From: a virus | Taxonomy: Duplodnaviria; Caudoviricetes | DNA length: 25,343 bases | Strand: one strand, 5' to 3' | IMG/VR virus record: IMGVR_UViG_3300014613_000100 | Coordinates: 1-25,343 of that record | Shown here: piece after piece, positions 1-25,343 of the stretch | Numbering within the stretch: the first letter of the stretch is position 1 | How the letters are laid out: each line of letters starts with the position of its first letter | The notes under the pieces: generated by a model | What the model was told of the DNA's origin: nothing | Seen by the model: only the letters and a program-made list of their open reading frames with translations | Databases searched by the model: none | Position numbers and translations under genes: made by a program

Positions 1-66
1 ACCCACTTTTTCATTTTATCAGATTGAAAAGTATATCTTCTTAGGTTTGTATTTATTAATTCTAGT

Positions 67-888
67 TTAGTCATTTATATTTAGTCTTGCACGGAGAGCA
101 TCTAACTGGTAGTCATAACAATGGAGCTTTAAGGAAGAAAAAGATAGAGCTCCAACTTCAATATCTAATTCATTTGCCATGTAAGATTGAAGAAGTATAA
201 TACCTCCCATATTCTCCGGAAATGCCGCATATAAATCCCATGAACGGAAAGTTACCGCGAAACATAATTTCCATATACCATAAACCTTTTTTATATGAGT
301 GTCTATACCTCTAAGGCATGGACTCGTTTCTCTTTTAGCCGGATCGGTATAAGGAACATCATATGCCATAGAGCTCTCAGGATATCCAATTTGGATATAA
401 CAATGGTTATTACCAAATCCTTTTTCTTTATAATGTTTTATACACCACTCAACTTGGCCCGGTACATTTATAATAGCTTTATTATTACTATCATTTCTCC
501 ATATTTCACGGTATATATTATTATCAACTTCACCTAAAAATTTTATATCACAAAACGGTAATTTATATTCTCCACCATTAATCCATGTAGCATATCTATA
601 ATGCTCTTTCTTTTCTAAATTTTGTCCATCCATTAAATAATTAATGAAATATTTTTCTATGGCATCATCTGTGGTCACAGGTGGAGTGTTAGGTGGGAAT
701 ATAGGCGCTAAAGGCCTTGTATTAGGATATTCAATAGTTCCCGCGGCAAAATCAAACTCCAATCTATTTGTACCTTCAAAACTTCCTGAATCTATATGGT
801 TTACTCGTCCATTATCATATATTTCTGATAACAATTGGAAATAAACATCGTCCAACGTCTTACCAGTTACAAAATAACTTTTTAACAT
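67..888 (-). CDS. thyA: Thymidylate synthase (ThyA family, short type)
   Basis: Catalytic SPCL, FRSWD..AAFPEN (Asn typical of dUMP specificity), LHCYD motifs; RBS GGAGG. Confidence 0.85.
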   Translation of the reverse strand: MLKSYFVTGKTLDDVYFQLLSEIYDNGRVNHIDSGSFEGTNRLEFDFAAGTIEYPNTRPLAPIFPPNTPPVTTDDAIEKYFINYLMDGQNLEKKEHYRYATWINGGEYKLPFCDIKFLGEVDNNIYREIWRNDSNNKAIINVPGQVEWCIKHYKEKGFGNNHCYIQIGYPESSMAYDVPYTDPAKRETSPCLRGIDTHIKKVYGIWKLCFAVTFRSWDLYAAFPENMGGIILLQSYMANELDIEVGALSFSSLKLHCYDYQLDALRARLNIND

Positions 889-898
889 TCATTCCTCC

Positions 899-935
899 AA
901 AAAAGAAAAGCCTGGAGAATATTCTCCAGGCTTTT
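899..935 (-). terminator. Palindromic hairpin with U-tract just upstream of thyA RBS
   Basis: Perfect 30-bp palindrome AAAAGCCTGGAGAAT/ATTCTCCAGGCTTTT (906-935) followed by T-run on - strand. Confidence 0.65.
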
Positions 936-943
936 TAATAAAT

Positions 944-1147
944 TTAACTCCAATAAACCACACATCTACCTTCACTATTAACTTTTTCAATAACATATTC
1001 ATCCTCTTCATATTCATCTTCATACACAGATATGGCATCTTTCATAGTACAAAACAATTCACATGATGCATAACCATAAGGTAAAAACCACTCTTTCTCA
1101 AATTCTTCTCTTTCTTTTAAATTAATAATAGCATAAACAGATTTCAT
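944..1147 (-). CDS. Hypothetical acidic protein
   Basis: 67-aa ORF with RBS GGGAGA. Confidence 0.6.
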   Translation of the reverse strand: MKSVYAIINLKEREEFEKEWFLPYGYASCELFCTMKDAISVYEDEYEEDEYVIEKVNSEGRCVVYWS

Positions 1148-1313
1148 TTTACTTCTCCCTTTTATTAACCATTTTTAATTTCTACATAATGTTTAATTTT
1201 ATGCCTTTTTATATATTTTCCTTTAAATAAAACTATAACAGTTTTGGAATTATTTTTTATAAGTTCGGTATTTTCAATATTATTTCCAATATAACACAAA
1301 CATGTTTTTTCCA

Positions 1314-2240
1314 TTAGTATAACTCCATTAACCTTTTTTCAACCACAGTAAAATCCTCTAAAAATCCTCTCAAATGGTATTTCTTAAAAAATTGATGTAT
1401 ATTTTGTGGTGGAGGAAAATTATAATTTTCATGTTGATCCAATATACGATTCTTTATGGTATTAGGTATATAATTAAAATCTATAAGTATTCTGTTTCTT
1501 TTGAAATTTTCACCACAATCGGTAATAATATCACCAACTTTAAAGGATGAATTGTCTTCTAACCATTTTTTATAGCCACCTTTCATTATTTTCTCGGCAG
1601 TCTTTTTACCAAGACCTGGTTTTCTTTTACCTTCAGTTAATGGTGTTTGTCCCCAGGTATTAGGTGTTTTTACATTAAAAACATCATCTTTAGCTTGTCC
1701 CGTTAAGCATTTCTCTATCAAAAAATCCTCTGGGTTTTCACATTCAACCAATTCCCGTTTAGATGGATTCCAAATTTTTACCCTATTGGAACACGATTGT
1801 AAATAATCCTCATCATTTGAAGATATGATACAATCTCCTTTTAGACCTAAAGCTAAAGTTCCTATAATATCATCGGCCTCAGCCGACCTAACTTTCATAA
1901 CCTTAAATGGCATATGGTGTTTTATTTCTTTAGTATATTCTACCATTGTGGTAAATAATAAATCCCAATCTACCTCTTTTTGGTTATCCCTTCTTTTTTT
2001 TCTTGATTCCTTATATCTACTAAAATAAGATTTTCTCCAACTATTCTTATCATCAATAGCTATAACAACACCATTCACATTTTTAAACTTTCTAAGTAAA
2101 TCAAAAACAGATTCATATACTATATATCTCCATAAAGGTAAATCAGGGTTTATAGTATAAGCACCAACTTCTTTGGCAAAAAAAGCTCTAAAAGCTAAAT
2201 TATTAAAATCCACCAATAACGTACAATCAATATCAAACAT
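1314..2240 (-). CDS. rnh: T4 RNase H-like 5'-3' exonuclease (FEN/PIN fold)
   Basis: LLVDFNNL, SWRK...YKESR, EADDIIG, SSNDEDYLQ, GLGKKTA (H3TH), RNRILIDF motifs. Confidence 0.88.
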   Translation of the reverse strand: MFDIDCTLLVDFNNLAFRAFFAKEVGAYTINPDLPLWRYIVYESVFDLLRKFKNVNGVVIAIDDKNSWRKSYFSRYKESRKKRRDNQKEVDWDLLFTTMVEYTKEIKHHMPFKVMKVRSAEADDIIGTLALGLKGDCIISSNDEDYLQSCSNRVKIWNPSKRELVECENPEDFLIEKCLTGQAKDDVFNVKTPNTWGQTPLTEGKRKPGLGKKTAEKIMKGGYKKWLEDNSSFKVGDIITDCGENFKRNRILIDFNYIPNTIKNRILDQHENYNFPPPQNIHQFFKKYHLRGFLEDFTVVEKRLMELY

Positions 2241-2266
2241 ATTATTTCCTTTCTAATTTTTATATA

Positions 2267-2295
2267 ATTATATCACATTATCTATACCTTGTAAA
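2267..2295 (-). promoter_or_regulatory. Sigma70-type promoter TTTACA-N17-TATAAT
   Basis: Exact hexamers with 17-nt spacer upstream of rnh; motif recurs through the window. Confidence 0.7.
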
Positions 2296-2324
2296 TCTCT
2301 TTTCTTTGCAATATGTTCTACCAT

Positions 2325-2486
2325 TTATATCACCTTTAAAAATGGCTCTCCACACTCCTTACATTTATCTTTATATATAAAATATGAGGATCCCATCCTA
2401 CCACTTTTACAAATGTATGATTTATACCATTTACCAACACTTTTATGATATTTTAGATTTTCTATATTATCCCAACAGATTTTCAC
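2325..2486 (-). pseudogene. Short ORF MKICWDNIE...CKECGEPFL, probably a truncated N-terminus of an HNH-type endonuclease
   Basis: GTG start overlaps upstream TGA; 53 aa with CxxC; family resemblance from memory only. Confidence 0.35.
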
Positions 2487-2785
2487 TTTATTATTCTTAC
2501 AAAATCATCGTCGGTGTTTCTTATAAAAAATTTCTTATTGTATTTCGTAGCTTTCATATATTCAGCGGCGGATGTACCTTGTTTAAACCTTAACCGTTTT
2601 CTTCCATAGCTCATATTCTGGTTAAATTCATCCTTGGATACATTAAACACAGGAATACCATTTTTTTCACCATCGGCAAATACATTATCCACATCTGTTT
2701 TTATCTTACCAAGATCAACTGTTGCTGTATGATCCGTCGCTATATCTTTTTGAGGACTTCCTCCCCCTCCAGAAATCTCACCCAC
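2483..2785 (-). CDS. Hypothetical protein
   Basis: 100-aa ORF overlapping the end of the upstream gene. Confidence 0.7.
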   Translation of the reverse strand: MGEISGGGGSPQKDIATDHTATVDLGKIKTDVDNVFADGEKNGIPVFNVSKDEFNQNMSYGRKRLRFKQGTSAAEYMKATKYNKKFFIRNTDDDFVRIIK

Positions 2786-3185
2786 TTTTAATTTCCTCCT
2801 TTATATATTCATTGAGTAGATCCATTTCACTTTTACTAACTTTACCTGCTCCTAACAGTTTTTTTATTATTTTAGTTATTATTGTACCTTTCTTCTTTTT
2901 CACTTCTATTTCTTTTTCACTTGGTGAAATATTTATAACAGAAATTGAATTTGTTGTCATATCAAAAATATCTTTTATTCTTTTATATTTCACCCTTTGA
3001 TTAGCATCCATATTTAAGTAATATTTCATAAGGATAGGTTTCATACCCTTTAATTCCATTACTTCCATCAATTCATTGAAAGATTTATTACCTGGTATAA
3101 TTTCATCTGTATGTAATATTTTATCAAAAAGGAAAGATACAACAATATCCGGAAACTCATTTGCTGTTATGTTTATTTTTGCCAT
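2778..3185 (-). CDS. Hypothetical protein
   Basis: 135-aa ORF, TAATG coupling with the resolvase. Confidence 0.7.
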   Translation of the reverse strand: MAKINITANEFPDIVVSFLFDKILHTDEIIPGNKSFNELMEVMELKGMKPILMKYYLNMDANQRVKYKRIKDIFDMTTNSISVINISPSEKEIEVKKKKGTIITKIIKKLLGAGKVSKSEMDLLNEYIKEEIKSG

Positions 3186-3736
3186 TATTTTAATTCCTTT
3201 ATATTTTCCGGTGTCACTCTATCAAAAAATTCATTCATTTCAAAAAACCAAATATCTTCTAATTTTTCCATACCCCATCCTATATGAATAAACCTTAATC
3301 CTTTAAAATGTGGGTTTAGCTTTGAGTATATTTCAGTATCTATACCAATCCAAGGTGTAGGTAATCCTTTCTTTTTATATATAAGCATTTGTTTTTTATT
3401 AGATTTTTCGGCATCATTGGACACTTGAACCCAAAAACTTTTCAATGGATCAGATATATTATATTTGAAATGTTTATCAAATGATGTGGATTTATAACCA
3501 GATTTACATTCAATACAGAATTTGTTACAAAAATCCTCGGATAGTGGTGAAATTGATCTTATATCACCCGATAAATTTTCAGCGTTTTCTTGTGATATAG
3601 TGGCAATTCCTCCACTAGCAGGTTGTCGCCAAAACAAATAAGGGTTTTCTGTTCCTTGTATCCATTTAGATAGAAATTTACATACCTTCCTTTCCCATTC
3701 CGAACCTTTTCCTTTCCCACTCATATTGTTCTCCAT
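3185..3736 (-). CDS. Holliday junction resolvase-like nuclease (Hjc / PD-(D/E)xK)
   Basis: KGKGSEWER...R.PASGG...GDI...IECKS motif. Confidence 0.8.
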   Translation of the reverse strand: MENNMSGKGKGSEWERKVCKFLSKWIQGTENPYLFWRQPASGGIATISQENAENLSGDIRSISPLSEDFCNKFCIECKSGYKSTSFDKHFKYNISDPLKSFWVQVSNDAEKSNKKQMLIYKKKGLPTPWIGIDTEIYSKLNPHFKGLRFIHIGWGMEKLEDIWFFEMNEFFDRVTPENIKELK

Positions 3737-3787
3737 TAAAAAAAACCAACTCTATATACTTATATTATTTTAATCTAATATAAGTAT

Positions 3788-3973
3788 TTATGCCTCTTCC
3801 ACCTGTAATTCATATATCTCTCCTAAATCTATTTCTTTAGAACATTGGTAACAAATTGAAGGATAACCGGCGTCTTCCCATGCCATCTTTTCAGCTTCCT
3901 CGGCCGTTTCGGCATCATATTCACCTATACATGTTGATGCTGTTATAATTCCATAAACTCTAAATTTTTTCAT
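3788..3973 (-). CDS. Hypothetical protein (start reassigned to MKKFRVYG)
   Basis: Strong RBS GGAGGAGGAG before ATG 3973; longer ORF start overlaps promoter/terminator. Confidence 0.7.
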   Translation of the reverse strand: MKKFRVYGIITASTCIGEYDAETAEEAEKMAWEDAGYPSICYQCSKEIDLGEIYELQVEEA

Positions 3974-3994
3974 AACTTCTCCTCCTCCTCTATT

Positions 3995-4023
3995 ATAATA
4001 CCATATTTCCATAAAAATGTAAA
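3995..4023 (-). promoter_or_regulatory. Promoter TTTACA-N17-TATTAT
   Basis: Window promoter motif directly after the terminator. Confidence 0.55.
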
Positions 4024-4025
4024 CC

Positions 4026-4066
4026 AAAAAAAATGCCATACCGTTTAATTACGGTATGGCATTTTT
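4026..4066 (-). terminator. Intrinsic terminator closing the Ubl operon
   Basis: TGCCATACCG/CGGTATGGCA stem followed by T8 on - strand. Confidence 0.85.
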
Positions 4067-4175
4067 CTCTAACCCAATACTTTTATAATATTCTATTCTA
4101 TTCAGGTATTATGTTTTTTGAGTTGTATATCCCGCCTGTTATACCGACCATACATTTATAAAAAACATACTCATA

Positions 4176-4973
4176 TTACATACTACTGATTTCCAACATT
4201 TCCAATTCACTTTGTAAACTCATTTCATCATCAAAATTTAATTCATCTACCTCATTTTTTTCTTCAATTGTAATAGGATTAACAATATGATTACCACCTA
4301 CCGTTCGTATATTTCCAGGGTAATTATTACTAACCCATTCGTTATTATCAAATTTCTTAATAGAATATAAAGGTGTAGTATAAATTTGTTTCTTTATATT
4401 ATCCTTTATTACCTTATCAAATTTATCTTTTTCTAAAATAACACCCATTTTTAATTTAGAAATGGCTTTTATAAACTTTAATCCTCCGCAAGGAGTTTTC
4501 CACCTAACATGCCCCTTAATATCGTCCTTAGATACACACATTGATATACCATGATTTTGATTAATCCATTCATCATCTGTTACTGAAAAAGTCGACCCCA
4601 TATTATGATGAGAATGTATTACACCAATTACAGATAATTCATTATATTCAGGACATTCAACATTATTCACACTAGTAGATGTTACCTTTTGTGAAGGGAT
4701 CCAAATATTAGTAACCGTATATGTCTCTTTATCTCCTATTAAATACCCTAACCACTCTATATTACCCATAACCTCCATAAGTCTATCAATCTTTAATTTA
4801 ACTATAGGTGAAAACCAAACAATTATTTCAGAAGGAGCTTTACCACACTCAGTCATAGTTTCAATTTTAGCCTCCCACGACTTTTTTACAAAAGGAACAA
4901 CATTTTTAATAACAGTGTCCATAACATTATCCTTTACCTTTCCTTTATTTTTCCATTTTCTTCTTCTACTCAT
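4176..4973 (-). CDS. JAB/MPN (JAMM) metallopeptidase, prokaryotic deubiquitinase-like
   Basis: EWLGYL...IPSQKVT...GVIHSHHNMGSTFSVTDD = E...HxH...S..D JAMM motif. Confidence 0.85.
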   Translation of the reverse strand: MSRRRKWKNKGKVKDNVMDTVIKNVVPFVKKSWEAKIETMTECGKAPSEIIVWFSPIVKLKIDRLMEVMGNIEWLGYLIGDKETYTVTNIWIPSQKVTSTSVNNVECPEYNELSVIGVIHSHHNMGSTFSVTDDEWINQNHGISMCVSKDDIKGHVRWKTPCGGLKFIKAISKLKMGVILEKDKFDKVIKDNIKKQIYTTPLYSIKKFDNNEWVSNNYPGNIRTVGGNHIVNPITIEEKNEVDELNFDDEMSLQSELEMLEISSM

Positions 4974-5020
4974 ATTATCTTCCTTTTATCAATACAGTTT
5001 TTATCTCCCCTTTCTATTTA

Positions 5021-5614
5021 TTATATATATAACCTTTCTATATTGCAGCCCATTTCCTTATCTGTATATTTCATTATTTTAGCAACTACCATAGAAGCCA
5101 CTATCACTGCCGGGGATACCCATGATGGCGTAATAGTATATCCATCCGGAGCTTTGCCCCATGTAGCCACAGAATCACTTATGGATACCCGAGTTCCATC
5201 ATAACCAGCCTTAACATATTTTATTCCATTATTCCTTGCTATTTTTTGATTTTTCATTTGTGTTTCTAATATATCCGTACAATCTAATAACCAATCACTA
5301 TCATTTATAAACAATATGTGGTTTTCTGAAAATTCATAAGGAAATGTCTCTATATCACAATCAGGCCTTAGATTTTCAACTATAAGTTTCAAAATATCGG
5401 CTTTATTTTTACCTATAAACTTCAAATAAGGTAAATCAATTCTATTAAAATTATGCTTTTCCATAATGTCATGATCAAAAGCATAAATTTTCTCAATACC
5501 AGACATTGCTAAAAATTTACCTACCCAATATCCAATTCCACCACAACCTATAATTGTAACCGTTTGTTTTGTATTTAAATTTAAAGTTTCCTGTCTCATG
5601 TATAAATCATTCAT
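5021..5614 (-). CDS. ThiF/E1-like adenylating enzyme (minimal)
   Basis: YMRQ, IIGCGGIG, DHDIMEKHNFNR, IGKNKA, LLDCTD motifs; start moved to MNDLY just after the upstream stop. Confidence 0.9.
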   Translation of the reverse strand: MNDLYMRQETLNLNTKQTVTIIGCGGIGYWVGKFLAMSGIEKIYAFDHDIMEKHNFNRIDLPYLKFIGKNKADILKLIVENLRPDCDIETFPYEFSENHILFINDSDWLLDCTDILETQMKNQKIARNNGIKYVKAGYDGTRVSISDSVATWGKAPDGYTITPSWVSPAVIVASMVVAKIMKYTDKEMGCNIERLYI

Positions 5615-5615
5615 T

Positions 5616-6476
5616 TTATGATCCCCACACATTCATATCGTTTTGTCTTACATTTTCTGTTATACCAACACGTGAAGAATCCATTGATAATTTTTGATTA
5701 ATTTTTTTATCAACCAAATGTTTTATTAAAGTAGATTTTCTTGGAAGACCTCTTGGATTTTCCATTGCAATAGATTTTATATTTATATTCTCCAACACTG
5801 CTTCAGCTTTCCTTGCAATGGCTATTATATCACTAGGTGTACTCCATGTATTAGGGTATGTCCATTTACCCCAACAATCAGGATTATGTTGATGGTAATG
5901 TTGAAAATACTCTAATCCTATTATTTTATGTGTAGATACTTTTACCACTCTATATCCTTCAGTATCAATTCTAAAAATAATATTTGTCAACATCTTCTTT
6001 GACATTTTAGGATTAATATTTTTAAAATCTACAGTTTTTGGCCAATAAATACCTTGGACAAACCATGTATATGAACCATCTCCATGTTGACCTCTAACAA
6101 CAGATAAACCTTGAATGGCATGTTCTATATTAACCTCTGGCATTGAAATGATTGAAGCTATTTTTCTATCATAATCGGCTTTCTTTTTTTCATATGATAA
6201 CTTAAATGTTGATATTAATTGTGAAGTTTCTATACTTCTTTTATTAACTTCATCTCGAATAAATTTCATTTTAGAAACCAATTTCTCTCTAAATTCTTCT
6301 CTTATTTCGTCCTCTATTGATGATATTTCTTCTTGGACCAGATCCATTTTTATTATCTTATTACCAATCCTCATTGATATTCCATTTGTTTTTATAGAGT
6401 CAACAATTTTTTCATCCACCAATCCTAATATTTCTTCTTTTTTCTTATCCATATTTTTTAATATATCTTCCATCAT
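5616..6476 (-). CDS. Coiled-coil plus putative prokaryotic E2-like domain
   Basis: Charged helical N-half; C-half FQHYH....DCWG resembles E2 HPN/HPH...C.G; lies between Ubl and E1. Confidence 0.55.
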   Translation of the reverse strand: MMEDILKNMDKKKEEILGLVDEKIVDSIKTNGISMRIGNKIIKMDLVQEEISSIEDEIREEFREKLVSKMKFIRDEVNKRSIETSQLISTFKLSYEKKKADYDRKIASIISMPEVNIEHAIQGLSVVRGQHGDGSYTWFVQGIYWPKTVDFKNINPKMSKKMLTNIIFRIDTEGYRVVKVSTHKIIGLEYFQHYHQHNPDCWGKWTYPNTWSTPSDIIAIARKAEAVLENINIKSIAMENPRGLPRKSTLIKHLVDKKINQKLSMDSSRVGITENVRQNDMNVWGS

Positions 6477-6559
6477 GGGCTTTAAATTCCTTTATAATGA
6501 TGATGGGTTCCCTTATTATTTTATAAGAGAACCCATAATTATTATCTACCGATTTATAT

Positions 6560-6832
6560 TTAGATTCCCGCCACTTCAAATGGACGTAATTCAATTCTAC
6601 TACCTTCGCTAATAATATCAGGCGCATCATTTGGTAGAACTTCATTTCCATCTAAAAACAATCTAAATTTACCAAGACCTGCATCCTCTGCCACTTTCAC
6701 AACGGTTTCAGTAAAAGATGTGTTTGGTTGTACCTCCACATCACTACCATTTACACGAATAAATGTATTAAGATCTGACGGCATACTTACAACATCGGAT
6801 CTTCCTGTATCTCCATCCCAATATCCAGTCAT
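6560..6832 (-). CDS. Ubiquitin-like beta-grasp protein
   Basis: FIRVNG / helix / FRLFLDG / ISEGSRIELRP pattern as in ThiS/MoaD/Ubl; ends VAG-I; RBS GGGAGG. Confidence 0.75.
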   Translation of the reverse strand: MTGYWDGDTGRSDVVSMPSDLNTFIRVNGSDVEVQPNTSFTETVVKVAEDAGLGKFRLFLDGNEVLPNDAPDIISEGSRIELRPFEVAGI

Positions 6833-6867
6833 TTTAAAATTTCCTCCCTTTTTATTTGTTTATTTTT

Positions 6868-6896
6868 ATTATACATCATATTAGTATAAAAGTAAA
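6868..6896 (-). promoter_or_regulatory. Promoter TTTACT-N17-TATAAT for the Ubl operon
   Basis: Hexamers at 6891-6896 and 6868-6873 with 17-nt spacer. Confidence 0.75.
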
Positions 6897-6898
6897 CT

Positions 6899-7630
6899 TT
6901 ATACTTCTCTACTCAAAAGATAATATAATTCATCTGAACTTTCATTTTGAACAGTAATCATTCCCATCTCTTGATCTGGTTTATATGCAAACTTCATTTT
7001 AAAATCATTATTATTACCGTTCACAACTGCCATCAAGTTTACAACATTTTTAAAATTAAATCTCATTGTTAGATCATTGAAATTAACATCCATTAAATCA
7101 AATTTTAAACCATTAGCGTATCTATTTGATTTATCTGTTATTTCAATAGAAAACATTTTATTTTCCACGTTGAAATAGATACTACCAAACCTTGCACCCA
7201 TTTTCTTTATTTTATCAAAATTTTCTTGAAATTCATCATCAATTACCATTTCAAGAAAATTATCAATAATTTGTGGTTGTGATGAAAACACACCAACCAC
7301 AGTAGGTGAACAAAAATGGATATTAGATTTCTGTCTGCCATTTTTTAATACCATTTTTTCATCTTTTAAAACCATATTAATTTCTTCATCATCAATAAGA
7401 TTAAGAAAAGGAATCAACTGTTGTGATGGATTTCCAAAATTCAATTCCATTTCACCACAATTTTTAAACACATTATTCTCCATATTTAAAAAAACAATAA
7501 CGTCCCTTTCATCATTTATCATCTGTGAAGTTATTCTGTCTTGATTAACCTTTAACTGGACAGAATTTATACTAAAGTTCATTGTCGCCTTTTTCAACAC
7601 AGTTTTAAAATTTTCTACGTTTATTTCCAT
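6899..7630 (-). CDS. Sliding clamp (T4 gp45/PCNA-like)
   Basis: 243 aa, two-repeat alpha/beta pattern, C-terminal YYLL strand, adjacent to clamp-loader genes. Confidence 0.65.
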   Translation of the reverse strand: MEINVENFKTVLKKATMNFSINSVQLKVNQDRITSQMINDERDVIVFLNMENNVFKNCGEMELNFGNPSQQLIPFLNLIDDEEINMVLKDEKMVLKNGRQKSNIHFCSPTVVGVFSSQPQIIDNFLEMVIDDEFQENFDKIKKMGARFGSIYFNVENKMFSIEITDKSNRYANGLKFDLMDVNFNDLTMRFNFKNVVNLMAVVNGNNNDFKMKFAYKPDQEMGMITVQNESSDELYYLLSREV

Positions 7631-7998
7631 TATTTCTCCTTATTAACTTTTATCATATGTGGTATTAACCTTTTACATTCATTTTTAGAGAGGTGCCTTT
7701 CTTTCATCATTCTTTCAATTATTTCACCTTTTTTCTTATCTTCTGGAGTCTTTTTTGTCCACTTTATATATCTTTTACCTTTTGGAACTTTATCAAAATA
7801 ATATTTATAAATTATATCATCTTTTAGGCTAAATTGTAAACGATTTATTTTATTAACAATATTAATCAATGACGAATCATGTGACAACCACCAGGATAAC
7901 ATATATGCCGATGCTATCTTCTTATCATAAGGATAAACGGTAGTTTTAAAATATATTTGATTTAGAAATGTAAATATTGTTATGGGTTTTACTACCAT
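7630..7998 (-). CDS. Clamp loader small subunit (gp62-like)
   Basis: FTFLNQI..K, YMLSWWLS, VPKGKRYIKWTK; synteny with gp44/gp45-like genes. Confidence 0.75.
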   Translation of the reverse strand: MVVKPITIFTFLNQIYFKTTVYPYDKKIASAYMLSWWLSHDSSLINIVNKINRLQFSLKDDIIYKYYFDKVPKGKRYIKWTKKTPEDKKKGEIIERMMKERHLSKNECKRLIPHMIKVNKEK

Positions 7999-8405
7999 GG
8001 TCCCTCCTTACCTGTTAAATTATCATATTGGTTAGCGGCAGCAACTATTCCTATTTTATTTTTTAAAAAAGATTTATATAAGAATGGTTCCATATTATTC
8101 ATATCATTAAAATATAATAACATTTTATCAATAACATTTTTATAATCCCAAATATCAAAATCCCTTGGCAAAATATCATCCATATCTCTAACCAAATGTA
8201 TTTTAACAGCCTCACTTGCGGTTTTTCCAAAAAGTTTTTTCGCACATTCTATTCCATATGAATTATGTCTAAATGATCTATGGTAATCTGAATATATTTT
8301 TATAGGAAAAATTCTAGCATAACAATCCAACCATATATGAATATTTTTGTATTCTTTACCTAATACATCCTTACAATCATCACAATGTTTATTTATTGTG
8401 GCCAT
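7992..8405 (-). CDS. Hypothetical His-rich protein (DUF6915-like)
   Basis: IHIWLD...HRSFRHNSYGI...HLVRD putative metal-binding pattern. Confidence 0.55.
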   Translation of the reverse strand: MATINKHCDDCKDVLGKEYKNIHIWLDCYARIFPIKIYSDYHRSFRHNSYGIECAKKLFGKTASEAVKIHLVRDMDDILPRDFDIWDYKNVIDKMLLYFNDMNNMEPFLYKSFLKNKIGIVAAANQYDNLTGKEGPW

Positions 8406-8626
8406 TTTTATACCTTTTAAATATTAATTATACCATAACTACCACTTGTTTTCCGTCTTTTAGAACTATCTATACATTCACCACAAAAATAACAATAAAC
8501 ATATAAAAATACCGCATCATAATATATAATATAATCTATAACTTCAAAACAATATGGACACCTATGTTCAAGTGGATTATTCATGGAAATTAACTAATAA
8601 TATCAAAACCATAATATATATGGACA

Positions 8627-9529
8627 TTATATTACTCCACTCTTAGCCATTTTCATTACCATATGCATAAAATTTATTTCTTTATTAGCAACATCATTAT
8701 GCCATCTTAAATGATCCGCAATTTCAATTATAGCTTCGCCTGGTGTTTTAAATGTACCAATATTTTCATATAGGAAAGCATATAATTCAGTATATGCTAT
8801 AAAATTACTTCTAAGGTTTTTTCTTAAACCTTCCATATCCATTGAAATAATTTGATTTAATATTTCTTGCCATACTTCCTCTGAAGTGGATATCATATCA
8901 CCTATAAGTTTACCTTTTATAGTGTTTTCCTGTAATGTCATAACCGTTTTTCTTATATCAGGATAACATTTTTTTATAATATTAGCAACCATTTTAGGTG
9001 AATATTTAACTTTTTCCGTATCAAGTATTTTTTTGACATATTTATAAATTTCAGCTCCTGGCGGAGAATCCAATTTTATCACCTGACATCTGGACTTCAA
9101 TTCAGGTATAATCAAATGTTCCTCATTAAACATAAAAATATATCTTGTTATTTTATGAGTGGTTTCTATAAGTTCTTTTAATATCTTTTGTGCACCTGAG
9201 GCTCCAGAAGACAAAGCACTGGCTTCATTAAAAATAACCAATTTCATTTCAGTTACACCAAGAGATGTGGCAAAATGTGTTACCTTATCTCTTATAACAT
9301 CAACTCCTGTTTCATCTGAAGCATTAATCCACATATAATCCATACCTGTTTCTTTTAGTAGAACATTCACAAATGTGCCTTTACCAACACCCGCAGTACC
9401 AAAAAGCATAAGATTAGGTACATCTTTTATTGCCTTTTCTAATTTTGGACGAATTTTTTCATTTAAAACCATTTCTTTAAAAGAATTTGGTATATATTTA
9501 TAAATCCATTGATTATTCGTTAATGTCAT
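8627..9529 (-). CDS. Clamp loader large subunit, AAA+ (gp44/RFC-like)
   Basis: W..KY.P, Walker A GTAGVGKGT, INASDE.G.D.IR, SRC, PDIRK; start moved to MTLTNNQ with RBS AGGAG. Confidence 0.92.
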   Translation of the reverse strand: MTLTNNQWIYKYIPNSFKEMVLNEKIRPKLEKAIKDVPNLMLFGTAGVGKGTFVNVLLKETGMDYMWINASDETGVDVIRDKVTHFATSLGVTEMKLVIFNEASALSSGASGAQKILKELIETTHKITRYIFMFNEEHLIIPELKSRCQVIKLDSPPGAEIYKYVKKILDTEKVKYSPKMVANIIKKCYPDIRKTVMTLQENTIKGKLIGDMISTSEEVWQEILNQIISMDMEGLRKNLRSNFIAYTELYAFLYENIGTFKTPGEAIIEIADHLRWHNDVANKEINFMHMVMKMAKSGVI

Positions 9530-9761
9530 TAATTTTCTCCTTAATATTAATTTCCTTATCCATGGCTTCAATCATATTATCTTCGCATTCCTCAATTTTA
9601 AAACCAAAAGAATAAAAAAGTTCATCCAAATATACATCTAATTCTGTCATTAAAAAGACCATTTCTCCTTCATCAAGGATCTTTTTTGCTTCCATATATT
9701 TTGGAAATACACTCAAAGCAATATATTTTCTAATAGAACTTTCAATTTCACTATATTCCAT
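9513..9761 (-). CDS. Hypothetical protein
   Basis: 82-aa ORF with RBS AAGGA downstream of promoter. Confidence 0.65.
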   Translation of the reverse strand: MEYSEIESSIRKYIALSVFPKYMEAKKILDEGEMVFLMTELDVYLDELFYSFGFKIEECEDNMIEAMDKEINIKEKINDINE

Positions 9762-9787
9762 AATAGTCCTTTCGACATTTTTTATAC

Positions 9788-9816
9788 ATTATAACATTAA
9801 TTGATTATTTTGTAAA
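9788..9816 (-). promoter_or_regulatory. Promoter TTTACA-N17-TATAAT
   Basis: Exact motif upstream of the clamp-loader operon. Confidence 0.75.
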
Positions 9817-9832
9817 CTATAATTTTTAATAA

Positions 9833-9915
9833 TGGAGCCATCACGGGGATTTGAACCCACGATTTCCACCATCCACCATACCAAGGTGGCGTGCTACCAA
9901 TTACACTATGACGGC
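9833..9915 (-). tRNA. tRNA-Thr(GGT) with 7-nt duplication in the variable region
   Basis: Acceptor GCCGTCA/TGATGGC, CCACC-TTGGTAT-GGTGG, GTTCAAATC, encoded CCA. Confidence 0.88.
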
Positions 9916-10403
9916 TTTTTTAGGTAGGATTCAAGAACTTCTAAAGAAACGGGAAAATAATTCCATTGGTCAACACCTACATTGACCACATTTTTTATTC
10001 TCTTGAATAAAGTATGAACATGGCCACAAAACCATGTTTTTTCTGGGGCTACTATAGCACATGCCGGATCATGTCTTAAAATATATCCATCAACTTCCAG
10101 AGCGGTATGGACACTTATGAAACCAACTTCTTCATAATCAAATGGTTTAAATCTATCATGATTTCCAAGTATAAGGTATTTCCTACAATTAATTTTCTTA
10201 ACAAGTGATTCTATATAAGGCTTCTTTTCAGGACCAAAAACGGTTAAATCGCCGATAATAAATAATTCATCTTCCGGTTTTAAAACCTTATTAAAATTTT
10301 TAATAAGGGTTGTATCCATCTTTGCTGTATTCTTAAATGGACGCTTACAAAGTCTAATTATATCGTTTTCACCAAAATGAGTATCCGCGGTAAAATATCG
10401 CAT
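9906..10403 (-). CDS. Calcineurin-like metallophosphoesterase
   Basis: DTHFG, GD, GNHD, RHDP, GHVH motifs. Confidence 0.9.
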   Translation of the reverse strand: MRYFTADTHFGENDIIRLCKRPFKNTAKMDTTLIKNFNKVLKPEDELFIIGDLTVFGPEKKPYIESLVKKINCRKYLILGNHDRFKPFDYEEVGFISVHTALEVDGYILRHDPACAIVAPEKTWFCGHVHTLFKRIKNVVNVGVDQWNYFPVSLEVLESYLKKPS

Positions 10404-10418
10404 TATAAATTCCTTTCT

Positions 10419-10492
10419 TGGAGCCCTTTAGCGGAATTGAACCGCCGTCTTCGGTTTACGGGACCGACATTCTACCAATTAAAATAAAGGGC
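10419..10492 (-). tRNA. tRNA-Thr(CGT), atypical
   Basis: GCCCTTT/AAAGGGC, TCGGT-CCCGTAA-ACCGA, TTCAATT, CCA; about 2 nt short before the D arm, C33. Confidence 0.7.
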
Positions 10493-10495
10493 AAT

Positions 10496-10750
10496 TTAAA
10501 ATACTATTTCATATAAATGTTCTATATAAGTTTTATTGTCATCTAATGCTGTTCCTATATAAACAGAATTATCAGGAATTACACCGCCTGTCATAACAGA
10601 TTGAAATTTTCTATATTCTTTTAATCCTTTTACAACATTCACACTACACCATATCATTAACTTTCCATATTGAAAATCTACTTTCAATATTTCTGTTCCT
10701 ATAGGTAAATCCATAACATTTTTAACTTCATATTTATAAACCTTTCTCAC
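10496..10750 (-). CDS. Hypothetical phage protein
   Basis: 84 aa, GTG start with RBS GGAGG; YIGT...HLYE pattern. Confidence 0.7.
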   Translation of the reverse strand: MRKVYKYEVKNVMDLPIGTEILKVDFQYGKLMIWCSVNVVKGLKEYRKFQSVMTGGVIPDNSVYIGTALDDNKTYIEHLYEIVF

Positions 10751-10770
10751 AATTTACCTCCTAAAATTAT

Positions 10771-11013
10771 TTAAGTATATTTCCACCTTACAATTAAATT
10801 TAACATAAATACCGGCAATACAATTCCAAATGCAAAAAAAGGTGTTATATGTAATAATACCATTCCATACATTTCAGTTTTACCTGGGTTCATAACTTCG
10901 CTAATAGAAAAGGCAAATATCCAGGGTATTATATTATAAGTTGTTGTCCTTATAAGCCCTTCATAAGTATATCTAAAAATAAAACACCTCCTGTTATTCA
11001 AGCCTCCTACCAA
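10771..11013 (-). CDS. Hypothetical membrane protein (start uncertain)
   Basis: Hydrophobic C-terminal segments. Confidence 0.4.
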   Translation of the reverse strand: MVGGLNNRRCFIFRYTYEGLIRTTTYNIIPWIFAFSISEVMNPGKTEMYGMVLLHITPFFAFGIVLPVFMLNLIVRWKYT

Positions 11014-11407
11014 GTAATTCTTCTACTTGGCCTTGATTATTTTTCCATGTTTTAGCTGTTTCTTCATGTGATGCATTTACACCATGAAGAAGTTCCTTAC
11101 ATTCAAATGGTTTAACTGGATGTATCTCGCATAATTCATATTCAGTAAAAAATACACATCTACCTATAGGATTACCAGGATATTCTTTACCTGGTTCCTT
11201 ATCCATAATTGCTGGAGCCAATAAATATATATTTTTAGGATAATTAACCCACCAATCAACCATAAGTTTAGTGTGAAATAATTCTTTCAATGATATATTT
11301 AAATATTCAGCAACCTTTTCAGCTTCACCAGGTATAAACCAACCAGGTTTATAGAAACATGCATTTCTACACCTACGACACTTACATGATTCCTTAGTCC
11401 CTTTCAT
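10994..11407 (-). CDS. YkgJ-family cysteine-cluster (Zn/Fe-S) protein
   Basis: CxCxxCxxxC...CVFF....CEIHPVKPFECK. Confidence 0.75.
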   Translation of the reverse strand: MKGTKESCKCRRCRNACFYKPGWFIPGEAEKVAEYLNISLKELFHTKLMVDWWVNYPKNIYLLAPAIMDKEPGKEYPGNPIGRCVFFTEYELCEIHPVKPFECKELLHGVNASHEETAKTWKNNQGQVEELLGRRLE

Positions 11408-11515
11408 TATATTTTATCCTTTCTTATATAATCCTTTGTAAAACGTTCCAATGTGATGTCTTCCACTTTTCTGTTTGTTTTGTTCCTTTTAAAGCCATAA
11501 TCTATAAAATTTCTC

Positions 11516-12214
11516 CTAATACGGATAATTATATATTTCCATCTTGTTATTATATGCCCAAACCCACATGTCCCTACGGAGTTTTGCCCTATATACTCTA
11601 CCTTCAAACATTCTTTTCAAATTATAAAAAACAATACCTTCGGCCATAACCTTATTGCCCATTTTACCAGAGAAAAGAGAAAATAAATAATCTTTAAACC
11701 ATAAACTCCAATTCTCAAATGTTCTATCATGTTGGTGAAATGATTTATATCTAAGGTGTTTAATAGCCTTTTCAAATGGATACCAAATATTATAATTTAA
11801 ACCATAAATATTTTGTTGAATTTTATTACCTACCACTTCACCGGCTTGTTCTCCGTCTCTTTGAATATAACTCTTTGATATAGCTCTAAAAACTCCTTCT
11901 ATTATAGCAAGTTTACCCTTGGCTTGAAAAAGGTTCAATGGATCAATTTGATTGGTCCTATTGTATAATGAAACCAATTTTCCGTTTTCTGTAAGAAGTT
12001 TTACATTGGTTCCATCAAGTTTTTCTACCGCGAATGTATTAGGATCATCAATTACCCATTCATAACCAGGTGTAACCTCAGGTGTAACCAAATATACTTC
12101 TGGAGATCTTAATTGAAGTTCTTTACCATATTTTATCCAATCATCTCTATTAATTTTATAGGTTTTACGAATAAATGGACAAAGCATTTTTGGATAATTT
12201 GATAATTCTTTCAT
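11516..12214 (-). CDS. ATP-dependent RNA ligase-like nucleotidyltransferase
   Basis: Motif I EKLDGTN, GE, EGIVF, AKLR; no OB domain. Confidence 0.8.
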   Translation of the reverse strand: MKELSNYPKMLCPFIRKTYKINRDDWIKYGKELQLRSPEVYLVTPEVTPGYEWVIDDPNTFAVEKLDGTNVKLLTENGKLVSLYNRTNQIDPLNLFQAKGKLAIIEGVFRAISKSYIQRDGEQAGEVVGNKIQQNIYGLNYNIWYPFEKAIKHLRYKSFHQHDRTFENWSLWFKDYLFSLFSGKMGNKVMAEGIVFYNLKRMFEGRVYRAKLRRDMWVWAYNNKMEIYNYPY

Positions 12215-12426
12215 TTATCCTCCTTTATCCTCCTTTATATATACAACAATATGGGCACATATCATATATTTTTAAACAATAAAATGCTCCACAATTCTCA
12301 CATTTACACATTATCTAACTCCCTCTGCATATCTAAATATTCACCTAAAATTTCACCTGTATTTTTTAATAACAGAAATAGCTAAAGTCCCATCTAAATC
12401 TATATCAGCTCACGATAACATATTTT

Positions 12427-12741
12427 TTATCCTTTCATATATTGTTTTTTCTTTTTCCTTTTTTTCCATGATTTTTTTATAAATAAATCTCCACGAGGAT
12501 ATTCATCCCATGTATCAGGAAGATTCTTTGGTTTTCTTTTACACCGAATTCCACACTGACCTATATGAGCATAATACATTTTTTTTTCTTGTGTGGTTGA
12601 TAACCTTCTATTCCAATTACCTCCTCTAAAACGAAAAATAAAAGGTACAGGATCCATACGAAAACGAAAAAATTGACAAAATTTTTTAATACCAGGAATA
12701 TAAATCCATCTTCCACGATATAAAATTTCACCATATTCCAT
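12427..12741 (-). CDS. Hypothetical basic protein
   Basis: 104 aa, RBS AGGAGG; LPDTWDEYPR...KSWK. Confidence 0.65.
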   Translation of the reverse strand: MEYGEILYRGRWIYIPGIKKFCQFFRFRMDPVPFIFRFRGGNWNRRLSTTQEKKMYYAHIGQCGIRCKRKPKNLPDTWDEYPRGDLFIKKSWKKRKKKKQYMKG

Positions 12742-12922
12742 TTTTTAACCTCCTAAATTTTTAATAAACTTAAAAGGTATCAAACATCCAATAAATCATA
12801 TTATTTCCTTTCTAAAATTAATGGTAAACGGAGGTGACCTGTTCGAGTTTGTGATCTCCACTTTAAGCCTTAGCTGTTGCTGGTACCTCTACACAATTTT
12901 TATATCGTTTACCAAAAAATAA

Positions 12923-12997
12923 TGGAGGTCCTATAGGGAGTCAAACCCTAAACAAATCGTGTTGCGGACGATAGCCTTGTCACTTGGATATAGGACC
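12923..12997 (-). tRNA. tRNA-Cys(GCA), divergent
   Basis: GGTCCTA/TAGGACC, ATCGT-CCGCAAC-ACGAT, U73, CCA; D-loop lacks GG, T-loop TTTGACT. Confidence 0.75.
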
Positions 12998-13149
12998 AAA
13001 ACCGGGAAAGACTTATTCACTAATGTATATCTAGTGGCCACCAGATAAGGTATTAGGGATCCCTCAGCAAAGCCTTCCAACTATTCCTTTATTGGGATCA
13101 TTTTGAGGAGTTGTATAAGAACAACTCAACCCCTTTTATATACTAAAAT

Positions 13150-13241
13150 TGGTACTCCCTCAGGGAGTCGAACCCCGATCTCACACCAATCTAGTGTTTA
13201 CGCCGTATAAAGACGCTGTTTTACCATTAAACTAAGGGAGC
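13150..13241 (-). tRNA. tRNA-Ile(TAT) with long variable arm
   Basis: GCTCCCT/AGGGAGT, GCGTC-TTTATAC-GGCGT, V-arm CACT-AGATT-GGTG, TTCGACT, CCA. Confidence 0.85.
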
Positions 13242-13246
13242 AAAAA

Positions 13247-13935
13247 TTATGGCACAGTGGACTAAAGTACCTGTGCCTTCCAGAATACCGTTAAGGATAT
13301 ATTATCCAAGGCTTTCAGCCCATTTCACAAATATTCCAGAAAAACTGGACAATAATATAGGATTTTTATGATATAAGATTTTCCGGAATTATTATATTAC
13401 TCACAGAAGTCTAATAACCCGTCGGTTGCCCACGGAAACTCCTCATACTCCATTGCCAACTTAATAAAATTGTTGTGGCATTTTTTATTACATCATGAGT
13501 GTACTACCCATTTATAACTGGAAGGACTCGCCACGGGAACCTTCATTACCCATATAATAATGGATCATGGGGCCGACATATTTCAAATATGCTAAAAATA
13601 ACTAAATAGTTATCACGGTTATCCCATAATCCATTATAATTTAGGGAATGAAAAGAGAGATTTGTACTCTCAACGGAGAGACAAGTAACTTGTAATTAAG
13701 TGTTCTCCGAACCTGAACCCGTATGTCTACGATTTGGTGTCATAACATTATAGACATTATGGAGACATTATCGGCCTGATATATATCAGTTCTACCCACA
13801 ATACTTTACATAATATCCTTTCTGTTATGAACGGTCACCTGGGCACAATCCCTGTTCAGTTAAGTTATCGGCCTTATCAACCGACTTTTCCTTACATTTT
13901 CAATTTACTCCCCGCCAGGAGTAAATTTTCCCCAA
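13247..13935 (-). ncRNA. Candidate large structured ncRNA (~690 nt)
   Basis: No ORF >=60 aa, dense hairpins, a long-range helix, dedicated promoter, ends just before a tRNA. Confidence 0.6.
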
Positions 13936-13951
13936 AATCTTTAATATCCTT

Positions 13952-13980
13952 ATTATAACAAAATTTATATAAAAAGTAAA
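13952..13980 (-). promoter_or_regulatory. Promoter TTTACT-N17-TATAAT
   Basis: Motif with extended TG immediately upstream of the ncRNA candidate. Confidence 0.75.
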
Positions 13981-13997
13981 TATTTTATTTTTAAAAG

Positions 13998-14070
13998 AGC
14001 AGATACCCGGATTCGGACCGGAACTTTAGCGTCGGCAACGCCACGTGCTACCATTAAACACCATACCTGC
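13998..14070 (-). tRNA. tRNA-Gly(GCC)
   Basis: GCAGGTA/TATCTGC, TGGCG-TTGCCGA-CGCTA, U73; CCA not encoded. Confidence 0.88.
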
Positions 14071-14283
14071 TTATTCATTGAACTCAAAACCTAATTCTTC
14101 TAAACATTCTACCACAAGGGAATTCCCAATTAGATCACTATCATATTCACAATCCCAATCTTGACTCCATAACGCTTCTATTAAAGTTTTTATAATCTCT
14201 TTTTTATCACCATCATTTATATCCATATATATAATTGGATCAACCACACTATCAAATATATATGTACCTGAACACCATCCCAT
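14071..14283 (-). CDS. Hypothetical phage protein
   Basis: MGWCSGT...QDWDCEYDS; RBS AGGAGG. Confidence 0.7.
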   Translation of the reverse strand: MGWCSGTYIFDSVVDPIIYMDINDGDKKEIIKTLIEALWSQDWDCEYDSDLIGNSLVVECLEELGFEFNE

Positions 14284-14302
14284 TTATATAATCCTCCTTT
14301 AA

Positions 14303-14374
14303 TGATCTTTAGGAAACTCGAACTCCCATCTACGGCTTGAGAGGCTATTATCCTTTCCCGTTAGACGAAAAACC
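14303..14374 (-). tRNA. tRNA-Glu(CTC), degenerate / possible pseudogene
   Basis: CTCTCAA loop, TTCGAGT T-loop; weak acceptor and anticodon stems, no CCA. Confidence 0.55.
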
Positions 14375-14389
14375 TTAAATTAACCAATT

Positions 14390-14472
14390 TGGTAGGGGAA
14401 CCCGGACTCGAACCAGGACGCCCGAAGGCCATGGGCCTAAACCATGTGAGTAGACCGTTCCTCTATTCCCCC
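14390..14472 (-). tRNA. tRNA-Leu(TAG)
   Basis: GGGGGAA/TTCCCCT, CATGG-TTTAGGC-CCATG, V-arm GCC-TTCG-GGC, CCA. Confidence 0.9.
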
Positions 14473-14551
14473 ATATTATCCATATTTTAATGTAATTTTC
14501 TATAATAATTAGAACATAAAATATTACATTTTTATTATAATCCTTTCTTTT

Positions 14552-14643
14552 TGGAAGCGGTGGAAGGATTTGAACCTCCGAGCCCAATTAAAGGCATCCG
14601 GCTTATGAAACCGGCGAGATAGGCCAGACTTCTCAACACCGCA
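14552..14643 (-). tRNA. tRNA-Met(CAT), initiator-like, long variable arm
   Basis: U1xU72 mismatch, A11-U24, CCGGT-TTCATAA-GCCGG, ~18-nt variable region, CCA. Confidence 0.8.
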
Positions 14644-14655
14644 ATATTTAATTTT

Positions 14656-14729
14656 TGGTAGTCCCTCACGGTACTGACCCGTGTTCTCCTGGGTGTAAAC
14701 CAGGTGTTATACATTTCTACTAAGGGACT
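14656..14729 (-). tRNA. tRNA-Val(TAC), atypical T and D loops
   Basis: AGTCCCT/AGGGACT, CCTGG-TTTACAC-CCAGG, T-loop GTCAGTA, CCA. Confidence 0.8.
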
Positions 14730-14737
14730 ATAATTAC

Positions 14738-14899
14738 TTATTTTATCATAAGATGGCCAAAATGTAAAGTTCCTTTTTGGCAATTTGGACACCAAAACCA
14801 TTCAGTATGATTGATAAATTCTGATACAATATACTTTTCAACACTATGTCCGCACATTCCATAACAATCATACCTAATTTTTTTCAATAATTTTTTCAT
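14738..14899 (-). CDS. Small Zn-finger-like hypothetical protein
   Basis: MKKLLKK start after tRNA-Gly; CGH...CPNC. Confidence 0.5.
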   Translation of the reverse strand: MKKLLKKIRYDCYGMCGHSVEKYIVSEFINHTEWFWCPNCQKGTLHFGHLMIK

Positions 14900-14909
14900 T
14901 TTATTTCCT

Positions 14910-14984
14910 TGGAGCGGGTACATGGATTTAAACCATGACCTAGAGATTGGAAATCTCCTATGCTATCATTAACACCATACCCGC
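14910..14984 (-). tRNA. tRNA-Gly(TCC)
   Basis: GCGGGTA/TACCCGC, GGAGA-TTTCCAA-TCTCT, CCA. Confidence 0.88.
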
Positions 14985-14987
14985 TTA

Positions 14988-15239
14988 TTAGATATTCAAA
15001 ATAAAAATATTCTTACGTTTTGCTTTTTTACCTACCATTAATTCTGTAAATCCTTTAGGAATTTCTTTATCCCATCCATTTTTCTTTGCCTGTGATGTAG
15101 ATGGAAAAATTCCAGCATTTTTTATTATATGTGCCATAATCCAATTATCTTTTATTTCTATGAAAAAATCAGTAGGCCCAACAGGACCAAAAAATAAATC
15201 TTTATCTTTATCCGTTACATTCTTATTGATAAAATTCAT
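14988..15239 (-). CDS. Stand-alone S4-like RNA-binding domain protein
   Basis: AHIIKNAGIFPSTSQAKKNG...VGKK resembles the TyrRS C-terminal S4 motif. Confidence 0.5.
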   Translation of the reverse strand: MNFINKNVTDKDKDLFFGPVGPTDFFIEIKDNWIMAHIIKNAGIFPSTSQAKKNGWDKEIPKGFTELMVGKKAKRKNIFILNI

Positions 15240-15267
15240 AACATCACCTTTCTTTCATGAAAAATAA

Positions 15268-15810
15268 CTATTTTAACTTGTTATTTATGGTTGCCCATGA
15301 TACTCCTAACTTAATTGCTATTTGATTCTTGGACATTATTTTTCTCATTTCAAGTAAATCAATATTATCCCAATCTGCTTTCCATTGACTTTTTATATAA
15401 CATTCTCTAGAACAATTTTTCTGTGTTGTAGGTTTTTCTCTACCACATACACAACATAAGTCTTTCTTAACATCTATTTTAAATGCCACACGGTAATCTG
15501 TAAAATCATCATTAAACATCAATGCATTATCAGGAACATATATATATCCATATTCAATCAATCTATGACAATTAGCGCATACCATAACACATTTTTTTAA
15601 CTCATTGACTATACGTTTCCATGCTATATTATTTGCTCTGATTGCTCCTAATCCAAACTCTTTTTCAGTTGGGTCCAAATGATGGAAGTCAAATACTTCA
15701 TCCTGAAATTCGTTTCTACAACAACAACATTTCCTCCCAAATGCATCCACCATACGTTCTTTTGTTCTTTTTCTCCATGCCTTTACTGCCTCACTATTTT
15801 TACTCATCAT
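15268..15810 (-). CDS. HNH endonuclease
   Basis: C..C...FDFHHLDP...KCVMVCANCHR, C-terminal Zn finger and HTH; RBS GAGGAGG; TATAAATA upstream at 15842-15849. Confidence 0.85.
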   Translation of the reverse strand: MMSKNSEAVKAWRKRTKERMVDAFGRKCCCCRNEFQDEVFDFHHLDPTEKEFGLGAIRANNIAWKRIVNELKKCVMVCANCHRLIEYGYIYVPDNALMFNDDFTDYRVAFKIDVKKDLCCVCGREKPTTQKNCSRECYIKSQWKADWDNIDLLEMRKIMSKNQIAIKLGVSWATINNKLK

Positions 15811-15881
15811 ACCCTCCTCATAAAATAACATTCTCTGTTATTATTTATACAAGTACGATGATTTTTCCTTAAAATTTTGAG

Positions 15882-15970
15882 CTGCCGGGGCTGGGATCGA
15901 ACCAGCGCACCGTTTTCACGGATTACACTTGCTTAACAGGCAAGCCGCTTGCCAACTAGCGTACCCGGCA
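15882..15970 (-). tRNA. tRNA-Asn(GTT) with long variable arm
   Basis: TGCCGGG/CCCGGCA, G73, CTTGC-CTGTTAA-GCAAG, V-arm CCGT-GAAA-ACGG; no CCA. Confidence 0.85.
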
Positions 15971-15995
15971 AAAATTTTTTTATCTAACTTTCCTT

Positions 15996-16024
15996 ATTAT
16001 AACAAAATTTGATTAAAATGTAAA
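15996..16024 (-). promoter_or_regulatory. Promoter TTTACA-N17-TATAAT
   Basis: Exact motif upstream of tRNA-Asn. Confidence 0.7.
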
Positions 16025-16246
16025 TTATACTGTTTTCTTCAAACCTACTATTACGGAGAATATATCTGGTGTAGAACCATCATATTCTTCAATATCTGTA
16101 AACTCCCAAAAATTTACAACTTCTCCTAAATTTTCGGCAATAGCTTTAATTAAACTACCATCAACATTATGTCCTTCATATACCTTATTATTGTATATAT
16201 AAAGAACACTCCAATCACCATCAGGCACTGAAACAACATTATACAT
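16025..16246 (-). CDS. Hypothetical protein
   Basis: 73 aa, RBS AGGAG. Confidence 0.65.
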   Translation of the reverse strand: MYNVVSVPDGDWSVLYIYNNKVYEGHNVDGSLIKAIAENLGEVVNFWEFTDIEEYDGSTPDIFSVIVGLKKTV

Positions 16247-16252
16247 TTTATT

Positions 16253-16555
16253 TTACTCCTTATCTAATTCTTGTACATATTTACAATAAGGACATTTTAT
16301 CCATAAGACATCTTCATATCCATCGGCATAAGCAAAACATACATTTTCAATATCAGGTTTAAAATCATTATTACAATTAGAACAAAGTATTGTAAAGGTT
16401 TTAATTTCTTCTATAATGTTATCAATTTTTCCTATACTTACTGAAAATGGAGCACAATCAATATGTCCTAACATATTTTCTTCCACCATATTATATATTT
16501 CTTCTTTTGTATATTCATCATCTAAATCAATTATAATTTCTACAATGTATTTCAT
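16253..16555 (-). CDS. Hypothetical protein with Zn ribbon
   Basis: CSNC...CPYC; RBS AAGGA. Confidence 0.65.
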   Translation of the reverse strand: MKYIVEIIIDLDDEYTKEEIYNMVEENMLGHIDCAPFSVSIGKIDNIIEEIKTFTILCSNCNNDFKPDIENVCFAYADGYEDVLWIKCPYCKYVQELDKE

Positions 16556-16581
16556 CTTTCTTCCTTTCTATAATTTAAAAG

Positions 16582-16943
16582 TGGAGACGGCCGGAATCGA
16601 ACCGGCGTCCGCAAATTATCAACTTCAGTTGGATTACAATCATTATGGGTTATAATTTCTTTATATACCATGTTAAACCCACATTACATTAATATATGCA
16701 CCTGTTTAAATTGTCGGAAAATAAAGAATAACAGGAATTCAAAATCTCTTACCTTTCTAATCGGTACCTTTATAAATCCGAAAGGAAAACTTACAAGGCA
16801 GATCATTTAAGCCGCTATGGCTAGATCGTAACTATAATCGTCTGCAATTATATTTAAGTTGGTCATGTTTATAACGGGTTACATGCCATCCCGTAATTGC
16901 AACCTACATCTCATTATCCACGTCGAATACCATTTACGTCCCC
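16582..16943 (-). ncRNA. ssrA: tmRNA
   Basis: 5' GGGGACGTAAATGGTATTCGAC, 3' T-arm plus CGTCTCC-A with G3.U70; tag frame 16845-16807 encodes ADDYSYDLAIAA*. Confidence 0.95.
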
Positions 16944-17164
16944 TAATTTATACAAACCGCATTTATTTCTTTTCCTTCTAAATCCTCATCTTGGTACCAT
17001 CCACCATCATCATCATCATCAAGATGTCCTCTGGAAGGAAACCATAACACGTCTTCATAAGAATTTCCTTCATCATCACCTGCATAAACCGTCTTCATAT
17101 CAGAACATTCAGGATAATCTTTTAAAAATTCATTCAAAGATTTCACATATTCACCAAATTTCAT
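16943..17164 (-). CDS. Hypothetical acidic protein
   Basis: 73 aa, DDEGNSY...NAVCIN; RBS GGAGG. Confidence 0.7.
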   Translation of the reverse strand: MKFGEYVKSLNEFLKDYPECSDMKTVYAGDDEGNSYEDVLWFPSRGHLDDDDDGGWYQDEDLEGKEINAVCIN

Positions 17165-17188
17165 TTAATTTCCTCCATATTAATTTTC

Positions 17189-17398
17189 CTAATAATCTTT
17201 ACCTTCTATCGGAGGTTCATTATGACAAATACATCCATAATAATTACAATCAGGCATAAGCCAAGCAAAATCTCCACCACAAGTACAATTAGTAAGGACT
17301 ATTAAACAACCTTTATCAATTGCTTCCTTAAAAGATTTTGTTCGTTTATTTATTATTTTAACCTCTTTATCAATTACTTCTTTAAAATATTCATTCAT
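17189..17398 (-). CDS. Hypothetical Cys-containing protein
   Basis: CTCGG...GCICHN; RBS AAGGA. Confidence 0.6.
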   Translation of the reverse strand: MNEYFKEVIDKEVKIINKRTKSFKEAIDKGCLIVLTNCTCGGDFAWLMPDCNYYGCICHNEPPIEGKDY

Positions 17399-17412
17399 AA
17401 TTATTCCTTTCT

Positions 17413-17487
17413 TGGAGCCTCCTAACGGAATCGAACCGATTTCTCAAACTTACAAGGCTAGTATTCTACCAATTAAACTAAGGAGGC
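17413..17487 (-). tRNA. tRNA-Thr(TGT)
   Basis: GCCTCCT/AGGAGGC, CTTGTAA loop (one stem mismatch), TTCGATT, CCA. Confidence 0.85.
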
Positions 17488-17635
17488 TCAAATCACGTTA
17501 TTATAATTAAATTATTATTTTTTTACCTTTCTTTTCTTTTCCTTGTTAAAATTTTTAGGAAGAAGTTTTTCGGGCATTATTGGACCAATAAATTTAGGTA
17601 GTTTTATCACTTTTTCCATATTTTATCCTTTCTTT

Positions 17636-17709
17636 TGGAAGCCCTATTAGGATTCGAACCTAAACAATGAGAGTCAAGGTCTCATATGCTACCATTACAT
17701 CATAGAGCT
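17636..17709 (-). tRNA. tRNA-Gln(TTG)
   Basis: AGCTCTA/TAGGGCT, TGAGA-CCTTGAC-TCTCA, TTCGAAT, CCA. Confidence 0.88.
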
Positions 17710-17738
17710 ATTATATCAAATTTTATAGTAAATGTAAA
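17710..17738 (-). promoter_or_regulatory. Promoter-like TTTACA-N17-TATAAT abutting tRNA-Gln
   Basis: Exact motif, but the start site would fall inside the tRNA. Confidence 0.45.
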
Positions 17739-17744
17739 CTTTTT

Positions 17745-17794
17745 TAGTAGAAATAATGGGAGTCGAACCCACACTATATAGATATTACATCACT
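17745..17794 (-). pseudogene. tRNA remnant / minihelix (acceptor plus T-arm only)
   Basis: GTGGG-TTCGACT-CCCAT then TATTTCT-A-CTA; imperfect 5' partner AGTGATG only 15 nt upstream. Confidence 0.45.
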
Positions 17795-17842
17795 GAAATC
17801 GTGTGGCGCTTATAAACCCACGGAGGATTATGGCCACTAATT

Positions 17843-17920
17843 TGGTAGGCGATCCCGGAATCGAACCGGGAAACATTGGATTTTAAGTCCAACAGGTATA
17901 CCAATTCCCATCAATCACCC
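17843..17920 (-). tRNA. tRNA-Leu(TAA) with short variable loop
   Basis: GGGTGAT/ATCGCCT, TTGGA-CTTAAAA-TCCAA, 5-nt variable loop, CCA. Confidence 0.88.
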
Positions 17921-18023
17921 ATGAAAAATGTATTTATTACATTTAATTTTCTTAATTCATTATCTATCCTTTTTCCTATTTGAAATAACCACTTAACTTA
18001 TATCAATTTCATAACATAATTGT

Positions 18024-18097
18024 TGGTAGTCGGAGAAGGAATTGAACCTTCATTAAACGCTCATCAGGCGCTTTTCTTGCCGTTAGAAGACCCGACT
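18024..18097 (-). tRNA. tRNA-Ile(GAT)
   Basis: AGTCGGG/TCCGACT, AGCGC-CTGATGA-GCGTT, CCA. Confidence 0.88.
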
Positions 18098-18134
18098 ATA
18101 AAATTTAGCCCTTTATTCAACTTAGAAGAAAAAT

Positions 18135-18289
18135 TGGTAATGAGAAGAGGAATCGAACCTCTTATTAGTATTTAGCCACCGATTGGGGTCAGTTACACCA
18201 CCTCATAAGTTACTAACTTATTATTTGGCACCATACATCATATAGTAACCCGGTTCTTACTCGGAAAACTATAGCAACCAGCACCCATC
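18135..18289 (-). ncRNA. 155-nt tRNA-like RNA (acceptor, T-arm, CCA; no D or anticodon arm)
   Basis: 5' GATGGG pairs with CTCATT-A-CCA; AGAGG-TTCGATT-CCTCT; internal hairpins. Confidence 0.6.
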
Positions 18290-18335
18290 AAAATTTGGTA
18301 CGACCTCTCCGAATAGAATTCTTCCATCAAAAACT

Positions 18336-18411
18336 TGGTGCGACCTCTCCGAGTTGAACGGAGTTCTTCGGGGTTTCAAGCCGATGTAATTACCCAATCT
18401 ACGAAAGTCGC
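18336..18411 (-). tRNA. tRNA-Phe(GAA)
   Basis: GCGACTT/AGGTCGC, TTGAAAC loop, CTCCG-TTCAACT-CGGAG, CCA. Confidence 0.85.
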
Positions 18412-18497
18412 ATATGTTTCAAAAAATCATCTTTTAATAAACAGGTTTTTTTACCTCTTTTCTTACCCCATTTAGATAGATTATTTTTATTTAAGAG

Positions 18498-18578
18498 CGG
18501 AAGAGACAGGAATCGAACCCGCTACGCTATTATACGCCAGAGCTTTCAAAACTCTTTATCCCCATGGACGACTCTTCC
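18498..18578 (-). tRNA. tRNA-Ser(TGA), very short D loop
   Basis: GGAAGAG/CTCTTCC, G73, AGAGT-TTTGAAA-GCTCT, long variable region; no CCA. Confidence 0.8.
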
Positions 18579-18614
18579 ATATTAACATAAACTATCATAA
18601 TTGTAAACTAAAAT

Positions 18615-18690
18615 TGGCACTCCTGACAGGATTCGGACCTGCATTATCCCTGGTTCGTAACCAGGCGCTGTTCCGTTCAGCTACAGGAGT
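18615..18690 (-). tRNA. tRNA-Arg(ACG)
   Basis: ACTCCTG/CAGGAGT, CCTGG-TTACGAA-CCAGG, CCA. Confidence 0.9.
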
Positions 18691-18696
18691 ATTTAT

Positions 18697-18772
18697 TGGT
18701 GGACCAGATTCGGATTCGAACCGAAACTTACTGGATGCAAGCCAGTCGTGCTCCCATTAACACTATCAGCCC
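18697..18772 (-). tRNA. tRNA-Ala(TGC), G3.U70, bulged acceptor
   Basis: GGGCTGA/TCTGGTCC, ACTGG-CTTGCAT-CCAGT, CCA. Confidence 0.85.
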
Positions 18773-18811
18773 ATAAATATTTATAAATCAAACTTCATTA
18801 TTTCTAAAAAG

Positions 18812-18894
18812 AGCCCTCAACAGGAATCGAACCTGCATGCGTCCGTTACGTTATTATTAATGCGCGGCTTAGAAGGCCGTAACGCTATGAGGGC
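18812..18894 (-). tRNA. tRNA-Arg(TCT)-like, no canonical D-arm
   Basis: GCCCTCA/TGAGGGC, CGGC-CTTCTAA-GCCG, GCAGG-TTCGATT-CCTGT; about 7 nt between acceptor and anticodon arm. Confidence 0.75.
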
Positions 18895-19049
18895 AAAATT
18901 ATACTCCGGGAATTCCATATATATCTATAGGTATCTTTCATATATACAGGAGTGATGCAAACCCGAAGAAAACGCTTATTATCACCCAGTTTGGATGTCT
19001 AATGAGATAATCCCTTATAGGATATCCGAAAAGACATATTTTTAAATTT

Positions 19050-19125
19050 TGGTGGGAGCGGAGAGAATCGAACTCATCTGTGCCCAGGTTAAAAGCCTGG
19101 TGCCATACCAGTTGGCTACACTCCC
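19050..19125 (-). tRNA. tRNA-Lys(TTT)
   Basis: GGGAGTG/CGCTCCC, CCAGG-CTTTTAA-CCTGG, CCA. Confidence 0.9.
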
Positions 19126-19159
19126 ATTACTTTGCCACTAAGTTATACACTTATAATAT

Positions 19160-19233
19160 TGGTGGGTTTATGAAGAATCGAACTCCAGTTTACCGGGTAA
19201 GAACCGGCCACTTTACCACTAAGTTATAAACCC
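19160..19233 (-). tRNA. tRNA-Lys(CTT)
   Basis: GGGTTTA/TAAACCC, GCCGG-TTCTTAC-CCGGT, CCA. Confidence 0.9.
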
Positions 19234-19241
19234 ATGAAAGT

Positions 19242-19318
19242 TGGTGGGCCGGAAGGGAATCGAACCCTTAACTTCCACCTTGCAAGGGTGGCACTCTCCC
19301 TAATTGAGTTACCGGGCC
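19242..19318 (-). tRNA. tRNA with TGC (Ala) anticodon lacking G3.U70
   Basis: GGCCCGG/CCGGCCC (C3xC70), CCACC-CTTGCAA-GGTGG, CCA. Confidence 0.85.
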
Positions 19319-19325
19319 AAAAGTT

Positions 19326-19399
19326 TGGTAATCCCAAGGGGAATTGGACCCCTGTCTTCAGGTTGAAAGCCTGATATTCTACCACTAAACTATGGGACT
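19326..19399 (-). tRNA. tRNA-Glu(TTC)
   Basis: AGTCCCA/TGGGATT, TCAGG-CTTTCAA-CCTGA, CCA. Confidence 0.88.
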
Positions 19400-19407
19400 A
19401 AAATTTT

Positions 19408-19482
19408 TGGTCGCGGAGCTCGGATTCGAACCGAGATCAGAGCGATCCAAACGCCCCATGCTACCGTTAGCACCACTCCACG
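19408..19482 (-). tRNA. tRNA-Pro(TGG)
   Basis: CGTGGAG/CTCCGCG, GGGCG-TTTGGAT-CGCTC, CCA. Confidence 0.88.
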
Positions 19483-19602
19483 AAAGTTATTATAAATGAC
19501 GCCCTACACCATACCAAAAGGATAGATTCAGCAAGTTTTGTCTGGTATCATTTGTCTTGCTATCCAATGGGCACATGTCCCATTTACATCATTTATATAT
19601 TT

Positions 19603-19677
19603 TGGCGGTCCCAACGGGATTTGGACCCGCTCTAAAAGATCGACAATCTTTCGTGCTACCGTTAACACTATGGAACC
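19603..19677 (-). tRNA. tRNA-Asp(GTC)
   Basis: GGTTCCA/TGGGACC, G73, AAAGA-TTGTCGA-TCTTT, CCA. Confidence 0.9.
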
Positions 19678-19696
19678 CAAATTACATAATATCACA

Positions 19697-20053
19697 TTAT
19701 TTACAGTCTTCAAACCAATCACAATCCCAACAAGGATCGTCATCCGGATCCTCGTCATATATTTCATTTTGAACAGGATCCATTACCCATAACCAAGAAA
19801 CATCTTTACTAAAAAATCCTTGCCAATAATGTGTCATCATTTGCATTATCTTTTCAGAATCATCTTCGGTTATAAGAATATCCGATGTTTCTTCATATCC
19901 CACACGACATATTCCTGTATTACCTGAAGAAACATCTATATCTGCTATTTCAAAAGCAGGAACCATTTGATTTTCTCCTCTATAAAACAATTTTCCAATC
20001 AATTTTTGATTTATAACATCTGGTTTTCCCCATTTTATATCATATCTATACAT
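19697..20053 (-). CDS. Hypothetical protein, acidic C-terminus with CxxC
   Basis: 118 aa, RBS AAGGA, promoter upstream. Confidence 0.7.
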   Translation of the reverse strand: MYRYDIKWGKPDVINQKLIGKLFYRGENQMVPAFEIADIDVSSGNTGICRVGYEETSDILITEDDSEKIMQMMTHYWQGFFSKDVSWLWVMDPVQNEIYDEDPDDDPCWDCDWFEDCK

Positions 20054-20081
20054 ATTTTATTTCCTTTCATTTGATAAGTTT

Positions 20082-20110
20082 ATTATAACATAAATTCAAA
20101 ATAATGTAAA
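20082..20110 (-). promoter_or_regulatory. Promoter TTTACA-N17-TATAAT
   Basis: Exact motif; about 38 bp near-identical to the 23151-23179 promoter. Confidence 0.75.
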
Positions 20111-20121
20111 TTTATTAATTT

Positions 20122-20207
20122 TGGTGCGTGGACAGGGAATCGAACCCCCAAGGCATCCACCTTACTTTAGCCAAGTGATTTACAGTCACCTGTAAGGAAA
20201 TCCACAC
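20122..20207 (-). tRNA. tRNA-Tyr(GTA)-like, no canonical D-arm
   Basis: GTGTGGA/TCCACGC, GGTGA-CTGTAAA-TCACT, TTCGATT, A73-CCA; D-arm replaced by TTTCCTTACA. Confidence 0.8.
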
Positions 20208-20212
20208 ATTAT

Positions 20213-20398
20213 TTATACTTGTATTAACATATCACCATTAGTAATTTTTACTTTATAACCTATTTTTGGTATAAATCCATAACACTTACTTATATATAAT
20301 CCAATAATTGCATTATCTTCGGTTTTAGTATAAACAATAACATCAGAATCATTGGCACCATATTCATTTGTAATTTCTATAATCTTTCCATACCTCAT
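20213..20398 (-). CDS. Hypothetical protein
   Basis: 61 aa, RBS AAGGA. Confidence 0.55.
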   Translation of the reverse strand: MRYGKIIEITNEYGANDSDVIVYTKTEDNAIIGLYISKCYGFIPKIGYKVKITNGDMLIQV

Positions 20399-20414
20399 AA
20401 TTTATTATTTCCTT

Positions 20415-20488
20415 TGGCGAGTCCTGAAGGATTTGAACCCTCATTAATCGGTCTGGAGCCGATCGTGGTACCATTACACTAAAGACCC
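20415..20488 (-). tRNA. tRNA-Trp(CCA)
   Basis: GGGTCTT/AGGACTC, ATCGG-CTCCAGA-CCGAT, G73-CCA. Confidence 0.9.
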
Positions 20489-20495
20489 ATAATTT

Positions 20496-20583
20496 TGGGG
20501 TAATGAACGGGATTTGAACCCGCACGTCCTTTACGGACACAAGGGCCACAGCCTTGCGCGGCTACCATTTCGCCATCATTACC
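20496..20583 (-). tRNA. tRNA-His(GTG) with G-1 and long variable arm
   Basis: G-1:C73, GTAATGA/TCATTAC, CAAGG-CTGTGGC-CCTTG, V-arm GTCC..GGAC. Confidence 0.88.
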
Positions 20584-20585
20584 GT

Positions 20586-20652
20586 AAACAAAAAGAGGTT
20601 TCTACTTTTATGGTAGAAACCCCTTAACACCTCTATTATTTTGGTTTCTACC
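20586..20652 (-). promoter_or_regulatory. Terminator/antiterminator (attenuator)
   Basis: GGTAGAAACC (20652-20643) and GTAGAAACCTC (20605-20595) compete for GGGGTTTCTACC (20623-20612); terminator followed by TTTTTGTTT. Confidence 0.75.
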
Positions 20653-20784
20653 TTATGTATTATCTCCTATTAATGACCATCCATTAATTTGTTCATTATA
20701 AGAGGCCAGGAATATATGAACAAAAATAAGACCATCTATAGATTGTTTATTATCAAATTTTTGTTTTAAATTATAAATTTTCAT
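20653..20784 (-). CDS. Putative 43-aa leader peptide MKIYNLKQKFDNKQSIDGLIFVHIFLASYNEQINGWSLIGDNT
   Basis: RBS GAAAGGA; stop codon abuts the antiterminator strand. Confidence 0.65.
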   Translation of the reverse strand: MKIYNLKQKFDNKQSIDGLIFVHIFLASYNEQINGWSLIGDNT

Positions 20785-20812
20785 ATTTTTCCTTTCGTTT
20801 AATTTCTATATT

Positions 20813-20843
20813 TATTTATATCACAAATAGGTTTTTTTGTAAA
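20813..20843 (-). promoter_or_regulatory. Promoter TTTACA-N17-TATAAA, also containing T4-late-like TATAAATA
   Basis: Motif upstream of the leader ORF. Confidence 0.65.
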
Positions 20844-21024
20844 CTTTTTATATTATTTATATATGGCGGGATTCCACACTCCGCTCCTGTCCTTACCATG
20901 TGTTGCAAATCACATTAAAATACCGCGTCATGACAATTATATTCATATACTTATGACCTTTGTGGTAGGTGTAATGATATAAACGGTATTCTTACCAGGC
21001 CCACAGTCACCTCATATATAAAAT

Positions 21025-21300
21025 TTATGTCTGAAGAAACCTAAAATACGGATAAAATTTTCTCTCCTGGAAAATAAGGCCCATATCTCTGGTAATACGA
21101 TTAAGTTCAGTTGCAAACCCATCATACTTGGAAGCATTTTCCAATAAAGTTACTTTCATCGGCTCCAATTTAATTTGACCCGGGCAACTAATAAATCTCT
21201 TAAACATTCCTCTCTTACCTCTAAGAACATCGCCGCCACACTTGGCACGTCCACAATCATTACAATCATGAGTTTTAACTTCCGTTCTTACTTTTGACAT
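21025..21300 (-). CDS. Hypothetical protein with Cys cluster
   Basis: 91 aa, CNDC...C; RBS AGGAG. Confidence 0.65.
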   Translation of the reverse strand: MSKVRTEVKTHDCNDCGRAKCGGDVLRGKRGMFKRFISCPGQIKLEPMKVTLLENASKYDGFATELNRITRDMGLIFQERKFYPYFRFLQT

Positions 21301-21398
21301 TATTATTCTCCTTTCTTATTTGTATAATATATTGTCTCTTTTTAAGTAATAAAAATCACAATTTCTCATTTTATTGGAACTAACTCCTTTCTTTGATT

Positions 21399-21535
21399 TA
21401 ACCGGAACAGGATTCAAACTTATACTATGTAACGTTATTAATTACCGCGCCTTATGCGTCTACCAATGGTAAAATGGCAAGCCTTACCAGCCGTCCACTT
21501 ATTGTGCGCTTACTTGCCAATTTCGCCACCCAGCC
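21399..21535 (-). pseudogene. Degenerate tRNA-like element with structured insertion
   Basis: GGCTGGG-TG-GCGAAATTGGCA...TTGGTAGACGC, weak T-arm with TTTGAAT, no clear anticodon arm. Confidence 0.45.
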
Positions 21536-21585
21536 TCACTATATTATATTTTCATACCATTCTTTTTCCACATACAAAACAATAT

Positions 21586-22014
21586 TTAATCATCATAACT
21601 CTCCGTTGCAGTAAGATCATCATCGCAATTATCCGAATCTAATCCATTAATTTCATTTAATTTCAATTCCAAAGTTTTTAAATTATTTCTATGAAAATGG
21701 CCTTCACCATCTGTCATTCCAAATATCAATTTTTTTAATATCTTTCTTGTAATATTGGATAATCCAAATTCTTTAGCTTTACGTGGAATTTTATCAAAAT
21801 CCATAGTAGTTGTAAAGTTACAATCTTCCCAAATTTTGGCATATCTCGCCTTTTTTGCCTTTGCTCCACTTATACAAAGAGTTTTTGTTATTCTATTACT
21901 AAAAACCAAATATTTGAATCCTTTAGGAGATTCTGTGGATGAAGAAAAAATTAACTTGGCTCCTTTATCCAATTCTATATAAGGTGTATTAGTTTTTGAA
22001 TACTTAAGAATCAT
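21586..22014 (-). CDS. Hypothetical protein
   Basis: 142 aa, abuts upstream stop. Confidence 0.65.
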   Translation of the reverse strand: MILKYSKTNTPYIELDKGAKLIFSSSTESPKGFKYLVFSNRITKTLCISGAKAKKARYAKIWEDCNFTTTMDFDKIPRKAKEFGLSNITRKILKKLIFGMTDGEGHFHRNNLKTLELKLNEINGLDSDNCDDDLTATESYDD

Positions 22015-22251
22015 TTATTTTTCCTTTTTTAAGATCAATGTATCTGTTCTAGATGTTGTAGTTGTCCATCCACAACTTTCTATATATTTTCTTATATCCT
22101 CACGACTTTCAGGACTTAATTTTAAAAACCAATTGGTACGTTTTCTGAATTTTTTAAGGTTAGTCGCAACCTTACTAAGGAACATTTCTTTAAGTTGTTC
22201 CTGATATTCCTGGATTTTTATATCATATTCATCTGGTGTTAATAAATTCAT
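22015..22251 (-). CDS. Hypothetical protein
   Basis: 78 aa, RBS AAGGA. Confidence 0.65.
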   Translation of the reverse strand: MNLLTPDEYDIKIQEYQEQLKEMFLSKVATNLKKFRKRTNWFLKLSPESREDIRKYIESCGWTTTTSRTDTLILKKEK

Positions 22252-22266
22252 TTTAAAATCCTTTAT

Positions 22267-22298
22267 AATACCCAGGTAACATACATTACCTGGGTATT
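22267..22298. terminator. Hairpin / possible terminator
   Basis: 13-bp stem AATACCCAGGTAA/TTACCTGGGTATT after the DUF932-like gene. Confidence 0.55.
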
Positions 22299-22304
22299 TT
22301 ATTT

Positions 22305-23117
22305 TTATGCCGTCCGCCTATCTTCCCAGTAATATAGATCGGTAGCCAGTCTGTTTATGTTATTAAAACGGTTGCTAAATACATTAGACCCTTTTTGTGC
22401 CTTAGTTTCATGTGTGGCTAAATAAGTAAGGACATTAAATGCGCCCCACTTATTTTCATCTAATTTCTCAAGGTTAAGAATTGGATGAAATTTATCTTTT
22501 ACATCATTACCAACCTTCTCAGTAATATATTTTTTATCGTCAACAAACCTATCAAACATTTCCTTATTAAAAGGAATTTTCACCCATTCTCTCCAACCTT
22601 CAACCTGATCTTTGAAAAGGTCAAACTTCATTTCGAAGGATTCTCGAAGTTTTTCTGGGTTCCCAACATAATGGCCAAGTGACTCGGAGAAAATTTTCTG
22701 TTTTCCTGATACCATACCATTTTTACAGAACCATCTATACCCCATCAAATTATAACCAAATGAAGTGCGTCCGGTCAATCCATTAAAAATTTCAAGTAAC
22801 ACACCAACAATATCACCTTTACCATTAATATCAAAATTTAAAGAATCATCACCAAAAACAATATGGCGTTTCCATCTCTTTGTGTTGGCATCAAGATGGT
22901 CGATAGTCTCCTTGACCTCAAGGTCTTGGATTGCTTCCTGAAAAAGGCTATTTATTTCAGAATTTTCAACAATTTCATAATCCTTCCCCACAAGGCCCAG
23001 AACATCATTGGTTTCATCATTGATAAGGGCAAATTTACCTGTATCAATTTGAGAACCGGCGGTAATAACACATTCTTTTCTTACCGGGAAAAACGGATTT
23101 CTTTCTTCCTTATACAT
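22305..23117 (-). CDS. DUF932/DUF945-like phage/plasmid protein
   Basis: LGLVGKDYEIVEN, N...G.TSF, RWFCKNGM, WGAFNVLT...TH; start moved to MYKEER (RBS GGGGAG) since a promoter lies in the longer ORF. Confidence 0.75.
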   Translation of the reverse strand: MYKEERNPFFPVRKECVITAGSQIDTGKFALINDETNDVLGLVGKDYEIVENSEINSLFQEAIQDLEVKETIDHLDANTKRWKRHIVFGDDSLNFDINGKGDIVGVLLEIFNGLTGRTSFGYNLMGYRWFCKNGMVSGKQKIFSESLGHYVGNPEKLRESFEMKFDLFKDQVEGWREWVKIPFNKEMFDRFVDDKKYITEKVGNDVKDKFHPILNLEKLDENKWGAFNVLTYLATHETKAQKGSNVFSNRFNNINRLATDLYYWEDRRTA

Positions 23118-23150
23118 ATATTTTATCTCCCCATTCAATTTAATAAGTTC

Positions 23151-23179
23151 ATTGTAACATAAATTCAGAATAATGTAAA
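23151..23179 (-). promoter_or_regulatory. Promoter TTTACA-N17-TACAAT
   Basis: Near-copy of the 20082-20110 promoter. Confidence 0.7.
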
Positions 23180-23189
23180 TCAAAAAATT

Positions 23190-23336
23190 TGTTATGTAAT
23201 CTCTATAGGGAGCAAGATTTCCGTGTGAAGGATAAAAACAATACACATCTTACGTCTCCTGATATCCAGGCGACTTCGTGGTACTTATTTATGAATTTTA
23301 ACCACTACGGTCCATCCCTATAGACATCACATAACA
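23190..23336 (-). ncRNA. Candidate multibranch structured RNA
   Basis: 22-nt terminal inverted repeat with 2 differences enclosing three hairpins; strand inferred from context. Confidence 0.45.
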
Positions 23337-23337
23337 T

Positions 23338-23420
23338 TTAATTTGATATCAGGGCCGGAATCGAACCGACAGTCTCTCCTAAGAAAAATATTTCCACTAC
23401 ACTACCTGATATCAAATTAA
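23338..23420 (-). ncRNA. tRNA mimic without anticodon loop, 16-bp closing stem
   Basis: TTAATTTGATATCAGG/CCTGATATCAAATTAA, D-arm with AGTGG, T-arm GTCGG-TTCGATT-CCGGC. Confidence 0.6.
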
Positions 23421-23446
23421 GCCCCACAATTACCTATCAACGGATA

Positions 23447-23532
23447 TGATGATCATTAATAAGACAATATTACCTATTTGATATATTCAAAGGTATGGTG
23501 TGATGATTACTAATAAGACAATATTACCTATT
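23447..23532. repeat. 32-bp direct repeat, two copies, period 54
   Basis: TGATGATYAYTAATAAGACAATATTACCTATT at 23447 and 23501. Confidence 0.85.
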
Positions 23533-23721
23533 GGATCTCTTAGATGCCTTCAAAGGATTAATTTTCTTATCCTTTTTAATTTCCACTTTTTTATTAGTTT
23601 TCATCGGGCATCCACCTTTTTTTACCCATACTGAAGGCATGGAATAAATAGAACATTCATCAATATTATCGGCTTTTAAACAACCTGAACAAAGTTCCAT
23701 ATTAATTTTTTCTTTTTCCAT
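23524..23721 (-). CDS. PxxKW-like small cysteine-rich protein
   Basis: CSGC...CSIYSMPSVW..GGCP...KINPLKASKR tail; family recognised from memory. Confidence 0.6.
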   Translation of the reverse strand: MEKEKINMELCSGCLKADNIDECSIYSMPSVWVKKGGCPMKTNKKVEIKKDKKINPLKASKRSNR

Positions 23722-23820
23722 TTTATTTACTCCTTTTCTTTACCTCAATTATTATTCTTAGCGGCAATAAATTATTTATAACATGCCATCCTGCTACTGC
23801 CGCCACAACAGCCGCACCCA

Positions 23821-24018
23821 TTATAACTCCGTTGGATTATAAAAATCCCTTTCATCGGAAAAATCAGATGGTTTCCCACCAACAGTTTCACCATCACTAT
23901 TCATTATTGGTTGAAATTCACCGTGGCACCATGATTGTAAGGCACCTTCCTCGATAGTTTCATGCCTTTCAAGTTTTCTATAATGTTTACCATTTCTGAA
24001 ATAAACGAGTTTATTCAT
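23821..24018 (-). CDS. Hypothetical protein
   Basis: 65 aa, RBS GAGGTG, overlaps upstream stop. Confidence 0.6.
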   Translation of the reverse strand: MNKLVYFRNGKHYRKLERHETIEEGALQSWCHGEFQPIMNSDGETVGGKPSDFSDERDFYNPTEL

Positions 24019-24283
24019 ATTTCACCTCTACCTCATATTCAATCCATGATTCACGATCATCATTATAAAATTCTAATGCCTTTTCTTCATTACATCCTTC
24101 CTCTTCCATTATTTCTTTAACTGAAAGGATACCATGTAAGCCGGCATAAGAATCATATTCCTCGCAAACCAATTCATATGCCAATGATTCCGCATCACTC
24201 AAATTATCGGCTTCGATCTCTTCCCAATTACCACAACCACCAAAACCACCGCCCATACCATATCTAATTCTATATAAAGCCAT
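24011..24283 (-). CDS. Hypothetical acidic phage protein
   Basis: YGMGGGFGG...Y.GLHG...ESWIEY; RBS GGAGG. Confidence 0.7.
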   Translation of the reverse strand: MALYRIRYGMGGGFGGCGNWEEIEADNLSDAESLAYELVCEEYDSYAGLHGILSVKEIMEEEGCNEEKALEFYNDDRESWIEYEVEVKYE

Positions 24284-24298
24284 TATCCTTATCCTCCA

Positions 24299-24454
24299 TT
24301 ATAAAGAATTTATAACCCATCTAACAAGTCTCATTCTCTCCCTTTCATTCTTATCAAGAGACTCATACCATAAAACACCACAAACTCTACACTTACATAA
24401 TGTTCTCCACTTAGATAAAACAATTCTTTGAACTTGATTATGATTATGATTCAT
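24299..24454 (-). CDS. Small hypothetical protein (51 aa, CRVC)
   Basis: Read manually; RBS AAGGA. Confidence 0.45.
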   Translation of the reverse strand: MNHNHNQVQRIVLSKWRTLCKCRVCGVLWYESLDKNERERMRLVRWVINSL

Positions 24455-24553
24455 TATTTATTCCTTTTATTAAATTTATGTGAGGACTGGACGCACCCAA
24501 CAGGGCCCAGTAAGCATATCCAGTCATAACCGGGAATAACTCACATATATTTT

Positions 24554-24724
24554 TTATTTTACATTACCACATACAGTACAGCGGTATTCAATATGAACCT
24601 TAGTTGTTTTACCAGAGTCTTTACCAGAGCCTTTTTTATTATGAACACGGATACCCTTACCATATTTCTTATCTTGATACTCCGATATACAAAAACATCT
24701 GATTTTCTTACTATTTTCACCCAT
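24554..24724 (-). CDS. Small Zn-binding protein (56 aa)
   Basis: CFC.SEYQDKKYGKGIRVHN...YRCTVCG; RBS AGGAG. Confidence 0.65.
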   Translation of the reverse strand: MGENSKKIRCFCISEYQDKKYGKGIRVHNKKGSGKDSGKTTKVHIEYRCTVCGNVK

Positions 24725-24824
24725 TTTCTTTATCTCCTTTTAATATTTCTTTAAAACCGTTATAAATCACGATAATCATCCCAACTGAAATAATAATAAC
24801 ATAGAGATCGGTTAATGTGAACAT
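24717..24824 (-). CDS. Small single-TM protein (35 aa)
   Basis: MFTLTDLYVIIISVGMIIVIYNGF...; overlaps the next start; promoter-like motif at 24857-24885. Confidence 0.4.
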   Translation of the reverse strand: MFTLTDLYVIIISVGMIIVIYNGFKEILKGDKENG

Positions 24825-24882
24825 TTTATTTTTTACCCTTTTATTATTGCATGTTTAATGTAACATAAAATAAGAAAAAAGT

Positions 24883-24931
24883 AAAAAATAAGGGAAGATA
24901 TGTTTCGGAACGTCTCCGAATCTTCCCTTAT
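24883..24931 (-). terminator. Intrinsic terminator
   Basis: ATAAGGGAAGAT/ATCTTCCCTTAT stem plus T-run. Confidence 0.75.
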
Positions 24932-25105
24932 CTTTACCTTGTGAAAATTACCGATTTTTCACGTCCGTCTTTGTATTAGATTGAACACTTAACATTTATC
25001 GGTAATAAAATTAAATATATCATCTAATCACGTTGCGGAATACACAGGATTTTGTGTATTGATTTACTGTAAAATATCCTCCATAGATTTCTTAACAGTA
25101 AAAAC

Positions 25106-25134
25106 ATTATATCAATTTTTCAGTAAAATGTAAA
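25106..25134 (-). promoter_or_regulatory. Promoter TTTACA-N17-TATAAT
   Basis: Exact motif. Confidence 0.75.
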
Positions 25135-25136
25135 TC

Positions 25137-25179
25137 AAAAAATTTGCTTGATACACCAGTTAAAAGGTGTATCAAGCAA
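25137..25179 (-). terminator. Intrinsic terminator after the HU-like gene
   Basis: 14-bp stem TTGCTTGATACACC/GGTGTATCAAGCAA followed by ATTTTTT. Confidence 0.8.
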
Positions 25180-25188
25180 CCCGGTTGT

Positions 25189-25343
25189 TTACTCTTCTTC
25201 GGCTTCTTCAACCTCAGGAACTTCCTCAACCTCAACTTCCTCAACCTCGGTTTCCTCGGCCTCGGGAACATCTAATTCAAGCACGGCATTTTTCAATGCG
25301 GCCGATGGTTTAAACTTCGGTACCATCTTAGCTGGCACGTCGA
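25189..25343 (-). CDS. HU/IHF-family DNA-binding protein, C-terminal part (truncated by window edge)
   Basis: DVPAKMVPKFKPSAALKNAV then Glu-rich tail. Confidence 0.85.
   Translation of the reverse strand, partial: DVPAKMVPKFKPSAALKNAVLELDVPEAEETEVEEVEVEEVPEVEEAEEE

Follow-up and report, generated by a model that had tools for sequence, protein, structure and literature searches.

We found that a tRNA-Arg(UCU) gene in a phage tRNA array carries the parts of a canonical tRNA-Arg in an altered order, with the segment equivalent to positions 10-21 placed downstream of the segment equivalent to positions 22-45. The gene lies on the minus strand at 18812..18894 of the window, as we call the whole stretch of DNA that was analysed, a 25.3-kb linear virus record, and it extends from position 1 to the discriminator U73, with CCA not encoded. 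Covariation among homologous sequences strongly supported the reality of the rewired fold, and we infer from sequence that the gene probably specifies a functional rewired Arg tRNA. A broader proposal, about which we lean slightly towards doubt, is that such genes represent a widespread and undescribed second wiring of the tRNA core, comprising functional, cloverleaf-free, L-shaped phage tRNAs for Arg (with six anticodons), Ile and Tyr that are interchangeable and have gone unrecognised in hundreds of cultured phages, including phages of E. coli.

Organization of the gene and its array

The window contains T4-like replication genes (two clamp-loader subunits, an exonuclease, a resolvase, thymidylate synthase and an RNA ligase), and its clamp loader was at most about 33% identical to those of cultured phages among the ten best matches. 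ARAGORN reported 23 tRNAs and one tmRNA in a large minus-strand array, with the Arg(UCU) gene absent from the list. Rfam matched the gene to tRNA-Sec only, below threshold (26.6 bits against a cut-off of 47), and did not list it under RF00005; with our model R1, which includes the gene itself, the score was 74.7 bits and the next match in the window reached 40.8. AGA made up 118 of the 198 Arg codons in the 33 window ORFs. The claim of an earlier note on this DNA that the gene is the only UCU tRNA of the window agreed with our survey of candidate stem-loops (one of nine with UCU plus a downstream T-loop), in a fragment estimated to be 11% complete.

Read along the minus strand from 18894 to 18812, the gene has the layout that the earlier note described. 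The 5' strand of the acceptor stem (positions 1-7, 18888..18894) pairs with 18813-18819, and in an alignment of 66 homologues this helix was 98.7% paired, with all seven pairs changing on both sides. The U8-A9 connector follows (18886..18887), being U and A in 66/66, where U8 was favoured by the parser score and the A after it was not. Directly after the connector comes GCGU (18882..18885), the equivalent of the D-stem 3' strand (22-25), which covaries with 18848-18851. The anticodon arm (18864..18880, loop CU-UCU-AA, anticodon UCU at 18873-18871) has a helix that was 93% paired, and its top pair is an A-C mismatch in this gene. It is followed by a variable-region linker of 12 nt, GC and then AU-rich (18852..18863), whose GC (18863-18862) can form, together with GC at 18840-18839, a short helix that is pseudoknotted with the D helix. 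The relocated equivalent of the D-stem 5' strand (10-13, ACGU, 18848..18851) was assigned by covariation and by its correspondence to 10-13 of a canonical orthologue, and the relocated D-loop equivalent (A14 A15 C16 G18 G19 A20, 18842..18847) was read from the sequence, its motif being fixed by the search pattern. A return strand, C-GC-AU (18837..18841), ends in A and U48, two bases conserved among homologues; this A is likely the equivalent of A21, and U48 is likely the Levitt partner of A15. The gene closes with a canonical T arm, GCAGG/UUCGAUU/CCUGU (18820..18836), largely fixed by the search pattern, and with the acceptor 3' strand and discriminator U73 (18812..18819), which were placed from the sequence and the homologue alignment.

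Sequence comparison thus gave a block order of 1-9, 22-45, 10-21, 48-73, against the canonical 1-9, 10-21, 22-47, 48-73, and a D helix formed by the strand after A9 and a variable-region strand, with the anticodon arm enclosed between them. The D hairpin is absent, as had been claimed, with 5 nt between A9 and the anticodon stem. A promoter-like TAGATA-18-TATAAT ends 4 nt upstream of the gene; it was given no weight as the gene's promoter, being too close to the gene, and it is one of 18 such sites where 9.6 are expected.

Several other features of the minus-strand array were recorded. The tmRNA (16581-16943) is of phage type with the tag ADDYSYDLAIAA. About 740 nt at 13250-13990, between tRNA-Ile(UAU) and tRNA-Gly(GCC), hold no listed ORF of at least 50 aa and folded much better than shuffled sequences (z -6.8, 0/20 shuffles as good); the segment matched no Rfam family and no phage homologue except for a 50-nt piece, and is a candidate large structured non-coding RNA. 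A tRNA-Cys(GCA)-like gene of cloverleaf form, whose T-loop is UUUGACU, lies at 12923-12997 and is missed by both ARAGORN and Rfam. Four further segments (18135-18215, 17745-17835, 23340-23430 and 21395-21480) are tRNA-like or decayed genes in which a T arm is present and a clear cloverleaf absent, the last of them containing an AU-rich segment similar to the linker of the Arg(UCU) gene. A tRNA-Ser(UGA) at 18497-18578 has a very short D hairpin (4-nt loop) and a weak match to the tRNA-Sec model.

Homologues

Unannotated relatives were found by blastn in or near the tRNA clusters of Vibrio, Rhodococcus, Mycobacterium and Streptomyces phages, and an exact-pattern search of viral contigs returned no close relative of this copy. 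A pattern scan that required a UCU loop gave 40 loci, 28 of them true members on reading, and scans that left the anticodon free yielded 114 loci in viral sequences and 75 in genomes. Because U13, A14, A15, G18, G19, A20 and the greater part of the T arm were set by the search patterns, conservation at these positions, G18, G19 and A20 among them, provides no independent evidence. The parser scored the acceptor stem, anticodon stem, U8, U33 and R37 only, and the long-range helix was not used in choosing rows. Its output of 68 distinct genes was reduced to 66, including the window gene, by the removal of two mis-parsed canonical tRNAs, and 60 of the 66 came from the anticodon-blind scans. For a held-out metagenome set, 64 of 117 loci were parsed and yielded 53 new distinct sequences, of which 51 were kept and two, again mis-parsed canonical tRNAs, were dropped. 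The unparsed matches (114 distinct in the first set, 53 in the held-out set) were mostly canonical tRNAs or coding DNA where inspected, and the parser overlooked at least one true member (L012/L062).

ARAGORN detected 0/66 of the homologues. All 66 have only 5 nt from A9 to the anticodon stem, while their linkers vary in length (3-12 and 4-8 nt; usual linker 3-5 nt). On RF00005 the homologues scored 32.6-36.4 bits, compared with 55-66 for neighbouring tRNAs.

Covariation of the long-range D helix

At its centre the long-range helix has two pairs that were Watson-Crick throughout the 66 homologues, with all four pair types represented at each: 23:12 was CG in 36, UA in 17, GC in 7 and AU in 6, and 24:11 was GC in 37, CG in 20, AU in 6 and UA in 3. 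By corrected mutual information they ranked 5th and 7th among 1596 column pairs, amid the pairs of the acceptor and anticodon stems. The counts are inflated by relatedness of the homologues, although all four pair types are still present at both positions. In the held-out set each central pair was Watson-Crick or G-U in 50/51. The covariation between the 5' strand and the variable region on which the earlier note had made its fold depend was therefore found in both sets. On an independent MAFFT alignment the whole structure was 94.4% paired, compared with 65.1% for shuffled sequences and 34-47% for slid partners, and two near-identical genes (L019 and L028) were a single compensatory change apart.

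The flanking pairs were less regular. Pair 25:10 was standard in 39/66, and pair 22:13, which was U-U in 34, A-U in 14, C-U in 10 and G-U in 8, was standard in 22/66; the D helix is therefore short and must rely on tertiary contacts. Position 26 was paired with the last linker base in 9/66 only. The long-range pairing proposed in the earlier note stood, but not its length of five base pairs, since the conserved helix has 3-4 bp and the fifth pair is the one seen in nine genes. Thirteen members with long linkers have an extra helix of 1-2 bp, which crosses the D helix and closes off the variable region; it is GC/GC in 3, CC/GG in 3 and a single C-G pair in 7.

Folding energies gave a different picture for this copy. 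Its single-sequence fold had an MFE of -26.7 kcal/mol (z -1.94) and preferred an extended anticodon stem; the noted long-range pairing came to -25.5 kcal/mol and a rival pairing to -25.7 kcal/mol. The remark that other pairings of the 5' strand are possible was borne out, and because the MFE favours another pairing, the support for the fold is covariation and not energy. These values leave the rival pairing within 1 kcal/mol of the MFE, and RNAalifold on the homologue alignment predicted the acceptor, anticodon and T helices only, without the D helix. Both results would suit a D-armless tRNA of the mitochondrial tRNA-Ser kind that has no relocated D arm and in which either a replacement loop is present or the 5' strand pairs with the segment just before the T arm. 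That pairing was tried in a rough test on loosely aligned columns and rejected, being 35.4% paired compared with 37.6% for shuffles, against 66/66 for the central pairs of the D helix. A D-armless form is largely refuted by the covariation, and we give it very little credence.

Arginine identity

Among the 60 members from anticodon-blind scans all anticodons were those of Arg (UCU in 41, ACG in 9, UCG in 8 and CCU in 2), and C35 and U/G36 were present in 66/66 homologues. The 51 held-out members span all six Arg anticodons; C35 and U/G36 occurred in 51 of the 53 held-out parses, the remaining two being the mis-parsed canonical tRNAs. The discriminator across the 66 was A in 28, G in 23, U in 15 and never C. 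In the text of PMC9976931 available to us, the bacterial Arg identity set is given as A20, C35, U/G36 and A/G/U73, and the anticodons and discriminator use of the rewired genes agree with it. A20 is present in the Arg(UCU) gene but was fixed by the pattern in the homologues. The Ile-type member has U at this place. The Tyr-type genes, like those for Arg, have A, so the A after GG is not Arg-specific within the rewired class.

Exchange with canonical genes in Streptomyces phages

We found that canonical and rewired genes occupy the same slots in related Streptomyces phages. The slot after tRNA-Gly holds a canonical Arg(UCU) gene in Sushi23, EGole and Braelyn and a rewired one in Genie2 and Mildred21; in Sushi23 and Braelyn this slot precedes a short run of small genes and tRNA-Ala. 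A second slot holds a canonical Arg(UCG) gene in Genie2 and a rewired gene in Braelyn and Mildred21. Braelyn therefore combines canonical UCU with rewired UCG, Genie2 has rewired UCU with canonical UCG, and both slots are rewired in Mildred21. A canonical Arg(UCU) gene was not found in the 40-kb tRNA region of Genie2 or in the 12-kb region of Felixounavirus garuso.

Bases 10-19 of the Sushi23 gene were identical at 9/10 positions to the variable-region block of Genie2. The earlier note had described AACGGA as a mimic of the D-loop; the likeness is real, but the block is more than a mimic, because its near-identical counterpart lies at the normal place in the canonical syntenic orthologue, which identifies it as a relocated D-stem strand plus D-loop. 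The window has an internal comparator in the neighbouring canonical tRNA-Arg(ACG) (18615..18690, minus strand), whose AACGGA loop is in the normal D-arm place. From the slot exchange and the shared block it follows that the rewired gene is a canonical tRNA-Arg with 10-21 and 22-45 exchanged, which replaces the canonical gene. HNH endonuclease genes adjoin rewired Arg genes in Braelyn (L298:6169-6543), Mildred21 (L299:5432-5866) and Roth49 (L239:1292-1801), and these endonucleases are a possible route of exchange between slots.

Distribution and annotation

The rewired form was seen in cultured phage genomes of several families, and a T5-like phage had the canonical form. A gene of E. coli phage 121Q annotated as tRNA-Leu(taa) (L238:787-868) is a rewired Arg(UCU) gene; used as a query it matched 679 phage records, 244 of them over at least 80% of its length. 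The genes of 121Q, Klebsiella phage Roth49, Felixounavirus garuso, Vequintavirus ZYD and a Kuravirus all fitted the model (5/5, 61-72 bits), whereas canonical tRNAs at the loci of these five phages scored 29-39 bits on it. The GenBank labels of rewired Arg genes include tRNA-Leu, tRNA-OTHER, tRNA-Phe and tRNA-Val, as well as Undet or none; mislabelled examples are the 121Q gene, two in Mildred21 (L299:880-957 and 5868-5946) and Yaboi H161. The inventories of phage tRNAs are thus wrong for many genomes, which affects arguments on codon compensation and anti-defence that are based on them.

Such labels, and the failure of ARAGORN to detect the gene, are what a degenerating pseudo-tRNA or an assembly artefact would also give. 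The 117 distinct parsed sequences with compensatory changes, and the occurrence in several cultured phage families, refute decay or artefact at the level of the family, and for the gene as read here we find this explanation barely credible, though this copy alone could be inactive.

Outside phages the form was scarce. Nine of 75 GTDB loci were rewired, and in one Patescibacteria class 1/151 genomes had a rewired gene, on a contig that also bears a tRNA array and is probably a phage binned with the genome; no core-genome role in this class was seen among the 151 genomes sampled, 4/5 matches in them being canonical tRNAs. The 121Q gene had no plasmid match and no match in E. coli genomes at E 1e-8. 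A tandem pair of rewired Arg(UCU) genes (L221:240-319 and 500-579) was observed on a Chthoniobacterales MAG contig, the second copy being without the A before U48.

Some phage tRNAs have decoy roles, and this phage- and array-bound distribution would fit a tRNA mimic, in which the fold is real but serves mainly as a decoy for anticodon nucleases or uncharged-tRNA sensors, or as an ArgRS sink, with little decoding. We regard a mimic as unlikely, since the rewired genes replace canonical Arg genes one for one at syntenic slots, their anticodons follow the six Arg codon families, and their acceptor and anticodon stems are of canonical length and covary.

Tyr and Ile forms

The window contains a second rewired gene, a tRNA-Tyr(GUA) (20122..20207, minus strand), which has the topology of the Arg gene; its long-range helix is of 6 bp and its crossing helix of 3 bp. 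The statement that the two genes share a layout was correct for topology but not for dimensions, the Tyr helix being 6 bp. In the Tyr gene and five IMG/VR viral homologues, collected by a scan whose pattern fixed the loop motif, the long-range helix was 97.2% paired and 3/6 pairs changed on both sides; ARAGORN detected 0/6 of these genes. The first Tyr pattern had given no matches, and blastn of the Tyr gene had given T-arm matches only. Genie2 also has a rewired tRNA-Ile(GAU) that is missing from its annotation (MK359332.1 74565-74644; L292:2566-2645). The loop of this gene contains GGU, and 79 phage records match it over at least 80% of its length.

Proposed fold and function

We propose that the RNA would fold directly, without splicing, into the normal L shape, with three backbone links of the core re-routed: A9 to 22, 45 via the linker to 10, and 21 to 48. 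In the tRNA core, positions 9, 21, 22, 46 and 48 are near neighbours, so the chain can be re-routed by joining A9 to 22 and A21 to 48 and by spanning the distance from 45 to 10 with a linker of 3-12 nt. This path would preserve U8-A14, A15-U48, G18-U55 and G19-C56 as tertiary contacts; in an alternative numbering, the A after U8 would act as A21. The elbow and L shape are likely rebuilt, as suggested by two conserved bases: U48 was U in 28/28 true members of the UCU-loop scan, where the position was free, and the A preceding it, left free by all patterns, was present in 65/66 homologues and 50/51 held-out members. A20, C35, U36 and N73 would remain where ArgRS reads them. The host would add CCA and its ArgRS would charge the RNA, which would then read AGA codons during infection and supplement AGA decoding.

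Genes with permuted segments can mature by ligation, as in the circularly permuted tRNA genes treated in PMC3978253 (in the part of that paper available to us), and the window encodes an RNA-ligase-like protein (11516-12214, phrog_548, E 4e-7); the gene might accordingly be read as specifying a precursor with scrambled segments, which cutting and re-ligation would turn into a canonical cloverleaf. This would require three cuts and three joins, and circularisation cannot restore the canonical order because the 5' and 3' ends are already normally ordered. Together with the variable linker lengths and the retention of the crossing helix in long-linker members, these points make a re-ligated precursor highly improbable compared with direct folding of the rewired RNA.

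The rewired gene probably originated by duplication of the 10-47 region followed by loss of complementary halves, and it moves among phage tRNA arrays as a drop-in for the canonical gene. Phages may keep it because the two forms are neutrally interchangeable, or because it escapes host enzymes that recognise connectivity.

Comparison with known tRNAs

To our knowledge, the cloverleaf is treated as universal outside mitochondria. If the proposal is true, it is shape, and not connectivity, that is recognised by synthetases, EF-Tu, RNase P, modification enzymes and the ribosome, and a new scaffold for orthogonal tRNAs is at hand; the natural pairs of canonical and rewired orthologues, with phages that infect E. 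coli K-12, make the question directly testable. No description of the rewired Arg topology was found in the literature or in Rfam 15, in a search to which subscription journals and bioRxiv supplements did not belong. A preprint on 'rearranged tRNAs (rtRNAs)' in Patescibacteria and phages reportedly describes a non-cloverleaf secondary structure that still forms the L shape, and the chances that it does or does not cover the rewired Arg class seem to us about equal.

The rewired tRNA resembles canonical bacterial tRNA-Arg (RF00005) in its 7-bp acceptor stem, 5-bp anticodon stem with 7-nt loop, 5-bp T stem and UUCRA loop, in U8, A14/A15, G18G19, A20, C35, U/G36 and U48, and in its use of the same slots in Streptomyces phages. 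It differs in that the D hairpin is absent, 10-21 and 22-45 are exchanged, and the D helix encloses the anticodon arm. With the D-armless mitochondrial tRNA-Ser of PMC7609411, a paper whose available text mentions neither phage nor rearranged or permuted tRNAs, it shares the lack of a D hairpin after the acceptor stem. As far as that text describes them, however, D-armless tRNAs have lost the D arm and have a flexible connector, whereas here the parts of the D arm are all kept, the T-loop is canonical and the connector strand is paired with covariation. Like the circularly permuted tRNA genes of algae and an archaeon, as portrayed in the accessible part of PMC3978253, the gene has its segments out of order, but in those genes the 3' half lies upstream of the 5' half, and here the acceptor strands are in normal order. 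Allo-tRNAs, selC* tRNA-Cys and tRNA-Sec, in the section of PMC5389517 available to us, are likewise non-canonical bacterial or phage tRNAs with a long variable region, and the weak match to tRNA-Sec is a further likeness; they have an acceptor/T branch of the 8/4, 9/3 or 13-bp type and a D hairpin, in contrast to the 7/5 branch and missing D hairpin of the rewired form. The rewired tRNA is therefore outside the cloverleaf, D-armless, circularly permuted and allo-tRNA classes.

What the first reader, a model, noticed from the sequence alone, without database searches (positions are those of the whole stretch)
20122..20207. tRNA-Tyr(GUA) with pseudoknot-like replacement of the D-arm
Seen: acceptor-TTT-CCTTAC-A-anticodon arm-T-GGC-TAAA-GTAAGG-TGGAT-GCC-TT-T arm-ACCA. 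CCTTAC pairs perfectly (6 bp) with GTAAGG inside the loop of a GGC/GCC variable hairpin that also carries a GG. It is the only Tyr tRNA in an otherwise complete 20-amino-acid set, which argues for function. With the Arg(UCU) gene it suggests an alternative tRNA architecture, perhaps evading tRNA-targeting defences.
Basis: partly seen in the sequence, partly recalled or inferred. Interest (0 to 1): 0.82.

Follow-up and report, generated by a model that had tools for sequence, protein, structure and literature searches.

The report
Phage tyrosine tRNA with permuted D-arm
This phage gene belongs to a widespread family of tyrosine tRNA genes, missed by the two standard tRNA finders tried and apparently undescribed, in which half of the D-arm has moved into the variable loop to make a pseudoknot; it is predicted to refold into the normal L shape, likely works in translation, and may escape bacterial nucleases that cut host tyrosine tRNA.

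Summary
Observation confirmed and extended. The gene (20207-20122, minus strand) belongs to a family of at least 145 distinct tRNA-Tyr(GUA) sequences in phages and some bacterial chromosomes. The 6-bp helix and the 3-bp crossing helix both covary, and both hold in 56 held-out sequences (52/56 and 55/56). The D-arm is permuted, not lost: its 5' strand and GG loop sit inside the variable-arm loop. The moved loop keeps D-loop signatures. Its first base covaries with T-loop base 59, as in tRNA-Sec. The base after GG is A in 134/135 Arg members (the ArgRS determinant A20) against 9/120 others. The rearrangement also occurs with Arg, Ile, Cys and Val anticodons; a shorter Arg form, also in this window, is in 252 cultured-phage records. 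Unpermuted 8/4 tRNA-Tyr relatives exist. Charging, translation and nuclease escape are untested, and canonical Tyr genes co-occur in some genomes. Nine literature searches of an open-access library found no description. Verdict: a real, conserved non-circular permutation of tRNA, directly testable.

The parts
20122..20207 (-). Permuted tRNA-Tyr(GUA) gene, long form (type I), 86 nt with encoded CCA
20200..20207 (-). Acceptor stem 5' strand, 8 nt (G1); pairs with 20126-20133
   Evidence: 8:65 paired in 47/47, 89/89, 56/56 held-out
20192..20197 (-). Strand equivalent to the D-stem 3' strand, joined to the acceptor by a 2-nt linker
   Evidence: 4 of 6 pairs significant in the tree-aware test; 6/6 in 52/56 held-out
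20173..20191 (-). Anticodon arm: 6-bp stem and 7-nt loop, anticodon GUA at 20181-20183
   Evidence: (sixth pair found by RNAalifold)
20170..20172 (-). Crossing (variable-arm) helix, 5' strand
   Evidence: middle pair is the top-scoring pair; 3/3 in 55/56 held-out
20160..20165 (-). Relocated D-stem 5' strand, inside the variable-arm loop
20155..20159 (-). Relocated D-loop with GG; its first base covaries with T-loop base 59 (window 20139)
   Evidence: (E=0.017)
20152..20154 (-). Crossing helix, 3' strand
20134..20148 (-). T arm: 4-bp stem and canonical T loop
20122..20133 (-). Acceptor 3' strand (C72), discriminator A73 and CCA
18812..18894 (-). Permuted tRNA-Arg(UCU) gene, short form (type II) with a long variable region; 7/5 acceptor/T, relocated D-loop with A after GG, no encoded CCA, U73, 4-bp anticodon stem
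   Evidence: missed by default ARAGORN, weak Rfam tRNA-Sec hit below threshold
9833..20582 (-). tRNA/tmRNA array of a T4-like large phage in which both genes lie

Best explanation
The gene encodes a tRNA-Tyr whose D-stem 5' strand and GG-containing D-loop have moved from before the anticodon arm into the loop of the variable arm, forming a conserved pseudoknot that is predicted to rebuild the normal L shape, so it is likely charged with tyrosine by host TyrRS and likely used in translation during infection. Segment order changes from acceptor / D5'+D-loop / D3'+anticodon arm / T arm to acceptor / D3'+anticodon arm / D5'+D-loop / T arm, a non-circular permutation on an 8/4, tRNA-Sec-like scaffold. 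Shown by covariation: 8-bp acceptor, 6-bp relocated D helix around a 6-bp anticodon stem, crossing helix, and coupling of the relocated loop to T-loop base 59. Inferred: the 3D L shape, RNase P processing, aminoacylation (G1:C72, A73, GUA kept) and ribosome use. Most speculative (about 0.35): the fold is kept because it buries or remodels the variable arm that PtuAB nucleases of retron-Eco7 and Septu cut in host tRNA-Tyr.
For: (1) A scan that did not specify either helix gave 50 same-architecture matches among 123 viral matches, 46 distinct. On their structure-blind MAFFT alignment plus the window gene, 95.6% of cells pair against 71.9% in shuffles and at most 58.2% in slid controls. (2) A home-made tree-aware covariation test on 89 distinct sequences gave 19 pairs at E<0.05, all fitting the model; the top pair is the middle pair of the crossing helix (89/89 paired, 5 pair types). 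(3) Held-out set of 56 new sequences: 8:65 paired 56/56, helix 6/6 in 52/56 (4.7% in shuffles), crossing helix 55/56. (4) First base after the helix against T-loop base 59 is U.U or C.C in 84/117 (shuffle mean 57, max 74) and 48/56 held-out; tRNA-Sec has C16:C59 or U16:U59 (PMC7609411). (5) Base after the relocated GG is A in 134/135 Arg members and 9/120 others, mirroring canonical tRNAs in the same loci (Arg 138/146, Tyr 4/45, Ile 10/112); A20 is the main ArgRS determinant (PMC9976931). (6) G1:C72 in 47/47 though not in the first pattern; G1-C72, A73 and U35 are bacterial Tyr determinants. The one Cys member has U73. (7) Only Tyr gene found in 7 of 9 near-complete phage records. (8) Unpermuted 8/4 tRNA-Tyr with a 6-bp D stem and 4-nt loop exists in phages (L527) and in the allo-tRNA supplement (row 660). 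(9) PtuAB cuts tRNA-Tyr in the variable arm, and a phage tRNA-Tyr resists through its variable loop (PMC12673091, PMC13096335).
Against: No expression, processing, charging or translation data exist here; the RNA runs were contigs only and concern a different member. Single-sequence folding does not give the fold for the window gene or for the SCYZ1 copy. Canonical Tyr genes co-occur in 7 of 28 phage records and 5 of 5 bacterial genomes, so it is often redundant. Only 1 of 3 crossing-helix pairs is significant (second E=0.23). The T stem is weak: the outer pair is unpaired in 17/47. TyrRS also reads the long variable arm of class II tRNA-Tyr (recalled), which is remodelled here. Some 8/4 allo-tRNAs with UAU anticodons were inactive in E. 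coli (PMC5389517). 32 of 120 short-form Arg members have U73 rather than A/G73. Many sequences are close kin, so counts overstate independence. A73 and CCA were fixed by the Tyr search patterns. Neighbours of chromosomal copies show no recurrent defence gene (83 ORFs from 18 loci).
Confidence: 0.72

Rival explanations
1. The RNA folds as modelled but is a decoy or inhibitor: it binds tRNA-targeting nucleases, synthetases or EF-Tu and is not used for decoding.
For: Often redundant with a canonical Tyr gene. Some irregular tRNAs are charged but not used in translation (PMC5389517). Overexpressed tRNA-Tyr neutralises PtuAB whether or not it is cleavable (PMC12673091).
Against: It fills the Tyr slot in 7 of 9 near-complete phage records. 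Identity elements track the anticodon across Tyr, Arg, Ile and Cys members. The 12-bp acceptor/T branch is kept.
Confidence: 0.15
2. It is a D-armless tRNA like mitochondrial tRNA-Ser: the extra helices only stabilise an extended anticodon arm and no D-loop/T-loop elbow is rebuilt.
For: There is no D hairpin; the helix stacks directly on the anticodon stem.
Against: GG is kept within 0-2 nt of the helix in 55/56 held-out sequences. The 16:59-like coupling and the Arg-specific A after GG mark the moved loop as a D-loop. In the short form U8 is 66/66 and 15:48 is complementary in 64/66.
Confidence: 0.07
3. The transcript is cut and religated into the canonical order, as circularly permuted tRNA genes are.
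For: Permuted tRNA genes restored by processing are known (PMC10085705 introduction). The window encodes an RNA-ligase-like protein (weak hits).
Against: It would need three cuts and three ligations. The crossing helix covaries strongly, which fits the permuted molecule being the selected form. Chromosomal copies lie among housekeeping genes without a nearby ligase hit.
Confidence: 0.03
4. A decayed pseudo-tRNA with chance complementarity.
For: Missed by default ARAGORN and Rfam; fold not the energy minimum.
Against: 145 distinct sequences with compensatory changes in every helix.
Confidence: 0.02

Closest known systems
(8/4) allo-tRNAs and (8/4) tRNA-Ser/His (Mukai et al. 2017, PMC5389517; abstract, passages and supplement rows seen)
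   Same: 8/4 acceptor/T branch, long D stem with a short loop, 6-bp anticodon stem, long variable arm, found in phages and alphaproteobacteria; one listed GUA/A73 sequence (supplement row 660) resembles this family in its variable and T arms.
   Different: Allo-tRNAs have the D hairpin in the canonical place and no pseudoknot; 11 of the 12 GUA rows shown have G73 rather than A73; all 12 are unpermuted.
tRNA-Sec (Rfam RF01852; review PMC7609411, passages seen)
   Same: 6-bp D stem, 4-nt D loop, 16:59 contact, long variable arm; six other long-form members give weak RF01852 matches of 23-32 bits.
   Different: All below the 47-bit threshold; the window Tyr gene gives no match; sense anticodon, 12-bp branch, permuted order.
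Non-circularly permuted hammerhead ribozymes (Eckert et al. 2023, PMC10085705; abstract and passages seen)
   Same: Segment order changed non-circularly while spatial neighbours are presumably kept, creating a pseudoknot.
   Different: A ribozyme, not a tRNA; that paper's introduction lists only circular permutations for tRNA genes, restored by processing.
D-armless mitochondrial tRNA-Ser (PMC7609411 passages; PMC9427863 listing only)
   Same: No D hairpin, short connector between acceptor and anticodon arms.
   Different: Those lose the D elements; here they are kept and moved, and the T loop is canonical.
Canonical bacterial and phage class II tRNA-Tyr (e.g. T5, KVP40)
   Same: GUA, G1:C72, A73, canonical T loop, paired variable arm.
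   Different: 7/5 branch, D hairpin before the anticodon arm, no pseudoknot.
Viral tRNA-like structures with pseudoknots (PMC9976931 passages)
   Same: Pseudoknotted RNAs recognised by aminoacyl-tRNA synthetases, including TyrRS.
   Different: Those are 3' ends of RNA virus genomes and do not serve in protein synthesis; this is a free-standing gene in a tRNA array with a 5' acceptor strand of its own.

Membership tests
Canonical tRNA (RF00005 cloverleaf) | D hairpin between acceptor and anticodon arms | tested here: not met
   Only 15 nt between acceptor base 7 and the anticodon loop in 84/84 Tyr members; no Rfam or default ARAGORN call
Canonical tRNA (RF00005 cloverleaf) | 12-bp acceptor/T branch, T-loop consensus, 7-nt anticodon loop, NCCA end | tested here: met
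   loop motifs and ACCA were part of the search patterns
Canonical tRNA (RF00005 cloverleaf) | L-shaped fold with D-loop/T-loop elbow | tested here: inconclusive
   Indirect only: GG conservation and 16:59-like coupling; no RNA 3D tool
Bacterial tRNA-Tyr isoacceptor | G1:C72, A73, GUA anticodon | tested here: met
Bacterial tRNA-Tyr isoacceptor | Tyrosylation by TyrRS and decoding of UAU/UAC | not testable with these tools
   needs biochemistry
(8/4) allo-tRNA | 8-bp acceptor with 4-bp T stem | tested here: met
   8:65 paired 89/89 and 56/56; 49:65 unpaired in 95/110
(8/4) allo-tRNA | Sec-like D stem-loop in canonical position | tested here: not met
   the same elements are present but split and moved
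tRNA-Sec | RF01852 score above 47 bits; UCA anticodon; 13-bp branch | tested here: not met
D-armless mitochondrial-type tRNA | Loss of D stem and GG loop | tested here: not met
   helix and GG retained and covarying
Circularly permuted tRNA genes | 5' and 3' halves swapped and restored by processing | tested here: not met
   acceptor 5' strand is first and CCA last; maturation itself untested
Anti-defence phage tRNA | Rescues phage from a tRNA-cleaving defence | not testable with these tools
   precedent only

The most novel reading that the evidence does not exclude
A previously unrecognised class of translation-competent tRNAs whose mature molecule is non-circularly permuted (pseudoknotted 8/4 long form for Tyr, Arg, Ile, Cys; compact 7/5 short form for all Arg anticodons seen, Ile, Val), hidden in hundreds of phage genomes including cultured E. 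coli, Salmonella and Pseudomonas phages, and selected because a new chain topology keeps the shape that synthetases and ribosomes read while removing the features that defence nucleases cut.
Probability: 0.4. Interest if true: 0.95.

Novelty: new variant of a known kind. Interest (0 to 1): 0.87.

Why it matters
The cloverleaf order of arms is taken as universal outside mitochondria. A conserved natural rewiring that keeps identity elements and tertiary signatures would show that the tRNA L shape can be built from a different chain topology, and would be a natural non-circular permutation in a translation RNA. It means phage tRNA sets are under-annotated: the short Arg form carried a tRNA annotation in 1 of 40 listed records, and the Felix O1 genome paper remarks that an Arg(AGA) tRNA was expected but not found. 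It offers a direct test of why phages carry tRNAs (shape-preserving escape from tRNA nucleases) and a new scaffold for engineered or orthogonal tRNAs.

Tried and rejected
BLAST of the gene against cultured phages gave only T-arm matches. An exact-pattern viral scan found nothing. The clamp-loader query found no close phage relative. The metagenome scan returned only L522, the window's own contig, which is not independent. So conservation in close relatives of this phage is untested. T5 and KVP40 were checked as possible known cases; their Tyr (and T5's Arg) genes are canonical. One plasmid BLAST found nothing. RNA runs for a Felixounavirus short-form Arg locus were contigs only and uninformative. 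Moving the segment back in silico and scoring with ARAGORN did not discriminate: 10/20 called Tyr against 117/307 for control segments, 0/20 native; it gives no support. In the tree-aware test of 51 short-form sequences only one relocated-helix pair was significant, the 15:48 pair was not (E=5.2; 48 A-U, 3 G-C), and one further pair at E=0.033 is unexplained. The Tyr covariance model R1 found one Arg member (46 bits) but not the window's Arg gene (73 sources of 121 held). Pfam on 83 of 104 neighbour ORFs from 18 chromosomal loci showed no recurrent partner gene. Promoter hits were at chance level (10 against 8.2). I first thought the sequence just after the anticodon arm was the D-loop equivalent; family conservation places it after the helix. 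Both MAFFT alignments misregister the window's crossing-helix 3' strand by one base. Rows dropped before counts: 73 of 124 matches failing the acceptor/anticodon filter, including L072, a likely 1-nt-shorter member; L154; L595 and L615; 8 hits with other anticodons treated as misparses. Candidate models DNAVirus_1423 (Tyr) and DNAVirus_2961 (Arg) of PMC10690425 could not be compared: supplement files 1 and 2 were unreadable and file 4 had no match.

Full report
Setting. The window is a 25,343-base virus record held on its own. It encodes T4-like replication genes (clamp loaders, RNase H-like exonuclease, resolvase), a tmRNA and about 30 tRNA-like genes on the minus strand. The nearest cultured phages are about 33% identical in the clamp loader. 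The host is unknown.

Observation. The gene runs 20207 to 20122 and contains every element listed. The 6-bp helix encloses the anticodon arm and crosses the 3-bp helix, which makes a pseudoknot. One sequence alone is weak evidence: 1.6% of shuffles give a 6/6 match and the predicted minimum-energy fold differs. Default ARAGORN and Rfam do not call it.

Family. Of 123 viral matches, 50 passed a filter on acceptor pairs 1-7 and the anticodon stem at the window's spacing, giving 46 distinct sequences. A tighter pattern found 46 matches in bacterial and archaeal genome contigs, 45 true, and about 260 stretches in viral contigs (estimate). Genome hits are mostly Alphaproteobacteria, in tRNA islands or among housekeeping genes; some are probably binned phage contigs. 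A cultured phage, Pseudomonas phage SCYZ1, carries an unannotated copy next to tRNA-Pro. In all there are 145 distinct Tyr sequences including the window's (89, 56 new).

Structure. On a structure-blind alignment of 47 sequences, 95.6% of cells pair, with 270 double changes against 70 in shuffles. Features not used in selection were position 8 with 65 (47/47 paired, 17 double changes), the relocated helix (89-100% per pair) and the crossing helix (middle pair 47/47, 14 double changes). RNAalifold adds a sixth anticodon-stem pair. A home-made test that reassigns substitutions along the tree gave 19 significant pairs among 3,655, all in the model; the best is the crossing helix's middle pair. 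Its null is my own and only approximates R-scape; the acceptor 1-7 and anticodon pairs in that list were selection filters. In 56 held-out sequences 8:65 pairs in 56, the helix is 6/6 in 52 (4.7% in shuffles) and the crossing helix 3/3 in 55. The fold is therefore 8/4 acceptor/T, 6-bp helix on a 6-bp anticodon stem, and a 3-5-bp crossing helix in most members.

The moved loop is a D-loop. Three signs point the same way. First, the only significant non-Watson-Crick pair links the base after the helix to T-loop base 59 (E=0.017); it is U.U or C.C in 84/117 and 48/56 held-out, as at 16:59 of tRNA-Sec (PMC7609411, passages). Second, scans for Arg(UCU) and two scans not tied to Tyr or Arg(UCU) gave 255 distinct rearranged genes in 522 loci: long form Tyr 89, Arg 15, Ile(UAU) 15, Cys 1; short form Arg 120 (six anticodons), Ile 13, Val 1, CAU 1. 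The base after GG is A in 134/135 Arg and 9/120 others, as in canonical tRNAs of the same loci; A20 is the main ArgRS determinant (PMC9976931, passages). The window Tyr gene is one of the 8 of 89 Tyr members with A there. Third, the short form keeps U8 (66/66) and a complementary 15:48 pair (64/66; shuffle mean 50, max 58), although that pair is not significant against the tree null. The window's Arg(UCU) gene is a short form; its family register differs from the long form, and it lacks CCA and has U73.

Origin (inferred). Unpermuted 8/4 tRNA-Tyr with a 6-bp D stem and 4-nt loop exists in phages (L527) and in the allo-tRNA supplement (row 660). Its two D strands match the two strands of the relocated helix in kind. 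The simplest path is transposition of D5' plus D-loop into the variable-arm loop, after which the old variable stem becomes the crossing helix. The three new junctions (9 to 22, 45 to 10, 20/21 to 47/48) join positions that are neighbours in the tRNA core (recalled, not modelled here). Direction and number of origins were not tested, and an in-silico move-back test did not discriminate.

Function. Bacterial Tyr determinants G1:C72, A73 and U35 (PMC9976931 section 20) are kept; G1:C72 was not in the first pattern. The gene is the only Tyr found in 7 of 9 near-complete phage records, but canonical Tyr co-occurs in 7 of 28 records overall and 5 of 5 bacterial genomes; that pattern would miss Tyr genes with other loop bases. 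No RNA evidence was obtained. I put translation competence at about 0.7. PtuAB of retron-Eco7 and Septu cuts tRNA-Tyr in the variable arm, and a T5-like phage tRNA-Tyr resists through its variable loop (PMC12673091, PMC13096335, PMC11555353; passages). A pseudoknotted variable arm is a natural escape route, but nothing here tests it, and it does not explain the Arg and Ile members. Those partly match AT-rich codons: in 18 window ORFs AGA occurs 90 times and AUA 180 times in 3,781 codons, so codon supply may contribute.

Prior knowledge. Nine searches aimed at unusual or phage tRNAs and one on Arg-targeting nucleases in an open-access library found no description; subscription papers are mostly absent. 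Seen: PMC5389517 (abstract, passages, supplement rows), PMC7609411, PMC9976931, PMC11555353, PMC13096335, PMC12673091, PMC3185647, PMC12482277 and bioRxiv 10.64898/2026.09.22.753630 (passages), PMC10085705 (abstract, passages), PMC10690425 (passages, two supplement rows; files 1 and 2 unreadable, so its Tyr- and Arg-overlapping candidates may be related). Twelve loci run against Rfam gave no family beyond weak tRNA or tRNA-Sec matches. Earlier notes of this scan describe the short Arg form in Felix O1-like phages; look-ups for the Tyr form found nothing. The short Arg form matches 263 cultured-phage records, 252 over at least 80% of its length, with a tRNA annotation in 1 of the 40 rows listed.

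Verdict. The structure is well supported (about 0.93). It works like a tRNA by every sequence test available, but it fails membership of each described atypical class. I file it as a new variant of tRNA, an apparently undescribed non-circular permutation. Interest 0.87.

Noticed in passing
window 18135-18218 (-): tRNA-like element with a good T arm and CCA, a 6-nt anticodon loop and no D hairpin; may be a decayed short-form permuted gene lacking the GG.
   Followed up: partly
window about 13250-13990 (-): About 740 nt inside the tRNA array with no ORF of 50 aa or more, no tRNA and no Rfam hit; candidate large non-coding RNA.
   Followed up: no
window 4176-6476 (-): Adjacent ThiF/E1-like gene (5021-5632) and JAB-like gene (4176-4973, below Pfam cut-off) plus an unknown ORF: possible phage ubiquitin-like conjugation module.
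   Followed up: no
window about 18290-18350 (-): The 3' end of tRNA-Phe, with its CCA and trailer, is repeated just downstream as a truncated copy.
   Followed up: no
window 9833-9915, 13150-13241, 14552-14643, 15881-15970, 20496-20582 (-): Thr(GGU), Ile(UAU), Met(CAU), Asn and His genes have long variable regions unusual for these amino acids, while Leu(UAA) at 17843-17920 has a short one.
   Followed up: no
window 16579-16943 and 15268-15831 (-): Phage tmRNA with tag ADDYSYDLAIAA, and an HNH endonuclease gene inside the array.
   Followed up: no
L152:1219-1307 (+): Long-form permuted tRNA with Cys anticodon and U73, the only Cys member found.
   Followed up: partly
L524, L526, L528, L529, L531 (around 1980-2076): Tyr(GUA) genes with a Sec-like D hairpin and an irregular acceptor or linker, not called as Tyr by ARAGORN; another atypical phage Tyr group.
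   Followed up: no
L120:478-562 (-), L045:3174-3262 (-): 8/4 Ser-type tRNAs lie next to the permuted Tyr gene in two high-GC phages.
   Followed up: partly
L428, L436, L468, L472, L474, L494 (around 170-403): About 100-nt tRNA-like genes with an apparent UAU anticodon, a long D region and a conserved long variable arm.
   Followed up: no
G020 (record of L086): One phage record holds two permuted Tyr genes and one canonical Tyr gene.
   Followed up: no
L124:3039-3506, L127:6168-6710: An HNH gene lies beside the permuted Tyr gene in two alphaproteobacterial loci.
   Followed up: no

What the first reader, a model, noticed from the sequence alone, without database searches (positions are those of the whole stretch)
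20583..20843. Leader-peptide attenuator gating phage tRNA genes (putative translation-stress sensor)
Seen: promoter, then RBS and a 43-codon ORF using 17 amino acids (including His, Trp, Tyr; no Arg, Cys, Pro), stop codon immediately followed by GGTAGAAACC, which is perfectly complementary to the 5' arm of an 11-bp U-tailed terminator ending 2 nt before tRNA-His. Established: trp/his-type attenuation logic. Inference: a ribosome reaching the stop masks the antiterminator so transcription ends; stalling from tRNA loss (e.g. host anticodon nucleases) frees it and switches on the tRNAs. Caveat: internal promoters (e.g. 20082-20110) mean only His, Trp, a small ORF and Tyr depend strictly on it; downstream genes would only gain read-through.
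Basis: partly seen in the sequence, partly recalled or inferred. Interest (0 to 1): 0.85.

Follow-up and report, generated by a model that had tools for sequence, protein, structure and literature searches.

The report
Ribosome-sensing switch before phage tRNAs
A short reading frame whose stop codon abuts an either/or RNA hairpin sits in front of this uncultured phage's tRNA genes and in 11 relatives, and it likely lets transcription run on into the tRNA genes when ribosomes decode slowly.

Summary
The anatomy is real: promoter, ribosome-binding site, 43-codon ORF, a 10-base antiterminator strand right after the stop, and a U-tailed terminator 2 bases before tRNA-His. The layout recurs, with largely different sequence, at the head of the tRNA array in 11 related uncultured T4-like phages; all 8 examined arrays of 10 or more genes downstream of the DUF932 marker gene have it. 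The three RNA strands co-vary, and 0 of 123 other terminator-like hairpins combine both features. The peptide is weakly conserved while synonymous sites change less than in the neighbouring gene, and all 12 leaders have Trp. Best reading (0.75): a ribosome-coupled transcription attenuator that reads through when translation stalls. It is closer to mycobacterial whiB7 than to trp/his: no codon run, no predicted anti-antiterminator. Corrections: this window's 17 amino acids are ordinary (P=0.59); its 'tRNA-Tyr' lacks a D arm; internal promoters limit the switch's reach; the trigger (tRNA nucleases) and expression are untested. My paper searches found no published case for tRNA genes. This scan has reported the same kind of element in 34 findings on other genomes.

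The parts
20838..20843 (-). -35-like hexamer TTTACA, the motif of this phage's early-type promoters
   Evidence: same motif upstream of the leader in most relatives
20813..20820 (-). TATAAATA box 17 bases downstream of the -35 hexamer; doubles as -10 element and T4-late-type box (late consensus recalled)
   Evidence: box present before the leader in relatives (one mismatch in L054); gp55 late-sigma homolog in the record of L080
20854..20861 (-). second, upstream TATAAATA box
20790..20794 (-). Shine-Dalgarno-like AAGGA, 5 bases before ATG
   Evidence: similar motif before all 12 leaders
20653..20784 (-). leader ORF, 43 codons plus TAA; single His codon 20718-20716, single Trp codon 20679-20677
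   Evidence: no Pfam, PHROG or protein homolog other than itself
20643..20652 (-). antiterminator 5' strand GGTAGAAACC, bases +1 to +10 after the stop
20625..20638 (-). weak 5-pair inner hairpin inside the antiterminator loop; a comparable one is predicted in only 1 of 11 relatives
20612..20621 (-). shared strand: pairs with either the antiterminator strand or the terminator's 3' arm
20586..20625 (-). intrinsic terminator: stem-loop 20625-20593 with U-rich tail to 20586
20496..20583 (-). tRNA-His(GTG) with encoded G-1 and a long variable arm; first gated gene
20415..20488 (-). tRNA-Trp(CCA), second gated gene
20213..20398 (-). 61-aa ORF of unknown function inside the gated stretch
20122..20207 (-). 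tRNA-Tyr(GTA)-like RNA without a D arm; the strand at the D position can pair with the loop of a long variable arm
20082..20110 (-). first internal early-type promoter (TTTACA-17-TG-TATAAT); others start at 18607, 17738, 16024, 14768, 13980, 9816
9833..19677 (-). rest of the array: tRNA genes and tmRNA (16581-16943), plus an RNA-ligase-like gene (11516-12214) and a metallophosphoesterase gene (9906-10403); would gain read-through only
22305..23246 (-). DUF932 gene, the synteny marker used to find relatives; not part of the switch

Best explanation
The element is likely a ribosome-coupled transcription attenuator at the head of the phage tRNA array: a ribosome that reaches the leader's stop codon would cover the antiterminator strand so the terminator forms, while a ribosome that stalls earlier, or never loads, would leave it free and let transcription continue into tRNA-His, tRNA-Trp and beyond. 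Shown: the parts, their order and spacing, the mutually exclusive predicted folds, and their conservation in 11 relatives. Inferred: that the ORF is translated, that the host couples translation to transcription, that the antiterminator survives until polymerase passes the U tail, and that the signal is loss of usable tRNA. More tRNA cures tRNA loss but not amino-acid starvation, so a negative feedback loop on tRNA supply is the most sensible reading. The peptide itself probably has no function; Trp is the one codon always present. Only His, Trp, a small ORF and the odd Tyr RNA lie before the next internal early-type promoter.
For: Same layout at the array head in 12 of 21 loci examined (window copy included), and in 8 of 8 arrays of 10 or more genes lying downstream of DUF932. 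Geometry fixed in 11 of 11 leaders modelled: antiterminator starts 0 to +8 after the stop, terminator arm at +26 to +33, U tail at +56 to +74. Antiterminator, shared strand and 3' arm change together at several positions across 8 lineages, and the antiterminator differs from the 3' arm in 7 of 8, so it is not a fresh duplicate. 0 of 123 other hairpins have both features. With a 13-base ribosome footprint (recalled value), predicted antiterminator probability in the window is 0.04 with the ribosome at the stop and 0.90-0.99 three or more codons earlier. Leader pN/pS is 0.45-0.88 against 0.09-0.19 for DUF932, and leader pS is lower than DUF932 pS in 10 of 11 matched pairs. Trp is in 8 of 8 lineages against 3.3 expected, P=0.0008 before correction for 19 tests. 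Codon variety is above chance in 7 of 11 relatives. Precedent: a single Trp codon confers Trp sensing in the whiB7 uORF, and loss of its start codon raises read-through.
Against: The window's own leader is not codon-rich (23 kinds, P=0.79; GC3 0.10) and lacks Arg and Pro codons although the array has Arg and Pro tRNAs. In the free equilibrium fold the terminator wins in 10 of 12 leaders, so the switch would need kinetic control. In the five-member L029 group the modelled masking at the stop is only partial (0.29-0.51, 4 modelled). With no anti-antiterminator, quick ribosome release at the stop could give high basal read-through. Six internal early-type promoters and three TATAAATA boxes lie inside the array. 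The one array found independently of DUF932 (L236) shows a terminator, an overlapping hairpin and a stop at its foot, but no clear RBS, no TATAAATA box and no Trp. The host is unknown, so coupling is assumed. The lineages share ancestry, so P values overstate independence.
Confidence: 0.75

Rival explanations
1. Fixed leak valve: the competing hairpin only sets a constant fraction of read-through, and leader translation does not respond to stress.
For: The window's leader has ordinary amino-acid and codon variety. The antiterminator is weaker than the terminator in most relatives.
Against: A fixed leak needs no ORF, yet an RBS-led ORF ends within a ribosome footprint of the antiterminator in all 12. 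Trp is kept in all 12 and synonymous change is low.
Confidence: 0.1
2. Trp-specific sensor, either through the single Trp codon alone or through a TnaC-like arrest peptide (TnaC recalled).
For: Trp is the only residue clearly over-represented. tRNA-Trp is the first gene in 6 of 8 lineages and second in the window (read).
Against: Trp lies 5 to 36 residues before the end of the peptide and no C-terminal motif is shared. Codon variety is high in 7 of 11 relatives. In the L029 group Gly tRNAs come first.
Confidence: 0.08
3. The switch once worked but has decayed in this particular phage.
For: Lowest codon variety relative to chance of the 12 leaders, GC3 0.10, three amino acids missing; several internal promoters downstream.
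Against: RBS, open frame, Trp and His codons and a perfect 10-pair antiterminator are intact, and it is one of 2 of 12 where the antiterminator wins at equilibrium.
Confidence: 0.04
4. The hairpins serve RNA processing or a protein antiterminator, and the ORF is an unrelated small gene ending at an ordinary terminator.
For: The terminator also closes the upstream gene block (no other strong minus-strand terminator between 23285 and 20625). The U tail is only 2 bases from tRNA-His.
Against: Tail-to-tRNA distance varies among relatives while stop-to-antiterminator distance is fixed. The peptide is hardly conserved. No Rfam family matches.
Confidence: 0.03

Closest known systems
whiB7/wblC uORF transcription attenuator of mycobacteria (bioRxiv 10.1101/2023.06.02.543512; abstract and sections 3 and 7 read)
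   Same: Translated uORF of mixed composition; efficient translation gives an intrinsic terminator, stalling gives an antiterminator; a single Trp codon suffices; loss of the start codon raises read-through; the M. smegmatis uORF has every amino acid but Cys, as do 6 of these 12 leaders.
   Different: Controls a protein regulator in a bacterial chromosome. No sequence relationship was tested. Here the output is phage tRNA and tmRNA genes, which would feed back directly on the sensed quantity, and no Ala enrichment is seen.
his operon leader attenuator of Salmonella (PMC4046918; passages read), and trp, phe, thr, leu leaders (recalled)
   Same: Ribosome position on a short leader chooses between antiterminator and intrinsic terminator; ribosome at the stop means termination.
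   Different: his has 16 codons with 7 His in a row and an A:B hairpin that makes termination the untranslated default. Here 27-55 codons, no control-codon run and no predicted anti-antiterminator.
pheM-pheST attenuator and tufB speed sensing of enterobacteria (recalled, not read)
   Same: Translation efficiency controls genes of the translation machinery.
   Different: Outputs are a synthetase or EF-Tu, not tRNA genes; tufB control is recalled as Rho-dependent.
Phage tRNA regions that counter tRNA-cleaving defences, e.g. T5/SP15 tRNA-Tyr against retron-Eco7 (PMC11555353, passages; PMC10264068, start of abstract and two passages)
   Same: Phage tRNA arrays as an answer to host tRNA destruction; expression level decides rescue.
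   Different: In the passages read, expression is set by a strong promoter; the word stem 'attenuat' does not occur in PMC11555353.

Membership tests
Ribosome-mediated transcription attenuator (general class) | Short ORF with ribosome-binding site downstream of a promoter | tested here: met
Ribosome-mediated transcription attenuator (general class) | Intrinsic terminator before the first regulated gene | tested here: met
   (sequence and predicted fold only)
Ribosome-mediated transcription attenuator (general class) | Mutually exclusive antiterminator within reach of the ribosome | tested here: met
Ribosome-mediated transcription attenuator (general class) | The ORF is translated and read-through depends on it | not testable with these tools
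   indirect support only
Ribosome-mediated transcription attenuator (general class) | Host couples translation to transcription | not testable with these tools
   host not identified
trp/his-type amino-acid attenuator | Run or strong excess of one control codon | tested here: not met
   one Trp and one His codon in the window; mixed composition in all 12
trp/his-type amino-acid attenuator | Anti-antiterminator hairpin, so the untranslated leader terminates | tested here: not met
   best ORF:antiterminator duplex -2.3 to -7.9 against -11.6 to -22.7 kcal/mol for antiterminator:terminator arm; antiterminator probability 0.87-1.0 without a ribosome in 11 of 11; his default
trp/his-type amino-acid attenuator | Downstream genes make the sensed amino acid | tested here: not met
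   downstream genes are tRNAs
whiB7-like general stall sensor | Leader samples many amino acids or codons | tested here: inconclusive
   window no (P=0.59, 0.79); codon variety above chance in 7 of 11 relatives, amino-acid variety in 2 of 11
whiB7-like general stall sensor | Read-through when translation fails to start | tested here: inconclusive
   predicted by folding only
whiB7-like general stall sensor | Upstream of whiB7/wblC in Actinobacteria | tested here: not met
   phage tRNA array; it works like whiB7 but is not a member
T-box or other Rfam riboregulator | Match to a curated covariance model | tested here: not met
TnaC-like arrest peptide | Conserved residues at fixed distance from the stop (recalled) | tested here: not met
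   Trp 5-36 residues from the end; no shared C-terminal motif

The most novel reading that the evidence does not exclude
This phage clade runs an inducible counter-defence: a codon-sampling leader measures how well the infected cell still decodes, and boosts the whole block of tRNA, tmRNA and RNA-repair genes when host tRNAs are cut or depleted, shutting off again as phage tRNA restores translation. The logic is useful enough that one relative appears to have rebuilt it on the stop codon of an ordinary HU gene in front of a second tRNA array.
Probability: 0.4. Interest if true: 0.87.

Novelty: new variant of a known kind. Interest (0 to 1): 0.72.

Why it matters
Why phages carry tRNAs is an old question, and recent work ties them to tRNA-cleaving defences. 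A switch that turns tRNA genes on when decoding slows would show that phages sense that damage, and would separate the 'replace lost tRNA' model from constitutive codon compensation. The element is about 260 bases and needs only ribosomes and RNA polymerase, so a reporter in a laboratory strain can test it directly. I found no published attenuator whose output is tRNA genes.

Tried and rejected
Leader peptide search: only itself; no PHROG or Pfam match. Exact-motif scans of viral contigs found only chance hits or loci already held (of 105 loci, 3 were known members and none new). The 118-aa ORF gave no related locus. No close cultured relative by DNA, clamp loader or DUF932. Five cultured large phages (Mel-JY01, RsoM2USA, PA5oct, Phosso, XacN1): 10 stretches around their tRNA genes, 119 hairpins at looser thresholds, none with this layout at an array head; some dispersed tRNA genes of Phosso were not covered. 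The idea that leaders lack Cys because the phage lacks tRNA-Cys failed: G001 and G002 have tRNA-Cys in the array and Cys-free leaders, and Cys scarcity is not significant (P=0.13). Matching leader codons to phage anticodons was not computed because the near-complete tRNA set makes it uninformative. Sequencing runs: no RNA holder listed; contigs laid showed no variant in the leader. A paper search for the tmRNA tag gave nothing, so the host stays unknown. Stretches 20858-21005 and 21400-21545 looked tRNA-like or structured by eye but fold no better than shuffles and match no Rfam family. A pyrBI-type opposite polarity (recalled) was rejected because the terminator arm starts 26-33 bases past the stop, beyond a ribosome footprint.

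Full report
Setting. The window is a fragment of a large uncultured T4-like phage: clamp loader, RusA-like resolvase, exonuclease and thymidylate synthase genes, with the nearest cultured clamp loaders at about 33% identity. All tRNA genes lie on the minus strand between 20583 and 9833: 23 tRNAs plus tmRNA by default ARAGORN, 26 plus tmRNA at a relaxed threshold. The finding sits at the head of this array.

Observation. The antiterminator folds at -17.6 and the terminator at -16.9 kcal/mol; they share 20621-20612 and exclude each other. No Rfam family covers the leader.

Relatives. The leader peptide has no homolog but itself, so I used the neighbouring DUF932 gene as a synteny marker. Of 90 loci then held, 32 had tRNA calls. 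I left out 5 duplicates and 6 loci with one or two doubtful calls and read the 420 bases before the first tRNA in the other 21. Twelve, one of them the window's own record L008, show promoter, RBS, 27-55-codon ORF, stop, antiterminator strand, terminator, U tail and first tRNA. The 9 without it hold only 1-4 tRNA genes in the stored DNA. All 8 arrays of 10 or more genes downstream of DUF932 have it. The 12 fall into about 8 lineages; L029, L054, L061, L077 and L081 form one, and L015 and L060 are close.

The geometry is fixed while sequence changes. In 11 leaders modelled (L061 left out as near-identical to L029) the antiterminator starts 0 to 8 bases after the stop, the terminator arm at +26 to +33 and the U tail at +56 to +74. 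Across 8 lineages the three strands change together at several positions; the antiterminator differs from the terminator's 3' arm in 7 of 8 and reaches beyond the terminator stem in 6 of 8, so it is not a fresh duplicate (in the window the 9 shared columns are identical). As a control I scanned the window and 52 of the 101 loci then held (short contigs, duplicates and unrelated hits dropped) and found 134 distinct terminator-like hairpins. Eleven are these array heads. Of the other 123, 3 have a competing helix of -8.9 kcal/mol or stronger, 1 has a short RBS-led ORF ending beside its best helix, and none has both. Thresholds were chosen after seeing the elements.

What the ORF is selected for. 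In 11 matched pairs, leader pN/pS is 0.45-0.88 against 0.09-0.19 for DUF932, and leader pS is lower than DUF932 pS in 10 of 11 (17-34 synonymous sites per pair, pairs not independent, N-terminal alignment uncertain). That fits selection on codons and frame more than on a peptide product, though RNA-level constraint could also lower pS. Trp occurs in 12 of 12 leaders, 8 of 8 lineages against 3.3 expected (P=0.0008, about 0.015 after 19 tests); His in 7 of 8 (P=0.03, not significant after correction). Codon variety exceeds chance in 7 of 11 relatives, for example 42 kinds in 51 codons in L029; amino-acid variety does so in 2 of 11.

Mechanism. Masking 13 bases from the start of the A-site codon (recalled footprint), the predicted antiterminator probability in the window is 0.04 with the ribosome on the stop, 0.62 two codons earlier, 0.90-0.99 three or more codons earlier and 0.99 with no ribosome. 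Six other leaders give 0.00-0.01 at the stop; the four L029-group leaders modelled give 0.29-0.51. No ORF segment competes for the antiterminator strand, so failure to translate is predicted to mean read-through. At equilibrium the terminator wins in 10 of 12, so most relatives would need the antiterminator to persist kinetically. I infer negative feedback: slow decoding, more tRNA, faster decoding, termination. tRNA loss is the likelier trigger because extra tRNA does not cure amino-acid starvation; this is reasoning, not a test.

Reach. Six early-type promoters and three TATAAATA boxes lie inside the window's array, so only His, Trp, a 61-aa ORF and the Tyr-like RNA precede the next early-type promoter. 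My scan found one minus-strand terminator-like hairpin between 20593 and 4064, a weak one inside tRNA-Phe (one search lists 7 weaker ones down to 10000), so read-through could add to the whole array, tmRNA, an RNA-ligase-like gene (below Pfam's cut-off) and a phosphoesterase. In L003, L038 and L081 the leader's TATAAATA is the only such box within the stored part of the array or at its head. A T4 gp55 homolog was found in 2 of 5 partial relatives, one carrying the leader, so late transcription may pass through the switch; the late consensus is recalled.

Independent checks. A tmRNA-tag scan gave 13 loci, 12 new, of which one (L236) has a tRNA array. Its head has a terminator 26 bases before tRNA-Trp, an overlapping hairpin and a stop codon at the hairpin's foot, but no clear RBS, box or Trp: a partial match. 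Five cultured large phages showed no such layout in the stretches read. The record of L080 has a second array preceded, two ORFs upstream, by an HU gene whose stop overlaps a 13-pair antiterminator.

Comparison with what is known. The his leader has 7 His codons in a row and terminates by default when untranslated (PMC4046918, passages); this element meets neither feature, so it is not a trp/his-type member although it uses the same stop-codon masking. The whiB7 uORF is the closer working model (bioRxiv 10.1101/2023.06.02.543512, abstract and sections 3 and 7). Phage tRNAs are known to counter tRNA nucleases, with expression strength deciding rescue (PMC11555353, passages; PMC10264068, two passages). 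PMC10914365 reports conditional termination in phage 5' regions without linking it to tRNA genes in the passages read. Seven searches (listings and abstract starts only) showed no leader-peptide attenuator on tRNA genes. The library lacks most subscription papers and I read no supplements, where predicted phage uORFs or RNA motifs could be listed. This scan has 34 earlier findings with the same key words in other genomes (8 shown); they are unchecked AI notes, were leads only, and none shares sequence with this locus.

Verdict. Observation confirmed. A ribosome-coupled attenuator on a phage tRNA array is the best explanation (0.75). It is a new variant of a known kind, unpublished as far as my searches reach, testable with a small reporter; interest 0.72.

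Noticed in passing
window 20122-20207 (-); L094 about 6447-6540 (+), L096 about 3366-3460 (+), L097 about 12190-12285 (-), L077 about 16840-16935 (+): A tRNA-Tyr(GTA)-like RNA without a D arm recurs in 5 of 13 sources scanned. The strand at the D position can pair with the loop of a long variable arm: 4 of 6 pairs change on both sides, 86% of cells paired in 5 sequences (structure drawn by me from these sequences). ARAGORN misses it or calls it Gly. No paper found in one search; the scan has noted similar RNAs elsewhere.
   Followed up: partly
L098 7306-7650 (+), record G004: An HU-type DNA-binding protein gene ends with its stop codon inside a 13-pair antiterminator that competes with a U-tailed terminator, two ORFs upstream of a second array of 16 tRNA genes; possibly the same switch built on an ordinary gene.
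   Followed up: partly
window 20496-20583 (-): tRNA-His has a long, class II-type variable arm; 6 His tRNAs of relatives do not. An Arthrobacter phage tRNA-His is 80% alike.
   Followed up: partly
window 16581-16943 (-); L003, L085, L236: Phage-encoded tmRNA genes whose tags all begin ADDY; might point to the host group, not resolved.
   Followed up: partly
window 9906-12214 (-): RNA-ligase-like and metallophosphoesterase genes lie among the last tRNA genes, reminiscent of a tRNA repair pair.
   Followed up: no
window 15268-15831 (-): HNH endonuclease gene inside the tRNA array.
   Followed up: no
window 21400-21545 (-): Starts like a tRNA-Leu by eye with an insertion in the D loop, but folds no better than shuffles and matches no Rfam family; perhaps a decayed tRNA upstream of the leader.
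   Followed up: partly
L096 16667 (+): ARAGORN at a relaxed threshold calls a tRNA with anticodon CTA (amber) in relative G003.
   Followed up: no
L236 13450-13780: A run of short imperfect repeats upstream of the array head, origin-like in appearance.
   Followed up: no
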